From UHGV virus genome UHGV-1351068: a DNA stretch of 64,000 nt; one strand, 5' to 3'. The stretch comes from a virus. Positions 1 to 64,000 of the stretch are shown here, piece after piece. Numbering within the stretch: the first letter of the stretch is position 1; every line of letters begins with the position of its first letter. The notes under the pieces were generated by a model that was not told where the DNA came from, made no database searches, and saw only the letters and a list, made by a program, of their open reading frames with translations. A program made the position numbers and the translations under genes.

Positions 1-25
1 ATTTTTTTGGAGGGATAAAGAAAAA

Positions 26-41
26 GGGACCCGAAGGTCCC
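26..41. terminator. GC-rich tetraloop hairpin (gggacc-cgaa-ggtccc) flanked by A/T runs, downstream of gene 32 on the minus strand
   Basis: Perfect 6-bp inverted repeat with CGAA loop. T run on minus strand after the stem. Same hairpin type recurs about 12 times in the window. Confidence 0.5.
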
Positions 42-47
42 TTTATA

Positions 48-965
48 TTAGAGGTCGTTCAGAATATCATTCAGATCGTCATCGCCAACACTGTCACCAG
101 CATCGCCCATGATATCGTCTGCGGAACGAGAAGAGGTCGGTTTGGATTCAAAATCAGACAGGTCTTTGTCAAAGGAATCCAGGTCATCACCAATTTTATC
201 GGCTTGAGCTGCTGCTTTTGCCGCGGCACCACCAAGAGCTGCTGTACCCATAATCTGTTTAAATTTGGCTTCGTTAACTTCAAACGATTTAAACTGAGAT
301 GGAGCAACAATTTCGCTGAGGTCAGCCATATTTTCGGTCAGGAATTTCTGAGTTTCTTCATCATTGATGTTTGCAATCTCGGACTGACCAAGGAATTTAC
401 ATTCATCATAGTTCTGGAAACCACCGACTTTCTTAACTTTCATGACGAAGTTTGCACCTTCATACACACAAGTTACATCAACCGGAGTTTCACCCATATC
501 AACATCGACTTCAACCATCGCGTTGATTTTGTCCATAATTTTCTGACCGAAACGGAATTTGAATACTTTACCTTCGTTTTCTGGGTTAGCCGGGTCTTTA
601 ATAACCAGGATGTTAGACCAGAAAGAAGTTTTACGTTTCAGCAGTTTATATTCAGCTGGGTTGCTGTTATAAGAATCGTTTTTACTCAGATGAGCACAAA
701 CCGGGCAAGAATCAAAATCGCCGTGGGTAGAAGTACAATTTTCGATGTACCATTTACCGCCGTGTTTGAAACCGTGATTGATCAGTTTTACAAACGGCAG
801 AGAGTTTTCATCTTTACCAGGCAGGAAGCGAATTACTGCTTGACCATTACCAGCATTATCGGTCTTCAGTTTCCATTCGTTTTTATCTTCATTAGAGAAA
901 GAAGAACCACCTTTCAGACCAGCCAGTTGTTGTTGAAGTTGAGCAGGATTTTTACGCTTGAACAT
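48..965 (-). CDS. 32: gp32 single-stranded DNA-binding protein
   Basis: 305 aa. N-terminus [10 protein letters not shown]...[23 protein letters not shown] aligns over full length with T4 gp32 (301 aa). ATG start. Acidic C-terminal tail. Confidence 0.95.
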
Positions 966-1040
966 ATGATTACCTTTTTAATTTAACAGTTGTTGTTGCA
1001 ACATGGGTCCTTGCAACTGGACGATAGATTAATTATATAC
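966..1040 (-). promoter_or_regulatory. gene 32 mRNA 5' leader with hairpin/pseudoknot-capable element (GUCC...GUUGCAA-GGACCCAUG-UUGCAAC) plus A/U-rich tract; candidate gp32 autoregulatory translational operator
   Basis: 7-bp inverted repeat gttgcaa/ttgcaac. Loop GGAC is complementary to an upstream GUCC. Followed by a UUAAAUUAAAAAGG tract before the AUG, as in the T4 gene 32 operator architecture. Confidence 0.4.
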
Positions 1041-1695
1041 TAATTTCTTTACAAGATTTGATTATGCTAATAAAGAGTTTCTTAGCTTCAGCACCGTCAA
1101 CGTTTAAAAGTTTTTTATAAGCTTTTAATTTAGTGGAGTAATTACTCCAAACTAAGTTATCCGTTGCAGTATCATGTGTATTTATTATATCTAAAAACGA
1201 GTCAAGCATGATGAATGTCTCGAAAGATATAACGTTTGACTGAAGAAGTTTGAACACATAAGATGTTCCGACTTTCTCATTATATTCAAAAATATCATGA
1301 AGCTTATCTACATTAACTTTCTTAGCAAAGTAGTAAATATTCTTTACATCTTCAGAGAATGTAGTTTTGATTTGCTTCAACTTACCGATGTATTCACGAT
1401 AGAATATCAACGCATCAGCGTCACTGATATCACCAATCCAAGCATCTTGATTAGCTACAAGATTGCTCATGAATATCAGAGTCAATTCCTTTAGCGTATA
1501 CTTCTCGGCAAGTTTCTCAAAGAAGTATTTGTCTCTGCGCTTTTGATAAGCTTTATCAGAGACACGCATGACCCAATTATACTTAACAACATCATAACGA
1601 CCGGCAAAGTGTTGTTTGAGCATTAAATATAAAAGATAAACGCTCTTACCGTTAACGTATCTATTATTGTTTTGGGGCATGCGTAGACGAATCAT
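1033..1695 (-). CDS. 59: gp59 helicase (gp41) loading protein
   Basis: 220 aa. MIRLRMP...GKSVYLLYLMLKQH...KYNWVMRVSD...KRRDKYFF matches T4 gp59 (217 aa). ATG start. Confidence 0.9.
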   Translation of the reverse strand: MIRLRMPQNNNRYVNGKSVYLLYLMLKQHFAGRYDVVKYNWVMRVSDKAYQKRRDKYFFEKLAEKYTLKELTLIFMSNLVANQDAWIGDISDADALIFYREYIGKLKQIKTTFSEDVKNIYYFAKKVNVDKLHDIFEYNEKVGTSYVFKLLQSNVISFETFIMLDSFLDIINTHDTATDNLVWSNYSTKLKAYKKLLNVDGAEAKKLFISIIKSCKEISI

Positions 1696-1991
1696 AATAA
1701 AAAATCCAGACTATTCGTTTTATGTGTTTGACTAAATGATGGTCGAAGCATATTTTCTTCTAATGCTTCTGACATAATTTTTTCTATGATTGCAGGTGGA
1801 ATATATCTACTGAAGTTTCCCTCAGGAATAGAATTTTCTTCTAGCCATTGTGTCGTTGCCTCGAGATACCCCATTCCAAGTTCTGTTACCATAGATTCGA
1901 TAGCAAATCCATTAGCTTGCTTATCTAGCAGCTGGTTAATGGATTCGGAGGGGGATGTGTCCCCCTCATCTTTAAGCGAAAATAGAGTCAT
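1692..1991 (-). CDS. 33: gp33 late-transcription co-activator
   Basis: 99 aa in the conserved 59-33-dsbA-rnh order. MTLFSL... start and C-terminal ...LRPSF...LDFLL resemble T4 gp33. ATGA-type overlap with gene 59. Confidence 0.8.
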   Translation of the reverse strand: MTLFSLKDEGDTSPSESINQLLDKQANGFAIESMVTELGMGYLEATTQWLEENSIPEGNFSRYIPPAIIEKIMSEALEENMLRPSFSQTHKTNSLDFLL

Positions 1992-2244
1992 AAGCTTCTA
2001 CCACTTCATCTTTTTCAGTTTCAAAACGATCGCGTGTACCTTTATGGAACAGGGCAAGCAGCTGATTAAATAATTTGCCTTCTACGCCAAGTTCTTTCTT
2101 GGCGCGGTCTTTAATGTCTTTGTTAAGCTCAAGATAGCTTTCTGCTTTTAGCTTATTACCTGAGGCTTCCTTAATCATATCTCGCAGAGCCTGTCCGTGT
2201 ACTGCTTCATCAAATACTACTTGCTCTTTTTCTTTCTTAGCCAT
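1972..2244 (-). CDS. dsbA: DsbA double-stranded DNA-binding late transcription protein
   Basis: Track ORF begins with GTG. Trimmed to ATG giving MAKKEKEQVVFDEAVHG..., matching the T4 DsbA N-terminus MAKKEMVEFDEAIHG (89 aa). Confidence 0.85.
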   Translation of the reverse strand: MAKKEKEQVVFDEAVHGQALRDMIKEASGNKLKAESYLELNKDIKDRAKKELGVEGKLFNQLLALFHKGTRDRFETEKDEVVEAYDSIFA

Positions 2245-2254
2245 TATATTCACC

Positions 2255-3181
2255 TTAAAAGTTGTTTATTTCTTTCATTAATTTAGACAGACCGGATTTA
2301 ACAAAGTAGCTATAAATTTTACCACGACCCGGTAGTTGATAATTATTATAACAATCTAAAATGTTAGCAACAATGTCTTCACGGATATAATCAAAATCGA
2401 TTAACACTCGGTTTTCTAAGAAACGCTTATACTGTTCTTCGGTAAGCAAATCTTTGATGTTTTCGCCAGCATCAAGACACTCTTCAACAAACGTCATTTT
2501 CGTTGAAGGAGTACGCTCGCCATCAACATGGGTGTACCAAAAATCTGAACGAACTTTAATAGAAGCTACGTTATCTTTCTTATCACCCTTAATAATTTTA
2601 ACCATGCAATCTAAAGCAGGAGAGCCGGTTTTAGATTTCACTAATTTCTTCTGCATTGGTGACCATTGCTTAACATTAGGATACTTATGCAATTGAGTAA
2701 AGTCACCATCCGAAGAAACAATCATGACTGGATGGCCTTCGAGACTGAACTTTTTGGTCAGTACAGCAATACTATCATCAGCTTCTGCTTTATCAATATC
2801 AATGACGTAATAAGGCATATACTGCTTAAATTCATCAATTACAGTACGAAGACCTTCAAAGTAACCTTCCCAATCCCAATTTGATTCTTCGCGGGCTTTA
2901 GCACGGTTCTTTTTATAGTAGTACGCTACATCTCGGCGCCAATATCCATTAACTGCGTTATCAACACAAATGACAATTTTAGTGTACCCATCTTTCTTCC
3001 ACTTAAAAGCATTAAATTTTAAAGTAGAAAGAATAAGATGACGAACCATAGGAGTGGTTAGTTTATCTCCTTCTTTATACGTATGAAGAATTGTCGCCAT
3101 TGCGATTTGCGACAAGTCAATCAGAATGACACCTTCTTTTACTTGGTCTTCTTCGGCGAATAAGCAATTTAAATCAGACAT
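2255..3181 (-). CDS. rnh: RNase H (5'-3' exonuclease / flap endonuclease)
   Basis: Track start is TTG; trimmed to ATG (MSDLNCLF...). Strong identity to T4 RNase H: ...YYYKKNRAKAREESNWDWEGYFE...IVSSDGDFTQLHKYPNVKQWSPM...GDKKDNVASIKVRSDFW. Confidence 0.9.
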   Translation of the reverse strand: MSDLNCLFAEEDQVKEGVILIDLSQIAMATILHTYKEGDKLTTPMVRHLILSTLKFNAFKWKKDGYTKIVICVDNAVNGYWRRDVAYYYKKNRAKAREESNWDWEGYFEGLRTVIDEFKQYMPYYVIDIDKAEADDSIAVLTKKFSLEGHPVMIVSSDGDFTQLHKYPNVKQWSPMQKKLVKSKTGSPALDCMVKIIKGDKKDNVASIKVRSDFWYTHVDGERTPSTKMTFVEECLDAGENIKDLLTEEQYKRFLENRVLIDFDYIREDIVANILDCYNNYQLPGRGKIYSYFVKSGLSKLMKEINNF

Positions 3182-3213
3182 TTGAACCTCGTTCAATTAG
3201 TTAGTACAGCCAT

Positions 3214-3221
3214 TATAAATA
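3214..3221 (+). promoter_or_regulatory. T4-type late promoter TATAAATA upstream of gene 34
   Basis: Exact TATAAATA about 36 nt upstream of the gene 34 ATG (3257). SD TAGGAG lies between. Confidence 0.6.
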
Positions 3222-3256
3222 CTTCTATAATGAAGCATAACCCCATAGGAGACTCT

Positions 3257-6200
3257 ATGAGCGATTTACTGAAACAACATTTCCGTGCAACTAACGGTTT
3301 GGATGCCGGCGGAAATAAAGTTATAAATGTGGCACTCGCTGACCGCAACGTTAAAACCGACGGCGTCTCTGTCGAGTACGTTATTCAAGAAAATACTATC
3401 CAAAAATATGACCCGACGCGTGGGTATCTCACCGATTTTGCTGTGACTTATGGACGACGCATTTGGATTGCAAACAAAGATATTCCAAAACCAGCCGGAG
3501 AATTTAATCAGGCCAATTGGACTTCTTTACGTGTTGACCCGAACTGGATTTATACCGTCCGTAAAGGAGAGTTTGAAATTCAATCTGGTCAGTTCATCAA
3601 CGTTGACTCGAACGCTGCCGGTAATGCTACACTACTTCTTCCGTTAGCACCAGACGAAGGCGATACCATTGTAGTTCGTGATATTGGAGGTCGTCCTGGC
3701 TATAACGGAATCTTAATTAAAGCACAAGATACTGGTGCGTCTATCGTATTTGGTGAATCGCGTCTGCGTGAGGTAAGACTTACTCGTCCGTATTCACAAA
3801 TTATGCTTACGTTTAGTAATGGTGCATGGCGTGCTAGTTTAACCGATTTTGGCGATACTGCTAAAATGGTAGTTCCGAACGGGATTGTTCCAACCCAGGT
3901 ACAGTCAGGTGATAACGTAGTTCGTCGTTATACTTCCAACTCAGAGATTTTTATTACTCTGCCGTTGTTCGCTAATTCAAACGATATCATTAATTTTACT
4001 GACCTTGATGGTACATCGCCGATTAACCATATGACTGTGCGTACGTTTGACCCAACTATCTCAATTGGGACTCCTGGACAAACGGAAATTCAAGTACGTA
4101 CTTCAGGTAGTGGATTTTTGGTGTATGACGCTATTGACAAAATATGGCGCATCTTTGAAAATGATTTACGTACACGTGTAAGAATAATTACTTCTGACGT
4201 TACTTTAATGCCTAATGAGCATATTTCTGTATTTGGCGCAGATAATAGTACAGTTAAAACAATTAACATTACTTTACCTACTGACGTAGCTGTTGGGGAT
4301 ACTGTCAAAATCGCAATGAATTATATGCGTAAAGGACAGACAGTAGTAATTAAAGCTTCTGATGGTGATACCATCGCTAGTAATTTGAATTTACTGCAGT
4401 TTCCAAAACGCTCAGAGTATCCACCTGATGCAGCATGGGTTCAATCAAGCTCGATTACCTTTAATGGAACTACGTCATATGTTCCTGTTCTTGAGCTTGC
4501 ATATATTGAAGATAAAGCATCCGGAAAAAGCTATTGGATTGTAACTGAATCTGACCCTACTGTAGAACGTGTTGATGCTAAAGACAATACTACCAGAACA
4601 CGATTAGGTGTTATTGCTCTTGCTACGCAAGCTCAAGCCAACGCGGAGTCAAATCCAGAAAAAGAATTAGCAATTACTCCAGAAACTTTAAATGGACGTC
4701 GTTCTACTGAAACTCAGACTGGTATAGCAAGAATTGCAACTTCCGGCGAAGTTAATCAGGCAACAACTGCTTCTTACTTGGATAACGTAATCGTTACTCC
4801 TAAAAAGCTTAACGAAAGATCTGCTACTGAAACTCGTAGAGGTTTAGCTGAAATTGCGTCTAATGCTAAAATGGATGCAGGAACAGACGATTTTACAATT
4901 GTTACTCCTAAGAAGTTGCTTTATCGTACTACGTCGGATTCACGGTTAGGTGTTATTCAGTTAGTAAAAACTGGTGGTGCTCCTAACACAACTGCTGATC
5001 GTTCTTCTGCTGGCACCGGTATATTCGATCATTCTGATTACAAAAATGCAGTTACTCCAAAAACTCTTCGTGAGTATAAAGCTACTGTAAATCAGTCAGG
5101 AATAGTTTGGTTAGCAAGTGATAGCGAAGTTAGAAACGGAACTCCTGCTTCTTCAAATATTCCTACGGTTGTTACACCAGAATCTTTGCATAAAAAAGTT
5201 GCTACTGATGGAGCAATTGGTTTAATCCAAATAGCTACACAGACAGAAGTTAATGCTGGTGGCGTGACTAATAAAGCAGTTACACCTAAAACATTAAATG
5301 ACCGTACAGCAACTAACGATCGTACTGGTATTGCTCGCTTCGCGACACCTGGTGCCCAGGGTGAATTTGAAGCTGGTACTTCAAGTACAGTAATGGTAAA
5401 CCCTAAATTACTGTTCGATAAATTTGCTAATACTAGTCGTATCCAAGTTAATACTAGTTCTGGCTTAACTATTACTGGGAACCTCTGGGACCATTATACC
5501 ATCAACATACAGGAAGCAAGTACTTCTCAAAGAGGTACAACTACTCTTGCAACTGCTGCTGAGGTCAGAACCGGCACCGACGCCAAGAAAATAGTTACTG
5601 CTGCCACGTTGCACGCGAAAACAGCAACCGAAGGAGCTATCGGTCTTGCTCAGTATGCTACACAGGCGCAAGTTGATGCAGGCACATTAAGTGATAGAAT
5701 TGTTCCTCCTGCTTACTTGAAACAAACTATTCAGGTAACAGAGTCATGGCAAGCTACAGACAGCGTTAGAGGGACCGTCAGGCTATCTACAGGCGATGGA
5801 ACGTGGAAAGGTAATGATACCAATGGCTCAACTCTTCCGGATAACGGGTATGCCTCTAAGGGCGTCGCAGTGTCTCCGTATGAATTGAACCTCACGTTGA
5901 AACATTACTTGCCTCGTCTTGGTAAAGCGTATGACACCGGAATGCTAGGTGGTCAAACCCCAGACAAATATGCTCGTCGCGATATAGCGCAGACAATTTC
6001 TGGAGCTTGGACATTTAGCCAGGATACTGTGTTTAATAACAACATTTCTGTCCAGAATATTTTATACGCTAATGGTGGCGAAGTAAAAATTTCTCCAACT
6101 GCTGACACTGGAAATGCGCATGTTCGTTTTCAAAATAGAGATGGAACTGAACGCGGTATAATTTATGCAGAAACCCAAACAGCTTCAGCTGGAAATTTAA

Positions 6201-7102
6201 AAGTTCGTGTCAAAAACGGAACAGGAACTACTGCTGCAAGCCAGACCTACACATTTGGTGGAAACGGCACGCTGGATGTTCCTAATGAAGTATCAACTAA
6301 AACTCTGAGGTCTTCTGGAAATACAATAGTTGGCGGAACTGTTATGGTAAAAGATACGGTTCTATTAACTATTGAAACCCAAAATGCTATTATTGGTGCT
6401 AGGTCTCACTCTGCGTTTATTGATACTCGTGACGCTGATACGCAAATTTTTGCTCGAGATAATACTAACTCGTATCCGATTTTAACTACCAAAAACTACG
6501 CAAGATTAGCTGATGGTCGTTATGTCAAGAAAGCTGGTGATACCATGACCGGCAATCTTAACATAAATAGTTCGGCTATCGTCATTACAGGTTCTGAATC
6601 GTGGTATGTGCCGACTAATGATACTGTATTGCGACAAGGTTCTTGGACTGCTGAAATTAAAGACGCTACTAAATTGAAAGGTCTTCGTGGTTATATGGTT
6701 CCAATCAGAACACCGATTGACCCTGCTAACCCAAGCACTTTAGTAGTGACCGGATATGAAGAAAAAACTGCTGCTGGCGGTGTTTTAACTCAGGTTGGTG
6801 TAACTACAAACAACACTTATCAGCTTTGGACACCTTATCCTCCAACAACCGAAACTGCTGATAAGCGTTTCGCGCATACTGTGTGGATGAGGATTTATAA
6901 TCCAAACCTTAATAAGTTTGATGATTGGATGCGAGTATTTACATCTGCTACTCCTCCAACTGCAGCTGATATCGGAGCTCCAAGTTCAGTATCAACTCAG
7001 GTTAAAACCCTTGAAGTTTTGGAATGGATTAAGCTTGGTCCAGTTAAAATCTGGCCAGACCGTCCAAATCAAACTCTCAAATTTGAATGGGTAGGTGATT
7101 AA
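3257..7102 (+). CDS. 34: gp34 long tail fibre proximal subunit
   Basis: Start trimmed to MSDLLKQHFRATNGLDAGGNKVINVALADR..., which aligns with the T4 gp34 N-terminus MAEIKREFRAEDGLDAGGDKIINVALADR. 1281 aa versus 1289 in T4. Repeated ...TPKKL/TPETL... fibre motifs. C-terminal KFEWV(G/E)(D/E) end. Confidence 0.93.
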   Translation: MSDLLKQHFRATNGLDAGGNKVINVALADRNVKTDGVSVEYVIQENTIQKYDPTRGYLTDFAVTYGRRIWIANKDIPKPAGEFNQANWTSLRVDPNWIYTVRKGEFEIQSGQFINVDSNAAGNATLLLPLAPDEGDTIVVRDIGGRPGYNGILIKAQDTGASIVFGESRLREVRLTRPYSQIMLTFSNGAWRASLTDFGDTAKMVVPNGIVPTQVQSGDNVVRRYTSNSEIFITLPLFANSNDIINFTDLDGTSPINHMTVRTFDPTISIGTPGQTEIQVRTSGSGFLVYDAIDKIWRIFENDLRTRVRIITSDVTLMPNEHISVFGADNSTVKTINITLPTDVAVGDTVKIAMNYMRKGQTVVIKASDGDTIASNLNLLQFPKRSEYPPDAAWVQSSSITFNGTTSYVPVLELAYIEDKASGKSYWIVTESDPTVERVDAKDNTTRTRLGVIALATQAQANAESNPEKELAITPETLNGRRSTETQTGIARIATSGEVNQATTASYLDNVIVTPKKLNERSATETRRGLAEIASNAKMDAGTDDFTIVTPKKLLYRTTSDSRLGVIQLVKTGGAPNTTADRSSAGTGIFDHSDYKNAVTPKTLREYKATVNQSGIVWLASDSEVRNGTPASSNIPTVVTPESLHKKVATDGAIGLIQIATQTEVNAGGVTNKAVTPKTLNDRTATNDRTGIARFATPGAQGEFEAGTSSTVMVNPKLLFDKFANTSRIQVNTSSGLTITGNLWDHYTINIQEASTSQRGTTTLATAAEVRTGTDAKKIVTAATLHAKTATEGAIGLAQYATQAQVDAGTLSDRIVPPAYLKQTIQVTESWQATDSVRGTVRLSTGDGTWKGNDTNGSTLPDNGYASKGVAVSPYELNLTLKHYLPRLGKAYDTGMLGGQTPDKYARRDIAQTISGAWTFSQDTVFNNNISVQNILYANGGEVKISPTADTGNAHVRFQNRDGTERGIIYAETQTASAGNLKVRVKNGTGTTAASQTYTFGGNGTLDVPNEVSTKTLRSSGNTIVGGTVMVKDTVLLTIETQNAIIGARSHSAFIDTRDADTQIFARDNTNSYPILTTKNYARLADGRYVKKAGDTMTGNLNINSSAIVITGSESWYVPTNDTVLRQGSWTAEIKDATKLKGLRGYMVPIRTPIDPANPSTLVVTGYEEKTAAGGVLTQVGVTTNNTYQLWTPYPPTTETADKRFAHTVWMRIYNPNLNKFDDWMRVFTSATPPTAADIGAPSSVSTQVKTLEVLEWIKLGPVKIWPDRPNQTLKFEWVGD

Positions 7103-8235
7103 TGGCTGAACCAATTTTAATGGCAGCCTTCGGCGAGGATTTCGTGGAAACACGAATCCTCTCTGAGGCAAATTCTGTGAAGTATTGGCTAAAAGCTTAT
7201 GCTACGCATTCTAATGCTGTTCCTAATAAGCCAGAATTGAATATTAATGGTGCCTTTGATATGACCTCCTCCTTACGGAGGGGGATTAATGTCGTTCAGG
7301 TTAACGGCAATAGTTTTATTAACTTTAAAACATTTGACGTTACCACTGATGATAACAATGCTAATAACAAAGCGTTTGTAGAATATGCAAATGGATTAAC
7401 TTCAGGATTGTATATTATAATGACGCATGAACGATTTCAGTCTAGTCCGTTGATAGATAGATGGTTTAAAAACAAGTGGTCTGCTTCTTGGCCAGGTTCT
7501 GATTTTTCCAAATCATTTCCAAACTCTGCCTATGTAGGAGTGCTCGGAGCAGCAAAAGGACGCATATTAATTGAGTCATTTTACGGAAATGATGGTGTAG
7601 TCAAAGAAGATTCCAGAGCTAAAGTCGATACGGTGTATGATAACGTTGGCGATGTAGGATATACAGGCTGCCCTTATCGTTCCATTGAAGACACTAATGA
7701 GTACTCGGATTCTACTGGATATGAATATAAGCGATATCCAGTTCAAAATGAATCTATAAGCAAAATCGCTGATTATGGATTATCTCCCGGGGATTCGGTG
7801 TTTTTAGTGTGTGATATGTATGCATCTAAAAGCCTTCTTGATGCAGGTTCTACTACTAGGGCTAACTTGCGATGGTTCAAAGGTACATCTTTATTATCTT
7901 CAAGCGTATCATTAGAAATTCCAAAAAATGGAGCTGATAGATGGTTAAGATTTGAAAGATTTACCGCTGTTCCTACAGACGCTGATGGATTTACTATTGT
8001 GGTATCAAGATATCCAAAAACATCTGTTGGTGACTCTAAAATCAAAAATCTTGTATTTGTTCAAACCTCACATAGCGAAAAACTGAATAGTGTTGTTCAG
8101 GAGTTTGGCGTGAATGGTATAAGAATGAATAAAGGTGTTGAAGGAGGAACCACTATGATTATGGAACTTCCTAACTCGAAAGTTGACCCGAGTGCTGTTA
8201 TTCCAGTTCAATCATTCAGAGAAACATCAGATTAA
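7102..8235 (+). CDS. 35: gp35 long tail fibre hinge protein
   Basis: 377 aa (T4 gp35 372 aa). TAATG overlap with gene 34. Position between 34 and 36. Confidence 0.78.
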   Translation: MAEPILMAAFGEDFVETRILSEANSVKYWLKAYATHSNAVPNKPELNINGAFDMTSSLRRGINVVQVNGNSFINFKTFDVTTDDNNANNKAFVEYANGLTSGLYIIMTHERFQSSPLIDRWFKNKWSASWPGSDFSKSFPNSAYVGVLGAAKGRILIESFYGNDGVVKEDSRAKVDTVYDNVGDVGYTGCPYRSIEDTNEYSDSTGYEYKRYPVQNESISKIADYGLSPGDSVFLVCDMYASKSLLDAGSTTRANLRWFKGTSLLSSSVSLEIPKNGADRWLRFERFTAVPTDADGFTIVVSRYPKTSVGDSKIKNLVFVQTSHSEKLNSVVQEFGVNGIRMNKGVEGGTTMIMELPNSKVDPSAVIPVQSFRETSD

Positions 8236-8259
8236 GGAAGCCTTCGGGCTTCCTTTTTT
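8236..8259 (+). terminator. Rho-independent terminator (ggaagcc-ttcg-ggcttcc + T6) after gene 35
   Basis: Perfect 7-bp stem with UUCG loop followed by TTTTTT. Confidence 0.6.
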
Positions 8260-8261
8260 CG

Positions 8262-8269
8262 TATAAATA
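8262..8269 (+). promoter_or_regulatory. T4-type late promoter TATAAATA upstream of gene 36
   Basis: Exact TATAAATA about 24 nt upstream of the gene 36 ATG. Confidence 0.6.
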
Positions 8270-8292
8270 GAAAATATATAAGAGGATAAACT

Positions 8293-8943
8293 ATGGCCGA
8301 TTTAAAAGCAGGTTCAACAGTTGGCGGAAATCCTATTTGGCACGCGGGTACTTTTCCTCTTGTGCCGGCAGGAAACTCCCTAACTTATAGAGGTAAGAAG
8401 GTTTATACTGAAATAGATAAACCTCAAGCGGCAGATAACGATTTCGTATCTAAAGCTAATGGTGGCACATACACAGGCGAAGTAAAAATAGCATATGGAG
8501 CTGCTGGTAAACTGAGCATGGGGCCATTAGCAAACGTCGGTATTAGAGCTGGTGGTAGTAATGGTGAAGTTCTTATCATCGGAGGGAATTCGACAATTCA
8601 ACTGCGCGGCGGCGGAACGGAAGATTCCAGCGGCATAGTTGAAATTACTAAAAATGGTAACTTAACTGCGCAAACTGGTAGAATTACTGCTAACGTATTT
8701 ACTTCTAGGCAACAACCGTCTGGTGTAGACGATTTAACTCGCAAAGATTATGTTGATGGGCTAATAAATACTGTTAGCAGCGTAGCTAACGCCGCAGTTA
8801 AGAAAGCTGGCGACACCATGACTGGTGTACTTAGAGCCAACGCTGGCGTAGTTATAGTAAATAAAGCAACATCCGGTGAATATGCTCCTAGATTAGATCA
8901 GGTTATTTCACGCGGGGTAACAATAGATTTTGGCACATACTAA
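8293..8943 (+). CDS. 36: gp36 long tail fibre distal-proximal connector
   Basis: 216 aa. MADLKAGSTVGGNPIWHAGTFPLVPAGN...KPQAADNDFVSKANGGTY matches T4 gp36 (MADLKVGSTTGGSVIWHQGNFPL...KPQAADNDFVSKANGGTY). Confidence 0.9.
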   Translation: MADLKAGSTVGGNPIWHAGTFPLVPAGNSLTYRGKKVYTEIDKPQAADNDFVSKANGGTYTGEVKIAYGAAGKLSMGPLANVGIRAGGSNGEVLIIGGNSTIQLRGGGTEDSSGIVEITKNGNLTAQTGRITANVFTSRQQPSGVDDLTRKDYVDGLINTVSSVANAAVKKAGDTMTGVLRANAGVVIVNKATSGEYAPRLDQVISRGVTIDFGTY

Positions 8944-8952
8944 GAGGTAGCC

Positions 8953-11900
8953 ATGGCCGATCAAAACTTAAAACAAATACAATTTAAAAGAACTAGCACA
9001 GAGAATAAAGCACCTGGTGCAGATATCGTAGCCCGTGGCGAAATCGCGTTGAATACACATGGGCGTACTCTTGCCATTTACACTAAAGATGAAGCTGATA
9101 ACGTTGTTCAGCTTGCAGGTAAAGGGGTTCCTTTCTTAGATACCTCTGGCACTCTTAGCGTTGATGGAACTACTACATTAAAAGACAACGTTACTATTTC
9201 TCCGAATAAAGCGATAAATTTTGAAACTACTGATTTAAGCGGTGAAATAACTCGTCATATCGTTGGCAAATGTGCTACTAATGATGGCTGGTACATTGGT
9301 GCCGGTGGTACAAGCAACAGTGGTATTCTTGAAATCGGTACTATTGATGATGGCGCTGAAACTATTCAATTCGTACAACGCGGCGCGGGCAACGTTGAAG
9401 CCCGAAAATTGGTCTTGCTTGACGGCTCGGGTAATACGACTCTTCCTGGCGATTTAAGATTATCCACCAATAAGACTGTTAAAATTAACAGTGGAAGCAC
9501 TCTTGTTCTTGAAATGGGTGTAGGCTCTAACGACGTCTATATTAAAAACCAAAGAGGCACCGGTGTTCTTCAATTAACTAATGACAGTAATTTAACGTTC
9601 AGAAATTCACAGGTGTATTACGCTATGAGCGGAAGAGGCCCTGGTAAATCTGGTACTCTTCTGACGAATGTAGAAAACAATCGTCAGGCTTGGCAATACA
9701 CTATTTCTGCCTCAACTGCTACAACTTCGCGCTGGGTTAAAGTAGCTACAATGAAGCACCCGGGAATGGCTTCTTCACAGCTGGATTTAATGATTAGCGG
9801 TGGTATTGATTCAGGCCACGGCAAGCACTACGTTGATTTTATCACGTTATCTGGGCGAAATTTAACATCTTGGAGCACTAACAATTTAGATAACTGGGTC
9901 GAATGGCGTCGAGTTGGTTCTCCTTCTAAAACAAACGTTCCAGAGTATTACGTTGTTAAAAACGATTCTGCCACGGATGCGGATGCTTCATTTGATTTTT
10001 ACGCTAAGGTTCCTCGATACTCCAATGACCTTTATGTCACAGTACTAAACACTTCTGGGTATAATGGACAAAGTTCTGGTAGTGTAATTATCTATGAAAC
10101 TGGTCAAGACACCGGTGCTACTGGACCGTCTGGAAGTATTCTTGTTTCGATGAAACAAATTTTTGACAGTTACGCAAAACCAGATTTCGGTGATACTACC
10201 GGTACTCTTCCGGTTAACCGTGGTGGTACAGGTGCTACTAACGTAGGAGATGCCCGAAACAACCTGGGCCTTAGAACTGCGGCTGTTCGTGATGTTGGTG
10301 AATCTAGCGGAAACGTGATGGAAGTTGGTGCCTTTGGTATTGGTGGTAACGGAAAATCACTAGTAGATATTACTTCTGACGTTGATTTAATGACTCGCCT
10401 TAAGGCTCTTGGTGGTACAGTGTTCAGAGCCAACACAGCGAGTGGTTATACCGGGGCTCCTTATTACTCCCATGGCACCGGGTTTTACGGAAGAGCTTCT
10501 GACACAATGGCTGCACTTAATATAGATTATGCAACTGGTAACGTCAGAGTATTTGCTATAAACGATAGTGGTTTAGCAAGTGGAAGAGTAAATTCTAATG
10601 TTCTCTACGGCACAGCAAATAAGCCATCTAAGGCTGATGTCGGACTTGGTAATCTGACAAACGATACTCAAGTTAAGAAAGCCGGCGATACCATGACTGG
10701 TGATTTAACTGTTCCTAATTTACATGCTTCCGGCACTGGTACTGCATCAGTATATGTTAACGCAGGAAGTGGAAACGCTCATGTATGGTTTAGAACAAAC
10801 GGTAACGAACGTGGTGTAATTTGGGCAACTCCGAATACTGCTGACTTAGGTCAGATTAATATTCGTGCAAAAACTACTGGAGGCACTTCTGCTGGTGATT
10901 TTAGCTTCCGTTCTGATGGGCGCCTTGATGTTCCTGTAGCAGTTAAAGTTGGTGGTGCAGCAATGCTAACTAAAGACGGGAATATTACCTCTGGTTCGAT
11001 GTTTGGTGGTAACCTTAACAACTATTTGACTTCTATTAAAAACGATATCGTTGCTGGCGATAATAAACAAGTAAGCAAGACTGGTGACACAATGACCGGT
11101 AACTTGACTATTAACGCTAACCTAAAAGTCGAAAATCCTAATGGGACATTTGTTGATTTGGGTTCAGAGAACTCTGATAAGTATAGCAGATTAACCCTTG
11201 CTCGTAAAGTTGGCGATGGCGCTGCTGTAGCAATGCTTAAAATTACTCCTGAAGGATACGTGCAATTTGGTTATCAAACTGCAGTTACTACTCCATCTCC
11301 TACTAAGTACATCCGAGTTAAACCCGATGGCCTTGATGTAGAAGGGGATTTGTTTTTTAATCAGACATACTGCGGTACTGAAGAGGCAGTTGATATTTCT
11401 GATAAGACCATTGACCTTAATAATCTTGTCATTAAAAGAACCGATCCAGGTACTCGTCAGCTGTATAAATGTGTATCATCTGGTGGCGGTTCTAAGATAG
11501 CAAACAAACCCACATCTGATGGTAACTTTGTTCTCGAAGTTCTGTCTTTACGTAAAGTTTCTGATAACGATTGGACATGTAAGCAGACCTTTACTACAAA
11601 GAATAACACCACTGTTGGCACATATGTTCGCTATGCCCAAAATGGCTCATGGACTGCATGGGAAGAAGTTGTATCTGGTGTTCAGCCAATTAATTTAGGT
11701 GGTACTGGAGCAACTTCTGTAGCTGCTGCTCGTAACAACCTCGGTGTTGGTGAAGGCCAAACTGTAACATTCGGTAATTTAGTTACAACCGATTTAACCG
11801 CAAACGGAAACGCTAGATTAGTCGGAAGACTGAACCTTGGTTCTGCTTCTGCGACTGGCGTATTACGAGCTAATGAAACGGGTGCTGTTGTTTTAGGGTC

Positions 11901-13386
11901 TGCAAGTGGTCAAAATATCCATGTTAGAGCAGGAAGTGCCGATACTTCTGCGGGTGAAACTCGCTTTGAACCAAATGGAAACGTCACAGTTGGTGGTGCT
12001 ATTACAGCTTCCGGAAGCCTGCAAGTAAATGGCGAAGCCGCGATGAGCAGGAGCTTGATCGTTTCTCAAAACATAAAGAATACTAACGACAACAGTTTTA
12101 TTCTGATGGGAAAAGATTCTGATTTAGGCTTCGTTAAAAAATCTAACTCAGGAGCTAAACTAGTATTTGCTTCAGGAAAATCGTTTATTGTCGCTAAATC
12201 GTCAGCAACTACTATAAGTAATCCGGCTTCGGAAACTTACACCGACGTGTTTAAAGTTGATGCTGATGGAAACCAAACAGTTTATGGAAACTCAGCTGTT
12301 TCTAGGGCTTTGACTGTATCAAGCTCAGCGACAGTTAATGGCGTTATTAATGCCAACGGCGGTATTATTGTTCCTACTACTAAGTATGTGCAAATTGCCG
12401 ATGCTCCTACACAGAATAACCAAGCCACCAACAAGAAATATGTTGATGACAAGGTTGCTTCTGCTATTAGTAATGCCGGTGATACATATCTTCCATTAGC
12501 AGGTGGTACTGTAACTGGTACATTAATAGTTACAGGTAATCAACTGAAAACTACTTCTCTATGGACTACCGGAGATGCTGCTGTTAATGGTGTTTTAACT
12601 GTTGATGGAAAGGCTAGGTTTAATCAAGAGTTCAGTGTATCCACTTCTGTTAACGTTCAGAACACCGGTAATAGCCATGTGTTCTTCCGTAAAGCAGATG
12701 GTACAGAAAAAGGTCTTCTTTGGGCTGATGAGCCTGGTAATGTTAGTATAAGAGCCGGCGGTGCTTCTGGACCAGTATGGAATTTCTGGACCAGTGGTTC
12801 ATGTCAATTCCCAGGAGCCATTTCTAACTATAACGGAATTAGCAGCACTACTAATTATCCTGCAGGACAACCCAATGGCACATATAACAATACCGCTGGG
12901 TTAGTAAGCAGATTTAGTAATGGTGCTTATGCCTCTCTGTATTTCCAAGAATATGTTGGTAACTTCCACCAAGCTATCATTAATGTTAATGGATTCGGTC
13001 GAGATGACAGTTTCTATTTCAGAGCTGGCGGTGACTTCATCTGTACTCGCAATGGTTCATTTGATAACGTTGAGATTCGTTCTGACCGTAGAGCTAAATC
13101 TGATATTAAAGTTATTGAAAACGCTTTGGAAAAAGTAGAGACCTTAAGCGGTAATACTTATGAGCTTCATAATACTTCTGGCGGTACTACTCGTTCTGCT
13201 GGGTTGATTGCTCAAGAAGTTCAAGAAGTTCTTCCGGAAGCAGTTACTCAAGATATTGAAGCGGACGGCGGATTATTGCGTCTGAATTACAACTCAGTAA
13301 TTGCACTTCTTGTTGAATCTGTTAAAGAGCTTTCTGCTGAGGTTAAAGGCCTTAAAGCGGAAATTGAAGAACTTAAATCTAAATAA
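8953..13386 (+). CDS. 37: gp37 long tail fibre distal subunit, 1477 aa, with C-terminal S74-type intramolecular chaperone
   Basis: N-terminus [21 protein letters not shown]...GEIALN matches T4 gp37 ([20 protein letters not shown]...GELAIN). Much longer than T4 gp37 (1026 aa). Last about 100 aa carry the SDRRAKSDI...[10 protein letters not shown]...[17 protein letters not shown] signature of Peptidase_S74 intramolecular chaperone domains. Confidence 0.9.
   Translation: [1477 protein letters not shown]
13081..13383 (+). other. Intramolecular chaperone (Peptidase S74-like) autoproteolytic domain at the gp37 C-terminus
   Basis: Begins with the conserved S-D-x-R-x-K motif ([13 protein letters not shown]) seen at the autocleavage site of phage T5 pb1 and K1F endosialidase C-terminal chaperones. 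Coiled-coil-like end [11 protein letters not shown]. Confidence 0.7.
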
Positions 13387-13389
13387 TGC

Positions 13390-13407
13390 ATGGGGCTTCG
13401 GCCCCAT
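13390..13407. terminator. GC tetraloop hairpin (atggggc-ttcg-gccccat) right after the gene 37 stop
   Basis: 7-bp stem, UUCG loop, weak T run (cttt). Confidence 0.45.
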
Positions 13408-13422
13408 CTTTAAGGAGATATC

Positions 13423-13950
13423 ATGGCAGTAACAGGACCGTGGGTTGGCAGCTCAGCAAAAGCAACCACCGGCGAGAGATGGATGAAGGAAGCTGGAGCT
13501 AAATTAAGGTTAGGAACACCATTTTGGATGTCTAATATGATTGGACGAAATGTCTGGAACGCTAGTATAACTATTTCAGGTAATAACCCTGCGACAGGAC
13601 CTAGGGTTCGTGGTGCTTGGAAAGATAAGAACAGTGCTTCATGGAACGTATTGCTCGATGCGCGTGGGTCTTTATCAGGAATTTGGGAAACTGGGTTTAA
13701 TTTAGTTGCCTTTGGATTATCAGAGCCAAGCAAAACGACTGGTTATAATGACGCAATTGTTCTAGAAGGCAGTGGAAACTTTAACGTTAACTGGCGAGTT
13801 GATACTGAAGACGGCAATCAATTCCATTTTAATAGCTCCCGAGATTACCGAGGAAGACGCTGTTATAACTGTACAGACAACAATGCTTTTTGGAACTGGC
13901 TTTATGCTAATGATGGACGAACATTCCAGCTGTCGTTTACTGCATACTAA
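13423..13950 (+). CDS. 38: gp38-like tail fibre adhesin: T2/T6-type N-terminal gp37-attachment domain with a non-canonical Trp-rich C-terminal domain lacking glycine-rich repeats
   Basis: 175 aa with SD AAGGAG. N-terminus MAVTGPWVGSSAKATTGERWMKEAGAKLRLGTPFWMS matches the conserved T2-type gp38 N-terminus (MAVVGVPGWIG.SAV.ETGQRWM...LRLG.P.WMS). The C-terminal two-thirds have no poly-Gly GRM motifs. Confidence 0.6.
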   Translation: MAVTGPWVGSSAKATTGERWMKEAGAKLRLGTPFWMSNMIGRNVWNASITISGNNPATGPRVRGAWKDKNSASWNVLLDARGSLSGIWETGFNLVAFGLSEPSKTTGYNDAIVLEGSGNFNVNWRVDTEDGNQFHFNSSRDYRGRRCYNCTDNNAFWNWLYANDGRTFQLSFTAY

Positions 13951-13966
13951 ACCCAGTAAGGAGAGC

Positions 13967-13974
13967 AATAAATA
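13967..13974 (+). promoter_or_regulatory. Possible late promoter variant (ATAAATAG) upstream of holin t
   Basis: AATAAATA-like sequence about 20 nt upstream of the t ATG. Imperfect match to TATAAATA. Confidence 0.3.
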
Positions 13975-13994
13975 GCTTCTGTAAGGAGAGCAAT

Positions 13995-14651
13995 ATGGCA
14001 AGCAAACAATCAATACCATTTTTTGATATGTTTCTTGGGTTGCTCGAGCTATTGTTCAAAGATGGAGCCACGGGAAGAGTTCTCTTTTCCCGTGTTTTTG
14101 TTGTCATACTTTTAGCATTGTTGGCGTTTGCTGGTTATAAGTCAGATAGTCTTATTACTGCTTACGTCGATAGTACATATGACAAGTATGATAAACTGGT
14201 TCAAAAGGATAGGGATACCCGATTTGATAATACAGCACTCGAACAACTCCAGATAGTACATATCTCAAGTGGTGCAGATTTTTCTGCGGTCTTTACGTTC
14301 AGACCTAAAAACTTGAACTACTTCGTAGACTTAATTGCTTATGAGGGGACTTTACCTAGCACGGTAGATTCTAAAAACCTGGGAGGATATCCAATCGACA
14401 AAACGTCTGCTGAATATAGCACGCATTTATCGGGTAGATATTTTTGGACGGATAAGGAATTTGTTTTCTTACCAACAAAAAGAAAACCGCCTGAAATATC
14501 GTACATGTTTAGCTGTCCGTATTTCAATTTAGACAATGTTTATGCTGGAACTGTTGAAATGTACTGGTACAATTCCAAACCTGCATTATCTAACGAAAGA
14601 CTAACATCGATATGTGGTCAGGCGGTTAGAGCTCTTGGAAGAGCTAAGTGA
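13995..14651 (+). CDS. t: Holin t
   Basis: 218 aa, same as T4 T. ...LELLFKDGATGRVL...ALEQLQIVHISSGADFSAVFTFRPKNLNYFVDLIAYEG...YMFSCPYFNLDNVYAGT near-identical to T4 holin. Confidence 0.93.
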   Translation: MASKQSIPFFDMFLGLLELLFKDGATGRVLFSRVFVVILLALLAFAGYKSDSLITAYVDSTYDKYDKLVQKDRDTRFDNTALEQLQIVHISSGADFSAVFTFRPKNLNYFVDLIAYEGTLPSTVDSKNLGGYPIDKTSAEYSTHLSGRYFWTDKEFVFLPTKRKPPEISYMFSCPYFNLDNVYAGTVEMYWYNSKPALSNERLTSICGQAVRALGRAK

Positions 14652-14924
14652 TTACTTATTACTATGCATAGCCATTGTTCGATAGATAGACTCAAATCCT
14701 TCGTTGTATTCTTCAACGAGAATTCTCTTCTCTTCGTCAGTTAACTCAGAAACCATTTTACGGAAGTTGCTCTGATTTAACTGACGCCCCTGCTCGTTCT
14801 TGATTCCAATTTCGTTCAAGAACGCAATAAATTCATCTCGCTTCTCCATGATATGTTCAGCATTGAACTTAGTCAGAATAGAAGCAACGGTAACAATTTC
14901 TTGGACAATTTCAAACTTAGTCAT
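14652..14924 (-). CDS. asiA: AsiA anti-sigma-70 factor
   Basis: 90 aa. ...VQEIVTVASILTKF...FIAFLNEIGI...LNQSNFRKMVSELT...EEYNEGFE matches T4 AsiA (90 aa). Confidence 0.92.
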   Translation of the reverse strand: MTKFEIVQEIVTVASILTKFNAEHIMEKRDEFIAFLNEIGIKNEQGRQLNQSNFRKMVSELTDEEKRILVEEYNEGFESIYRTMAMHSNK

Positions 14925-14953
14925 TATTTTTCCTACAACATAATGGATTATGT

Positions 14954-14988
14954 GATTATAGTATCATCTTGATACCACGTTGTAAACC
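14954..14988 (-). promoter_or_regulatory. Early promoter (minus strand: GTTTAC -35 ... TGATACTATAATC extended -10) driving asiA
   Basis: Member of the repeated tatagtatca...gtaaacaacttt family (plus-strand view). Matches the T4 early promoter consensus. Confidence 0.5.
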
Positions 14989-14991
14989 AGT

Positions 14992-15258
14992 TTATGCCAA
15001 TTCCCAACGAGAATTCAAATCTTCCTTGGTAGTGATATACTCAGCACCAGAGGACATCCAGAGCCCGTAGCGACCATCTTTTACTTTAGCCGTTAAATAC
15101 CATTCCTTTCCAATTGGACGAACCCTACGATTCATCCAGTGACATACGTCCATTGCCTCCTGAAAGGACAAGTCGATTAGACTTCCAAGCGCGATTTTAT
15201 TCATTAACGCTTCGAGATATCTTTGTGATTCAATGACAGATTCTAAGTTATGACTCAT
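14992..15258 (-). CDS. hypothetical protein in the arn position (adjacent to asiA)
   Basis: 88 aa. ATG start with ATGA overlap to the next ORF. T4 has arn (92 aa) at this position, but the sequence is not recognisably Arn-like or acidic. Confidence 0.5.
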   Translation of the reverse strand: MSHNLESVIESQRYLEALMNKIALGSLIDLSFQEAMDVCHWMNRRVRPIGKEWYLTAKVKDGRYGLWMSSGAEYITTKEDLNSRWELA

Positions 15259-15581
15259 GCTAAAACAACCTCTCCGCGATTACCTAAAATGCTTTCGATA
15301 TACTCAACTCCACTTATAATGTCACCTCTATCCTTTGCTTTAATAGTAATAATTCCATACGTGTGGAAATCTGCTGATAGACTAAACGGTTTAGAAGCTT
15401 CCTGAGTAAACGTAAACATTACTGCTTGTTCTAAATGTTTTACTTCTAAGTCATTAGCCCAAGAGTTAAGAACTTTAAGCCTAACTTGTAAAGTGTATTC
15501 TACTTTAATTGCTGAAAGTAATTCAACACGTTTATGATATGCCTTGGCTTCATCTTCTCTGCGTAAAGTTTCAGTATTCAT
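15255..15581 (-). CDS. hypothetical protein (arn.x-region small ORF)
   Basis: 108 aa. ATG start. Coupled overlaps on both sides. Confidence 0.5.
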   Translation of the reverse strand: MNTETLRREDEAKAYHKRVELLSAIKVEYTLQVRLKVLNSWANDLEVKHLEQAVMFTFTQEASKPFSLSADFHTYGIITIKAKDRGDIISGVEYIESILGNRGEVVLA

Positions 15582-15943
15582 AGATAATCTCCAATATCAT
15601 AAGCATCAACGCATTTCTGAAATTGTTCAAGAACTTCTTCAGGTTCAACGTTAGCAATAATAGCTACAGTAAAGGTACCATTATTCCAATCATGTACCAT
15701 CCAGTCCCCATATCCAGCATTCTGGAGGTCTTCCATTAGTTCAGAATGGATATCTGCTACTAATCCAGAATGGTCCCCTAATTTTTTATGGAGAGCTTCT
15801 AGGTCATCACAAATAATGGTTAAAGTAGTACATTTAGAATTATTCAGAATGCGCATTGTCTTTACCTTTATGTTTTTGCTTACGTTTTGATTCTTTAGCA
15901 GCACGCTTTTTATCTTTATGCGCGCCTCCTTTGTTAAAGTCAT
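15578..15943 (-). CDS. hypothetical acidic protein (arn.x-region)
   Basis: 121 aa. ATGA overlap with the upstream ORF stop. Basic N-terminus and strongly acidic D/E-rich body. Confidence 0.5.
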   Translation of the reverse strand: MTLTKEARIKIKSVLLKNQNVSKNIKVKTMRILNNSKCTTLTIICDDLEALHKKLGDHSGLVADIHSELMEDLQNAGYGDWMVHDWNNGTFTVAIIANVEPEEVLEQFQKCVDAYDIGDYL

Positions 15944-16152
15944 TCTTCGCTACTGGGTTGTACATGTGCAATTACCTCATTTAAACAGTTGCGTGTAATA
16001 TCAAAACGCTTAGCAATACCACATTCTTGGATATGTGCTTTTAAATCTCCGGCATGCACATATCCCAATTCCAAGATAAACCGTTTAATTTGAGCCTTTT
16101 CTGAACGATTTAAGCTATTGAAGTAATCTGCCTTGGCGCTTATTGCTCTCAC
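15940..16152 (-). CDS. hypothetical small protein (GTG start only)
   Basis: 70 aa with no ATG in frame. GTG overlaps the stop of the upstream ORF. Coding status uncertain. Confidence 0.3.
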   Translation of the reverse strand: MRAISAKADYFNSLNRSEKAQIKRFILELGYVHAGDLKAHIQECGIAKRFDITRNCLNEVIAHVQPSSEE

Positions 16153-16451
16153 ACTTTATCTTCCTTGCATTCAAGTTCCTTGATGTAATAGTCAATATCT
16201 TTAATCATTTCTTCTGTCATTACTTTGTACATTTCAGCAAGAAACGGTTTAGCGCCGCCATTAAATGGATGACTAAACGGACAGATGTATTCCTTATCCA
16301 TGAGAGTTTTCATGAATTTGCTATCTGCCATTTTAAACCCGGCTTCATTTGTATATGTACCCCAATTATCGTCCATCATTTCTAACGAACGCTGGAGCGA
16401 TTTACGTTGAATTTTTAAAAGCGTAATGTTATTCTTTAATGTACTAATCAT
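16149..16451 (-). CDS. hypothetical protein
   Basis: 100 aa. ATG start with TAATG overlap to the upstream ORF. Confidence 0.5.
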   Translation of the reverse strand: MISTLKNNITLLKIQRKSLQRSLEMMDDNWGTYTNEAGFKMADSKFMKTLMDKEYICPFSHPFNGGAKPFLAEMYKVMTEEMIKDIDYYIKELECKEDKV

Positions 16452-16876
16452 TAGTATAAATCCTCTGAGAATAATTCATTGGCGGGTCCTGATTTAGGAC
16501 GAACTGTATTAACTTGACCTGCATGTGTAGCGATGATTAATGCTTCTTCGCGTGTGAAGTACTCACCCCACTGGTCGACAAATCCTTGATTGTCTCCATG
16601 GACATGGTCAGAAACCAGTTTGTCACGGAACATATCTAGAACGTTCGCCATATCAACAGAATAGTGGCGAGTGCCTGGAACTACAATTGTTCCACCAGTT
16701 TTCAATTCAAAACGATTTGCTGCACAAACGATACGACGTTGAAGTAATCGTCCATCCCACCAATCAGCTACTTTAAAGCAGATTTCTGGAATACTAACTT
16801 CTTCTGGCTCATTAATTAGAGTACCGTGACGAGAAGCATCAACAAATTTATTCATTTGTTCGGAAAACTTGCTCAT
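16451..16876 (-). CDS. hypothetical protein, enzyme-like (141 aa)
   Basis: ATG start and ATGA coupling. Conserved-looking HVHGDNQGFVDQWGEYFTREEA segment. No confident family assignment. Confidence 0.5.
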   Translation of the reverse strand: MSKFSEQMNKFVDASRHGTLINEPEEVSIPEICFKVADWWDGRLLQRRIVCAANRFELKTGGTIVVPGTRHYSVDMANVLDMFRDKLVSDHVHGDNQGFVDQWGEYFTREEALIIATHAGQVNTVRPKSGPANELFSEDLY

Positions 16877-17214
16877 TTAAAGAATCCTTTAATTTTCTGC
16901 CACAAACTTTTCTTTTCACGAATACCAATCTGACGAATAACAGGTTCACCCTGCATTTTCTCTAACCATTCCATTGAGTTAACAGCTTCCGCCATTGGAA
17001 CAAATTTAGCAAGGGCCTTTTGGTAATTATCTACATCCATGATATGTTTACCATCTGCATTGTAGATAGCATAGCATTTTGTGAATTTCTTATCAATGTA
17101 TCCGATAAAGTGTCCACGGAACCATACATCCCAACAATCAGTTGGGATATTAGCATTCAAGTTAACCTTTTCAACACAACGCTGAAGCTCATTCAATACT
17201 TTAAACTTGTTCAT
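16873..17214 (-). CDS. hypothetical protein (motA.1-region)
   Basis: 113 aa. ATG start. TAATG overlap with a further 57-aa ORF upstream. Confidence 0.5.
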   Translation of the reverse strand: MNKFKVLNELQRCVEKVNLNANIPTDCWDVWFRGHFIGYIDKKFTKCYAIYNADGKHIMDVDNYQKALAKFVPMAEAVNSMEWLEKMQGEPVIRQIGIREKKSLWQKIKGFFK

Positions 17215-17384
17215 TATTCCACCAAAAACATTGCGAGTTTAATTAAGTAACGCGATTCATTGATATAAGTTTGTTGCTGTAACTGTTCAAACAATTCAAT
17301 CGCGTGATATTTGTCCAGGGCCTCAATGAAGATGCTGCCTCTGATATTCACATCATCTTCATATATAATTTCCCAAAGTTCCAT
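17211..17384 (-). CDS. small hypothetical protein (57 aa) immediately downstream of motA
   Basis: Not in the track (under 60 aa). ATG overlaps the motA stop (TAATG) and its stop overlaps the next ATG. Acidic (MELWEIIYEDD...). Confidence 0.3.
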
Positions 17385-18028
17385 TACAGTTCCTTAATAG
17401 AGCGGATAATTTTCTCGATGTTTTCAGCGTTACGAGTAATATCCAAGTAAGTATTGCCTGTTGCAGCTACACGGCAAGACATTCCGAGGTCAGTGAAGTG
17501 TTTCTGATGCTCTTCAGAAATCTTGTAACCGAAGATACGGAAAGTACCTTTGTTATTAACTTCAAGACTACGAATACCGAAGGTGCGTTTTTCCAGAACT
17601 GCAATGTAGTTGCTGCGGTAAACAGTCAGTTCTTTCAGAGGTAAGATATCTTCCATCTCACCAAGAAGTTTCATCATCAGGTCTTTGTGCTCATTCATAT
17701 CTTCAGTCAGAGGACGAGCTTTACGAGTATTGCGTTTCTTCAGAAGTTCAGGCTTGTTCTCTTCTGCATAGATAACTGCAGCTTTAGAGATGATGTCCTG
17801 TGCTTCACCAGTGATGATTAAACCGTCACCAGATTTCTCGATGAGACCTTTCTTAATCAGAACACCGATGTTTGAGTTAACAGAACTTGCATTCATGGCG
17901 TCTTCAAGGATTTCACGCAGTTCAGCAGAAGTGATGAAATCCTTTTTAGCTACCTGAACCAGGATAGCAGCAGTTTTCTCGTTCAGAGCATCTTCGGAAG
18001 CTTTGATGATGTAAGTTACTTTAGACAT
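17384..18028 (-). CDS. motA: MotA middle-promoter transcription activator
   Basis: 214 aa. MSKVTYIIKAS.D.LNEKTA...SNIGVLIKKGL(I/V)EKSGDGLIITGEAQDIIS...FGYK...FTD(L/I)GMSC nearly identical to T4 MotA (211 aa). Confidence 0.93.
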   Translation of the reverse strand: MSKVTYIIKASEDALNEKTAAILVQVAKKDFITSAELREILEDAMNASSVNSNIGVLIKKGLIEKSGDGLIITGEAQDIISKAAVIYAEENKPELLKKRNTRKARPLTEDMNEHKDLMMKLLGEMEDILPLKELTVYRSNYIAVLEKRTFGIRSLEVNNKGTFRIFGYKISEEHQKHFTDLGMSCRVAATGNTYLDITRNAENIEKIIRSIKEL

Positions 18029-18069
18029 TGTGATTCTCCATGATGTTTTATTCAGTTTGTTTGGTATGA

Positions 18070-18104
18070 GACTATAATATCATCTGCTAACCAGCTTGTA
18101 AACC
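18070..18104 (-). promoter_or_regulatory. Early promoter for motA (GTTTAC -35 / TGATATTATAGTC -10 on minus strand)
   Basis: Repeated early-promoter family member 40-70 nt upstream of the motA ATG. Confidence 0.5.
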
Positions 18105-18152
18105 ATTTTATTCTGCTCTCTGAAAAATTTTCTTCAAAGAGCAGTAAAAATG

Positions 18153-18416
18153 CTATACGTTAAAGATCAAGAACTTATCTCCATTCTCAAGTTTAAGCAC
18201 CCAGAAATCATCATATACACAAAGAACGACTTGGTACTCTTCACCGTCTTCATAGTTACTTGCTTGAATTACCTGACGCATAGGATACTCGTGATTAACT
18301 TCGAACTCATCGAGCACCACAATGTTACCTTTGACATAGTGGCTCAGTCGAGTGCCATCAGCTTGAGTAGAAATATAAAGAATGTTTTTGATATCAGATT
18401 TTAATGATGTGATCAT
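18153..18416 (-). CDS. hypothetical protein (87 aa)
   Basis: ATG start, preceded by its own early promoter (18445-18478). Confidence 0.45.
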   Translation of the reverse strand: MITSLKSDIKNILYISTQADGTRLSHYVKGNIVVLDEFEVNHEYPMRQVIQASNYEDGEEYQVVLCVYDDFWVLKLENGDKFLIFNV

Positions 18417-18444
18417 TTTGTTTTACTCCGTGTTGTTTTGATAT

Positions 18445-18478
18445 GGCTATAATACCACAGCTATGTAAGCATGTAAAC
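18445..18478 (-). promoter_or_regulatory. Early promoter (GTTTAC ... TGGTATTATAGCC)
   Basis: Repeated family member upstream of ORF 18153-18416. Confidence 0.45.
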
Positions 18479-18643
18479 AACTTTGTGAAAATAATTTGGG
18501 GCATTCTAAGGAAGGATTTTGGAGGGATATAGATTTATATGGAAGGACCTGGAGATGACCTCCAGGTTCCCTAGATTAACTGAGGAGCAATAAAACTAGA
18601 CCTAATACGGCAATTACAGAACCTATAATTAAATAAAATTCTA

Positions 18644-20032
18644 TCATAATTCTTCCAGGTCTTTCAGATACTCGGCTTCGGGCGTTGTCTTTTCCCAGTA
18701 CTTAACTTCTTGCGCCAGACGTTTTGCTTCCTGAGCAAGTTTCTTCGCTTCATCATCAGTGATGTGATAGATATTCATTGAAACGAGTTTTTCAGAATGG
18801 TCTTTGAATAGTTCATTTTGTTCAATTTCTTTAGTCAGTTGCTTGCGAGTTTTACCTTGGATAACGATGTTACCTGCGATAACCTCTTTGATAAATTGAG
18901 CTTTTGCCTGAGCAAGATTAAACGCCTGCTTAGTTTCAGCGATTTTATGCTCGATTCGTTTGGCAGTGAATGTCTTACGGACTTCTACGAAATGACGAAT
19001 TAACTCACCTGAAGTTTTGAACTTATCGTTCAGTTTACCGTTCTCGTCGATGACTACTATGTACTGGCTCATTTTCTCAATGAGTTTAAAATCCTTCATG
19101 ATTTTAGCATGACGCTGCTCAGGGTCATCGCTTAAAGCATAGTCTTTACGGAATTTAACCTTAAAGCCAAAGCCAGTCTTAGAACAGTCATCATCATATG
19201 TGATGTATCCTGCATCTTCCAGAGGATCAAGTACTTTCTCTACATAAGAAGCACGTTCAAACTTATATGGAATTTCGCTGATATAGATCGAGTTCCGTGA
19301 AGTTTCTTTATACACGCCATGCAGTTCAACAGAGCCATCTTCTGTCTGAACGATTTTTCCGTTAAATTTAGGGAACTGAACCTCAGGTTCCATCATTTCA
19401 CCACGAAGAGCCGCTTTAGTGCATTCCAAAACAGATTCAAAACTATGCGGAAGAATAGAAGTTGAATAACCTGTTGCAATACCGCGAACGCCATTCAGAA
19501 GAACAGTCGGAATTACCGGCAGATAATATGCGGGCGGAACGTGTTCTTTGTCTTTATGCACCGGAGCGATTTCTGTGTCTTTGTAGATTTTACGGAAGTT
19601 GTCAGAAATCCGACAGAAAATATAACGACTTGCCGCAGCAGATTGAACCAAACGAGAACCGAAGTTACCTTGTCCATCTAATAGAGGATAGTTGTTATTC
19701 CATGTGTTTGCCATCAATGCACCAGCATCTTGAGCAGAGGTTTCGCCATGATGATATCCTAAATCAGCTACACCACCGGCGACAGACGCAAGCTTATGGA
19801 ATTTTTCTTTATTACCACGAGCTAAATCAAGAGCCCGAGCAATAACAAAACGCTGTACAGGTTTAAACCCATCAATCAAGTTCGGAATAGCACGGTTTTC
19901 TACAGTGTAAATCGCATACTCTTTTGCTTCATTATCAATGATAGATTTCAAATCGCGATGACGAAGATTTGATGCCTTAGCCAAATCATCGATAGAACCT
20001 GCTTGTTTTAATAGAGTGTCAAAAATATCCAT
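18644..20032 (-). CDS. 52: gp52 DNA topoisomerase II medium subunit (GyrA-like cleavage-religation domain)
   Basis: Track start is TTG; trimmed to ATG (MDIFDTLL...). ...RDLKSIIDNEA...YTVENRAIPN(L/M)IDGFKPVQRFVIARALDLARGNK.KFHKLAS.AGGVADLGYHHGE.SAQDAGALMANTWNNN.PLLDGQGNFGSR matches T4 gp52. Confidence 0.92.
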   Translation of the reverse strand: MDIFDTLLKQAGSIDDLAKASNLRHRDLKSIIDNEAKEYAIYTVENRAIPNLIDGFKPVQRFVIARALDLARGNKEKFHKLASVAGGVADLGYHHGETSAQDAGALMANTWNNNYPLLDGQGNFGSRLVQSAAASRYIFCRISDNFRKIYKDTEIAPVHKDKEHVPPAYYLPVIPTVLLNGVRGIATGYSTSILPHSFESVLECTKAALRGEMMEPEVQFPKFNGKIVQTEDGSVELHGVYKETSRNSIYISEIPYKFERASYVEKVLDPLEDAGYITYDDDCSKTGFGFKVKFRKDYALSDDPEQRHAKIMKDFKLIEKMSQYIVVIDENGKLNDKFKTSGELIRHFVEVRKTFTAKRIEHKIAETKQAFNLAQAKAQFIKEVIAGNIVIQGKTRKQLTKEIEQNELFKDHSEKLVSMNIYHITDDEAKKLAQEAKRLAQEVKYWEKTTPEAEYLKDLEEL

Positions 20033-20037
20033 TGTAC

Positions 20038-20178
20038 CTACCAAATTAGTGAGCCGATTTGTACTATAACATCGGAAATGAAAAGCACAATATAAATCAT
20101 CCCGTAAATCATTCCATAGTACAAAATTAAAAGCAAAGCGGCTACTAAAGCCGCTCCAATCAAAATTTTCTTAATCAT
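20038..20178 (-). CDS. small membrane peptide (46 aa)
   Basis: MIKKILIGAALVAALLLILYYGMIYGMIYIVLFISDVIVQIGSLIW. Overlaps the preceding ORF and ends a few nt inside the gene 52 start region. Confidence 0.3.
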   Translation of the reverse strand: MIKKILIGAALVAALLLILYYGMIYGMIYIVLFISDVIVQIGSLIW

Positions 20179-20314
20179 TGGAAAAGGCTGCTATAATAAG
20201 AATAATTGATAAAGTTCCTTGCGCTAACGCCTGCGAAATAACAGAAGTTTCACCGGTAGTCAATGTCGATACGCATAGAGCAGCCCAAATTCCGCCAGCA
20301 ATTCCTTTAATCAT
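20171..20314 (-). CDS. small membrane peptide (47 aa)
   Basis: MIKGIAGGIWAALCVSTLTTGETSVISQALAQGTLSIILIIAAFSND. ATGA overlap with the preceding peptide ORF. Confidence 0.3.
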   Translation of the reverse strand: MIKGIAGGIWAALCVSTLTTGETSVISQALAQGTLSIILIIAAFSND

Positions 20315-20484
20315 TTGTAAACTCCTACAATTTTACAAATGCGCTCAAACATAATAAATGCTGCAGTGAACGCAATGCTTCCGATTACTTTAGTGGTAGG
20401 CACGAGGCCATACCACATGAATGTTCCTGAGCAAATCATTAGGGCCATCAGAAACACATAGCCCATCACGAAGAAGGTTCTCAT
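20311..20484 (-). CDS. small membrane peptide (57 aa; ac/52.1-region)
   Basis: Hand-translated: MRTFFVMGYVFLMALMICSGTFMWYGLVPTTKVIGSIAFTAAFIMFERICKIVGVYK. ATG overlaps the ndd stop (TAATG). Two predicted TM helices. Confidence 0.35.
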   Translation of the reverse strand: MRTFFVMGYVFLMALMICSGTFMWYGLVPTTKVIGSIAFTAAFIMFERICKIVGVYK

Positions 20485-20939
20485 TAGTATTTCTGCAAAG
20501 TAAAGATGAAGTTATCATTCAGAATACGATTCAGCTCAGAGTAGGTCTGCGCGGCGCTTGAATGCTGACGAGTAAACGCCAGTGCAAGTTGACCTTTGCC
20601 ATAACCGGTGGTGAGCGGTTTCATTTTATTGGCAGGAATCCAGAACACACCGTAGGTCATGCAATTCGAGCGCAGAGTACGACCCAACTGAGAACGTCCA
20701 GAACGGATATGAGAAAGAACACTTTCAAATCCTGCCTTTGAACGCTGTTTAGCTACAAAGAAACGAGCAGATGCACCAATATAACCTGCTTTGCCATCAT
20801 TGAACATCAAAAAATAAAATCCTTCGCGCTCAGTAATTTCACGAGATGGAGCACCTGCTGCCCAATCACCGTTACGAATAGAACCGATCAGTTCTGCACC
20901 AGCATTATCGAGATCAGCAAAAGTCATAATATTACGCAT
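20484..20939 (-). CDS. ndd: Ndd nucleoid disruption protein (probable)
   Basis: 151 aa, the same length as T4 Ndd. Conserved position between 52 and the rII genes. C-terminal KMKPLTTGYGKGQLALAFTR matches what I recall of T4 Ndd. Confidence 0.7.
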   Translation of the reverse strand: MRNIMTFADLDNAGAELIGSIRNGDWAAGAPSREITEREGFYFLMFNDGKAGYIGASARFFVAKQRSKAGFESVLSHIRSGRSQLGRTLRSNCMTYGVFWIPANKMKPLTTGYGKGQLALAFTRQHSSAAQTYSELNRILNDNFIFTLQKY

Positions 20940-20977
20940 GTTAATTTCCTCAGTTGATTAAAGTTTATTCTCCGATA

Positions 20978-20993
20978 AGGGGCCGAAGCCCCT
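20978..20993. terminator. GC tetraloop hairpin (aggggc-cgaa-gcccct)
   Basis: Perfect 6-bp stem with CGAA loop, between a 28-aa peptide ORF and ndd. Confidence 0.4.
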
Positions 20994-21083
20994 CTTATTA
21001 CCAAAATACTACTACCACTGTCACGATACCAACCCAAAATGCAAGAAGACCCGAAGCCAACAGACGATATACAATGTGTCGTT

Positions 21084-21275
21084 TCATTTTTGACCTTCCC
21101 ATACGGTTTCTACTAAAGATTTAAGGCCATCGGTCTGAATAATATCCACCGCTTGAATAGCAAAATAAATTCCGAACCCGAATATAGCAACAATTCCCAG
21201 CGCTACCGCAACGATAAAGGACAGAACAACAGTTCTCATTAAGTTAAAGCGACGATCAAAACTACTACGAATCAT
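21084..21275 (-). CDS. small membrane protein (63 aa)
   Basis: Trimmed to the SD-preceded ATG (MIRSSFDRRF...VVLSFIVAVALGIVAIFGFGIYFAIQ). One TM helix. Confidence 0.4.
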   Translation of the reverse strand: MIRSSFDRRFNLMRTVVLSFIVAVALGIVAIFGFGIYFAIQAVDIIQTDGLKSLVETVWEGQK

Positions 21276-21427
21276 TATATTTTCCTCAGATGAAAGCATT
21301 AATCCAAACGTTAACTAAATCCCATGTGAAAACACCAATGAAAGTAACGATAAGGCAGAATACTACAAAGGTGTTCTTCAAAATCGTGAGTAACTTTTTC
21401 ATTTTTGTTCTCCAGTTTAGCTAACAA

Positions 21428-21460
21428 GATTATAGTATCACCGAAGAAAAGGAAAGTAAA

Positions 21461-21461
<1 letters not shown>
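21428..21461 (-). promoter_or_regulatory. Early promoter (GTTTAC / TGATACTATAATC) at the 3' end of dam, driving the small peptide genes and ndd
   Basis: Repeated early-promoter family member. Confidence 0.45.
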
Positions 21462-22818
<1,357 letters not shown>

Positions 22819-22842
22819 GATATACTCCTCAAATTTATAGGA

Positions 22843-22873
22843 GTATAGTATCACTGAAGAACAGTAAAGTAAA
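22843..22873 (-). promoter_or_regulatory. Early promoter for the nuclease-dam operon
   Basis: gtatagtatca ... gtaaac family member about 25 nt upstream of the SD/ATG at 22818. Confidence 0.5.
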
Positions 22874-22876
22874 CCG

Positions 22877-23116
22877 TTAAATGCACAAGTTACGAATTTT
22901 TTCTTCTAAGGCTTTAACTTTATCTTTATGCTCATCACGGGCAGCAGCGGCTCCATTGGGATACAATCCACCGTAAGTTGAATCGCCATTATCACAAGCA
23001 ATGATAGCATAATGCCAATTCATAGATTCGAGAATTCTATACTCTTTCAAAAGCTCAGCTTTAATAGAAGCATTTCCGCGTTTGGCTCGAAGTGATTTTA
23101 GCTCTAAGTAACTCAT
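22877..23116 (-). CDS. hypothetical protein (79 aa)
   Basis: ATG start. Own early promoter at 23144-23174. Confidence 0.45.
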   Translation of the reverse strand: MSYLELKSLRAKRGNASIKAELLKEYRILESMNWHYAIIACDNGDSTYGGLYPNGAAAARDEHKDKVKALEEKIRNLCI

Positions 23117-23143
23117 GTTTTACTCCCGTTCAATTTGTATGGC

Positions 23144-23174
23144 CATAGTATCATGGCCAATCCCGGAAGTAAAC
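23144..23174 (-). promoter_or_regulatory. Early promoter (GTTTAC ... TGATACTATGGCC)
   Basis: Repeated family member. Confidence 0.45.
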
Positions 23175-23180
23175 AACTTT

Positions 23181-23768
23181 TTAAAATTTGTGCATGATAT
23201 ACCCGCCAGCTCCAACACGTGAAGGTTTTACTACTTCCATGAGCTGTTCGATACCGCCAGCAAACATTGGTGCGTACTGTATGACATTCTGGGACACTTC
23301 TTCTGCAACGAATATAATTATACAGTCTGCGACTTTATGTTTAAACATGGGCCCTAGATTTATTCCACTTCCATCTGGGAATGGACCATCTTTACCTGTC
23401 GTAACATTAATCCATGGCTTATGATTTGCTCGGTCATGAACAAAGTGTGTTTTAACTTCAACTCTAACACCTTGGTAGTAGGGATGAGCTAGTACGTCCC
23501 AGGCCCATTCATACGGATCGTTGTTATTATGGTCAACAACTTGATCGTTTACGTATCCATCAAGAAAATCCGCTACCACATACTCTGCCGGTATAGCAAT
23601 TCTACATCTTTTAAGAACATCAATTCTGTCTTGAGATGGATCGATATCTAAGCTATATCTGGCAGTATCAATGATTTTTACTTTTGCTTCACCCCTTAGC
23701 TTATTCAAATCTAGGGTAAATGTCCGGAGTTGGTTCAATCTCTGCAGGGCTTTGTTCATCAATGCCAT
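23181..23768 (-). CDS. hypothetical protein, about 195 aa, in the denB (endonuclease IV) map position
   Basis: Track ORF trimmed to the internal ATG (MALMNKALQRL...). Size (195 aa) and position between ndd and rIIB resemble T4 denB (185 aa). Sequence identity could not be verified. Confidence 0.45.
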   Translation of the reverse strand: MALMNKALQRLNQLRTFTLDLNKLRGEAKVKIIDTARYSLDIDPSQDRIDVLKRCRIAIPAEYVVADFLDGYVNDQVVDHNNNDPYEWAWDVLAHPYYQGVRVEVKTHFVHDRANHKPWINVTTGKDGPFPDGSGINLGPMFKHKVADCIIIFVAEEVSQNVIQYAPMFAGGIEQLMEVVKPSRVGAGGYIMHKF

Positions 23769-23997
23769 AAATTCCTCTGATATGTAATTCACCAAAATAA
23801 ACACGATCGTCGTGGTTACAAGTGTCTGGTTCCACAACAAAATCATCACCAAGTTCTACAAGTTCATCACAGTGCAACCAAGCATAGTGAACATCACCTT
23901 CATGTTTAACCACATGATGACAAAATACCGTAGCAGCATGATGAGTACCACGAAGATTAACAACTTTAGAATGAGATACGTTAAATGGATTAATCAT
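23701..23997 (-). CDS. hypothetical protein (98 aa; denB.1 position)
   Basis: His/Asp-rich. Overlaps the following ORF in another frame. Exact start uncertain. Confidence 0.35.
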   Translation of the reverse strand: MINPFNVSHSKVVNLRGTHHAATVFCHHVVKHEGDVHYAWLHCDELVELGDDFVVEPDTCNHDDRVYFGELHIRGIYGIDEQSPAEIEPTPDIYPRFE

Positions 23998-24016
23998 GTT
24001 TCACCCATAATAAAAG

Positions 24017-24034
24017 AGGAGCCCGAAGGCTCCT
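24017..24034 (-). terminator. Rho-independent terminator after rIIB (aggagcc-cgaa-ggctcct + CTTTTATTA on minus strand)
   Basis: 7-bp stem, CGAA loop, T-rich tail on the minus strand immediately after the rIIB stop. Confidence 0.55.
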
Positions 24035-24039
24035 TATAA

Positions 24040-24951
24040 TTAGCGAAGTTCTGAACCCCAACGATCGGTTACATCTTCAAGTACTACATAACCACATGTA
24101 CGCATTTTAGCATCGTTGTAATCAACCGGGATAGATACTACATCACGTGGATGAACTTTAACTGAAACGATACGATCGGAACCACTACCGAAGTGACCGA
24201 TGTAAGATTTAGAGCAGACATGCAGACCTGCGGAACAAGTACGCTGATCATCTTCATCTACCTGGTTACGCGGCATTGTAACAGTTTTACCCGGAGAGTT
24301 ATCAAAGGTGTTTGAAGCACAATCGAAGTAATTGGAACGAACTACTTTCCAACCAATGAAGTGGCCATCATCAGTGATGTCGATATCGTTTGCGTTCAGG
24401 AAATCAAACAGACGATAAACTGCACGACGAGATGGGTTCAGCATCAGGTTTTCCAGGAAAGGCAGATAACGTTTAAAGTCTTCGCCATCTTCCATAGCTC
24501 GAACGATACGCTCAGTCAGACCAGATTTCAGCTCGATATCTTTATAGAACAAAGTACCATCTTCAATTCGGACGTTACCCTGAACGAATTTCTTGATGCC
24601 TTGTTCCAGGTTAATGTGGTCAATAGCACCAGCGATATCACCATCTACAAGTTTCTGCAGTGCAGATTTAAACCCGGGATGTTGACTATCAGCGTTATAA
24701 GTAGTACGGCCTTCAGTAATTGAAATGAATTTGGAACTTGCTGCCCATTTAAATTCACGCTCAACTGGAGCTTCTACTTTAGCAGGAACAGCTGCCGCGG
24801 CAGCTCGAGCTTCACGCTCTTTAAACACACGCCGAATGGTGTCACGGGAAACACCATAATTCTCGGCGAGTTCTTTCTTAGTGTACAGACCGTTTTTGAA
24901 GTTTTTAACGATTGCATCTTTTTGGATTTCAGACAGACAGGTAACAGCCAT
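24040..24951 (-). CDS. rIIB: rIIB membrane-associated protein
   Basis: 303 aa (T4 312). Immediately downstream of rIIA with adjacent stop/start. Confidence 0.8.
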   Translation of the reverse strand: MAVTCLSEIQKDAIVKNFKNGLYTKKELAENYGVSRDTIRRVFKEREARAAAAAVPAKVEAPVEREFKWAASSKFISITEGRTTYNADSQHPGFKSALQKLVDGDIAGAIDHINLEQGIKKFVQGNVRIEDGTLFYKDIELKSGLTERIVRAMEDGEDFKRYLPFLENLMLNPSRRAVYRLFDFLNANDIDITDDGHFIGWKVVRSNYFDCASNTFDNSPGKTVTMPRNQVDEDDQRTCSAGLHVCSKSYIGHFGSGSDRIVSVKVHPRDVVSIPVDYNDAKMRTCGYVVLEDVTDRWGSELR

Positions 24952-27120
24952 TTATTCACCTTTATTTTCAGAATTTTGAGTAGAAGCTCCATCAAGGAGC
25001 TCCATGATTTTTACGATATCATCGACGAGTTTGCTGTCAGTCCGCCAAGTATCCAAGACACTTGCGATGACAGGATAATCATCTTTAAACTGTTCAATCT
25101 TTTTATAGAAGATTGTCTCAGCATCACTAGACAGTTTATTATAAATTTTATTACATAAAGCTAAATCATCGTTTTCATCTTTGATTTTACTTGTACGACA
25201 AACCTTAGCGATTTTGTTTAGTTTTGTCAGGAACGGATTTTTCATTCCAGACGCAGTAAACTTACTCGACAAGAAATTCAATTTATCGTAATGCGCAATA
25301 TTTCCACAGATACGGTTTCCAGTAGCATTTGATGGCATGTACTGGTCGTAATCTACCTTATCAATACACTTGATGTATTGGTCAATAATAAACCGGTCAA
25401 ATGAAAGCAATCCATCAGCTTTTGTCGCGGCTTTCATAGCACTCGGACGAATTGCATAGAATTTCTTAATTCCACATGCTTCTGCCAAAGAACGCATATC
25501 TGTGATGCTCATATTCCACCACCAAACATTATCTGGGAAAGTGTGGATTTCATCACGATTGCGACCGATAGCATAGCCTTCAAGCTCAGTAATTTCAGAT
25601 GATACTAAAGTCTGACGGTCTTCTTCCCAGTACCCGTCTTTATCAATCCAATGCAGAGAAACATTTGGTGATTTAGGACGTTTCTCTTTTGGACCAGTGT
25701 CGTAATCAGGAAGAGCTTTTCTCTGGGCTTCAAGTTCAGACACACGGAATACTACAACTTCATCAGTATCCATGATTTTCTTCAGCTCATCAATGACATG
25801 TAATTCATCTTCATTGTCTTTGATTACGGTAATGTGTGCCCAGATTGGAACTAACCCAGATTTACACAGAGCACGAACCGTAGCAATACGCTTACCCGCT
25901 TTATCGTCAATAAGAACAAACGCTTTAGTTCTATCAACCCCGCAAATATCAGAAATGTTTACTTGGTTATGACGATGCCAAGAACTGCTTGACACTTTAC
26001 GACGAGCAGGTTCATCGCATGAAACATAAACTGATACTTCGTTATCTACATAATATGAACGAATTTTATCAAGATTATACTTCGCAACTACTTGTTTAAT
26101 ATCGCGGTTCCCAATGGTAATACCGCGGCTCTGAAGAATAGAGCGTTCCTTAGAACTCAGCTTATTGAACTCACGCAGGAATTCACGGTCAGATTCATAC
26201 GCTTCAAACGCTTTAATATCTGCGGTAATTACCTCTTCTTCAAGAGCATTCACACGCTTCTGGATATTAGCAATTGTTTCTTCGTCAAGAGAAAGCTCTT
26301 CACGAGATGGAGTGATATCCAATTCACCCAGTGGGAAATGAACATAAACCTTACCATAGCGATTAAGCAGCCAATCTGCCTTAACATCTACACCGCTGAT
26401 AGGATATACGATTTTTCCATAAACCGCGTACAGACCATAACTTTCGTAAGAGCTATTAACGCTGAACCAATCAGTTTTATCTACTGGGAAATATTCAATT
26501 TCACGGCGAAGAGAATCTACCTTTGGAGGTACAGCACCAAATGTACGCAAAATATATGCGATTTCATAATGCCAAGTATCAATATCTTCTACTTTAACCG
26601 GAACTGTAATTTCAAGACCAGTTTCTTCGTCTTCTTTCATATCATCGACAAACATCGGACGAATAGTAGGTTCACCACGGTTTTTCATGACAGTATAACC
26701 GGTGGCTTTACCATTATGATATGATACTACGTTAAATGTACTTGTATAGCTTAAAGGCGATTTAGAACCAAGACCAAGAGCACCGATGAAATCATTACTG
26801 TTATTCTTTGTGGATTCAAAGAACGTTTTATACATCGTCATCATGTCATTATGATTAAGACCTGGACCATAATCACGAATTACAAATCGTGGGTCAAGAC
26901 GAGTTGGTGCTTTGATGTAAAATGGACGATTTTCATTACCGTTCAGTTTATGAGCATCATCACAGTTAGTAGAAAGTTCACGAACAACGGCACGAACTTT
27001 ATACTTATAAAGTTTATTCGACAAAATGTCAAAAGCTTTACCTGAAGCTTTAATGGTAAACGTTGAATCCTCAGCGTCAGAAGAACCAATAATTACTTCA
27101 TCATCACATTTAATTTTCAT
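24952..27120 (-). CDS. rIIA: rIIA (HATPase_c-type ATP-binding protein)
   Basis: 722 aa (T4 725). N-terminal GHKL ATPase-like motifs (ELSTNCDDAH ... DYGPGL ... GALGLGSKS). Position between 39 and rIIB. Confidence 0.9.
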   Translation of the reverse strand: MKIKCDDEVIIGSSDAEDSTFTIKASGKAFDILSNKLYKYKVRAVVRELSTNCDDAHKLNGNENRPFYIKAPTRLDPRFVIRDYGPGLNHNDMMTMYKTFFESTKNNSNDFIGALGLGSKSPLSYTSTFNVVSYHNGKATGYTVMKNRGEPTIRPMFVDDMKEDEETGLEITVPVKVEDIDTWHYEIAYILRTFGAVPPKVDSLRREIEYFPVDKTDWFSVNSSYESYGLYAVYGKIVYPISGVDVKADWLLNRYGKVYVHFPLGELDITPSREELSLDEETIANIQKRVNALEEEVITADIKAFEAYESDREFLREFNKLSSKERSILQSRGITIGNRDIKQVVAKYNLDKIRSYYVDNEVSVYVSCDEPARRKVSSSSWHRHNQVNISDICGVDRTKAFVLIDDKAGKRIATVRALCKSGLVPIWAHITVIKDNEDELHVIDELKKIMDTDEVVVFRVSELEAQRKALPDYDTGPKEKRPKSPNVSLHWIDKDGYWEEDRQTLVSSEITELEGYAIGRNRDEIHTFPDNVWWWNMSITDMRSLAEACGIKKFYAIRPSAMKAATKADGLLSFDRFIIDQYIKCIDKVDYDQYMPSNATGNRICGNIAHYDKLNFLSSKFTASGMKNPFLTKLNKIAKVCRTSKIKDENDDLALCNKIYNKLSSDAETIFYKKIEQFKDDYPVIASVLDTWRTDSKLVDDIVKIMELLDGASTQNSENKGE

Positions 27121-27130
27121 TTTATTCCTA

Positions 27131-27340
27131 TCAATTGTGTCGTTTAATGATTTCTGCTACTTCAAGGAGCTCTTCAGCAGTAGCGGTGTTAGTTGTAAAA
27201 ATTTTATCACTGATTTGTTTAAAGCGGTCTTTGAATTCCTCTGCTGCTTGGATATCAAAGAAACGTTGGATGATACGATACTCTCGGTATATAGCATCAT
27301 CAAATAATTCTTTATTTGGAACATAACTTTTCTTTAGCAT
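27131..27340 (-). CDS. hypothetical protein (69 aa; rIIA.1 position)
   Basis: ATG start. Confidence 0.4.
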   Translation of the reverse strand: MLKKSYVPNKELFDDAIYREYRIIQRFFDIQAAEEFKDRFKQISDKIFTTNTATAEELLEVAEIIKRHN

Positions 27341-27582
27341 TTTACTGCTCCTGACGATTTAATCACTTTGACCATGTCAGCAATTTTAATATCAGGACGT
27401 AAAAAGCGTATCACTTTCATAGCAAAAAGGCTGTGATTAATAGGGACACTCTGGTTACTTTCCAAACGGTCAGCTATAGAATTTAATAACCGTTTGATTA
27501 AAAGTTCTTGGTATTCATTGGAGGGGTCGACTGAGTATTTTAGTGCCTCAGTGCGGAGTATTGAAATGATAGTTGACTTCAT
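27334..27582 (-). CDS. hypothetical protein (82 aa)
   Basis: Trimmed: the track ORF runs through a terminator hairpin. ATG with SD AGGAA sits just downstream of that hairpin (MKSTIISILRTEALKY...). Confidence 0.4.
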   Translation of the reverse strand: MKSTIISILRTEALKYSVDPSNEYQELLIKRLLNSIADRLESNQSVPINHSLFAMKVIRFLRPDIKIADMVKVIKSSGAVKC

Positions 27583-27600
27583 AATAATTTCCTCAGAAAA

Positions 27601-27618
27601 GAGGGGCCGAAGCCCCTC
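27601..27618 (-). terminator. Rho-independent terminator (gaggggc-ttcg-gcccctc + TTTTC on minus strand)
   Basis: 7-bp perfect stem with UUCG loop. A possible 50-aa ORF (27623-27775) lies between gene 39 and this hairpin. Confidence 0.5.
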
Positions 27619-27815
27619 GGGATTAATGCACTCTGCTAACGCGGCCATACACCTCATGTTTAGAACCATCCGAGTTTTCCACCCAGATAGTAACCCAAGT
27701 ACCAGGGAGAGGTTTCTTTTCGGCAAACATGTATCCGTAATCGCCTGAGACCAAAGTAATCCAATAACGTTGCATAGTAATTCCTTCTATAGCAGGGCAA
27801 TATTACCCGTACTAT

Positions 27816-29654
27816 TTATTCACTCATCCAGGTCTTACGTGGAGCAGCATCATTACCCATAATTAATTCAAACAGTTCTTTCCAGTTTTCAGGAAGAGAT
27901 ACTACATCATAAACCGGGTCTTGAATAACACGTTCATATTCATCTTCTTCAAGAGAACCAAGACCTTTAATATAACGAAGTTTCCAACCTTTGAAATCAT
28001 CTTTATGGTCTTCATATTCGCCAAGAGAATAGAACCAACGTTGTTCTTTACCTTTGGTGAGAATAATAACCGGAGTTTTCACAAAGCGGATTCTACCTTG
28101 TTCAAACAGTTCAGGCCAATTACTGAAAAACGCTAAAAGACTTGGGAAAATTGAACCAACACCATCAACATCCGCATCGGTCATGATAGCAATATTTCGG
28201 TAGTTAGTATTTTCAGCAGGCTCACCAATCGTCAAACCGGTGATTGCACAAATGTCAAATACTTCCTTGTTCTTCATAGCATCTGCAGCAGACATTCCCC
28301 ATGTATTCATGAACTTACCACGTAGAGGATATCCACCATGAAGTTCACGGTCGCGAGTTGTGAGTAGATAACCAATCGCAGAATCACCTTCGGTCAAGAA
28401 TAAAGTGGTGTCAGCATCTTTACCATATTTGTTGGCTTTGATGTGCTTAGCTACTTTAGCTTTCTGCGCTTTCTTGGCGGCTTTAGTTTCTGCAGCTTTC
28501 TCTGCAGCAAGTTTACGAGCTAACATCGCCTCAATAATCGGCATATGAATATCTTCAGATTTCATAATAGCGTTAGCAAGTTTCTTGTAATCAATATCAA
28601 TATGACTACGAATTTCGCCCCAAGGAGAAGTCAAACGCTCTTTAGTCTGAGAATCAAATCGCATGTTAGACATGTCACGAATAAACATAATGACAGTCAG
28701 ACACTCTTTAATTCGTGCTTTATTAACTTCTAGTTTGTACTTGCGTTTTAATGCTGGAATAAGTTCATTGCTCAGTTCATCAAGAACTAGGTCAACGTGA
28801 GTACCACCATTTTTGGTGTGAATGTTATTAACATATGAAAGCTGGCGGAACCCATCATCTGAGCGACCAATAGCAATAGCACAAGTATCAGAATCCTGCA
28901 CTACCGCATTTTCATCATACATCTGGGCGTAAGCTTTAAACTTACCTTGAACACGTTTACCCATGAATTTGAATTCAATATCAGGATAAACTACTGCTAA
29001 TGTCATCAGACGATCGTGAATGATTGATTGGTCAACATCAGTCAATCCTGTGCTTTCAAAGTGACTGAAATCTGGAATGAATGATACTACAGTACCAGTC
29101 TTATCTTTGATGAATTCTTTGTCTTTTGCTGGATGTTCTTCCCAGGAGATATTTTCTGAGCCATTAGAACAACGGACAATGATTTCATTTTTACCATCAC
29201 ATGTTGCACCAGTGAAAGATACTGAAAAGATGTTAGTTAATGCAGAACCGACACCGTTCATACCACCAGTTTTACGCTCAGCATCATCGCCAAAGTTACC
29301 ACCCGCACGAGGACGAGTCCATGCGGCGACTGGGCCTGGAATAGTTTCTCCTTCAGGAGTTACTACCGGAGCCTGTGGAAGACCACGACCATTATCAGTT
29401 ACGATAATCTTATTTCCCTTGATATCAACGGAAATTTTATTGGCATGTTTAAAATTTGTACGAATTGCTTCATCAACAGAGTTATCAATGATTTCATCAA
29501 TAAGCTTAATAATACCAGGAACATACTTTACTGATTGGAATTTACCAAAAAGAAAACGGTCATGTGCCTCACACGCAGAACTACCGATGTACATTCCGCT
29601 GCGCTTAATGATATGTTCTCGGTCACTCAGAATTTTAATTTCGTTCTTAATCAT
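27816..29654 (-). CDS. 39: gp39 DNA topoisomerase II large subunit, unsplit (39+60 equivalent; GyrB-like ATPase + Toprim)
   Basis: 612 aa. MIKNEIKILSDREHI.KRSGMYIGSS matches the T4 gp39 N-terminus. Toprim LTEGDSAIGY. A single ORF covers what T4 splits into genes 39 and 60. Confidence 0.93.
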   Translation of the reverse strand: MIKNEIKILSDREHIIKRSGMYIGSSACEAHDRFLFGKFQSVKYVPGIIKLIDEIIDNSVDEAIRTNFKHANKISVDIKGNKIIVTDNGRGLPQAPVVTPEGETIPGPVAAWTRPRAGGNFGDDAERKTGGMNGVGSALTNIFSVSFTGATCDGKNEIIVRCSNGSENISWEEHPAKDKEFIKDKTGTVVSFIPDFSHFESTGLTDVDQSIIHDRLMTLAVVYPDIEFKFMGKRVQGKFKAYAQMYDENAVVQDSDTCAIAIGRSDDGFRQLSYVNNIHTKNGGTHVDLVLDELSNELIPALKRKYKLEVNKARIKECLTVIMFIRDMSNMRFDSQTKERLTSPWGEIRSHIDIDYKKLANAIMKSEDIHMPIIEAMLARKLAAEKAAETKAAKKAQKAKVAKHIKANKYGKDADTTLFLTEGDSAIGYLLTTRDRELHGGYPLRGKFMNTWGMSAADAMKNKEVFDICAITGLTIGEPAENTNYRNIAIMTDADVDGVGSIFPSLLAFFSNWPELFEQGRIRFVKTPVIILTKGKEQRWFYSLGEYEDHKDDFKGWKLRYIKGLGSLEEDEYERVIQDPVYDVVSLPENWKELFELIMGNDAAPRKTWMSE

Positions 29655-29694
29655 TACATTTCCTCAGTTAGTGGAGGCATTATATCAATACATT

Positions 29695-29892
29695 TTAAAA
29701 GCATACTTCAGCAGCACCAGTAGAAGGATTAACACAAAGATTATCTGAAATCTTAACACCAACTTGTCCATTCACACCAATACCAATTGAGCTTTTCTGA
29801 ACTTCATTAGAAGATTCCGTAGAATCTGCTAAGGAAACCAGAACTCCAATTGAGATAACTAATGCGATTAAAGTTAAGATGATGTATTTCAT
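29695..29892 (-). CDS. small secreted/membrane protein (65 aa)
   Basis: N-terminal hydrophobic signal-like segment MKYIILTLIALVISIGVLVSLA. Own early promoter. Confidence 0.4.
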   Translation of the reverse strand: MKYIILTLIALVISIGVLVSLADSTESSNEVQKSSIGIGVNGQVGVKISDNLCVNPSTGAAEVCF

Positions 29893-29916
29893 GTTTTATT
29901 CTCCAGTAGTTTATAA

Positions 29917-29950
29917 GTCTATAATACCACAGAAGACCATTCGTGTAAAC
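29917..29950 (-). promoter_or_regulatory. Early promoter (GTTTAC ... TGGTATTATAGAC)
   Basis: Repeated family member, immediately after terminator hairpin 29957-29972. Confidence 0.45.
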
Positions 29951-29956
29951 AACTAA

Positions 29957-29972
29957 AGGACCCGAAGGTCCT
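29957..29972. terminator. GC tetraloop hairpin (aggacc-cgaa-ggtcct) + T5
   Basis: Perfect stem with T run. Confidence 0.45.
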
Positions 29973-29974
29973 TT

Positions 29975-30223
29975 TTATTCAAAACGAATAGTACTATTCT
30001 TCAAGAAAATCCCAGAACACACTGTACCTTTAACCGTCTTTCCGGTAGGACCGACCGCTTTGAATCCGGTATGCTGAAAATCATCTTCCGAACATGAGAA
30101 AAATTTGTATCCAGTGATATCAACTTCAGTGAATCCTGCATTTTCTAACACGCGAGTTGCGTTATCAGCGTCAGTGCATCCAATCATCATGAAGGCAAGC
30201 GCTGTAATTAAAATCTTTTTCAT
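29975..30223 (-). CDS. putative lipoprotein (82 aa)
   Basis: Signal peptide with lipobox-like MIGC (MKKILITALAFMMIGCTD...). Confidence 0.45.
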   Translation of the reverse strand: MKKILITALAFMMIGCTDADNATRVLENAGFTEVDITGYKFFSCSEDDFQHTGFKAVGPTGKTVKGTVCSGIFLKNSTIRFE

Positions 30224-30308
30224 TTTAATTTAACCCTATAAGTTATATTACCTACTTTAATAACCCGGATTTCTCCGGGTTTCATGGTAATGCGTGCTTT
30301 AGTTCCCA

Positions 30309-30485
30309 TCAATAATCACCACTCTTTAATCCATCGTAGTGAACTGCCGGAGCAGAAACCACTCGCTTCATTTGGCCTTCGCATCCAGTATTGAAGCACT
30401 CGATAGTATAATCGCGTTGAGAAATTTTACGCATAATTTCTATCTTTTTCCCACATACTTCACACTTGTAATCATACATTGGCAT
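30309..30485 (-). CDS. zinc-ribbon small protein (CxxC...CxxC)
   Basis: YDYKCEVCGKKIE...ECFNTGCEGQ. FmdB-like zinc ribbon. Start uncertain (M4 or M6 of the track ORF). Confidence 0.45.
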   Translation of the reverse strand: MPMYDYKCEVCGKKIEIMRKISQRDYTIECFNTGCEGQMKRVVSAPAVHYDGLKSGDY

Positions 30486-30807
30486 TAACAGCATCCTTCC
30501 ATTTTTGTGTTTTGATCATGATTTGCTCATTCAGTGCACGAGTAACCATCATGGAGATTTCATCATCTGATACATGGGTATCATTTTTATGACGATTTCT
30601 GAAATGCAGCCAAAGTGCATCTACTACACAGTTAATAACATCTGCGCACTCGCCTTCAAATTCTTCTTTCTGCCGCCATGGACGATTAATCCAATCACAC
30701 ATTTCTCCAGTTTCTGAAGAAAGTTGCAGCATGACATTCCCAATGCTACGGTTAGGAATAGGATAAGACAATTTTGATGCTTCAAAAATAGGAGCTAAAT
30801 TTAACAT
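30472..30807 (-). CDS. hypothetical protein, possible MazG-like all-alpha NTP pyrophosphohydrolase
   Basis: 111 aa. SETGEM...KEEFEGECADVINCVVDAL loosely resembles the ExxE...EExGD motifs of MazG/HisE-type NTP-PPases. Weak. Confidence 0.35.
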   Translation of the reverse strand: MLNLAPIFEASKLSYPIPNRSIGNVMLQLSSETGEMCDWINRPWRQKEEFEGECADVINCVVDALWLHFRNRHKNDTHVSDDEISMMVTRALNEQIMIKTQKWKDAVNANV

Positions 30808-31169
30808 TGATATGCACTCTGCAGTGCTGCAATAGCAGCGATTGCTTGACCACGATTATGAACAGAAAGATTCATAACCAAATCGGTTGGAATTACATTC
30901 GCGGAAGTTCCAACTTCAGTAAAGTATTTGAATTCGCTATCAAAAATTACAAGGTCTTCACCGTCAATTTCATCACATTCTGTGCCATTAGCCCACGTAA
31001 TTCCGGATACTCTATTATTTTGGCGGTCAACTTTAGTAACAGTAAAACTCCCGCCATTTTCATGGAGTTCATACACAAAGTCTTCATTAAACTCGTAACG
31101 TGATGAAAATTCTTCTTCCGCTTCATCATTGACGAATTTGTACTGTACACCTTCTTTAAAATTCATCAC
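30801..31169 (-). CDS. hypothetical protein (122 aa)
   Basis: ATG start. Overlapping coupling with neighbours. Confidence 0.45.
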   Translation of the reverse strand: MMNFKEGVQYKFVNDEAEEEFSSRYEFNEDFVYELHENGGSFTVTKVDRQNNRVSGITWANGTECDEIDGEDLVIFDSEFKYFTEVGTSANVIPTDLVMNLSVHNRGQAIAAIAALQSAYQC

Positions 31170-31381
31170 ACAATCTCCATATATTCTGGGCCATCAACTG
31201 TAATTACACGAGCAAAGGTACGAACCGGGACGATATCGCCGTGATTAGCGAATACATACAACCAAGTCCAATGCTCTTCTTTACCGAAGGTTTTCTCTTT
31301 CTGAACGACGATTAAGTCTGGGTTGAACAGAATGTCTTCAAAAGCTTCAGCAGTAATTTTTACGGTGTTTTCAGTTTTCAT
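31166..31381 (-). CDS. hypothetical protein (71 aa)
   Basis: ATG start directly downstream of early promoter 31405-31438. Confidence 0.45.
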   Translation of the reverse strand: MKTENTVKITAEAFEDILFNPDLIVVQKEKTFGKEEHWTWLYVFANHGDIVPVRTFARVITVDGPEYMEIV

Positions 31382-31404
31382 GTTATTCTCCTCAGTAGTT
31401 GATA

Positions 31405-31438
31405 AGATAATAGTACCACATCCTTGTGATAAGTAAAC
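31405..31438 (-). promoter_or_regulatory. Early promoter (GTTTAC ... TGGTACTATTATC)
   Basis: Repeated family member. Confidence 0.45.
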
Positions 31439-31444
31439 AACTTT

Positions 31445-31885
31445 TTAAACTAAACCTGGATTTTGTGATTCTGACACTTCTACGTCTTCCTTTGGAAGGA
31501 CCGCAAAGTTCCCCTGAAAAACTACGTTTACTAAGGTTTTATCATCTTCTTCCCACTCATCAGTGACAAGAACATTTTTGCCTTGACTTAGATTTTTTGC
31601 CGGATTTTTTGGGTCTTTGGATTGAGTGACAACGTTTTTAAGGGTTTTAACACGAACCCACTTACGTTCAAAGCTTTCTTTAACATTGTTAGTGTCTTTA
31701 AACTTCAAATATTTTGCAGGAACTACAAATTTTTCTAAGCAATGAATATAATCACCAGAATCAGAATGAATTTTATAACCTGCTTTACCATCATTACGAT
31801 TAGCAACTTTAACGATCACACCAGTATGACCAACCCACTTGCCGCCAGTAACTTCTACAGCATCGCCTACAATCAAATTTTTCAT
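31445..31885 (-). CDS. hypothetical protein with KOW-like N-terminal motif (146 aa)
   Basis: IVGDAVEVTGGKWVGHTGVIVKV resembles a KOW/SH3-like beta motif. No further assignment. Confidence 0.45.
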   Translation of the reverse strand: MKNLIVGDAVEVTGGKWVGHTGVIVKVANRNDGKAGYKIHSDSGDYIHCLEKFVVPAKYLKFKDTNNVKESFERKWVRVKTLKNVVTQSKDPKNPAKNLSQGKNVLVTDEWEEDDKTLVNVVFQGNFAVLPKEDVEVSESQNPGLV

Positions 31886-31942
31886 CGTGTTTCTCTCAGT
31901 TTGTTAATGTAGAGCCATTATATAACGGCTCTTTCATAAAGT

Positions 31943-32116
31943 AAATAGTTATCGGTGAGAAATTTCGCATCCAACATCGACGCCGAACAGATACCCAGCT
32001 TCCCACCCTTTAGCCATCATAGCCTTGGCCACCAGAACCATCGTTGGAGAGATTTCCGGGAGGATTTCCCGGTTGAACCACTCTTCGAAGTTTTCATCGA
32101 ACTCAAACTCTTCCAT
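31943..32116 (-). CDS. small acidic hypothetical protein (57 aa; dexA.1 position)
   Basis: Not in the track. ATG overlaps the dexA stop (TAATG). MEEFEFDENFEEWFNREILPE... Confidence 0.3.
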
Positions 32117-32805
32117 TAGCCACGCCCCTTAGGTAAACTCAGTGGATCGGTATCTTCTGGACTTGGTGCTTCGCTTAGGCCTAGAGCATAGCGTTGAGCA
32201 TATTTAAGCATTAGAATATCTTTGGCACAGTCATGGATACTATCATGCGCGATAAATCCATCGAGCGTACCCTTTGGAAGAGGGGTAGTTGTCAGCCCAC
32301 GAGTCAGAAGCAGCGATTCAATTGCAGTACGAATGTCACGCTGATTCCAGAACTTGCATGGTTCTTCTTTAAATGTATCAATTTCTTCTTCGGAAATTCC
32401 TTGGGCTCGTTGAACATCGCGAAGACAATCAACAAAAATCGGAAAGTCAAAGCTCTGCCCACGACACCAGCCAAAGGAATCCCATGGGTGAATTCCATTA
32501 TCAATCAGATATTGCTGGGCTTCTTTAATTCCAGCAATTACTGATAAATCGTCTGGCGTTGAGGCCAGGTTAGCCCGGGCTTCAGCTGATTGTTTCTTCC
32601 ACCAATCAAGAGTAGACTTACCAAACAACCGATGACCTTTCTGGGATTTAAGGTCAAACTTAATACGATGACCACGCTTGACCAATTCATCGAAGCTTTC
32701 CAGAACTTCAGGGTCAGAATCAAAGGTGATTAGTGCAAGGTCAATCACGGAAGAGCTTGACACATTTCCGAATGTTTCAAAATCAATAATAAAGTCTTTA
32801 GCCAT
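32116..32805 (-). CDS. dexA: DexA exonuclease A (DEDDh 3'-5' exonuclease)
   Basis: 229 aa (T4 227). Exo I motif IIDFETFG. Position between dda and the 39 region. Confidence 0.85.
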   Translation of the reverse strand: MAKDFIIDFETFGNVSSSSVIDLALITFDSDPEVLESFDELVKRGHRIKFDLKSQKGHRLFGKSTLDWWKKQSAEARANLASTPDDLSVIAGIKEAQQYLIDNGIHPWDSFGWCRGQSFDFPIFVDCLRDVQRAQGISEEEIDTFKEEPCKFWNQRDIRTAIESLLLTRGLTTTPLPKGTLDGFIAHDSIHDCAKDILMLKYAQRYALGLSEAPSPEDTDPLSLPKGRG

Positions 32806-33052
32806 TTTGAGCCTCTAGCATAAATTTAATTTCGCGTAACTGGCAACCAATATATTCGCTCAGATACACCTTTGGGTCATATCCTGTAAACCAAGTGATA
32901 GCATTAGCGTTATCTGCTATATCACGAAGCTCATTCAGAACTGTATCAATTTTAATGTTAATAGCACGCTTAACGTTATCTGGTGCTTCAAACTTAGATT
33001 CTTGTAAGCCAACAATCATTGTTTGAAGGTCTTCTAATTTCAATTCAAACAT
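32798..33052 (-). CDS. hypothetical protein (84 aa; dda.1 position)
   Basis: Between dda and dexA. Overlaps the dexA start. Confidence 0.45.
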   Translation of the reverse strand: MFELKLEDLQTMIVGLQESKFEAPDNVKRAINIKIDTVLNELRDIADNANAITWFTGYDPKVYLSEYIGCQLREIKFMLEAQNG

Positions 33053-33058
33053 ATTACC

Positions 33059-34390
33059 TCACACATAAAATACATCATATCGACCTCGGGTAGTACCAAC
33101 ATATAATAACTGCTGTGCGAGAGAAGCATCTGCCATGTGAATGCATGGAGTATAAATGAAGCTTCTGTCAATTGAGATACCCTGGGCCTTATGGAAAGTT
33201 GAAGCCGGCAATGCTTTCACTTTATGGAACTTGCGCTTGGCATCCCAAAATTCAGACCAAGGAGCTTTACCTCCTTTATTCCAATTCTTATATGTATCTG
33301 CAGTTTTTGCCAAGAAGAATTGAAATTTATTCATTTCTTCTTCGGATGAGATGACACAGATTTTCTCTCTAGCGTACTCTTCATCGTCGCCATAGGTTTC
33401 AATATCTAATACCCAATGACGAACCAGATATTCACCTGGAACACCTCTGGCACCCAAAAATGTGGTGGTTTCAACTGCGTCTAATATGCGAACAAACTGA
33501 CCATTATTGAAAAGAATTTCGCTGAATTTCTTCCCTTCAAATTTAAGTTCCTTGGTAAGAGGTTCTTGCATAACAACAATCTCACCTACTACGAATGGTC
33601 GGTCAGTTTCGTATATTCTTCGTCTGATTATTTCGTTCAGTTTATCAACAGATTTATTCGTGAACGCAAGCATTCTGTTTTCAAATAAATCTTCTGGGGT
33701 TTTAACTAAATTAAAATAATTTAGCATAAAATCTTTAAGGGCAGTTCCTTTCGTAAAACCACGGACACCATGACCATCAACTACACAGTCACGAATCCAT
33801 CCACCATTTCTGATTTCGGTAGCGACTTCAATGATTGGGGCATTACTCCGCATCACCTCGGTCAAATGAAGCTGTAAGAAATCTTTATGAGTGAAGAATG
33901 GACTCAATGCAGGTTCATTACTTCCAGGTTCTACTGGACGAATTTGAGCCTTATCACCAATGGCAATGACAATACACCATGCAGGAATAGTTGCCATCAA
34001 AATCTTAAACAGCTTACGGTCATACATTGAAGCTTCATCACAGATGAGAACTCGAATAGATGCCATATCCGGAACTTTCTTCTGCTCAAACAGCACGTTT
34101 TCTTCATATGTCGTCGGGTTAATTTTCAGAAGACTATGAATAGTACTGGCTTGCATTCCACTGAGCTTAGATAAAACCTTTTTGGCCCCATGCGTAGGTG
34201 CTGCCAACGCAATTCCAGAGATACCCTGAGAAATCAAAGCATCAATGATAAATTTAGTTAAAGTTGTTTTACCTGTACCGGCAGGTCCATTAATCGTAAT
34301 GTGTTGTCCTTTAGCTCCTTGTTTGACCATTTCAATGACTTTATTAAAAATCGCTTTTTGACTTTCTTTTAATTGGTCAAACGTAATCAT
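33059..34390 (-). CDS. dda: Dda DNA helicase (SF1B)
   Basis: 443 aa (T4 439). ...HVTINGPAGTGKTTLTKFII.ALIS.G..GI.LAAPTH.AKK.LSKLSG..ASTIHS.LKINP.TYEENVLFEQK.VPD......RVLICDE.SMYDRKLFKIL near-identical to T4 Dda. Confidence 0.93.
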   Translation of the reverse strand: MITFDQLKESQKAIFNKVIEMVKQGAKGQHITINGPAGTGKTTLTKFIIDALISQGISGIALAAPTHGAKKVLSKLSGMQASTIHSLLKINPTTYEENVLFEQKKVPDMASIRVLICDEASMYDRKLFKILMATIPAWCIVIAIGDKAQIRPVEPGSNEPALSPFFTHKDFLQLHLTEVMRSNAPIIEVATEIRNGGWIRDCVVDGHGVRGFTKGTALKDFMLNYFNLVKTPEDLFENRMLAFTNKSVDKLNEIIRRRIYETDRPFVVGEIVVMQEPLTKELKFEGKKFSEILFNNGQFVRILDAVETTTFLGARGVPGEYLVRHWVLDIETYGDDEEYAREKICVISSEEEMNKFQFFLAKTADTYKNWNKGGKAPWSEFWDAKRKFHKVKALPASTFHKAQGISIDRSFIYTPCIHMADASLAQQLLYVGTTRGRYDVFYV

Positions 34391-34701
34391 GCCACTTTTA
34401 CCCTCACTACATGTAGATTTTTAATTTTTGCTTTGAGTTTTTCGCGCTCAACATCGCTAAGTGGTTCATACACTAGCTCAGTTGTTTTCCACCAAAGCAT
34501 TCCTTTGGTTTTGCTTTTCCCAGTAAAATTCCCTTTTGCTAATTTGTCTGTTAAAACCGACATTGTACGAATCCGTGCTTTATTGGCTGATTCTTCATTA
34601 GTGAAGACCACACATCGTTCTCCATCGTACATATCAGTTGTGACTGGATGGTCAAATCCGTCTTTATCCTTATACGCTACTACATATCCATAGTGTTGCA
34701 T
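34387..34701 (-). CDS. hypothetical protein (104 aa)
   Basis: ATGA coupling with dda. Confidence 0.45.
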   Translation of the reverse strand: MQHYGYVVAYKDKDGFDHPVTTDMYDGERCVVFTNEESANKARIRTMSVLTDKLAKGNFTGKSKTKGMLWWKTTELVYEPLSDVEREKLKAKIKNLHVVRVKVA

Positions 34702-35456
34702 TACATTTTACCTCTCAAAAGTTGGAAGAAGGACGCAGTCAATGGAAGACCTTTTTTCAATTTTAACTTATCTAACATTGAGCATTTTTCTAACCGACGA
34801 AGTGAGCTAACAATTAGCCGTATTGATTGTACACGGATTTCAGCATCTGATGGACGATTCGGAACTGACGCTAAAATAGCAGATAACTTACGCTCAACTT
34901 TAGCTAATTCAGATTTACCACCGCTGATACGAGTTCTCAATGCATTAATAAGTTCTAAATCAGCCGAGGTTGCAGTTCCATTCTTTTCTTTTTGCACAAA
35001 TTGAGAAAGATGATTTTCACGATTGTGTAAGTTAGTTTTAATTGATGCGATAGTTTTTTCATACTCACGAATCTTTTCCCAACGAGAAGCTTCTTTATCA
35101 CTTGTTGGCTTAACAGAATCTGAAGAACGAACTATGCGTGCTGCGATTTCATTCGCTTTTCGCTCAAGTCCTTCAATAGTGTTATTTCCACGTAAAGTAT
35201 TATACTTTTGCTTGACAGGAATAACATTCCCCACTACATATCCTAAATCATTATTCCAGCGTTCAAGAGTCATGCTGTCAGGATGATTTCCTTTGACGGT
35301 GCCAAACTTTTCACCTGAGTATGCGCAATGAGTCTGTTGCATGATGTTAAACAGATACTCGGGAGTAAGATTGAACTCCTTGTGCCGACGTTGGGCAGAA
35401 CCTAAAGTTGTAATCAGACGAGTATAAACTTTAGCAGTTTCAGCAGTGAATTTCAT
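34701..35456 (-). CDS. Srd-position protein (251 aa) with HNH-like N-terminal motif and coiled-coil C-terminus
   Basis: Occupies the srd position (between dda and mod genes). Size is close to T4 Srd. N-terminal HCAYSGEKF...HPDSMTLERWNNDLGYVVGNV resembles an HNH-like fold. Assignment tentative. Confidence 0.45.
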   Translation of the reverse strand: MKFTAETAKVYTRLITTLGSAQRRHKEFNLTPEYLFNIMQQTHCAYSGEKFGTVKGNHPDSMTLERWNNDLGYVVGNVIPVKQKYNTLRGNNTIEGLERKANEIAARIVRSSDSVKPTSDKEASRWEKIREYEKTIASIKTNLHNRENHLSQFVQKEKNGTATSADLELINALRTRISGGKSELAKVERKLSAILASVPNRPSDAEIRVQSIRLIVSSLRRLEKCSMLDKLKLKKGLPLTASFFQLLRGKM

Positions 35457-35535
35457 TATGTTTTCCTCAAAATGCTTTCGTCTTACGGACGGTATAATGG
35501 GTCTAGGTCCCTAGTTCTAGATAATCACTAGTTGA

Positions 35536-36225
35536 CTAAGCTATAGTAACACTAAAGTAGTCCATAAGTAAACCAGATTTTTCAACTTTGTTATGACCCA
35601 CCACTTTGAACTTAGTTCCCATCGGTAGCATCCTTTCTTGTTCTTTATCAATCATCTCGATGTCAGCGCTTCTGCGCTGAGCAATGTTATCAATCACGTC
35701 ATTTGGTCGCATGAATTCAGAATCTGGTGCAGTAATTAAAAGCGATTTCATGTTGGTATGATAATCAAATGATTGATGGCAATTATTGACTTCAATGACT
35801 ACAAATGTCGAGTAATGCCATTTGCCTGCAAACTCTCGGGCGATCGTTTCATCTGTTGTGAATGACGCCACCTTTCCAAAGTCAAATTGCTCTCCTTTAA
35901 TAAGAGCGTCATAAAAGGCTTTAGCCTCACGGCATGATAAACCTCTATAGAGAGTGTCTCTGTTATCAATTTGATGACGCCTAACGATAGAGTCAAGTTT
36001 CTTATGAAATTCTTCGCCAATCTTATTGTTCATGCACTGCCACAGAATTGACTGTTCTTTGCAGTCAAAACGATTAGCTAATGCTTCCCACACGCTTAAA
36101 TCATATAAGGGTAATCCTTTGCTTTCTCGCGCGAAGTTAAGAACATCAATGGAACGAATGGGTTCTTCGATAGGAATAACCTTTGATAATTTTACTGAAA
36201 TAGATGGGTTTAATAAAATAGCCAT
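35536..36225 (-). CDS. Mod/Alt-family ADP-ribosyltransferase (R-S-E class)
   Basis: Trimmed to the SD-preceded ATG (MAILLNPS...), because the track start lies inside the promoter -10. Candidate catalytic triad: LYRG (Arg), ASFTTD (STS-like), EQERML (ExE). Position matches T4 modA/modB. Confidence 0.6.
   Translation of the reverse strand: MAILLNPSISVKLSKVIPIEEPIRSIDVLNFARESKGLPLYDLSVWEALANRFDCKEQSILWQCMNNKIGEEFHKKLDSIVRRHQIDNRDTLYRGLSCREAKAFYDALIKGEQFDFGKVASFTTDETIAREFAGKWHYSTFVVIEVNNCHQSFDYHTNMKSLLITAPDSEFMRPNDVIDNIAQRRSADIEMIDKEQERMLPMGTKFKVVGHNKVEKSGLLMDYFSVTIA
35541..35573 (-). promoter_or_regulatory. Early promoter overlapping the 3' end of the mod-like gene, driving the srd-position gene
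   Basis: Repeated family member (gtaaac ... ctatagtaaca on plus strand). Confidence 0.4.
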
Positions 36226-36250
36226 GATATTCTCCATTTTGGTTACGAGA

Positions 36251-36283
36251 GGTATCATATCATGGCTTTTTAGAAGAGTAAAC
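36251..36283 (-). promoter_or_regulatory. Early promoter for the ADP-ribosyltransferase gene
   Basis: Repeated family member. Confidence 0.45.
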
Positions 36284-36295
36284 TACTTTGTGAAA

Positions 36296-36496
36296 TTATT
36301 TTGCCCACGGAGACCAGGGCGGCGGGTCAGACCAGATTGAAGCTAGTTCATCTAGAAGAGCTTCTGGGGCTTTAATACCATACTTCTGTATAATTATACG
36401 GTATTCGTCTTTGATGTCCTTAGAAATCACTGGATGAACTTGAACCTCTTCCTGAGGCTCTTCCATCATTTCAAACAAATCCATCACATGAACCAC
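36296..36496 (-). CDS. hypothetical acidic protein (66 aa)
   Basis: ATG start. Overlaps the next ORF. Confidence 0.35.
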   Translation of the reverse strand: MVHVMDLFEMMEEPQEEVQVHPVISKDIKDEYRIIIQKYGIKAPEALLDELASIWSDPPPWSPWAK

Positions 36497-36993
36497 TCAG
36501 TATTGCGATACAGACAACTACTGCTGTTATATCCATCAGCTGCTTTTTGCAACAGCGGGCTTGGAGCAAGTTTGATAAAATCTGCGCCCATATATAACCA
36601 AACTAACTTAGTAAATTCTATTAGAGAATCTGTGCTATCAATGATAATCTTTTTGCCTCTTGAAATTATGTCATTTTCGTATTCATATAAGCTAGTTTCA
36701 TGACATACATTGGTGTATCCTTTCAAGTGGAGAGCATGCAGTATAGAAACAGGACTTCCTGGAACTGTATCTACGTCAAAGACATGAGCAGTCTTAATAA
36801 TGCCATAATCTTCAGAAGGACACCAACCAAACGCCTCGAATTTATTAATTAAGTCTTTGAAATCTTTGTCGAACGTACTGTATAGAGCAACAGTAAAAAT
36901 TCTATCTTGGTCAAGACGCAAAACTCCATTTGCATCACTTCTTGATTGAACTGCACGTTGTAAACTTACTTTATAGATTTTTGCGTTTGCCAC
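36484..36993 (-). CDS. hypothetical protein (169 aa)
   Basis: ATG start. No family recognised. Confidence 0.45.
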   Translation of the reverse strand: MANAKIYKVSLQRAVQSRSDANGVLRLDQDRIFTVALYSTFDKDFKDLINKFEAFGWCPSEDYGIIKTAHVFDVDTVPGSPVSILHALHLKGYTNVCHETSLYEYENDIISRGKKIIIDSTDSLIEFTKLVWLYMGADFIKLAPSPLLQKAADGYNSSSCLYRNTEWFM

Positions 36994-37162
36994 AAAGAGC
37001 TCCTTCAGTCATGTTATTGTCTTCAAACCATTTATCATTTGCTTTAATTAAAGCTGGAGCTGCTTTAAGCAATAACGCAGCAGCTCTTACACCTCTGTAC
37101 CAACAATCAAAATGAGACTTCTTTAATGGTGATTGATACCAGGGCTTAGTATAACATATCAT
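36971..37162 (-). CDS. hypothetical protein (63 aa)
   Basis: ATG start. Overlapping coupling. Confidence 0.35.
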   Translation of the reverse strand: MICYTKPWYQSPLKKSHFDCWYRGVRAAALLLKAAPALIKANDKWFEDNNMTEGALCGKRKNL

Positions 37163-37213
37163 TTTGTTCTCCTCAGTTAGTAGGAATAATATACTATTCC
37201 CAGTATAGCATAA

Positions 37214-37235
37214 AAGGACTCCCGAAGGAGTCCTT
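37214..37235 (-). terminator. Rho-independent terminator after soc (aaggactc-ccgaa-ggagtcctt + TTTTAT on minus strand)
   Basis: 8-bp stem plus T run, immediately downstream of the soc stop. Confidence 0.55.
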
Positions 37236-37240
37236 AATTT

Positions 37241-37468
37241 TTATACTTCTTCATCAGCTTCAAACATTTTCGCATTGGTGGTTGCCCAAGTTGCAGCATC
37301 ATCAACTACTGTTGAATAAGCGGCTTTTTCGGATGGGAAAATCTGATACTGTGCATTAGCAATGCGATGTGAGTCAGAATATACCTTAAAAGCTACAGAT
37401 ACTTCAGTACCTTTAACCTCGCCATCAGCAGTTGTATGGTCAAAAGTTTTGATGTTTACGTAAGCCAT
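37241..37468 (-). CDS. soc: Soc small outer capsid protein
   Basis: 75 aa. YVNIKTF...VSVAFKVYSD.HRIANAQYQIFPSEKAAYSTV matches T4 Soc (YVNIKTF...ISVAFPLYSDVHKISGAHYQTFPSEKAAYSTV). Confidence 0.88.
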   Translation of the reverse strand: MAYVNIKTFDHTTADGEVKGTEVSVAFKVYSDSHRIANAQYQIFPSEKAAYSTVVDDAATWATTNAKMFEADEEV

Positions 37469-37496
37469 TTTAATCTCCTATTTAGTTTTACAGGAG

Positions 37497-37504
37497 TATT
37501 TATA
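37497..37504 (-). promoter_or_regulatory. Late promoter TATAAATA (minus strand) upstream of soc
   Basis: tatttata on the plus strand is TATAAATA on the minus strand, about 28 nt upstream of the soc ATG. Soc is a late gene in T4. Confidence 0.55.
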
Positions 37505-37636
37505 TAGCTGCTGTAAGCGCCTTTAATATTTCTTTATCAATTTCTCGAGTGATTTCTTCTCGAAGGGCCAATACTAAGGCCCTTTCTTTTTGTTTTCTGA
37601 TAATTTTTAAACGACGCTTAGATATTCTTTTAGCCA

Positions 37637-38158
37637 TCAGTAACCACTGTCTTGACGTTCAAAATTATGTTTGTTTTTCAGATAATACAGTTTAAAGATT
37701 TCTTCTGCATCTAATCCAAGAGCCATGAACATATTCAGAACAAAGTGCAGGATATCAATCATTTCAAACTTGATTTCAAGCTGGTCTTTATCAGACAGGT
37801 CTTTGATATAAGTTTCCTGCATCTTGACATGGTCAGCTTTCCATGGTTTCCACACAGCGCTAGCTGCCTTTTCACCATTACTCATACCGCCGAGAGAAGT
37901 CAGCAGTTCACGGAATTCGTCATCAATGTAATCTTTTTGATTACGCAGCCACTGCACGATATCACCGGCTTGAGCTAATTCGTCAGGATGCATGTTAGTG
38001 CCAGGCTTATCGTTTGCTAGACGAACCTGAAGAGATTTTTGCATATCAAGCATTACTTGCAGAGGGTCACCACCAACTTTGCGTACGATACCTGCGTATC
38101 GAGCTTCAGCTTTATCTGCACCAGCGATCAGTTGACTACATTCGTTAAAGTGTGCCAT
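37637..38158 (-). CDS. 56: gp56 dCTPase/dUTPase (MazG-like dCTP pyrophosphatase)
   Basis: 173 aa (T4 171). MAHFNEC..LI.G.DKA...DPLQVMLDMQ..LQ.RLAN...ELA.AGD.V.W.R.QKD.IDDEFRELLTSLG.MS.GEK.ASAVWK.WKA...FHFVLNMF..LG..AEEIFKLYYLKNK.NF.RQD.GY matches T4 gp56. Confidence 0.93.
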   Translation of the reverse strand: MAHFNECSQLIAGADKAEARYAGIVRKVGGDPLQVMLDMQKSLQVRLANDKPGTNMHPDELAQAGDIVQWLRNQKDYIDDEFRELLTSLGGMSNGEKAASAVWKPWKADHVKMQETYIKDLSDKDQLEIKFEMIDILHFVLNMFMALGLDAEEIFKLYYLKNKHNFERQDSGY

Positions 38159-38224
38159 TATTTTATTCCTTTCAATTAAATTAGATAAATATTATATCAC
38201 TTAACATAAATAGCAGGAGGATTC

Positions 38225-38416
38225 ATGTCTGAAGTGAAACGAGAATGTAAAGACAAAGGAGGATTTGGAAGATATCTTTACATCGGAATCGCCACTGCTG
38301 CTTTAGCTGCATGGAATTATGTGGTAGTTCCATTAGCTAGCACACACGGGCTAGTTCTTCCTCCAATGCCGTTAGAAAAAGTTGTGTCGTTTATTATGAC
38401 TGGAGGATTGCTTTAA
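38225..38416 (+). CDS. small hypothetical membrane protein (63 aa) on the plus strand, convergent with flanking genes
   Basis: Strong SD AGGAGG 6 nt before the ATG. Followed by the bidirectional hairpin 38421-38436. Hydrophobic core IGIATAALAAWNYVVVPLA. Confidence 0.45.
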   Translation: MSEVKRECKDKGGFGRYLYIGIATAALAAWNYVVVPLASTHGLVLPPMPLEKVVSFIMTGGLL

Positions 38417-38420
38417 TTTA

Positions 38421-38436
38421 AGGGGCTTTGGCCCCT
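38421..38436. terminator. Bidirectional GC hairpin (aggggc-tttg-gcccct) between convergent genes
   Basis: Perfect 6-bp stem. Confidence 0.45.
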
Positions 38437-39460
38437 ATATCTTCGCATATTTGTCAAGACGTAATTTAGCCATTAAACCTTGCGATATATTTTGATTAAT
38501 ATAATCCGTTATTTCAGAAGCAGTTGCCCCCTCTTTCATAATCATATCATTTATATCTTTGCTTTTCCAAGGCGACTTATCCCAGAAAACTACCTTTTCA
38601 CCAGCATCTACTAAACGTTTCATACGCTTAATTGTATCAGGATGACGAGGTTCATGGTCCATAATCCATGCTCGGTTATCATGACATGGAACTTGAGCTA
38701 AATCTAAAGACCCGCCAGTGATTGCAATAGCGTTATCAATGAACAACGAATCTATTGGTCCTTCCATGACGAATACGAGTTTTGACTCATCAATGGTGTC
38801 GAGACCATAAATTTTGGTCGCGTGTTCATGGGCTTTGATTGTGATGTATTTTTGTGGAGCATTCTTTCGTAGTGCTCGTCCTTGAAACGACTCAATCTCT
38901 CCTTTCTTGTTGAAGATAGGAATAACCAAACGTGGTTCGTTCGTCTCATTCTTATAGGTTCCTGGATTAACGGAGTTAACAAGAGAAGGCCATTGGTTAG
39001 TAAACCATAACCTTTTCCAAGAAGTGCTTGGAATACATCTGGCAGTCACGTATTTAACTATCGGATGTTCCTTCGGAAGTCTATCTAATCGCTCACAGAA
39101 ATTAAGTTTTTCTATTACGGGGAGTTTTGCATTAATTTTCTCAGACGGTTCTACAGCCTTTGGCTTATCAAAGACTTGTTCCTTTCTTTTCTCAAGAAGA
39201 TACTCTCGATAGAGATCGGGTTCATTATCTTTAAGATATTGTGATAGCCACTTATTATACTCACAGTTGAAGCAATGGCAGCGTAATCCTTGACCCGCAT
39301 CAAAAATCCAGAATCGTGCTTTATTGATATCTTTCTGTGAGTCACCACAAATTGGGCAACGGCAGTTTAACTTGAATGTTGAAGATGTAGTAACGTGTCT
39401 AAATTTAGGTAGGTGAGATATTGCGCGGATAGCGAATTCGTTATCAACCCAGCTTGACAT
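38435..39460 (-). CDS. 61: gp61 DNA primase
   Basis: 341 aa (T4 342). Zinc ribbon ...FKLNCRCPICGDS..D.NKARFWIF...CHCFNC... and EPDLYREYL match T4 gp61. Confidence 0.92.
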   Translation of the reverse strand: MSSWVDNEFAIRAISHLPKFRHVTTSSTFKLNCRCPICGDSQKDINKARFWIFDAGQGLRCHCFNCEYNKWLSQYLKDNEPDLYREYLLEKRKEQVFDKPKAVEPSEKINAKLPVIEKLNFCERLDRLPKEHPIVKYVTARCIPSTSWKRLWFTNQWPSLVNSVNPGTYKNETNEPRLVIPIFNKKGEIESFQGRALRKNAPQKYITIKAHEHATKIYGLDTIDESKLVFVMEGPIDSLFIDNAIAITGGSLDLAQVPCHDNRAWIMDHEPRHPDTIKRMKRLVDAGEKVVFWDKSPWKSKDINDMIMKEGATASEITDYINQNISQGLMAKLRLDKYAKI

Positions 39461-40095
39461 TATGCTCTCCTGAAATGGTCTATAATTTTTTGATATACTA
39501 TATCAGGATATCCATTAGCAACCGATATTCTTCTAAATTTTACATATCCTGGCATTCCTGAATCAATCCAGAGCTTCTTCAATTCGTCATAGTATTTCCA
39601 CTGTGGTCCACGCTTAATAGATGACATCAGTGCAGATATTTCAGGTCTTTTCTTCCCATACATTGAATTTCCTTCACCACTACGTTTTAACGACCACATT
39701 TCCTTGTTTTCATTGGAGTGATGTTTACCATAAAACGGATTTCCTTTGCCAGTCCTAGCTTCCGATTGGGATTTAGAATATTCAGTCCTTACCCAAGAAT
39801 ACATTTTATTATTTCGTATGGTGTACTTCGCATTAATTGTCATGTTTCTAGCTGCTAAAACTAGAGAATGGTAAAATCTTTTGTTGGGGTGATTTTTATA
39901 TATTTTGATGAGAAGTTGGTGCGCCAAATAGTGTTCTGCCGCGGTAAGTAATACCTTGTTATCGTCTGTATTAATTCCTCCAATACAGCTTGGAATTATA
40001 TGATGGTATTCTGTGTATGCATCAATACTTGATTTATCTAATCCTCTTAGCTTAGATTTAGAAATCAAATTATCATATATTTTTTGATAATTCAT
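39460..40095 (-). CDS. Freestanding HNH homing endonuclease with NUMOD3-like DNA-binding repeats (mob-like)
   Basis: 211 aa. HNH core EYHHIIPSCIGGINTDDNKVLLTAAEHYLAH. Repeats GKGNPFYGKHHSNENKEMWS / GEGNSMYGKKRPE typical of phage Mob/I-HmuI-like enzymes. TAATG overlap with the primase start. Confidence 0.85.
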   Translation of the reverse strand: MNYQKIYDNLISKSKLRGLDKSSIDAYTEYHHIIPSCIGGINTDDNKVLLTAAEHYLAHQLLIKIYKNHPNKRFYHSLVLAARNMTINAKYTIRNNKMYSWVRTEYSKSQSEARTGKGNPFYGKHHSNENKEMWSLKRSGEGNSMYGKKRPEISALMSSIKRGPQWKYYDELKKLWIDSGMPGYVKFRRISVANGYPDIVYQKIIDHFRRA

Positions 40096-40314
40096 ATTAT
40101 ATTCCTCTGGCCTTAAACTAATAAGGCCATTGTATCACGTTTCAGGTTTTGATTTATCTCGCTTTTTCTTTGGGAGAGTTTCTGGGCCTTTATTTACTAC
40201 TGCGCCCGAAGTAGTGCCTGATGCAATGTTCTGAGGATTACCGCCGGTATCGCCAGCAACCATTTCCTCATTAAGTTTAACAAACTCTTTAAATGTTTTC
40301 ATAGAGCCTCCAAA

Positions 40315-40533
40315 CTATTTATTATTTCCACCATCAATACGAATACACTTGTACGTAGTGTAGACTGATGGTGAACCGAACCCGGAATCGGCTTTGATGC
40401 CAGTAAATTGTTTTCCCGCATCTTCACATTTCTGAGCCAGAGAAGACTCGTTCATTCCTGTGAATGATAACTTTTCAGTAGAAACACCGCCGGCACCAGT
40501 CATTATAGCAATTACTAATACGTATGTAATCAT
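40315..40533 (-). CDS. small secreted hypothetical protein (72 aa; 61.2 position)
   Basis: N-terminal hydrophobic signal MITYVLVIAIMTGAGG. ATGA coupling to sp. Confidence 0.4.
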   Translation of the reverse strand: MITYVLVIAIMTGAGGVSTEKLSFTGMNESSLAQKCEDAGKQFTGIKADSGFGSPSVYTTYKCIRIDGGNNK

Positions 40534-40823
40534 CCGAGAATCCAGCTTGCAATTGTGAAGTTATCAAAATTAGCATCGCAGTACAGAGCATAGTTCAGTT
40601 TAATTGCTGCGCCATCATTGGAGATTTCTGCCTGAACTTCTTTCATCTTGCTTGGGTCAGTGTTCTCGACGATATGGTCTACGTCAGCACGAATCTGTTC
40701 AACAACTTCGCTTTCATCAGCAGTCATTGACCACTCACAGAGGTCTTTATCATAGTTCGCTAGCGCCGGAACGGCTGAGCAGGATGATACTGCGAAGATT
40801 AAAGCAAGTGCAATCTTTTTCAT
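40530..40823 (-). CDS. sp: Spackle (Sp) periplasmic superinfection-exclusion / lysozyme inhibitor
   Basis: 97 aa, identical length to T4 Sp. MKK..........SC.A.PA.A.YDKDLCEWSMTAD..EV..QI.AD......YN..LYCD.NF.N matches T4 Sp. Confidence 0.8.
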   Translation of the reverse strand: MKKIALALIFAVSSCSAVPALANYDKDLCEWSMTADESEVVEQIRADVDHIVENTDPSKMKEVQAEISNDGAAIKLNYALYCDANFDNFTIASWILG

Positions 40824-40852
40824 TTCGGTTTCCTCAATTTGTTTCAGTAAGG

Positions 40853-40884
40853 CTATAGTAACATGGCCAAACTTAAAAGTAAAC
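40853..40884 (-). promoter_or_regulatory. Early promoter for sp
   Basis: Repeated family member. Confidence 0.45.
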
Positions 40885-41117
40885 TATCTTTTGAATAATT
40901 TTTCGAGGACTTCGTCGGATGTCAAATTCTTGGTTGGAAGGTATATCGCAGAGTTAACCCAGATACCTTCGTCATTATATGCCTTAACTTCACCATAGTC
41001 ATATGAAGATAAATCTGCTTTGTTGTAAGCTATGACTCCACGATGGACGCTATCAGACGCCGTCACCACAAAGGAGCGACCTGATTGGTCGCGAATTACG
41101 CTAAACACAAAAATCAT
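40884..41117 (-). CDS. hypothetical protein (77 aa; 61.4/dmd position next to gene 41)
   Basis: ATG start. Position equivalent to T4 61.4/61.5 (dmd). Sequence identity not verified. Confidence 0.4.
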   Translation of the reverse strand: MIFVFSVIRDQSGRSFVVTASDSVHRGVIAYNKADLSSYDYGEVKAYNDEGIWVNSAIYLPTKNLTSDEVLEKLFKR

Positions 41118-41127
41118 AAAATTTACC

Positions 41128-42567
41128 CTAGAATTTCAACTCTTCTGCTAGAGCATCAAGCTTAGAACGTGATACTCGTTCTTGACGATTAGATTCGGCT
41201 ACACGGTTCTGTGCACCGGCACCTTCTCGGACGGTATTGCTTGGATTAGGCTTAGTTGGGTCGTTTTGCTGCTCAATTTCTACCCAACGCTGATTAGCCT
41301 TATGTACACCCATAGAGAACTTATTGTTGATGTTCTTATCACCGTAACGTGATTTAATCTGCTTAATTAATTGCTGCTTCATCTGAGCAAGTTCAGGGGT
41401 TTCAATCACAGCCAGCATAAAGTCTGCCGTAGCAGGTAGACCCGCAGATTCTGCAATATCACTCATGTCCATATCAGAAGCATCCCACGCTGAACGACCT
41501 ACCTGAGCTGCGGTCCAAAGAACAGTTTCAGATTCTACAGCCAATGCACGAAGTTCTTCTGCAATAGCTTTAACTAACGTGTAACTGTTTTCAGTATATT
41601 GACGAATACGGCAAGAAGCACAAATACCAAGATAGTCAATGATGATAACAGTCGGTTTAAAGTTCTTCTTGAGTTTCAACTCATTCAGAAGAGCTCGGAA
41701 TGTATTAGCGTTAGCGCCACCAGTCGGATACTGTTTAATGATTAAACGACCAAGAGTACTAGAACTACGCCATTTTTCCATCTTGCCTTTATATTCAGCG
41801 TATGATACACATCCATCGTCAATATCATCAAGTGATACATCAAGCAAGTTAGCATCAATACGTTTAGCGCAAACTTCTTCGGCCATTTCCATGGAAATAT
41901 AAAGGACGTTATGCCCCATCTGAAGATAGTCTGCAGCCAATGAACATAATCCTAATGATTTACCAACGTTGACGCCAGCCATCAATACGTTCAGTGTACC
42001 AGTCTCGGCACCACCTTTAGTAATTTTGTTCAGAATGCTAAGTTTAAACGGAACTTTACGAGCTTTATTCTGGTATGATAACCAACGAGCTTCATAATCT
42101 TCCATCCAATCATGGCCAATATAGCTATCAAACGATACTGATAACGCTTCACGCATGATATCAGGAATAGCCCCAATATCAGGAAGACGCTTATCGCGTT
42201 TATTTGGCTCAAGCTGGGCATTAGTCTGAATTTCAATAATTCGAGACGTTGCGTTGTACATAGCCTTTTCTTGAACGTACTTCTCTGTTTCCTTAACTAA
42301 CCAATTCAAATCTTCAGGAGCATCAGATAACTTATCAATAAGTTTCTTTGCACCTTCATGTTCCGTTTCAGTTATAGACGAATTATCCAGTGCTACACAT
42401 AACGCAGTCTTTGAAGGAATTGCTGTGTATTCATTAACGTGTTTCTTAATTATGTTAAACACCGTCTGAGCAGGTCCTTGCTCGAAGTACTCTTTGTCCA
42501 TATATGGCCAAACCTTCGTAAAGAAAGCCTGGTTGTAAATCAGATTAGCTAAGATTGTTTCTACCAC
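41128..42567 (-). CDS. 41: gp41 replicative DNA helicase (DnaB-like) with GTG start
   Basis: 479 aa (T4 475). MVE.IL..LI..QA.F.KVWPYMD.EYFE.GPA...F..IK.HVNEY...PS..AL.VAL.NSS.TE ... NVLMAGVNVGKSLGLCSLAADYLQ.GHNVLYISMEMAEEVCAKRIDAN.LDVSLDDIDDG near-identical to T4 gp41. Conserved N-terminus begins at a GTG codon with no upstream in-frame ATG. Confidence 0.93.
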   Translation of the reverse strand: MVETILANLIYNQAFFTKVWPYMDKEYFEQGPAQTVFNIIKKHVNEYTAIPSKTALCVALDNSSITETEHEGAKKLIDKLSDAPEDLNWLVKETEKYVQEKAMYNATSRIIEIQTNAQLEPNKRDKRLPDIGAIPDIMREALSVSFDSYIGHDWMEDYEARWLSYQNKARKVPFKLSILNKITKGGAETGTLNVLMAGVNVGKSLGLCSLAADYLQMGHNVLYISMEMAEEVCAKRIDANLLDVSLDDIDDGCVSYAEYKGKMEKWRSSSTLGRLIIKQYPTGGANANTFRALLNELKLKKNFKPTVIIIDYLGICASCRIRQYTENSYTLVKAIAEELRALAVESETVLWTAAQVGRSAWDASDMDMSDIAESAGLPATADFMLAVIETPELAQMKQQLIKQIKSRYGDKNINNKFSMGVHKANQRWVEIEQQNDPTKPNPSNTVREGAGAQNRVAESNRQERVSRSKLDALAEELKF

Positions 42568-42576
42568 TTTAACCTC

Positions 42577-42927
42577 TTAAAAGATTTTCCATAATGATTT
42601 TTTCTTGGTCTTTAATGCACTCTGGATTTGTTGTTTAACACAAGCTTCCACATGAGGATAAAGTTCATCCTTATGAGCTTCAGATGGTGTACTGAACTCA
42701 ATAGTTACTTCCCCCGAAGGAGAAATATTTAATTTATGAACATAAACCAAGTGTGATTGACCATTTAATTTTATCACAATTTCTTGGATAACAGTCTTCA
42801 TAGCTTCTTGGATTATTTCATGGCTTTTCTTGAACACTCGTTCTTGACGCTCGAAGTCTCCCTCTTCCGAGGGAGATTCTTGTTCAAATTTCTCGAGTTC
42901 AGATTCTAAATCAAACTCAGTCTTCAT
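42577..42927 (-). CDS. 40: gp40 head vertex assembly chaperone (by position and size)
   Basis: 116 aa (T4 114). Between uvsX and 41. Overlaps the uvsX end. Confidence 0.55.
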   Translation of the reverse strand: MKTEFDLESELEKFEQESPSEEGDFERQERVFKKSHEIIQEAMKTVIQEIVIKLNGQSHLVYVHKLNISPSGEVTIEFSTPSEAHKDELYPHVEACVKQQIQSALKTKKKSLWKIF

Positions 42928-44092
42928 TCATGAAGTTCTCTAATTCATCTTCAACTTCAGCAGCTGATACTGAACCACTCTCAGGAAGTTTAACACCATC
43001 AACCTTAGTTGAAACTTTTGAGTTAATCATTTCTGCTACCGCTTCATCAACCGCAGCGTTTGAATCAATAGCACCCAACTGATACCGGGCTTTGATAGCG
43101 TCACGGAATGGCTCATGCTTAAACAGAGGACCCCAAAATTCCGTACTGCTCGTATCTTTTGCCCGCCAGGATTTTTCTTCACGAATCATCTCACCGGTTT
43201 CAACATCCAGGAATTCTCGTGCATACCATCCATTTTTCGGTTTAACCACAAACCCGATATCTAGAGCCATATCAAGCAGACCACTATATGGATCGATACC
43301 ACCATCGAATTTAACATCGATGAAGAACTTACTTTTCTCTTTGACAGTACGCGATTTCTCAGCGTTCAGGACAAACTGATATCCCTCAAGCTCAGAACCA
43401 TCTTTAATTTGACGTTTACCGATGATGAACACAGTATCCGCAGAATACATAGGACCTGTACCACCAGTCATTACCGTCTTACTGAACATCTCGATAGTCT
43501 CGATTGTGTGGTTAACCGCGACACAAGGAATGTTCTTAATAGAGAAGTAAGGAGTTACGATACGGAAGAGCGACTTCAGACTTTTCGCACGAGTCATATC
43601 TGCAACAGATTTCTCGTTCAAAGCATCTTCGGTTTCCTTTTTAGACGCCATGTTACCAATAGAGTCGATAAACACGATGACTTTTTCACCACGCTCAATA
43701 GCTTCAAGCTGGTTAACCATATCGATTTTTAATTGTTCAACCGACTGAACCGGTGTATGAATTACACGGTCAGGGTCAACACCCATAGATTTCAGATAAG
43801 CTGGAGTGATACCAAATTCTGAATCATAGAACAAGCAGACCGCATCAGGATACTTATTAAGATAAGCACTAACCATTGTCAGAGACATGTTAGATTTGAA
43901 GTGTTTAGATGGACCTGCGAAGATAGTCAACCCGGACTGCATACCACCATCCAACGCTCCACTGATTGCGATATTAAGCATCGGAATTTTGGTTCTAACT
44001 ACATCTTTCTCGTTAAAGAATTTTGATTTAGTCAGTTCTGCTGTCATTTTAGAAGTGGATGCTTTAATCAGGCGAGATTTTAAGTCAGACAT
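42917..44092 (-). CDS. uvsX: UvsX RecA-like recombinase
   Basis: 391 aa, identical length to T4 UvsX. MSDLKSRL.KAS.S..TAEL..SKFFNEKDV.RT.IPM.N.A.SG...GGMQSGL...AGPSKHFKS. Confidence 0.93.
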   Translation of the reverse strand: MSDLKSRLIKASTSKMTAELTKSKFFNEKDVVRTKIPMLNIAISGALDGGMQSGLTIFAGPSKHFKSNMSLTMVSAYLNKYPDAVCLFYDSEFGITPAYLKSMGVDPDRVIHTPVQSVEQLKIDMVNQLEAIERGEKVIVFIDSIGNMASKKETEDALNEKSVADMTRAKSLKSLFRIVTPYFSIKNIPCVAVNHTIETIEMFSKTVMTGGTGPMYSADTVFIIGKRQIKDGSELEGYQFVLNAEKSRTVKEKSKFFIDVKFDGGIDPYSGLLDMALDIGFVVKPKNGWYAREFLDVETGEMIREEKSWRAKDTSSTEFWGPLFKHEPFRDAIKARYQLGAIDSNAAVDEAVAEMINSKVSTKVDGVKLPESGSVSAAEVEDELENFMNED

Positions 44093-44174
44093 TCATTATA
44101 TTCCATAAGTCTCCATTATATTTTTCTCACAGGTTAAAGGATAGAGTAATTATATTACTTTGTTCTTGAAGCTA

Positions 44175-44426
44175 TTAACAGAAGTTCCATTTCTTCTTGG
44201 TGTTATAAACCACTGTTTCCATATCTATTTCGTAGTGTATTTTACATCCAACACACATGCCGTGCCACCAACAATGCATTCCATCTGAGCTAGTAGTTCC
44301 TTCGTGAACAAACTCGTCAGATTTACACACGAAGCATCTGAATTCTTCAGCTTTGAAAATGTTACCAGCTACGTCAGATTTATCATAGATGTTCATAAGA
44401 GGTCCTTGGAGGGCTTTCGCCCTCAA
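44175..44426 (-). CDS. Cys/His-rich small protein (83 aa), putative zinc-binding
   Basis: CFVCKS...HCWWHGMCVGCKIH pattern. ATGA coupling with the glycosyltransferase gene. Confidence 0.4.
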   Translation of the reverse strand: MRAKALQGPLMNIYDKSDVAGNIFKAEEFRCFVCKSDEFVHEGTTSSDGMHCWWHGMCVGCKIHYEIDMETVVYNTKKKWNFC

Positions 44427-45265
44427 AGATATGGTTCTACCTTACCAAACTCATGGAAGGCCTGAGATTTCACTCGAGTGTTAATACACATACGAATTGA
44501 TTTCAGAGGTTCGTTATCACCGAATAAACCACGTCTTTCACCGTCTTTAGATTTCCAACGGGCTTGATTTGGGAAAGCAGCATGCAGCTGTTCAAGGGCT
44601 CTATTCTGGCGAGCAGTATCACGCTGTGTAGAACAACCACCAGGTGACTGCACCTTACCAGATTTAACGAGGTACTTAAACAGAGCCAGATGAGGATGAC
44701 CCATGTTAATTAATTTTAGAAAAGCATAAGCATCTTCGTTAAGGTCAATAATTCCGTAGCCAATGTCTTCTGCGGTAAGTTTAGTCAAATCATAGAAAGT
44801 ATTGGTGAACCCAAAGCTATTCTCACGATAATGACCCCAGCTTGATGTGATTTTGAAAATCGGTAAGCGAGCATGACCGTGATAATAACCACAATCCATG
44901 GCAGTCTCGACGTATTTGACCATATCATCAAATACCTCTTGACTCATTGCCTCGCCGACACCAAGTGGAACCCGGCGATCGTCGCGTTCACGAATTTCAG
45001 TCAGATGAATGGTCGTATCATCATCAAGCATCCAAATTCGTTGCCCTGCATACATTTCAGTAATCAGACGGCGAGTTCCCGCAATTCCATCGACATCATC
45101 GGGGACAGTAACGATTTTAGCAGCATGACCGTGCCAAGTTTCGTATGCTTCTTTTTCTGATTCACGTACTACAAGATGTGGAACATAACCTTCAGGAAAC
45201 ATAGTCAGGGCAGTAACTGCCCCGGCGCGCTTATAACTTGGAATTACAAACTGAATCATTTCCAT
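44423..45265 (-). CDS. GT-A fold (DxD) glycosyltransferase in the beta-gt map position; candidate beta-glucosyl-HMC-alpha-glucosyltransferase (T2/T6 ba-gt type) or other hmC-sugar transferase
   Basis: 280 aa. N-terminal VIPSYKR (GT2-like nucleotide-sugar binding start) and IWMLDDDTTIH (DxD motif). Not similar to T4 beta-gt (351 aa, GT-B). Located between uvsX and gene 42. Confidence 0.6.
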   Translation of the reverse strand: MEMIQFVIPSYKRAGAVTALTMFPEGYVPHLVVRESEKEAYETWHGHAAKIVTVPDDVDGIAGTRRLITEMYAGQRIWMLDDDTTIHLTEIRERDDRRVPLGVGEAMSQEVFDDMVKYVETAMDCGYYHGHARLPIFKITSSWGHYRENSFGFTNTFYDLTKLTAEDIGYGIIDLNEDAYAFLKLINMGHPHLALFKYLVKSGKVQSPGGCSTQRDTARQNRALEQLHAAFPNQARWKSKDGERRGLFGDNEPLKSIRMCINTRVKSQAFHEFGKVEPYL

Positions 45266-45990
45266 TCACCTTTATAGTCTTTCTTTGCGATGTGAGTTTC
45301 ACCCGTGTGAGCATAATTATCTACGAGATAGAAATGTCGAGAATATACGTGCAAAGACCCGACGTTCCAAATAATGTCACCAACTGAATAATTTTTACCT
45401 GATGCATTCAGAAGTTTGGTTAACTGTTCCAAAACATAGAGCTGCCATGCATAGTCATTACGATATCCAAAGACGACATCATTCGAACGCATGTTTACCA
45501 CAGCATGCACACGATTATCACGAATCAGATACTGAACATTGTTAGTACACATGAAATCACTCATGCCATCGCGCTCAAAATCATACTGCATTTGAGGTCG
45601 TGTATAAATCATAATTCCGCGGCGAGAATCAGGATTATTGATAAGTTCTTTCGCACAGTTAGCAAACTGTGAATAGTTTTGTGTTGACCAAACTGCCCAG
45701 CCATAGTTAGAATTAATCTCGCCGTGTTTGGATGCAATTGCTTTCCAAATAGCTGGGGTTTCACCCGGAATATCTTTAACGAATAAACTTTGAGATTTAT
45801 ACCACTCAAGTTCACGAGCAATGTATCCATCATTAACTGCGCCAAAAATTAGGTTTTCATCTGCAATAAATGATGCACCTACGATTTCAATAGTCTTCAC
45901 ACCCGTCTTATCAATCACAAATTCTTTGTTGAGCAAAGCATCAGCGAATTCTTGACGGATATCTTGTACTGTCATTGGAGTTACAATCAT
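45256..45990 (-). CDS. 42: gp42 dCMP hydroxymethylase
   Basis: 244 aa (T4 246). ...F.DKTGVKTIEI.GASF.ADE..IFGA.ND.YI.RELEWYKS.SLFVKDIPGETP.IW...AS..GEINSNYGWA.WS..NY.Q...C..EL..NPDSRRGIMIYTRP.MQ.D...DGMSDFMCTN.VQYLIRD....AVVNMRSNDVVFG.RNDYAWQ.YVL near-identical to T4 gp42. Confidence 0.94.
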   Translation of the reverse strand: MIVTPMTVQDIRQEFADALLNKEFVIDKTGVKTIEIVGASFIADENLIFGAVNDGYIARELEWYKSQSLFVKDIPGETPAIWKAIASKHGEINSNYGWAVWSTQNYSQFANCAKELINNPDSRRGIMIYTRPQMQYDFERDGMSDFMCTNNVQYLIRDNRVHAVVNMRSNDVVFGYRNDYAWQLYVLEQLTKLLNASGKNYSVGDIIWNVGSLHVYSRHFYLVDNYAHTGETHIAKKDYKGEWK

Positions 45991-45998
45991 GAGACCTC

Positions 45999-46205
45999 TT
46001 ATTTAACTTGCTGGATAATAATTGTATTCTGCTGTGCGTTAGAAGCAGACCAAATCAGCGCAATTAACCAACCGATAATGGACCAACCGAATACTAGATT
46101 TGTGATAAAGATTCCACCCCGTGATTTATGCTTACGACTGCAAGCTACAAAGGTCGGCAAAAAATAGATGAAGAAAAGAATGATTAAACCAAATACTGCT
46201 TCCAT
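45999..46205 (-). CDS. imm: Imm-like superinfection immunity membrane protein
   Basis: 68 aa, two TM segments (FGLIILFFIYFLPTFVA / LVFGWSIIGWLIALIWS). Located between 42 and 43 as T4 imm. Confidence 0.55.
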   Translation of the reverse strand: MEAVFGLIILFFIYFLPTFVACSRKHKSRGGIFITNLVFGWSIIGWLIALIWSASNAQQNTIIIQQVK

Positions 46206-46215
46206 GTTAATCTCC

Positions 46216-46659
46216 TCAGTTAGACATGCATTTGTTGTAGATGTGATTTTGGAGAGATTTTAACTGCTCCATACGTTGTTTATGCTCATTATAACTCAAT
46301 CCGCCGTTAGCAAAATCAGTTAAACGAATCTGGTCATTCACTGCTGCCGCTTGAGCAGTGCACGTACGTTCTTTTTGAGTTTTACGCAGACGCTTAATTT
46401 CTTCCAGTTCATGCTTATTCTGCTCAATCATGTCAAGTTCCATCGCAGACAGCTGACGATTAGGATTAGCTTTTTCTTTCGCCAACCGACGCTCAACCGC
46501 GAGCGATTCAGCAGAGACCTGGTTGCTAGCACGATAGTATCCTACAGTACCGCCAATTGCTCGCACCTGTCCAACAGAAGAAGCCGGGACGATATCACCT
46601 TGTGGCATTTGACAACCAGTCAGCGTGAGAGCAACAATAACAGCAAGTAACGATTTCAT
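46216..46659 (-). CDS. putative lipoprotein (147 aa) with coiled-coil region
   Basis: Signal peptide + lipobox LTGC (MKSLLAVIVALTLTGCQ). SD AGGAG. Own early promoter. Confidence 0.5.
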   Translation of the reverse strand: MKSLLAVIVALTLTGCQMPQGDIVPASSVGQVRAIGGTVGYYRASNQVSAESLAVERRLAKEKANPNRQLSAMELDMIEQNKHELEEIKRLRKTQKERTCTAQAAAVNDQIRLTDFANGGLSYNEHKQRMEQLKSLQNHIYNKCMSN

Positions 46660-46688
46660 TGTAATCTCCTCAGTATGTTATTTCGAGA

Positions 46689-46721
46689 GCTATAGTACCA
46701 CATCCTTGTGGTAAAGTAAAC
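46689..46721 (-). promoter_or_regulatory. Early promoter immediately downstream of gene 43
   Basis: Repeated family member (gctatagtacca ... gtaaac). Confidence 0.45.
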
Positions 46722-46728
46722 AACTTTT

Positions 46729-49437
46729 TTAAAAATCGAACATGTCAAGAAGAGACGATTTCTCTTCATAGTCTAACCCTGCCGCTTCAGACATACCCGT
46801 CAGAGGTTTAACGAACGATTTTTGGAACAGAACACTGTGGTCAAGCCACACTAGAACTTCCTGTCGGATTTCTTGTGGCAGCTCAGTGCCCGATGGCCAT
46901 GCCATGCATTTCTCACCGTACGGGTTACCTTCACGCAGCGGGATGACCATCACTTTCTCACCTTCCATGATTGGTGTTATACCTTCAAATCCTGCGGTTG
47001 CTCGGTTATATGCCAAAGCACCTTTAACGTGATATGGTGTACCTTTATCTGGATATCCTGCACCGTCATCATACTTACCGATGTTGTTTGCAGTCTTAAC
47101 TTCGGCGATTACTTTATAATCAAGTTCACGATATTCAGACTCAAACTGCTTATAATATTGCTGTAAAGATTCTTCACCTTCCTGCAGCATACGCCGAATA
47201 GATTCTTCCAATGCATTCTGAACAGCAGTTGGCGTAGAACTTTGCTGAGTTTCCATACCCATGATTTTCAGATGAGGTTCTGCATATCGAGTACCTTCCA
47301 TATCATACACGTTCAGAGCATATCGTTTCTTCGCTTTCCAGAATCCGCCAATGCCGTTTGACCCCAACGGAGGACAAGAAATAGCTTCACGGTCCATGAA
47401 CATTAAATGTTCTTTGTTGTTCATGTATTCACACATCTCACGATATGATTGGTCAATCCATGGTTCCATTTTCTTCTTGCCGAATTGGTTCAGGAATTCG
47501 ACCAAATCGTTAGTTTCTTTGAAACGCTCAAGACCTACCTTCTCGATAACCTTATCAACACAAACGTAAATTGAGTCAGTATCACCAGCTACTACAAACG
47601 AATGTCCTTCGGTGCCACATACCTTGTTGAGGTATTCATTAACTTTACGTTCAATCCATTGAATTGCCATTTGACCAAACAATGTGATTGCTGATGCGTT
47701 GCGCAAATCATAATAACGGAAGTAAATGTTACCCAATGCACCATAAAGTGAGTTGATCAGAATCTTACGGTTTAACTGGTTAGTGTTACCCAAGATTTCA
47801 GCGTGTTTACATTCAAACATCAGTTTGTCAAGACACTCTTCGGTATATGTCAGCAGTTCTGCTTTCATATCATCAGAGAAATCTTCATAGACATTAACTT
47901 CTGCGAATTTATCGATAGTTCCAAACTTCTTATCATTCAGAACCTTTTTAATCAGTTCTTGATTTCGTTTGGCACCCATCATTTTATTTTTCCACTCTTT
48001 ACGCTGATAAAATACCTTCGCGATTTCAACTGGAATGACACCATCTACATCTTTACGATACATCCAACCATTTGGTGAACATGAATATTCATCAGACGGA
48101 CGAGGAGCAGTCTTGTTAATGTACTCACCCAACGGATGAAGTTTAAACTGTCCAACGATGGTTTCTGGTGAAATATTAACTTGTCGAATGATTGACGGAT
48201 ACAGAGATGTCAAGTCAAACGACATGATATAACGGTATGCAGCAGGAACTGGTTCCTTAACATACGCACCAGGATATGACTGTTTAACATGAGAACGACT
48301 TTGCGGAATAACTTTGTCCTGTTCTTTCAGACTGTTAAAGATGATTGCGTCCCATGTTTTAATTGGACTCATTACACCTTGATACGGCATCTTCGCATAA
48401 TAAGACATCGAGATAGCCAGGTCAATAAATCCGCGAACAGCATCAATCGCTTGTACTGATTCAACGTCGATGATGTTATACGAAATATACCGTTGGTGAT
48501 TAGTTTCACGCAACTTATTGATCGGACCGTCATATGCTAATTTACCTTTCTTGGTTTCATAATAAGCAATGAAATCCAACTTATACGTCGGTTGGTTCGT
48601 GAAACTAAATTTCTTATACAAATCCATGTAATCAAGAATAGTCACACCCATGATAGAATAAATTTCTTTATCACCATACATGTTTGTGATAATCTTAGAT
48701 GAAACTTTGTTCAGAGGAGAGAACCGTTTCATCGTACGCTCACCAAGAATCTGTTTCACACGATTCATGATGTACGGAATATCAAATCCTTCAATGTTCC
48801 AGCCAGTAAAAATTGCTGGGCATTTCTGTTCCCAAAGATTGATGTACTCAAGCATCATTTCTTTTTCTGAATTGAACGGCATATATACTACGCGGTCAAG
48901 AATATGTTGTGGAACTTCATCACCGCCTTCGGAATCTAAACGAGCAGCGAGTTTCTTGTCCCACTCGGAAACAGAACCATAAAGAGAATGCAGTAAATCA
49001 AATACGTAGAACTTGTCATCAACCGAATCGTAATGAGTGATAGCATCAATTTCATATTCTGCTTTCATCGGGTCTGGGAATTGAGATGCAGTAACCTCAA
49101 TGTCACAGTTTGCGATTCGGATGAATTTTTTATTATAAACGATTTCTGAACCGTAAGTATCACTGATATACGCGAGTTTGAAATCATCCATACCCATTGC
49201 TTCCATTCCCATATCTTCCATACGACGCATCCAATCGCGGGCATCTTTCATAGTTGGGAATGTATTTTTCTTGCAATACTTGCCGTAGATATCTTTGTAC
49301 TTTGTTTCTTCCATGCAATGACTAAACATCACAGGAGAATACGGAACACGACGCATGCGTTCCTCACCAGTAGAATCGATATAACGTTCTACGATGTCAT
49401 TGCCTAGAGATTCAACGCTAATATAAAATTCTTTCAT
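46729..49437 (-). CDS. 43: gp43 DNA polymerase (family B) with 3'-5' exonuclease
   Basis: 902 aa (T4 898). MKEFYIS.E..GN.IVERYID..G.ER.R.V.Y.P.MF.HC.EE.KYKDIYGK.C....FP.MKDARDWM.RMED.G.EA.GMDDFKLAYISDTYGSEIVY. Pol motif VVAGDTDSIYV. Near-identical throughout to T4 gp43. Confidence 0.96.
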   Translation of the reverse strand: MKEFYISVESLGNDIVERYIDSTGEERMRRVPYSPVMFSHCMEETKYKDIYGKYCKKNTFPTMKDARDWMRRMEDMGMEAMGMDDFKLAYISDTYGSEIVYNKKFIRIANCDIEVTASQFPDPMKAEYEIDAITHYDSVDDKFYVFDLLHSLYGSVSEWDKKLAARLDSEGGDEVPQHILDRVVYMPFNSEKEMMLEYINLWEQKCPAIFTGWNIEGFDIPYIMNRVKQILGERTMKRFSPLNKVSSKIITNMYGDKEIYSIMGVTILDYMDLYKKFSFTNQPTYKLDFIAYYETKKGKLAYDGPINKLRETNHQRYISYNIIDVESVQAIDAVRGFIDLAISMSYYAKMPYQGVMSPIKTWDAIIFNSLKEQDKVIPQSRSHVKQSYPGAYVKEPVPAAYRYIMSFDLTSLYPSIIRQVNISPETIVGQFKLHPLGEYINKTAPRPSDEYSCSPNGWMYRKDVDGVIPVEIAKVFYQRKEWKNKMMGAKRNQELIKKVLNDKKFGTIDKFAEVNVYEDFSDDMKAELLTYTEECLDKLMFECKHAEILGNTNQLNRKILINSLYGALGNIYFRYYDLRNASAITLFGQMAIQWIERKVNEYLNKVCGTEGHSFVVAGDTDSIYVCVDKVIEKVGLERFKETNDLVEFLNQFGKKKMEPWIDQSYREMCEYMNNKEHLMFMDREAISCPPLGSNGIGGFWKAKKRYALNVYDMEGTRYAEPHLKIMGMETQQSSTPTAVQNALEESIRRMLQEGEESLQQYYKQFESEYRELDYKVIAEVKTANNIGKYDDGAGYPDKGTPYHVKGALAYNRATAGFEGITPIMEGEKVMVIPLREGNPYGEKCMAWPSGTELPQEIRQEVLVWLDHSVLFQKSFVKPLTGMSEAAGLDYEEKSSLLDMFDF

Positions 49438-49511
49438 GGGTTTCCTTTGTTTATAGACCGAGTTATTAGTCTTTAGGTGGGATAATTATACTCCAATTTT
49501 TTATAAAGTAA

Positions 49512-49527
49512 AAGGGCCGAAGCCCTT
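49512..49527 (-). terminator. Rho-independent terminator after regA (aagggc-cgaa-gccctt + TTTTACTTT on minus strand)
   Basis: 6-bp stem with T run, right after the regA stop. Confidence 0.5.
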
Positions 49528-49530
49528 TTC

Positions 49531-49893
49531 TTACGCGCCGATTGTGTACTTAGATTTTAAGGTCCATTCATGTTTCTGCTTGAACGTAATGACCCGGAAG
49601 TTATTCTGCATCTGAGCAAGAGTTTGACCACGATTAATACTCAGTAGACCCCAGTCAGCAAGTAGTTGTGCGATTGAGTCTCGACGAATTTCATCTTCCA
49701 AATCAATAGTAACAGGGCGGCCATCAAGCTTCAACATTTCTTTAAAATGAACAATATAGTAACGACCTTGTTTCTGAAGAATGTGGCAGCTTTGATATAG
49801 TACCTTATCTTTGTTATTAGCAATTCCCATACGGGTCAGAGTTTCTTTAACTTTCAGGAAGTCTTCAGGCTGTTTCAGTGTAATTTCAATCAT
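49531..49893 (-). CDS. regA: RegA translational repressor
   Basis: Trimmed to MIEITLK.PEDFLKVKETLTRMGIANNKDKVLYQSCHILQKQG.YYIVHFKEML..DGR, near-identical to T4 RegA (122 aa). Confidence 0.9.
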   Translation of the reverse strand: MIEITLKQPEDFLKVKETLTRMGIANNKDKVLYQSCHILQKQGRYYIVHFKEMLKLDGRPVTIDLEDEIRRDSIAQLLADWGLLSINRGQTLAQMQNNFRVITFKQKHEWTLKSKYTIGA

Positions 49894-49895
49894 CT

Positions 49896-50465
49896 TTACC
49901 ATTCCAATGCTGTTTTCTTAAGATTTTTCTGTTCTTTCACGTTTTTCGTGATTGTCTTGACCAATTCATCAGTCACAAGACCTTTCATTTTCTTGAGAGC
50001 AGGTTTAAGCTTGTTTTTAGCTTCCAGGGTCTCTCTATACATCCTAGCGTCAATCGCATTGACCTTGTAATATGTCATTATAACTTGAAGAATCAATGCA
50101 TCCTGGATGTTTTCTGTTAACTTAGCCCATTTACCATACCGACGACCTCTAGGAACAGAGGCCATCATATAGTTATAGTGTGCTTGGTCAGATAACCCTT
50201 GACCAACAAGGTTCATAACATAAACCGAAGGCATACAGTCAGGGTGTTGAGAAAGAGCGTTTTCAACCATGAATTTTGAATAATCCATCGTCGAGATATT
50301 CAAATGCTCTTGCTTTTCGTTAATAGACCCAATAATTGTGAAGAATTGATTTTCTGCTTTTTCTTTATATGAATCAGATAATTCCTGGACTTTCGTCCAG
50401 TCTTTACCTAACCACGCTATTTGGTGCTCGTTATACTGATCATCATCTTCAAATAAACTCATCAT
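49896..50465 (-). CDS. 62: gp62 clamp-loader small subunit
   Basis: Trimmed from GTG to the ATG that overlaps the gene 44 stop (ATGA). MMSLFEDDDQYNEHQIAW.GKDWT.VQ...DS.KEKAEN.FF.IIG.IN.K matches T4 gp62 (MSLFKDDIQLNEHQVAW...). Confidence 0.88.
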   Translation of the reverse strand: MMSLFEDDDQYNEHQIAWLGKDWTKVQELSDSYKEKAENQFFTIIGSINEKQEHLNISTMDYSKFMVENALSQHPDCMPSVYVMNLVGQGLSDQAHYNYMMASVPRGRRYGKWAKLTENIQDALILQVIMTYYKVNAIDARMYRETLEAKNKLKPALKKMKGLVTDELVKTITKNVKEQKNLKKTALEW

Positions 50466-51424
50466 TTCCACTGCATCTCTACAACAAGTTGAATAAGCAT
50501 ATAAACCAAGTGTAATTCAATCGAAGCTGCTATGCCATGATACTGGTTATTTTCACCGATGATTTCATACATTCGGATAATGCTTGGGCCAGTAACCATT
50601 GTATACAGTTCCGAAGAAAGTTTATCTACGAACCAAGTATAGTCTGCTGCATATTTCGGGGCAAGAGCACGGAGTTCTTTGATGTTCTTAGTTTTAATAG
50701 CTTCGATGACATCTTCAATTGAACCACGGTCATTCAGAACGATAGACAAGATACCTGCATCAATCACACCCTTAGAAGAATAATGATCAAGCATGTTAAT
50801 GGTCTTACGGAATTCTGGAAAATTCTTTTTGACCAAAGCAGCTACAACTTTCTTATCTTCAACTACCACGCCTTCGTTTTCACAAATTGCGAGACAACGC
50901 TTGAGCATCTCGATTTGCATTGGCTTAACATCAGATGGAGATGGTTTACCAAAATTAATTACACGGCAACGAGACTGAAGAGGTTTAATGATACCATCAA
51001 GATTGTTTGCAGTAATGATAATAGTACAGTTTGTGCTATACGCTTCCATGAATGAACGCAGATGTCGTTGAGATTCTGCAAGACCTGCACGGTCAAATTC
51101 ATCAATAACGATAATTTTCTGCTTGCCTGCAATAGAGGCAGAACTCGCAAATGCAGTTAACGGTCCACGAACGAAATCAATCTTACAGTCAGAACCATTC
51201 ACGAACATCATTTCAGCATTAATGTCATTACACAATGCTTTAGCTACTGTAGTCTTACCAGTACCAGGAGAAGTGCTATGGAGGATTAAATGAGGGATTT
51301 TACCTTTTGCTACTAGAGCTGTAAAGATTTCTTTATCTTCAGCAGGAAGTACACACTCAGAAATAGTACCTGGACGATACCGCTGTTCCCACATGAAGTC
51401 TGCTTCATTTACTGTCAATTTCAT
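50462..51424 (-). CDS. 44: gp44 clamp-loader large subunit (AAA+)
   Basis: 320 aa (T4 319). Walker A SPGTGKTTVAKALC. Arginine-finger region LQSRCRVI. C-terminal ...VEMQWK is identical to T4. Confidence 0.94.
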   Translation of the reverse strand: MKLTVNEADFMWEQRYRPGTISECVLPAEDKEIFTALVAKGKIPHLILHSTSPGTGKTTVAKALCNDINAEMMFVNGSDCKIDFVRGPLTAFASSASIAGKQKIIVIDEFDRAGLAESQRHLRSFMEAYSTNCTIIITANNLDGIIKPLQSRCRVINFGKPSPSDVKPMQIEMLKRCLAICENEGVVVEDKKVVAALVKKNFPEFRKTINMLDHYSSKGVIDAGILSIVLNDRGSIEDVIEAIKTKNIKELRALAPKYAADYTWFVDKLSSELYTMVTGPSIIRMYEIIGENNQYHGIAASIELHLVYMLIQLVVEMQWK

Positions 51425-51451
51425 TTATATTTCCTCATTCAGAATTTGGGT

Positions 51452-51465
51452 GGGGCCGAAGCCCC
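51452..51465. other. GC tetraloop hairpin (ggggc-cgaa-gcccc) in the 45-44 intergenic region
   Basis: Perfect 5-bp G/C stem with no T run. RNA structure or processing/stability element rather than an efficient terminator. Confidence 0.4.
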
Positions 51466-51472
51466 GAAATTA

Positions 51473-52174
51473 TTACTCAAAATCAAAGGTACTGTCTGCT
51501 TCCATTGCTACTACATAAGAGGCTGATGCACCTTCAAATTTCGCTGCAGTCTGTTTCTTGGAGCCATTCATTTTTGCCCACAGCATCAGTTTATAATCGC
51601 CGATAGTCATCTTCATATTGCTCATGTTGATGATAAAGTTGAAGTTACCCTCACCTTCATAATCACCGAGTGTCAGAGAATACTTCGGACGGGTCAGTGC
51701 AGCATCTTCTACTTTGTTATAACCACGCAGAACAATTTTACCATCAACATTGGTGATAGCAATTGTGTCAATCTGCATGCCACGAGATACTCGCATCAGC
51801 TGTTGCAGGTCTTCACCTTTAAAATCGATAATTACGTTTGCCACCGGGAATGGGATTGGTTTAGTCGGGAACACGATTGTGCTCGGGTCAGCTGCTGGCC
51901 AGAAGATAGTTGAGCGAGCATCTTTAATTGCCAGATTACCATCTTCCTGCATGATAATATCTGCATCATCACCAACCAAAGACAGAATGCTCAGGAAACT
52001 GTTCAGGTCATAAATTGCTACATCAGTATCGATGGTATCAGAAATTGTTGCTTCAGCATAAGTCGTACCATTAACAGCACGAGTCATGATAAAATTGCCA
52101 GGTTTCAGCATGATACCAGAGTTGATGGTGGAGAAGTTTTTCAGAATGTTCAGAGTTTCTTTAGAGAATTTCAT
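51473..52174 (-). CDS. 45: gp45 sliding clamp
   Basis: 233 aa (T4 228). MKFSKETLNILKNF.TINSGIMLK.G.FIMTRAVNGTTYAEA.ISD.ID.DVAIYDLN.FL.ILSLV.DDA near-identical to T4 gp45. Confidence 0.94.
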   Translation of the reverse strand: MKFSKETLNILKNFSTINSGIMLKPGNFIMTRAVNGTTYAEATISDTIDTDVAIYDLNSFLSILSLVGDDADIIMQEDGNLAIKDARSTIFWPAADPSTIVFPTKPIPFPVANVIIDFKGEDLQQLMRVSRGMQIDTIAITNVDGKIVLRGYNKVEDAALTRPKYSLTLGDYEGEGNFNFIINMSNMKMTIGDYKLMLWAKMNGSKKQTAAKFEGASASYVVAMEADSTFDFE

Positions 52175-52209
52175 TTCAATACCTTTTAATTAAGTTCAGG
52201 ATAATTATA

Positions 52210-52587
52210 TCAAGCTGCGAATGTAGCAGTTAATTCTTCTGCAACAATCTGACCTGCCGCAACGAGTTGCTCATCAGCATCTACACAGTAATCATTTTCT
52301 AGACGTTCGCCACCGTGACGATCAGTAACAATTTTAGCACCAGCCTTGATTGATTCATTGTAATGCTTACGCATCAGTTCAATCCATTTTTCTGCGACTT
52401 CATCATCGATAGATTTATAGAAAGCAAAGCGAGCTTCAGAATCTTTAATCTTATCTTTGATAGCCTGTTTAGTTTCTTCAGTTAGAGCCAGAACCCAAGA
52501 TTTACGAATACGATTTTGGTTATTCGGGTTGGAATCTGCACGTACGTTTTTAACCTGGATATCTTTCACATCAACAAAATTAATCAT
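52210..52587 (-). CDS. rpbA: RpbA RNA polymerase-binding protein (by position)
   Basis: Trimmed to MINFVDVKD... (125 aa; T4 RpbA 129 aa). The track's longer form would overlap the upstream ORF. Position between 45 and 46. Confidence 0.55.
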   Translation of the reverse strand: MINFVDVKDIQVKNVRADSNPNNQNRIRKSWVLALTEETKQAIKDKIKDSEARFAFYKSIDDEVAEKWIELMRKHYNESIKAGAKIVTDRHGGERLENDYCVDADEQLVAAGQIVAEELTATFAA

Positions 52588-52597
52588 TATATTTACC

Positions 52598-52792
52598 TTA
52601 ATCGTAGTAATCTTCAACCATCCAACCGGGATTCCTGTTGGACATGACTCTATTATATTCATTTCCCGTAAAAGCATCTCGTAACATTTCTTCAGTTACA
52701 AGATGACGTTCATCAGAAAATAAATTAACTAACACATAACGCTTTAATTCAGGAAAGGCCAACAGATGTTGGCCCGTAGTAAACTCATTCAT
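52598..52792 (-). CDS. hypothetical protein (64 aa; 45.2 position)
   Basis: ATG start. ATGA coupling with the gene 46 stop. Confidence 0.4.
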   Translation of the reverse strand: MNEFTTGQHLLAFPELKRYVLVNLFSDERHLVTEEMLRDAFTGNEYNRVMSNRNPGWMVEDYYD

Positions 52793-54471
52793 TCCATCAC
52801 CGTGAATCGTCCGACCTTCTTCATTTGAAGGTGTTGGCCATATGCCTGCGGGTCGTGGTCACGGTGAGAAATAATAAACACATTGGCATCTACCATCTTA
52901 TTAAGAATAGCAGTTATTGCCTTAACACCTTCTGCGTCGGTAGCCGAATCATAAACTTCATCAAGGAACAGACAGTTTATTTTAACACCAGAAACTTTTT
53001 CAGCAATATCACGCCACGTGAATAGTAATGCTATATCAATTCTGGCTTTTTCACCCTGACTAAACGAGGCATAACTAAACTCTTCTCGTCCACGTGATTT
53101 AATCGTTTCAGAGAACTCTTCGTTCAGTGTGAACGAATAATCAGCTTCCATAATTTTTAGGTAGCTGTTAATTTGCTTATTGAACATCGGGATGTACTTC
53201 TTGATGATAGCTCCTTTAATACCGGAGTCTTTCAGCATTTCAGTTAAAATACCACGACGATATTTTTCCATAACCAAATTAGTTTTGACGAGGATAATTT
53301 TATCTAATTCTTCTTGTAGCAGTTTAATCTTGTCTGAGTTATCAATAAACTCCTGAGATGCTTTATCAATAGCTGCTTTAATACGACGTGCCTTTTCCAC
53401 AGCAGTGATAGTCATTTGCTTTAAACTACCCATTTGGGTTTTGATATCTCTAGCGCGAGCCCGGACCGTGTTATACTCGCGAGCTAGTTCATCCAGTTCA
53501 CTCTGGCGCGTCTTTAACTCACCAAGAATGGTATTACATTCTTCAACATGATGATTAATCTTAGTGATTAGAGTGTCATTAGAATGCAAATCCTGCAAGC
53601 ACGTTGGGCAATGACCACCTTTATCATACAGCCCAAGAACCTTTGAATATGATTCAATTTTAGACCGAATTTTAAATGTTTTACCTTGAACTTCTTGGAT
53701 TGACTCTGCTGGGTCGTCTCCAATTACTAACTCAAGCAGTTCTCTCTGAAGAGTTTCTAATTCTGCTTTATACCCACGGGCTTCATTGACCTGTTCATCA
53801 TACATCGCCTGCAGGCGAGCAACGTTATCACCAGAAAGTTTCTTCTGCTTTTCTGCATACTCATGGTGAGTTTTAATTTCATTAGTCAATGCTTCACGCT
53901 GAACATCATTAACCTGGATTTGCTGATTGATTTCTCTTATCTGTGTCTTGTTCAGTTTGTCCATATCAGCTAAAAGAGACACTTCAAGCAAATCTTCAAC
54001 GAGCTTTCGTCTATTAGCAGTTGATAACCCCATGAACGGAGTATATCCTGCCGTTCCTAATACGACAATCTGCTTAAACGATGTGTATGACATGCCGATG
54101 AGGCTTTCAAAGTAGGATTGAAAATCCTTTGAACTTGCGGCTTCATCAAGCTTATTGCCATCTCGTAAAATCTCAAAGACATTCGGTTTTTGTCCACGTT
54201 TAATGTAGAAACTATGACCGTCATACTCCATCCACAGTTCTACTACAAAGTCCTTCTTATTGAATGAGTTAATTAATTGACCTTTCTTAATATCACGGAA
54301 TGGTTTACCAAATAAGGCAAAAGTAATAGCTTCAAGCATAGTACTTTTGCCACCACCATTCTTACCTGTGATTAAGGTCTTTTGACATTTATCAAGTTGA
54401 ATGTCAATGGCCGCTTGGCCAACTGACATTATATTCTTATACTTGACACGATTTAGTTTAAAAGTCTTCAC
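52789..54471 (-). CDS. 46: gp46 recombination nuclease ATPase subunit (Rad50/SbcC-like), GTG start
   Basis: 560 aa, identical length to T4 gp46. (M)KTFKLNRVKYKNIMSVGQ...TGKNGGGKSTMLEAITF.LFGKPFRD.KKGQLINS.NKK near-identical. Start codon is GTG overlapping the gene 47 stop (GTGA). Confidence 0.93.
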   Translation of the reverse strand: MKTFKLNRVKYKNIMSVGQAAIDIQLDKCQKTLITGKNGGGKSTMLEAITFALFGKPFRDIKKGQLINSFNKKDFVVELWMEYDGHSFYIKRGQKPNVFEILRDGNKLDEAASSKDFQSYFESLIGMSYTSFKQIVVLGTAGYTPFMGLSTANRRKLVEDLLEVSLLADMDKLNKTQIREINQQIQVNDVQREALTNEIKTHHEYAEKQKKLSGDNVARLQAMYDEQVNEARGYKAELETLQRELLELVIGDDPAESIQEVQGKTFKIRSKIESYSKVLGLYDKGGHCPTCLQDLHSNDTLITKINHHVEECNTILGELKTRQSELDELAREYNTVRARARDIKTQMGSLKQMTITAVEKARRIKAAIDKASQEFIDNSDKIKLLQEELDKIILVKTNLVMEKYRRGILTEMLKDSGIKGAIIKKYIPMFNKQINSYLKIMEADYSFTLNEEFSETIKSRGREEFSYASFSQGEKARIDIALLFTWRDIAEKVSGVKINCLFLDEVYDSATDAEGVKAITAILNKMVDANVFIISHRDHDPQAYGQHLQMKKVGRFTVME

Positions 54472-55490
54472 TGATTTTGTGCCTCAATGTATAACTGTTT
54501 AGACATAACCTTTAAGGCTTTGATATCATCTGCGGACAGGTCTTCAAGTGCTTGGATATATTCTTCCATTAAATCCAATAAGCTTTTAACTTCTACTTCT
54601 TCGCCATCTTCAGACTCAACCGAGTTGTCAACTTTAGAAACAGTTCTTAATTCATGTACTACCTTTTCAAGTTCTGATTCAAACTTAGGAAGGTCTTCAT
54701 CGACCGCAGTGATAATAATTCGCACTGCAAGATTTCTGAACTCTTCAAAATCAACTTGCCCTGTGACAGGATAAATCAGTTTTCTGTGCCAAGTGATTTC
54801 ATTAGGGACGAAATCAAAGGTTGATAATTCAGTGTCTTGAACCCAGAAGCCACGTGGGTCGTTCTCGTCACCCGCTGTAAGCGTCCAAGGCGTTCCGATG
54901 TACTTAACGTTTGCTGCGCTTGATATGGTGTGGAAGTGCCCAGACCATACTTGTTTGTACTTTTTGAGGAAATCTGGTTCCAGCCCATGAGATTTCATTC
55001 CTTTATAAAAATAAAAGCCATTAAGTTCCCAATGACCAATGCAGTATTCAGCAGACGATTCTTTGATATGCTTCATGATTTCTGATGTGTTCTCTTCACA
55101 CATCCATGGACACAAGTCAATCAAAGTCCCATCAAAATCCATAGTCACGGGCTTTTCAATAACAGTAATATGCTTATACTTACCAAGAACTTCGGTTGAT
55201 GCATTAGGCGTCAACGTATTCTTGTAGTGCATGTCATGATTTCCGACGATCGTAATTAAGTTAATTCCTTCTTTCTCAAGAGACTCTGCAATTTCACGAG
55301 CAAATTCCATTGTCTTATGAGTGATAGCTTTACGAACGTCAAAAATATCACCGTATTGAATGATAGTTTTAATTCCATTCTTTTTGGCATAATCAATATG
55401 CTGTTTAATTCCGTGTCGCTGTACATCCTGTACCCACGGGTCATCTGCGCGGACACCTAAATGCCAATCGCCTGAGTGAATAATTTTCAT
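54468..55490 (-). CDS. 47: gp47 recombination nuclease subunit (Mre11/SbcD-like phosphoesterase)
   Basis: 340 aa (T4 339). MKI...GDWHLGV.ADD.W........GIKQ.I.Y.KKNGI.T.IQYGDIFDVRKAITHKTMEFAREI...GNHD.HYKN near-identical to T4 gp47. Confidence 0.93.
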   Translation of the reverse strand: MKIIHSGDWHLGVRADDPWVQDVQRHGIKQHIDYAKKNGIKTIIQYGDIFDVRKAITHKTMEFAREIAESLEKEGINLITIVGNHDMHYKNTLTPNASTEVLGKYKHITVIEKPVTMDFDGTLIDLCPWMCEENTSEIMKHIKESSAEYCIGHWELNGFYFYKGMKSHGLEPDFLKKYKQVWSGHFHTISSAANVKYIGTPWTLTAGDENDPRGFWVQDTELSTFDFVPNEITWHRKLIYPVTGQVDFEEFRNLAVRIIITAVDEDLPKFESELEKVVHELRTVSKVDNSVESEDGEEVEVKSLLDLMEEYIQALEDLSADDIKALKVMSKQLYIEAQNQ

Positions 55491-55541
55491 ATAACCTCTC
55501 TAGTAGAGTTTAATTTTATATTATTCCATGAATAGCAAAAA

Positions 55542-55555
55542 GGGCCCGAAGGCCC
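55542..55555 (-). terminator. Rho-independent terminator after alpha-gt (gggcc-cgaa-ggccc + TTTTTGC on minus strand)
   Basis: Perfect G/C stem with T5 on the minus strand. Confidence 0.55.
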
Positions 55556-55560
55556 ATTAC

Positions 55561-56757
55561 TTATTTTGTCATTAACTCAAATTGTTCTTTAAAGCAATGC
55601 TCAGAATCTTGGTGTTCTACCAGGAATTCAAATGCTTTATTTCGCTCTTTATCATAGAGCTTCTGGTCAGATGACAGATGTTTCATTCGTTCAAAGACTT
55701 CATTTTTATTTTCATCATTCAACCACAGAATGCCAGAATCATGAGAAGTCAATGGCTTTCCATCAACCCGGAATTTCAAAGCATCACCAGTAGCTTTATG
55801 GAACACAGGAATAGTTCCACAAGCGCCTAGTTCTAAATGCGTGTATTCCAGAGAACGCTCAAGGAATTTATCCGGAAGACGTGACAGCTGATAGCCAAAT
55901 CCAGACTGAGACATACGCTCAAGCATCTCAGAGTTAACATATCGGTCAAGAACTTGAGGATTCAGACCTGGTCCAGTTTTAACCTGATGATAATGACGGC
56001 AATAATCGATTTCATAGCGTTCTTTGATGTTAATAAACGCAGGACTGCGTTCTAACCCTTCCAAGATAGTCGTTTTGCCTGCGGGACGCAGATGACTTTC
56101 ATGGAAATCAAACATCAAGAAATAGCCTTTCCACGTAGTAGTACGACCAATCCAACGATGGATATCAAAGTCAATAGCAGAGAAGTCTTTCCAATACTTA
56201 TCACGAATTGCTTTGATGTTCATAGCAGGTTGAAAGTTATAAACTGGAGGAGCTGAGTCAGAATCATCAAAGAAACTCAACCCGCCGCTTGGAAAATATT
56301 CTTCCATTAGCACGGTATTAAAATCGCCGTTTGAGCTATGACTAAACAGTACATCAGCACGCTTAACGGTTTCTTCAAGACCAGCATTTCTACGAAGTGA
56401 CAAGGCTCTATGGTCATGTTGATATACGACTACCCGAACCTCAGGTTTAATGTTCTCTATGAGCTTCTTATAGTTATCAATCGCTGCTTCTGGAGCGTTG
56501 ACAGCAGGTACTGAGTTGATGATAAGAATGTCACATGCGTTAAGCAGAGATAAAGTCTTATCGTAGTCATCTGCAAGAGACACAGGAATAGTTACATCTT
56601 TATAGCTATGTGCTCTATTACGAGTAAACGCTTTATCTTTAGCGTAAATGATATTTACTTCATGGCCATGTTTTACTAACCACTCACGATGCTCGAGACT
56701 GAACTTGGTTACGCCACATCCCTCAAGTCCGCGAGCCATTAAAATATTAATCTTCAT
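55561..56757 (-). CDS. a-gt: Alpha-glucosyltransferase (hmC DNA alpha-glucosylation)
   Basis: Trimmed to MKINILMARGLEGCGVTKFSLE.R.W..K.GHEV...YAKDK.FTR...H.....IPV.LA..YDK.L.L.N.CDILIINSVPA, near-identical to T4 AGT (400 aa). The track's N-terminal extension runs through terminator 56812-56827. Confidence 0.9.
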   Translation of the reverse strand: MKINILMARGLEGCGVTKFSLEHREWLVKHGHEVNIIYAKDKAFTRNRAHSYKDVTIPVSLADDYDKTLSLLNACDILIINSVPAVNAPEAAIDNYKKLIENIKPEVRVVVYQHDHRALSLRRNAGLEETVKRADVLFSHSSNGDFNTVLMEEYFPSGGLSFFDDSDSAPPVYNFQPAMNIKAIRDKYWKDFSAIDFDIHRWIGRTTTWKGYFLMFDFHESHLRPAGKTTILEGLERSPAFINIKERYEIDYCRHYHQVKTGPGLNPQVLDRYVNSEMLERMSQSGFGYQLSRLPDKFLERSLEYTHLELGACGTIPVFHKATGDALKFRVDGKPLTSHDSGILWLNDENKNEVFERMKHLSSDQKLYDKERNKAFEFLVEHQDSEHCFKEQFELMTK

Positions 56758-56811
56758 ATATTGACCTTTGTTGTTAATTTTGGATATTTTACCATTCCCG
56801 TAATAAAGCAA

Positions 56812-56827
56812 AAGGGCCGAAGCCCTT
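56812..56827 (-). terminator. Rho-independent terminator upstream of alpha-gt (aagggc-cgaa-gccctt + TTTTGCTTTATT on minus strand)
   Basis: 6-bp stem with T-rich tail, after ORF 56827-57093. Confidence 0.5.
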
Positions 56828-57093
56828 TAAATTTTCTTGTATACAACATAACCTGCCGCTTCACATATACGCTTAGCTTCTTCAAAGCGTTTAAGCATAT
56901 CCACCTTGGAATTATGAATTTTATCATAATCGGGAGCAGGTGCTTCTCTTCGAGCGGTGTCACATTTATAACAGAAGTAACTACGCTTTGGTCCTGTATA
57001 ACGTTCTGAACAATTACTACACCGGCACGCGTAATTTCCTTCAGGCCAATCATGCCCAGGATTAGAACCCATCAAATTCGTCATACATCCCAA
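56827..57093 (-). CDS. Cys-rich hypothetical protein (88 aa), possible zinc finger
   Basis: CRCSNCSERY...CYKCDTARR. ATG start. Confidence 0.4.
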   Translation of the reverse strand: MGCMTNLMGSNPGHDWPEGNYACRCSNCSERYTGPKRSYFCYKCDTARREAPAPDYDKIHNSKVDMLKRFEEAKRICEAAGYVVYKKI

Positions 57094-57103
57094 TTCTCTT
57101 CAT

Positions 57104-57301
57104 TTACCATTCATACCACCGTTTAACTTGGAAGGTGTCAACCCAGACAAGAGAGTTCTTATCTATTAGCTTACATCCTTCGGTAGAACCTAACACACGA
57201 TATTGATTATCTGCTACTTTTACTGCCATCGTTCCAGTAGCAGTGTTCAAAGTAAATCCCGCGTCTTTACGTATACGTTTAAATTTTACTTGTACCAGCA
57301 T
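57104..57301 (-). CDS. hypothetical protein (65 aa)
   Basis: ATG start. Overlaps the upstream ORF. Confidence 0.35.
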   Translation of the reverse strand: MLVQVKFKRIRKDAGFTLNTATGTMAVKVADNQYRVLGSTEGCKLIDKNSLVWVDTFQVKRWYEW

Positions 57302-57581
57302 TTAGAATGTCCCAAACTGATTTACGAGAGGTATTCCAGCAAGTCAGAATAATCTCATCGGTAAAAGGTTGTTTTAAAATAGTACGCAGTTTTTCAATAG
57401 CATACTTGTAAGCAGGGAAATTGTTGTCTAATACCGCGTCTCCAGCATGAGCTTTTAATCGCTCAAGTTCACGACGGTTTTTACGAACAACTTTGTTGGC
57501 TCGAGCAATAGCTTGTTCTTCTGCAGCTTCCATTAGTTTCTGCTGCAGTTCGTCGCGCTCTTCCTGGGTAATATTGTTCAT
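57279..57581 (-). CDS. hypothetical protein (100 aa), coiled-coil N-terminus
   Basis: ATG start. Confidence 0.4.
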   Translation of the reverse strand: MNNITQEERDELQQKLMEAAEEQAIARANKVVRKNRRELERLKAHAGDAVLDNNFPAYKYAIEKLRTILKQPFTDEIILTCWNTSRKSVWDILNAGTSKI

Positions 57582-57582
57582 G

Positions 57583-57813
57583 TTATTCCTTTGGATGGTA
57601 ATTTATTTCAAATGTGAATTCAGTATCAGTCCAATTATAACTATGTTCAATTATAGCAGAATCTGATCTGAAATCAGCGTCATGTGGATTTTTCGGGTCA
57701 ATGTGAATATCAAGATCAAGCACCTCCCTTAAATACATCTTTAGCAAATAAGGGATAGCGTCTAGGTCTTGCACATCTTCTAAAAACCCGTCGAGGTTAA
57801 TCTTCAGCCTCAT
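57583..57813 (-). CDS. hypothetical protein (start uncertain; 55.x position)
   Basis: The track ORF 57583-57894 overlaps the gene 55 3' end by about 100 nt. Likely begins at an internal ATG (57813 or 57738). Confidence 0.3.
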
Positions 57814-58345
57814 ATAAAAATTCCAGATTAGGTCCATCACTTGTAGGTTCGCTCTTTTTAGCAGACCCTGGCGCCTTATAAGCGGTGGATTCATACTGCG
57901 TCATTTTATCGTAGATGTCCTGAATAAAGGTTTCATCTGCTAACGCAACCATATCATCGTCCCGTGAATCATACACGTTGTGGACAAAATAGCTGTATTT
58001 CTTTGCCATTTCTTTGCGTTCTTTTTTGATACGCTGAACGAATGCATTGAAACAAGCTTGGGTTATATACGCATGCGGGTTATCATACTTAGTTTCATCG
58101 AAGTTGATTAAGCCTTTAATTGCGGCTTCAATCCCGTCTGAAATCATTTCTTGCTTCCAAGATTGGGTGTATCCTGAAAAGTTGAAACGCTTACTCAGAC
58201 CTTCTGCGATCAGCATAATAGCAAGGCCGATCGTATCGTTCTGTTTTACTACTCGAGGACCGCCAGCAGCTTCAGACTCCCGACACTTCTCTTTCCATGA
58301 ACAGATTGATTTATACAACTCCTTGTTATTTACATAATTACTCAT
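57797..58345 (-). CDS. 55: gp55 late-promoter sigma factor
   Basis: Trimmed to [10 protein letters not shown]... [113 protein letters not shown] is near-identical to T4 gp55 (185 aa). Confidence 0.93.
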
Positions 58346-58411
58346 ATTGCCTCTTCGCTTCAATTAATAATATCTATTATAACAAATTTGGGAAGCGAGA
58401 GGATTAAAGCA

Positions 58412-58657
58412 TTACTTAATCAATTCAGCGCATGCAATTAATTTCATCATGATACGATAAAAATCGTTATACGTGAAATCTAATGGAACATCAATGACGG
58501 CTTCAAAATCTTCAAATACACGTTCCATTCCATAACCAGCGATATCATCTGATTCAGCATACCAGTACGTTCCATCTTGTGCAAAAGTTATTTGGCTATT
58601 TTCAAGACAGAACACACCTTTAATATTTTCATGGGTAAGAGTCAATTGAATTTTCAC
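58412..58657 (-). CDS. small acidic hypothetical protein (81 aa), paralog-set member A
   Basis: ATG start. ATGA coupling. Shares an aromatic/acidic pattern and the F.RIM..L motif with the next two ORFs. Confidence 0.4.
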   Translation of the reverse strand: MKIQLTLTHENIKGVFCLENSQITFAQDGTYWYAESDDIAGYGMERVFEDFEAVIDVPLDFTYNDFYRIMMKLIACAELIK

Positions 58658-58932
58658 AGTTCACCCTTCATAATACGATAGCATTGGAACAACTGTTCCA
58701 TGATACGTTTGAATTCAACCAAACTAAGTTCAAACCAATCAGATTCATCTACTTCATGCATCATTTCCATGAATGAAGAGTATAGACTTTCATAATGAGT
58801 TTCATTTAACATAGAAGCATGGGTTTCCCAATACATGCTCTCTTCATTGTCAAACCAAACACCCATATAAGAATCTATAGTAAATCCGCCGATGCCTTCT
58901 ACTACAATCGTAATTTGGTTTATTTTAGCCAT
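58654..58932 (-). CDS. small acidic hypothetical protein (92 aa), paralog-set member B
   Basis: GG.T.DSYMGVWF.NEES...E...F..RIMEQL pattern similar to the 81-aa neighbour. Confidence 0.4.
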   Translation of the reverse strand: MAKINQITIVVEGIGGFTIDSYMGVWFDNEESMYWETHASMLNETHYESLYSSFMEMMHEVDESDWFELSLVEFKRIMEQLFQCYRIMKGEL

Positions 58933-59144
58933 GCTTTCACCGCATCAATAGCATCTTCAAATTTAGAGAAAGCATCCACGGACGTGTATTCATTCTCTCC
59001 AGAGCGTTCATAAATCCAAAACGCATCAAAATCTTCTTCAATGATGAATTCCCCGTTAGGAGTTTCAATCGTGTTTCTGCCATCAGGCGTTTTAGATATG
59101 AACCATCCAAGAAAACCAACTTCTGCAATTTGTTCTTCAGTCAT
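58920..59144 (-). CDS. small acidic hypothetical protein (74 aa), paralog-set member C
   Basis: VGFLGWFISKT...EDFDAFWIYE. Same composition class. Confidence 0.4.
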   Translation of the reverse strand: MTEEQIAEVGFLGWFISKTPDGRNTIETPNGEFIIEEDFDAFWIYERSGENEYTSVDAFSKFEDAIDAVKAWLK

Positions 59145-59436
59145 TTAAAATTTCCACCAATTGATTATAGTTTAATGCTTTTCCAGAAGAAATCATAACA
59201 TTACAAAATCTGTATAATGCTTCTTTTGATACTTTATACACGTAATCGGAAGTTGTTACAATGTATGAAATACGTACAAATGTTGGGGATTTTTCTGCTA
59301 ATTCGTATGCTAGTTTTCTAGCTCTGCCAATGTCATCAGCAAACTTGGTATCAGCAAGCAAAATACTATCAAACACCCAACGGCTGGTAAAAATTTCTGT
59401 GTATAGAATAACTTTACGCATCAAGATATTCCTCAA
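59137..59436 (-). CDS. hypothetical protein (99 aa)
   Basis: ATG start. Overlap coupling. Confidence 0.4.
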   Translation of the reverse strand: MRNILMRKVILYTEIFTSRWVFDSILLADTKFADDIGRARKLAYELAEKSPTFVRISYIVTTSDYVYKVSKEALYRFCNVMISSGKALNYNQLVEILND

Positions 59437-59689
59437 GTTCTTTTAAAGTAAGACCTTCTGCCCACTTGTATTCATCATTTACTACAGATTGATGATCAGC
59501 ACTCATTGGATAAAATTTACATTTGCCTGGAAATCCATATTTCATATGGGTTCGTGTATCAAAACGTCTATCAAGATATTGTTGTACACCTACAATCGTG
59601 GTGTATTCGTCAATAACGACAATGTTAGATCGTAATTCTAGAATGCAAAATCGTACGCGAGAAGGACATCCGTTTTGATTTAGTTTCAT
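59414..59689 (-). CDS. hypothetical protein (91 aa)
   Basis: ATG start. Contains VVIDEYTT. Possible small nuclease-like fold, unverified. Confidence 0.35.
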   Translation of the reverse strand: MKLNQNGCPSRVRFCILELRSNIVVIDEYTTIVGVQQYLDRRFDTRTHMKYGFPGKCKFYPMSADHQSVVNDEYKWAEGLTLKELEEYLDA

Positions 59690-60018
59690 TTTGCCGCCTT
59701 AACCGCTTTCACATCACGAAAACCTTTCTTGCGTTGGTTTTTCATTTTGCGAATAGCGGATTCAGAAATTTCACCAACACCAACTACGATGGGTTCTACA
59801 CCGAATGCTTTAATACCAAACTCAGACAGAAGATAAGCTACGACCAATTCGCGGATGCGTGCTTTACCAATTTTTTGTCCTTCTTCTTTCATCGTACCGT
59901 GGAGTTCAACTTCCCATTGGTCAAGAAGGGCAGGAGTTACATGACGACCGTCTTCCAACATAGCAGAAACTTTATAGTATGCGAAAGCGTTCAGTGCGTT
60001 TTTAATTGCTTGGGACAT
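59686..60018 (-). CDS. hypothetical protein (110 aa), basic C-terminus
   Basis: ATGA coupling. Lys/Arg-rich tail RKMKNQRKKGFRDVKAVKAAK. Confidence 0.4.
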   Translation of the reverse strand: MSQAIKNALNAFAYYKVSAMLEDGRHVTPALLDQWEVELHGTMKEEGQKIGKARIRELVVAYLLSEFGIKAFGVEPIVVGVGEISESAIRKMKNQRKKGFRDVKAVKAAK

Positions 60019-60082
60019 ATTAATTTCCTCAGTAACGATTGTTTTGACAGAGGAGATTTTAAATCAAATCTCCTGTAGCAAA

Positions 60083-60325
60083 TCAATCTTTGAGAGATTT
60101 TAACTCTTCGAGCATATCGTAGTATTCTTTACTAGCAACCGGAGCTACAGTACAGTGGTAGCTATTGAATTCATGATATTTCACGAAGCGTTCAAGGTGC
60201 CACTTAATCAGATTGTTAATTCGGTGAAGCAGACCCCCATCTGAACCGACGTAGACAACCACTTCAAATTGAAGCCCATCCCAAATTCGGGTACGGACGA
60301 TATCACCTACAGCAAAAGTTTTCAT
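60083..60325 (-). CDS. hypothetical protein (about 80 aa)
   Basis: Trimmed to the ATG that forms an ATGA overlap with the upstream ORF stop (MKTFAVGDIV...). Confidence 0.4.
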   Translation of the reverse strand: MKTFAVGDIVRTRIWDGLQFEVVVYVGSDGGLLHRINNLIKWHLERFVKYHEFNSYHCTVAPVASKEYYDMLEELKSLKD

Positions 60326-60510
60326 GCGATGTACCAATGTTCGTTTTGCCAAGACTCACCCTTGTACCAGCGAGTCATATCATATCCATTTTCATCACAG
60401 ATGACCTTGTTCTTCATCAAGAAGTATTCGTCATCAGTAAAATGCACATGCTTTACTTTACAGCCTTTACTCATAGCTTCTAGAGCTTCTTGCCAATTTA
60501 ACCAGTTCAT
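60322..60510 (-). CDS. DUF2829-like small protein; candidate Tad2-type anti-Thoeris sponge (tentative)
   Basis: 62 aa. N-terminal WQEALEAMSKGCKV resembles the DUF2829 signature (F.EAL.ALK.GKKV). C-terminal W...W...W spacing resembles the family's pW.psq.DlLaeDW end. First gene after an early promoter. Confidence 0.35.
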   Translation of the reverse strand: MNWLNWQEALEAMSKGCKVKHVHFTDDEYFLMKNKVICDENGYDMTRWYKGESWQNEHWYIA

Positions 60511-60555
60511 ATTTTCCTCTCGAGTTAAACGGTATGCTGTTATCCATTGATAGAG

Positions 60556-60588
60556 CTATAGTATCACTCATCAGCTAGCTTGTAAACA
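60556..60588 (-). promoter_or_regulatory. Early promoter driving the 60510-58412 small-ORF cassette
   Basis: gctatagtatca ... gtaaacaacttt family member. Confidence 0.5.
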
Positions 60589-60695
60589 ACTTTGTGAAAT
60601 GGATTTAAAATAAAAGAGAGGTCCCACAGGAACCTCTAAATGAAGGGTATAGAAATATACAGAAGGTGGTCAAGATGACCTTAGAAAGGAACCGG

Positions 60696-60998
60696 TTAAT
60701 CTTCTATGATATCTGGGTCATGCCCAGCAGCAATAAGATTGGTTTTGAATGTTGGAATGTCATACTGCTTAACGTTATCCATAAAAATGACAGGATACCG
60801 AATAGCAAGCGATGGATAGCACCCGATGCGTTTAGCAAGTGACTCAATCAACGGACGGTCATAAACCGGTTGACCGTCTACCTCATTGATTACGTTATAG
60901 AACTCATACGGAAGTTGCAGCTTATCGAGCAAGTCACGAACTGCTTTACATCCAGGGCATCTCCAAACTTCTTCAGGGATGCCATAGATTTCTATCAT
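60696..60998 (-). CDS. nrdH: NrdH glutaredoxin-like protein
   Basis: 100 aa. CPGC redox motif in a thioredoxin-fold context (MIEIYGIPEEVWRCPGCKAV). Position next to nrdG as in T4. Confidence 0.75.
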   Translation of the reverse strand: MIEIYGIPEEVWRCPGCKAVRDLLDKLQLPYEFYNVINEVDGQPVYDRPLIESLAKRIGCYPSLAIRYPVIFMDNVKQYDIPTFKTNLIAAGHDPDIIED

Positions 60999-61207
60999 TT
61001 CATGACCTGTTGGAGTTTAGCAGTCAGAGTGTTAACTCGTTTCTGAAATTCTTCATTAGATAACTTTTCATCTTTCTTGGTAGGATTAATCCAATCTGCG
61101 ATGATAATAAGAACAATAAACGGAATTGCTACGAAAGCACCTGCCGTTAATGCAACCAAAGCGATAACGTTAGAAATAAATTTACGAATAGCATTAATAA
61201 ATTTCAT
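60995..61207 (-). CDS. small membrane protein (70 aa)
   Basis: TM helix VIALVALTAGAFVAIPFIVLIIIA. Coupled to the nrdH start. Confidence 0.4.
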   Translation of the reverse strand: MKFINAIRKFISNVIALVALTAGAFVAIPFIVLIIIADWINPTKKDEKLSNEEFQKRVNTLTAKLQQVMK

Positions 61208-61324
61208 AATTTTCCTTAAATAGTAAAGATGAACGCTGTCATAGCCAGAAATTCCGGTCCAAACAGTTCAGTAGCCATGTGGTTCAGGGTAAACATAATT
61301 TTGTAAGTCAGCATATCTATTTCC

Positions 61325-61795
61325 TCAATCGTGTGTCCAGGTAGAACCATTTCTTACCCAGAGTCTTTGGTTGTCAGAACCGCGCCAGTTTTTAGTAGTT
61401 GGCAGTGATTTCTCATATTTCCCATCAATTATAACATCGATGTGTTGTAGCAAATCTAAATCTTTGATATCTTCAAACTTATATCCTGTCCACATCCAGA
61501 TATCTTTCTCCGGAAATCTTGCTTTAACCCAAGAAACTAAATTTGAAATCTCTTCTCGGTTCTGTGGATAAAGTGGGTCACCACCGGTTAAGGTAAGGCC
61601 TTGGATATACGATTTGCTTAAGTGAGATGCAATTTCTTTAACGGTATTCATAGTGAATAGCTGTCCGTTACGAGCATTCCAAGTAGATTTATTATAACAC
61701 CCTTCACATTTATGCAAACACCCTGTGACAAAAAGAACGACCCTGCATCCAGGGCCATTCACAAAGTCAGAAGGGTAGATTCTGTCGAAATTCAT
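61325..61795 (-). CDS. nrdG: NrdG anaerobic ribonucleotide reductase activating enzyme (radical SAM)
   Basis: 156 aa, identical length to T4 NrdG. CxxxCxxC cluster motif GCLHKCEGCYNK. Confidence 0.9.
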   Translation of the reverse strand: MNFDRIYPSDFVNGPGCRVVLFVTGCLHKCEGCYNKSTWNARNGQLFTMNTVKEIASHLSKSYIQGLTLTGGDPLYPQNREEISNLVSWVKARFPEKDIWMWTGYKFEDIKDLDLLQHIDVIIDGKYEKSLPTTKNWRGSDNQRLWVRNGSTWTHD

Positions 61796-62000
61796 TGAAC
61801 CTTACCTCATTACGTGCTTCTACTTCTGCATCATATTTCCAGGGCTCATCAGTTTGAATAGCCCCAGCCGATAATCCACTTTCGGGGTCACGGGTTATAG
61901 CAATTCCAAGCGGATGCAGAACCTCTTTGTTGATTTTCCAAATCAATCCCCATTCGCTAAGTTGGTTCCAATCAACTTGCTTCATTGGTTTCTCTAACAT
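61767..62000 (-). CDS. possible small ORF (77 aa) overlapping the nrdD end and nrdG start
   Basis: Overlaps both neighbours by about 29 nt in other frames. Coding status doubtful. Confidence 0.25.
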   Translation of the reverse strand: MLEKPMKQVDWNQLSEWGLIWKINKEVLHPLGIAITRDPESGLSAGAIQTDEPWKYDAEVEARNEVRFNEFRQNLPF

Positions 62001-63810
62001 GTTTTACCCTATGCATAATTTCTTTGTTCTTACCAAGATTGAACCCACGCTCAGAAGGATTACCAAGATAGCCGCAAGTCCTACGAATTGTATTCATTTT
62101 CTTTGGATCAGTTTCACCGCAAATTGAACACGTGAATCCGTTTTCAGTAGGTGTCATCTCATGAGTAGAACCACAAGAAAGACATTTATCTACTGGCATA
62201 TTAACACCAAAATAATCCAACTTCTCGATAGCATAGTCCCATACCGCTTCAAGACCTTCAAGGTTGCGCTTCATGTCAGGAAGTTCAACATAAGAAATAT
62301 GACCACCTTTAGCAATGGAATGATATGGTGCTTCACGGTCAATCTTTTCAAAAGGCGACAGGTTTTCTTCTACTGACACATGGAAACTATTAGTGTACCA
62401 GCCTTTATCAGTTACGCCCTTAACATCACCAAACTTGGCTTGGTCAATCTTACAAAAACGATAGCAAAGACTTTCAGCCGGAGTAGAATACAAACTAAAG
62501 GCATAGCCGGTTTCTTCCGTCCACTTGTTTAGCTTAGTGTTAATGTACTTCAGGACGAGTTTACCACTTCCTTTAAAAGTAAGCATATCAAATTCGTGGA
62601 TGCCAATATATCCTAATGAAATTGAACTACGTCCATTTTTGAATAGCTCAAGAATTTCATCATCAGGTTTCATACGCACACCAAAAGCACCTTCCTGGTA
62701 AAGAATAGGAGCAACTGACGCAGTAACACCTTCAAGTGATTTAATTCTAGTTAAAAGAGCTTCTTTACAAATATCAAGACGTTCATCCAGTAGTTTGAAC
62801 AGTTTATTACTGTCATCCGAACTTTTATAATTTGCATCCAGAGCTATCCTAGGGAGGTTCAGTGTTACTACCCCTAGATTATTACGGCCATCAAGAACGG
62901 GTTTGCCAGAAGAGTCTCTCCAAGCACCAAGGAAACTTCTACAGCCCATTGGAGATACAGGAGTTTCTGAACCTGTAATTGCTCTATTATTTCTAGCACT
63001 GATGATATCAGGATACATGCGTTTAGCTGCGCATTCTAATGCAAGCTGCTTAATATCATAGTTCGGGTCTTCTTTACGTAGATTAATGCCTTCTTCTACA
63101 AACATCACAAGCTTTGGAAAAATTGGAGTAATTCCATCACGTCCTAATCCACGAATACGATTATCAAGAATAGCTCGTTGAATTAATTTTTCTTCCCATG
63201 ACGTGCCCATACCAAATGTGATAGTCACAAATGGAGTTTGGCCATTTGAACTGAACAAAGTATTCACTTCATATTCATACGCCTGGAAAGCATCAAATAC
63301 GTCCTTTTCTGTTTTTGAAATAGCATAATCTTTTACTAATGCTACTTGATATTTGCGAGCATCACGTACGTGCTTAGCGAATGTCTTCTCTACATAAGGA
63401 GCCAGAACTAAATCGACATTAGCAAATGTAGTTCCACCATATTGGTGAGATGCTACCTGTGCAGTGATTTGCGCCATAATAGCAGTAGCTACTCCAATAC
63501 TCTTAGGAGTTTCAATTTGAGCGTTACCAAGTTTAAAGCCATTCTGCAACATACCTTTCAAATCTACCAAACAGCAGTTGGTGAAAGGCAAAGCTGGACT
63601 GTAGTCCATATCATGAAAATGGATAACACCTTCTTTGTGTGCTTCCATTACAGAGAAAGGAATGACCTGATTGGCGATATGTTTAGATACGATACCAGCC
63701 ATCAGGTCACGTTGGGTAGGAAAAACACGAGAATCTTTGTTAGCATTCTCGTTTAAGAGGTCCTTGTTGGTTTTATTAATAAGTCCCTGGATTTCTAATT
63801 CGATATTCAT
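61972..63810 (-). CDS. nrdD: NrdD anaerobic ribonucleoside-triphosphate reductase (glycyl radical enzyme), intron-less
   Basis: 612 aa (T4 605). C-terminal glycyl-radical motif RRTCGYLGNP and Zn-ribbon CLSCG...CSICG. Continuous ORF with no group I intron as in T4 nrdD. Confidence 0.95.
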   Translation of the reverse strand: MNIELEIQGLINKTNKDLLNENANKDSRVFPTQRDLMAGIVSKHIANQVIPFSVMEAHKEGVIHFHDMDYSPALPFTNCCLVDLKGMLQNGFKLGNAQIETPKSIGVATAIMAQITAQVASHQYGGTTFANVDLVLAPYVEKTFAKHVRDARKYQVALVKDYAISKTEKDVFDAFQAYEYEVNTLFSSNGQTPFVTITFGMGTSWEEKLIQRAILDNRIRGLGRDGITPIFPKLVMFVEEGINLRKEDPNYDIKQLALECAAKRMYPDIISARNNRAITGSETPVSPMGCRSFLGAWRDSSGKPVLDGRNNLGVVTLNLPRIALDANYKSSDDSNKLFKLLDERLDICKEALLTRIKSLEGVTASVAPILYQEGAFGVRMKPDDEILELFKNGRSSISLGYIGIHEFDMLTFKGSGKLVLKYINTKLNKWTEETGYAFSLYSTPAESLCYRFCKIDQAKFGDVKGVTDKGWYTNSFHVSVEENLSPFEKIDREAPYHSIAKGGHISYVELPDMKRNLEGLEAVWDYAIEKLDYFGVNMPVDKCLSCGSTHEMTPTENGFTCSICGETDPKKMNTIRRTCGYLGNPSERGFNLGKNKEIMHRVKHVRETNEAS

Positions 63811-64000
63811 TTTAAACTCTTACGAAGCTGCTTCTTGTATTTTGAAGCAAGTTGTGATTTTCCATCACTTTCCTCGTATGTAAACCCATGCAATTCCATT
63901 TCAGCAATCATCTCAGGTTTACCAAGACGTGAAAAGCGTTTAGCCATATCGGCAACATATTGCGGGTGAATATTACTGTCTTTACGATTCTGGCGGAGAT
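63807..64000 (-). CDS. partial CDS (C-terminal 63 codons) of an upstream gene, truncated by the window edge
   Basis: Hand-translated ...NIHPQYVADMAKRFSRLGKPEMIAEMELHGFTYEESDGKSQLASKYKKQLRKSLK. Its TGA overlaps the nrdD ATG (ATGA). Confidence 0.35.
   Translation of the reverse strand, partial: LRQNRKDSNIHPQYVADMAKRFSRLGKPEMIAEMELHGFTYEESDGKSQLASKYKKQLRKSLK

Follow-up and report, generated by a model that had tools for sequence, protein, structure and literature searches.

We analysed a window of 64,000 nucleotides (virus genome UHGV-1351068), presented as one strand, which has about 95% nucleotide identity to Jiaodavirus K65PH164 and belongs to a T4-like, Jiaodavirus-like Klebsiella phage. 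The genes for the distal part of its long tail fibre follow one another in the order g36-g37-g38-t, and the t gene closes the tail-fibre module in a synteny common to T4, T6, and RB43. The features of this locus are as follows.

8262..8269, + strand: T4-type late-promoter motif TATAAATA, 24 nt upstream of g36
8293..8943, + strand: gp36 (216 aa), the long-tail-fibre hinge/distal connector (Pfam Phage_T4_gp36; phrog_1425)
8953-13386, + strand: gp37, an ORF of 1477 aa
8953..13080, + strand: gp37 distal half-fibre in its predicted mature form (aa 1-1376), with its end placed by alignment with S16
13081..13383, + strand: gp37 intramolecular chaperone (IMC; Pfam Peptidase_S74), aa 1377-1477, 101 aa, followed by the stop codon at 13384-13386
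13390..13407, + strand: hairpin AUGGGGC-UUCG-GCCCCAU between g37 and g38, with a 7-bp stem and a UUCG tetraloop
13412..13417, + strand: Shine-Dalgarno sequence AAGGAG of g38, 5 nt upstream of the ATG, read from the sequence
13423-13950, + strand: 175-aa ORF (gp38), 36 nt downstream of g37
13423..13557, + strand: gp38 N-terminal gp37-attachment domain, aa 1-45 (Pfam Gp38_N; 6F45_D)
13558..13947, + strand: gp38 RB43-type C-terminal specificity domain, aa 46-175, assigned by homology to RB43 gp38 and followed by the stop codon at 13948-13950
13995-14651, + strand: holin t, 218 aa (Pfam Phage_holin_T, E 1.8e-72)

Judged by position only, the late-promoter motif is likely the start of a g36-g37-g38 late transcript; over the whole window the motif was observed 3 times vs 5.1 expected by chance, a count that is not above chance. 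The hairpin between g37 and g38 has a centroid energy of -12.9 kcal/mol. We considered it as a terminator and rejected that role, given that a T-run is absent on the + strand and that its z-score is only -1.9.

The shaft of gp37 is a mosaic, with resemblance to T4 gp37 at aa 6-120 and 608-654 only and with 60-84% identity to the gp37 of Slopekvirus Miro. The original prediction had assigned an S74-type C-terminus (13081-13383) to this 1477-aa protein and had proposed a search with PF13884 as a check; the assignment is confirmed. Peptidase_S74 (PF13884) matches aa 1377-1432 over profile positions 1-58 of 58 (E 4.3e-15, 56.2 bits, against a cutoff of 22), and the gp37 C-terminus also matches chain A of the S16 gp37-gp38 complex (PDB 6F45, E 1.5e-13). 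The motif SDRRAKSDI begins at S1377 (window position 13081), which gives a putative catalytic Ser1377 at 13081-13083 and Lys1382 at 13096-13098, a Ser/Lys(+5) dyad of the kind documented in the IMCs of T5 pb1 and K1F/MYRF (PMC4690869, PMC3742443). The residues I-R-S-D…K are invariant in an alignment of the window protein with those of T6 and RB43 (two fibres). A single-sequence AF2 model of aa 1296-1477 was poor overall (mean pLDDT 43), its confident part being the last helix only (aa ~1446-1476, pLDDT 71-87).

By analogy with its relatives, the IMC is expected to cleave itself off once gp37 has trimerised. We placed the cut by aligning NVEIR^SDRRAKS of the window to DLNVS^SDRRIKK of S16, whose gp37 sequence ahead of the IMC is not alignable to that of the window; on the sequence so aligned, the end available to gp38 after cleavage would be the gp37 residues …FDNVEIR1376. 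One might instead suppose that the S74 region is a relic that no longer cleaves, such that gp37 stays at full length and its IMC covers the tip, denying gp38 its docking site. This is very improbable in light of the full-length profile match (56 bits), the invariance of the catalytic Ser and Lys and of their flanking residues, and the 100% conservation of the IMC with the K65PH164 line, in which it has accumulated no mutations.

The further proposal of the original prediction, that the next ORF encodes a T2-type gp38 N-terminal attachment domain, also stands. Gp38_N covers aa 1-40 of the 175-aa protein with the whole profile (E 5.9e-24, 84 bits, against a cutoff of 25), aa 1-44 match chain D of the S16 complex (PDB 6F45, E 2.4e-7), and the conserved Trp7, Trp20, and Trp35 are present; the tryptophan ‘prongs’ of gp38 have been described previously (PMC7917993). 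For gp37 and gp38 alike, such scores greatly exceed what chance would give. Conservation is concentrated in this N-domain, with a mean column entropy of 0.48 bits vs 1.4-2.2 elsewhere in the protein. The remainder, in contrast to the N-domain, is hypervariable. It contains 10% Gly without glycine-rich motifs, and it is predicted to fold into a beta-sandwich with a single helix (pLDDT about 80-92 in the model), for which we found no fold match in the PDB; the RB43-type C-domain has no solved structural relative.

A Pfam scan of the 175-aa protein returned no PF05268 match (T6 gp38 scores 238 bits), and comparison of the C-domain with that of T6 by hhalign gave next to nothing (0.3%; at most 0.5%). 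The protein lies outside the GRM subtype formed by the polyglycine gp38 proteins of the T2/T6/S16 type. By sequence comparison it is instead a short RB43-type gp38: the RB43 protein (174 aa) has 35% identity to it over aa 1-169 (BLASTP E 8e-23; hhalign 99.9%), and is likewise built of a T6-like attachment domain in its first ~45-50 aa and a specificity domain that is not glycine-rich. A short gp38 without the glycine-rich domain was described for RB43 by Trojet et al. 2011 (PMC3157838). Once the N-domain is removed, the similarity of the two C-domains is only moderate and the sequences are strongly diverged (hhalign 50%, E 1.6e-4, 117 collinear columns), with support coming mainly from transitive links within the C-domain family (G1-G5 94%, G5-G2 71%, G2-RB43 98%). 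The rest of the RB43 locus shows the same order, with a Peptidase_S74-ended gp37, then the ~175-aa protein, then holin t. It differs in that RB43 gp37 has 812 aa vs 1477 aa in the window, in that the S74 fibre gene is duplicated in RB43, and in the host, which is E. coli for RB43 and Klebsiella for the window phage.

An exhaustive search with the C-domain alone returned, beyond close relatives, large proteins with 4-10 matched stretches each, which we rejected as homology. The top matches, P0031 and P0032, carry Bacteroidetes-type SprB repeats, and a single 36-aa segment that matches every repeat drives the E-values; Pfam finds no SprB on the 175-aa window protein.

The original prediction had read the joint presence of a self-cleaving chaperone of the T5/K1F type and a T2-type adhesin as a new hybrid tip architecture, apart from both the T4 and the T2 paradigms. 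Both domains are indeed present, and since T4 has neither, the locus looks unusual if T4 is the sole reference. T4 has the same genomic slot and synteny as the window and a homologous gp37 N-terminus (~120 aa), but its gp37 ends in a Collar/needle receptor-binding tip without S74, and its gp38 lacks Gp38_N and has no similarity to the 175-aa protein. The same combination is nevertheless found in T6, RB43, Miro, CHI14, S16, SSU5, and POCJ13, such that the S74 + Gp38_N pairing occurs in 7/7 other loci where the ORF right after a fibre gene has Gp38_N (S16 being included via its PDB entry). The T6 control is sufficient to refute novelty, as Peptidase_S74 occupies aa 882-940 of T6 gp37 (E 7e-10) and the very next gene encodes the Gp38_N+GP38 adhesin, and the S16 complex likewise has both domains; in the unrelated phages SSU5 and POCJ13, too, a fibre with S74 is immediately followed by a Gp38_N protein. 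The published mechanism for T2, T6, and S16 moreover consists of IMC cleavage followed by capping with gp38, so that a new hybrid is hardly credible. An IMC together with a docked gp38 is the T2 paradigm, and T4 is the exception.

The arrangement is thus already known from T2-, T6-, S16-, and RB43-type phages. With the domain identities, the conservation of the catalytic residues, the gene order, the RB43 gp38 homology, and the recurrence of the pairing all observed here, the tip is very probably that of the non-T4 (‘T2-type’) long tail fibre usual in the T-even superfamily, and more precisely its RB43-type variant. The window shares the SDRRxK cleavage motif with S16, whose complex is PDB 6F45 (Dunne et al. 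2018). With S16 and T2/T6 it shares a Gp38_N with conserved tryptophans and the gene order g36-g37-g38-t. Unlike the window protein, the gp38 proteins of S16, T2, and T6 have ~250-265 aa with a PF05268 polyglycine (GRM/HVS) domain. A departure from T2 that the original prediction had not flagged is this short RB43-type adhesin without a glycine-rich domain. With T5 pb1 and the K1F endosialidase the window IMC has in common the Pfam family, the Ser/Lys(+5) dyad, and a C-terminal helix. In T5 and K1F, however, receptor binding or enzymatic activity resides in the mature C-terminus, whereas in the window phage, as in T2, a separate adhesin would dock on the cleaved end.

For the window phage, cleavage, docking, stoichiometry, and adhesin function are expected to follow the homologues. 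Three gp37 chains would trimerise with the C-terminal 101-aa IMC as guide; once the triple beta-helix had folded, the Ser1377/Lys1382 dyad would cut the R1376-S1377 bond and the chaperone would depart. The new C-terminal end of gp37 would then dock the 45-aa N-domain of gp38, the tryptophans of which would enter pockets in gp37, and the variable beta-sandwich formed by the C-terminal 130 aa of gp38 would lie at the outermost point of the fibre as the putative receptor-binding adhesin. The original prediction had proposed such an autoprocessed fibre with a subsequently docked adhesin, and this part of it agrees with the mechanism published for T2/T6/S16: gp37 cleavage and then gp38 capping in T2/T6 (PMC3157838), exposure of the gp38 docking surface by IMC autocleavage in S16 (PMC7917993), and an explicit statement of IMC cleavage followed by the gp38 cap for T2, T6, and S16 (bioRxiv 10.64898/2026.05.12.724579). 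Our understanding of T-even fibre assembly is unchanged by the present locus.

Near-identical loci occur in Jiaodavirus K65PH164, ValerieMcCarty01/04/05, and Kpn6N; the adhesin of ValerieMcCarty04, already in GenBank, is 100% identical to that of the window. Slopekvirus Miro also pairs an S74 gp37 with a 175-aa Gp38_N adhesin, but the C-domain of the latter belongs to a different sequence subgroup, and BLAST aligns the Miro adhesin to the window protein over aa 1-67 only. The Klebsiella phage Miro pair has been modelled with AF3 as ‘another variant of gp38’ (PMC13611949).

Database labels would assign the 175-aa protein a different role, that of a non-structural assembly chaperone similar to T4 gp38 or lambda Tfa rather than a virion adhesin. 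The ValerieMcCarty, KP182, and KP185 records call it a ‘distal long tail fiber assembly catalyst’, an assembly-catalyst label is also used in PMC9960720, and both its length (close to the 183 aa of T4 gp38) and its genomic slot fit such a protein, as does the lack of gp38 mutations in the host-range evolution of K65PH164 considered below. Homology to T4 gp38, however, had to be rejected, as no similarity is detectable (hhalign 0.2%, BLASTP E 0.21), and the 175-aa protein has no Tfa-type Pfam match. Its N-terminus is instead the domain by which a virion adhesin attaches to gp37, known from a solved structure, its RB43 homologue bears host-range mutations, its C-domain is hypervariable as expected of a receptor binder, and gp37 has a built-in chaperone of its own. 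We therefore regard the assembly-chaperone role as improbable and retain the docked adhesin. The labelling of identical proteins as ‘assembly catalyst (T4 gp38-like)’, though they are unrelated to T4 gp38, is a recurrent database error.

Klebsiella T-even phages are candidates for therapy, and the value of the result lies in annotation and engineering. By analogy with the homologues, their receptor-binding tip would be a separate, swappable 175-aa protein docked on the self-processed end of gp37, which would make the gp38 C-domain (from aa ~45) a target for host-range engineering; the K65PH164 variants described below suggest the gp37 shaft as a further one. Another possibility is that recognition in these capsulated hosts has two tiers, in which the long mosaic gp37 shaft would be the main determinant of host range by strain and capsule type, and the gp38 tip would bind a conserved secondary receptor and contribute little to host-range differences. 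In six evolved host-range variants of K65PH164 (evo1, 2, 7, 8, 9, and 10), the changes in the tail-fibre locus fall in gp37 aa 94-1197, apart from gp35 S218F. The gp37 changes include N210S, N358I, T495K, S548Y, G659D, and G844D, as well as E934K, T939R, N951K, D997Y, R1197Q, and others, and a preprint is consistent with these shaft changes. None of the six variants carries a mutation in the IMC or in gp38, and gp38 was thus not the host-range-changing element in that experiment. Along the same lines, a comparison of the window phage with K65PH164, which has the same gene layout, shows 52 aa differences in gp37 and only 2 in gp38.

Other evidence runs against a division of this kind, and we hold it only as a tentative possibility. 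A Pfam scan of gp37 detected no carbohydrate-binding or enzymatic domain; for want of the latter we did not adopt the notion of gp37 as a depolymerase or other enzyme, for which a preprint invokes a ‘triple-helix Dpo domain’. RB43 genetics point to gp38: the host-range mutants of RB42/RB43 all hit gp38 Q100, within the C-domain (Trojet et al. 2011, PMC3157838), and the aligned residue in the window protein, K104, lies in an indel-rich loop (G98-D110, window 13714-13752). Finally, natural Jiaodavirus/Slopekvirus relatives are >90% identical up to window position ~13553 (gp38 aa ~44) and divergent beyond it, having swapped the gp38 C-domain wholesale right after that point, which indicates that selection acts on the tip as well.

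The tail-fibre locus comprises the following ORFs (ORF map):

3182-7102, given strand: g34, 1306 aa as listed
7102-8235, given strand: g35, 377 aa
8293-8943, given strand: g36, 216 aa
8953-13386, given strand: g37, encoding the distal long-tail-fibre protein gp37, 1477 aa
13423-13950, given strand: gp38-like ORF, 175 aa
13995-14651, given strand: holin t, 218 aa

The domains, residues, synteny, and homology of the fibre tip can be observed directly. As the original prediction had it, a gp37 ending in a Peptidase_S74 intramolecular chaperone (IMC) is followed by an ORF carrying the gp37-attachment domain Gp38_N; the ORF map, Pfam, PHROGs, and two chains of 6F45 (the Salmonella phage S16 gp37–gp38 complex, the one solved structure with both an IMC-bearing gp37 and gp38) agree on this. 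The Pfam match to Peptidase_S74 (PF13884) is significant (E 4.3e-15) and covers the whole profile at gp37 aa 1377-1432; gp37 matches phrog_10316 "tail fiber protein" over its full length, and its C-terminus matches 6F45 chain A (E 1.5e-13). The 175-aa ORF is phrog_1121 "tail fiber adhesin" over its full length, carries the whole Gp38_N profile on aa 1-40 (E 5.9e-24), and matches 6F45 chain D at its N-terminus (E 2.4e-7).

The Ser of SDRRAKSDI lies where it had been placed, at window position 13081 (gp37 residue 1377), giving an IMC of 101 aa. The S74 catalytic dyad consists of the scissile Ser and a Lys five residues on (S1264/K1269 in T5, S578/K583 in MYRF), and cleavage requires a correctly folded trimer (PMC4690869, PMC3742443). 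Both dyad residues are present here (S1377 and K1382), and I-R-S-D-x-[RK]-x-K is invariant in an alignment of window gp37, T6, and both RB43 fibres; an intact dyad and such strong conservation make it unlikely that the domain is a relic IMC that no longer cleaves. With a cleaving IMC, gp37 would trimerise on the IMC and be cut between R1376 and S1377, the IMC would be released, and gp38 aa 1-45 (W7, W20, W35) would then dock, leaving the gp38 C-domain at the tip as adhesin. We infer cleavage, docking, and adhesin function here from S16, T2, and RB43, and on that footing the proposal of an autoprocessed tip that then docks a separate adhesin appears right. The N-terminal 41 aa of gp38 are unstructured in an AF2 monomer model, as would be expected of a segment that folds onto gp37.

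The tip had also been called a hybrid outside the T4 and T2 paradigms, on the premise that T2-type phages lack an IMC. We tested this premise through a domain search of fibre and downstream proteins, with T4 as negative control.

Fibre proteins of other phages and the proteins that follow them
T6 (classical T2-type): gp37 of 994 aa, S74 at 882-940 (E 6.6e-10); then gp38 with Gp38_N and PF05268 GP38
RB43: gp37 with S74 (E 4e-16); then a 174-aa Gp38_N protein
Miro (Slopekvirus): gp37 with S74 at 1175-1230; then a 175-aa Gp38_N protein
CHI14 (Winklervirus, Serratia phage; L014 5001-6203): gp37 with S74; then two tandem short Gp38_N proteins
SSU5 (non-T4-like plasmid-prophage; L012 219-4537): 1260-aa S74 fibre; then a 178-aa Gp38_N protein
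POCJ13 (Sepvirinae; L013 1904-4546): collagen-repeat fibre with S74; then a 181-aa Gp38_N protein
T4 (negative control): gp37 with Collar/Phage_fiber, without S74; gp38 without Gp38_N

Given the pairing in T6, RB43, Miro, CHI14, SSU5, and POCJ13, and the agreeing literature, an IMC with a docked gp38 is the T2 paradigm, and "hybrid" does not apply: the gp37 of T6 itself has S74. Together, the S74 fibre and short adhesin behave like a mobile module of two genes, and in SSU5 and POCJ13 the pair is followed at a short distance by a Cor superinfection-exclusion gene. RB43 "gene 36" (L003 31275-33503, 742 aa) also terminates in Peptidase_S74 (aa 645-701), consistent with the g37 duplication noted in RB43 by Trojet et al. 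(PMC3157838); the window gp37 tip is 33% identical to its last ~290 aa and 29% identical to RB43 gp37.

The architecture is one already known, the T2 paradigm with an adhesin of RB43 type, and phages of this lineage have been sequenced before. The 5-kb region shares 95% identity along its whole length with Klebsiella phage vB_Kte_K65PH164 (Jiaodavirus), is 93% identical to the ValerieMcCarty phages, and matches 250 phage records (232 from Klebsiella phages); a ValerieMcCarty04 product matches the 175-aa protein at 100% identity and a Kpn6N product at 99%. With such near-identical records, the exact architecture has been deposited many times, under labels including "tail fiber adhesin", "chaperone of endosialidase" (gp37), and "distal long tail fiber assembly catalyst". 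The last is attached to identical or near-identical 175-aa proteins (OR271596, OR354874/5, OM337876/7), and a protein of this type has been described as a distant T4 gp38 homologue (PMC9960720). We found no sequence support for that assignment (hhalign 0.2% against T4 gp38), and the label is therefore a carry-over from gene position.

Pfam did not find PF05268, the polyglycine GRM/HVS domain, on the 175-aa protein. RB43 likewise has a 174-aa ORF adjoining a T6-like g37, its first ~50 aa homologous to T6 gp38 and its C-terminus unrelated, and each RB43 host-range mutant altered Q100 in the C-domain (Trojet et al. 2011, PMC3157838). RB43 gp38 aligns with window gp38 aa 1-169 (35% identity, E 8e-23) and is matched at 99.9% by a 17-member window-family profile. 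By our reading of the alignment, Q100 would correspond to window K104, within a loop (G98-D110) that lies between two predicted strands and carries indels in the family. When the conserved N-domain was removed and only the C-domains of RB43 and five sequence subgroups were compared, the window group linked to G5 (94%) and to the Miro group (68%), and RB43 to G2 (98%), G4 (97%), and the window group (50% over 117 collinear columns); the T6 C-domain was unrelated to every subgroup and to RB43 (<=0.5%).

Column entropy sets a nearly invariant N-domain (0.48 bits) apart from a hypervariable C-domain (1.4-2.2 bits). Many natural relatives are >90% identical to the window until about 13553 (gp38 aa ~44) and diverge beyond it, a pattern that marks modular exchange of the specificity domain. 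AF2 with a 17-sequence alignment models aa 44-175 as a beta-sandwich plus a single helix (aa 153-162; pLDDT about 80-92), and BFVD fold matches are only small uncharacterised T4-like phage proteins, such as those of Vibrio phages VH7D and River4; structural knowledge has a true gap at the C-domain, though for a protein type that is already known. Miro gp37 T958-V1171 with Miro's own 175-aa adhesin has been modelled with AF3 as "another variant of gp38" (2026 paper, PMC13611949), a segment stopping just short of the S74 found here at 1175. The 36-aa segment GLSEPSKTTGYNDAIVLEGSGNFNVNWRVDTEDGNQ (gp38 aa 98-133; 13714-13821) is 42% identical to each SprB repeat unit of two SprB-repeat proteins, P0031 and P0032, with E-values (1e-14, 7e-13) inflated by one gp38 segment matching all repeats; the likeness probably reflects a beta-hairpin motif common to both rather than homology.

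The host-range implications of the tip are complicated by six experimentally evolved K65PH164 host-range variants (evo1, 2, 7, 8, 9, 10), whose 17-kb locus was compared with that of the ancestral phage. Apart from gp35 S218F, all tail-fibre substitutions fall between aa 94 and 1197 of gp37, in the shaft, with none in the IMC or gp38, in agreement with the summary by the authors of that evolution study (preprint). Recurrent changes (locus 4150-10434) are gp35 S218F and, scattered along the shaft, gp37 D94N, N210S, S548Y, G659D, E934K, and D997Y. Because the substitutions are confined in this way, short-term adaptation to different capsule types in these Klebsiella phages seems to run through the shaft; that this holds, with wholesale gp38 C-domain swaps marking longer-term divergence, is a tentative reading. 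Between K65PH164 and the window, 52 gp37 residues differ, against only 2 in gp38.

The window gp37 is a mosaic that resembles T4 gp37 only at aa 6-120 and 608-654, is 60-84% identical to Miro gp37, and matches the solved tail fibre 7Z47_D at aa 415-557. GGTGATxVxxARNNLG occurs twice (10222-10269, aa 424-439; 11698-11745, aa 916-931), each copy after a globular-looking, non-fibrous stretch (about aa 250-420 and 760-910), which suggests two inserted knob-like modules that would largely explain why this gp37 is longer than those of T4 and T6.

The late-promoter motif TATAAATA at 3214-3221 lies inside the g34 ORF as listed (TTG start, 3182), so translation of g34 probably begins farther downstream, at an ATG at 3230 or 3257 (GGAGA precedes 3257); either would agree with the 1290- and 1281-aa g34 annotations in K65PH164 records. 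A UUCG-tetraloop hairpin just past the g35 stop (8234-8255; 9-bp stem, then TTTTCG) is terminator-like and immediately precedes a TATAAATA motif at 8262. Another, between g37 and g38 (13390-13407; AUGGGGC-UUCG-GCCCCAU, about -13 kcal/mol), is without a T-run; at the corresponding place, Miro's record carries a "terminator" annotation.
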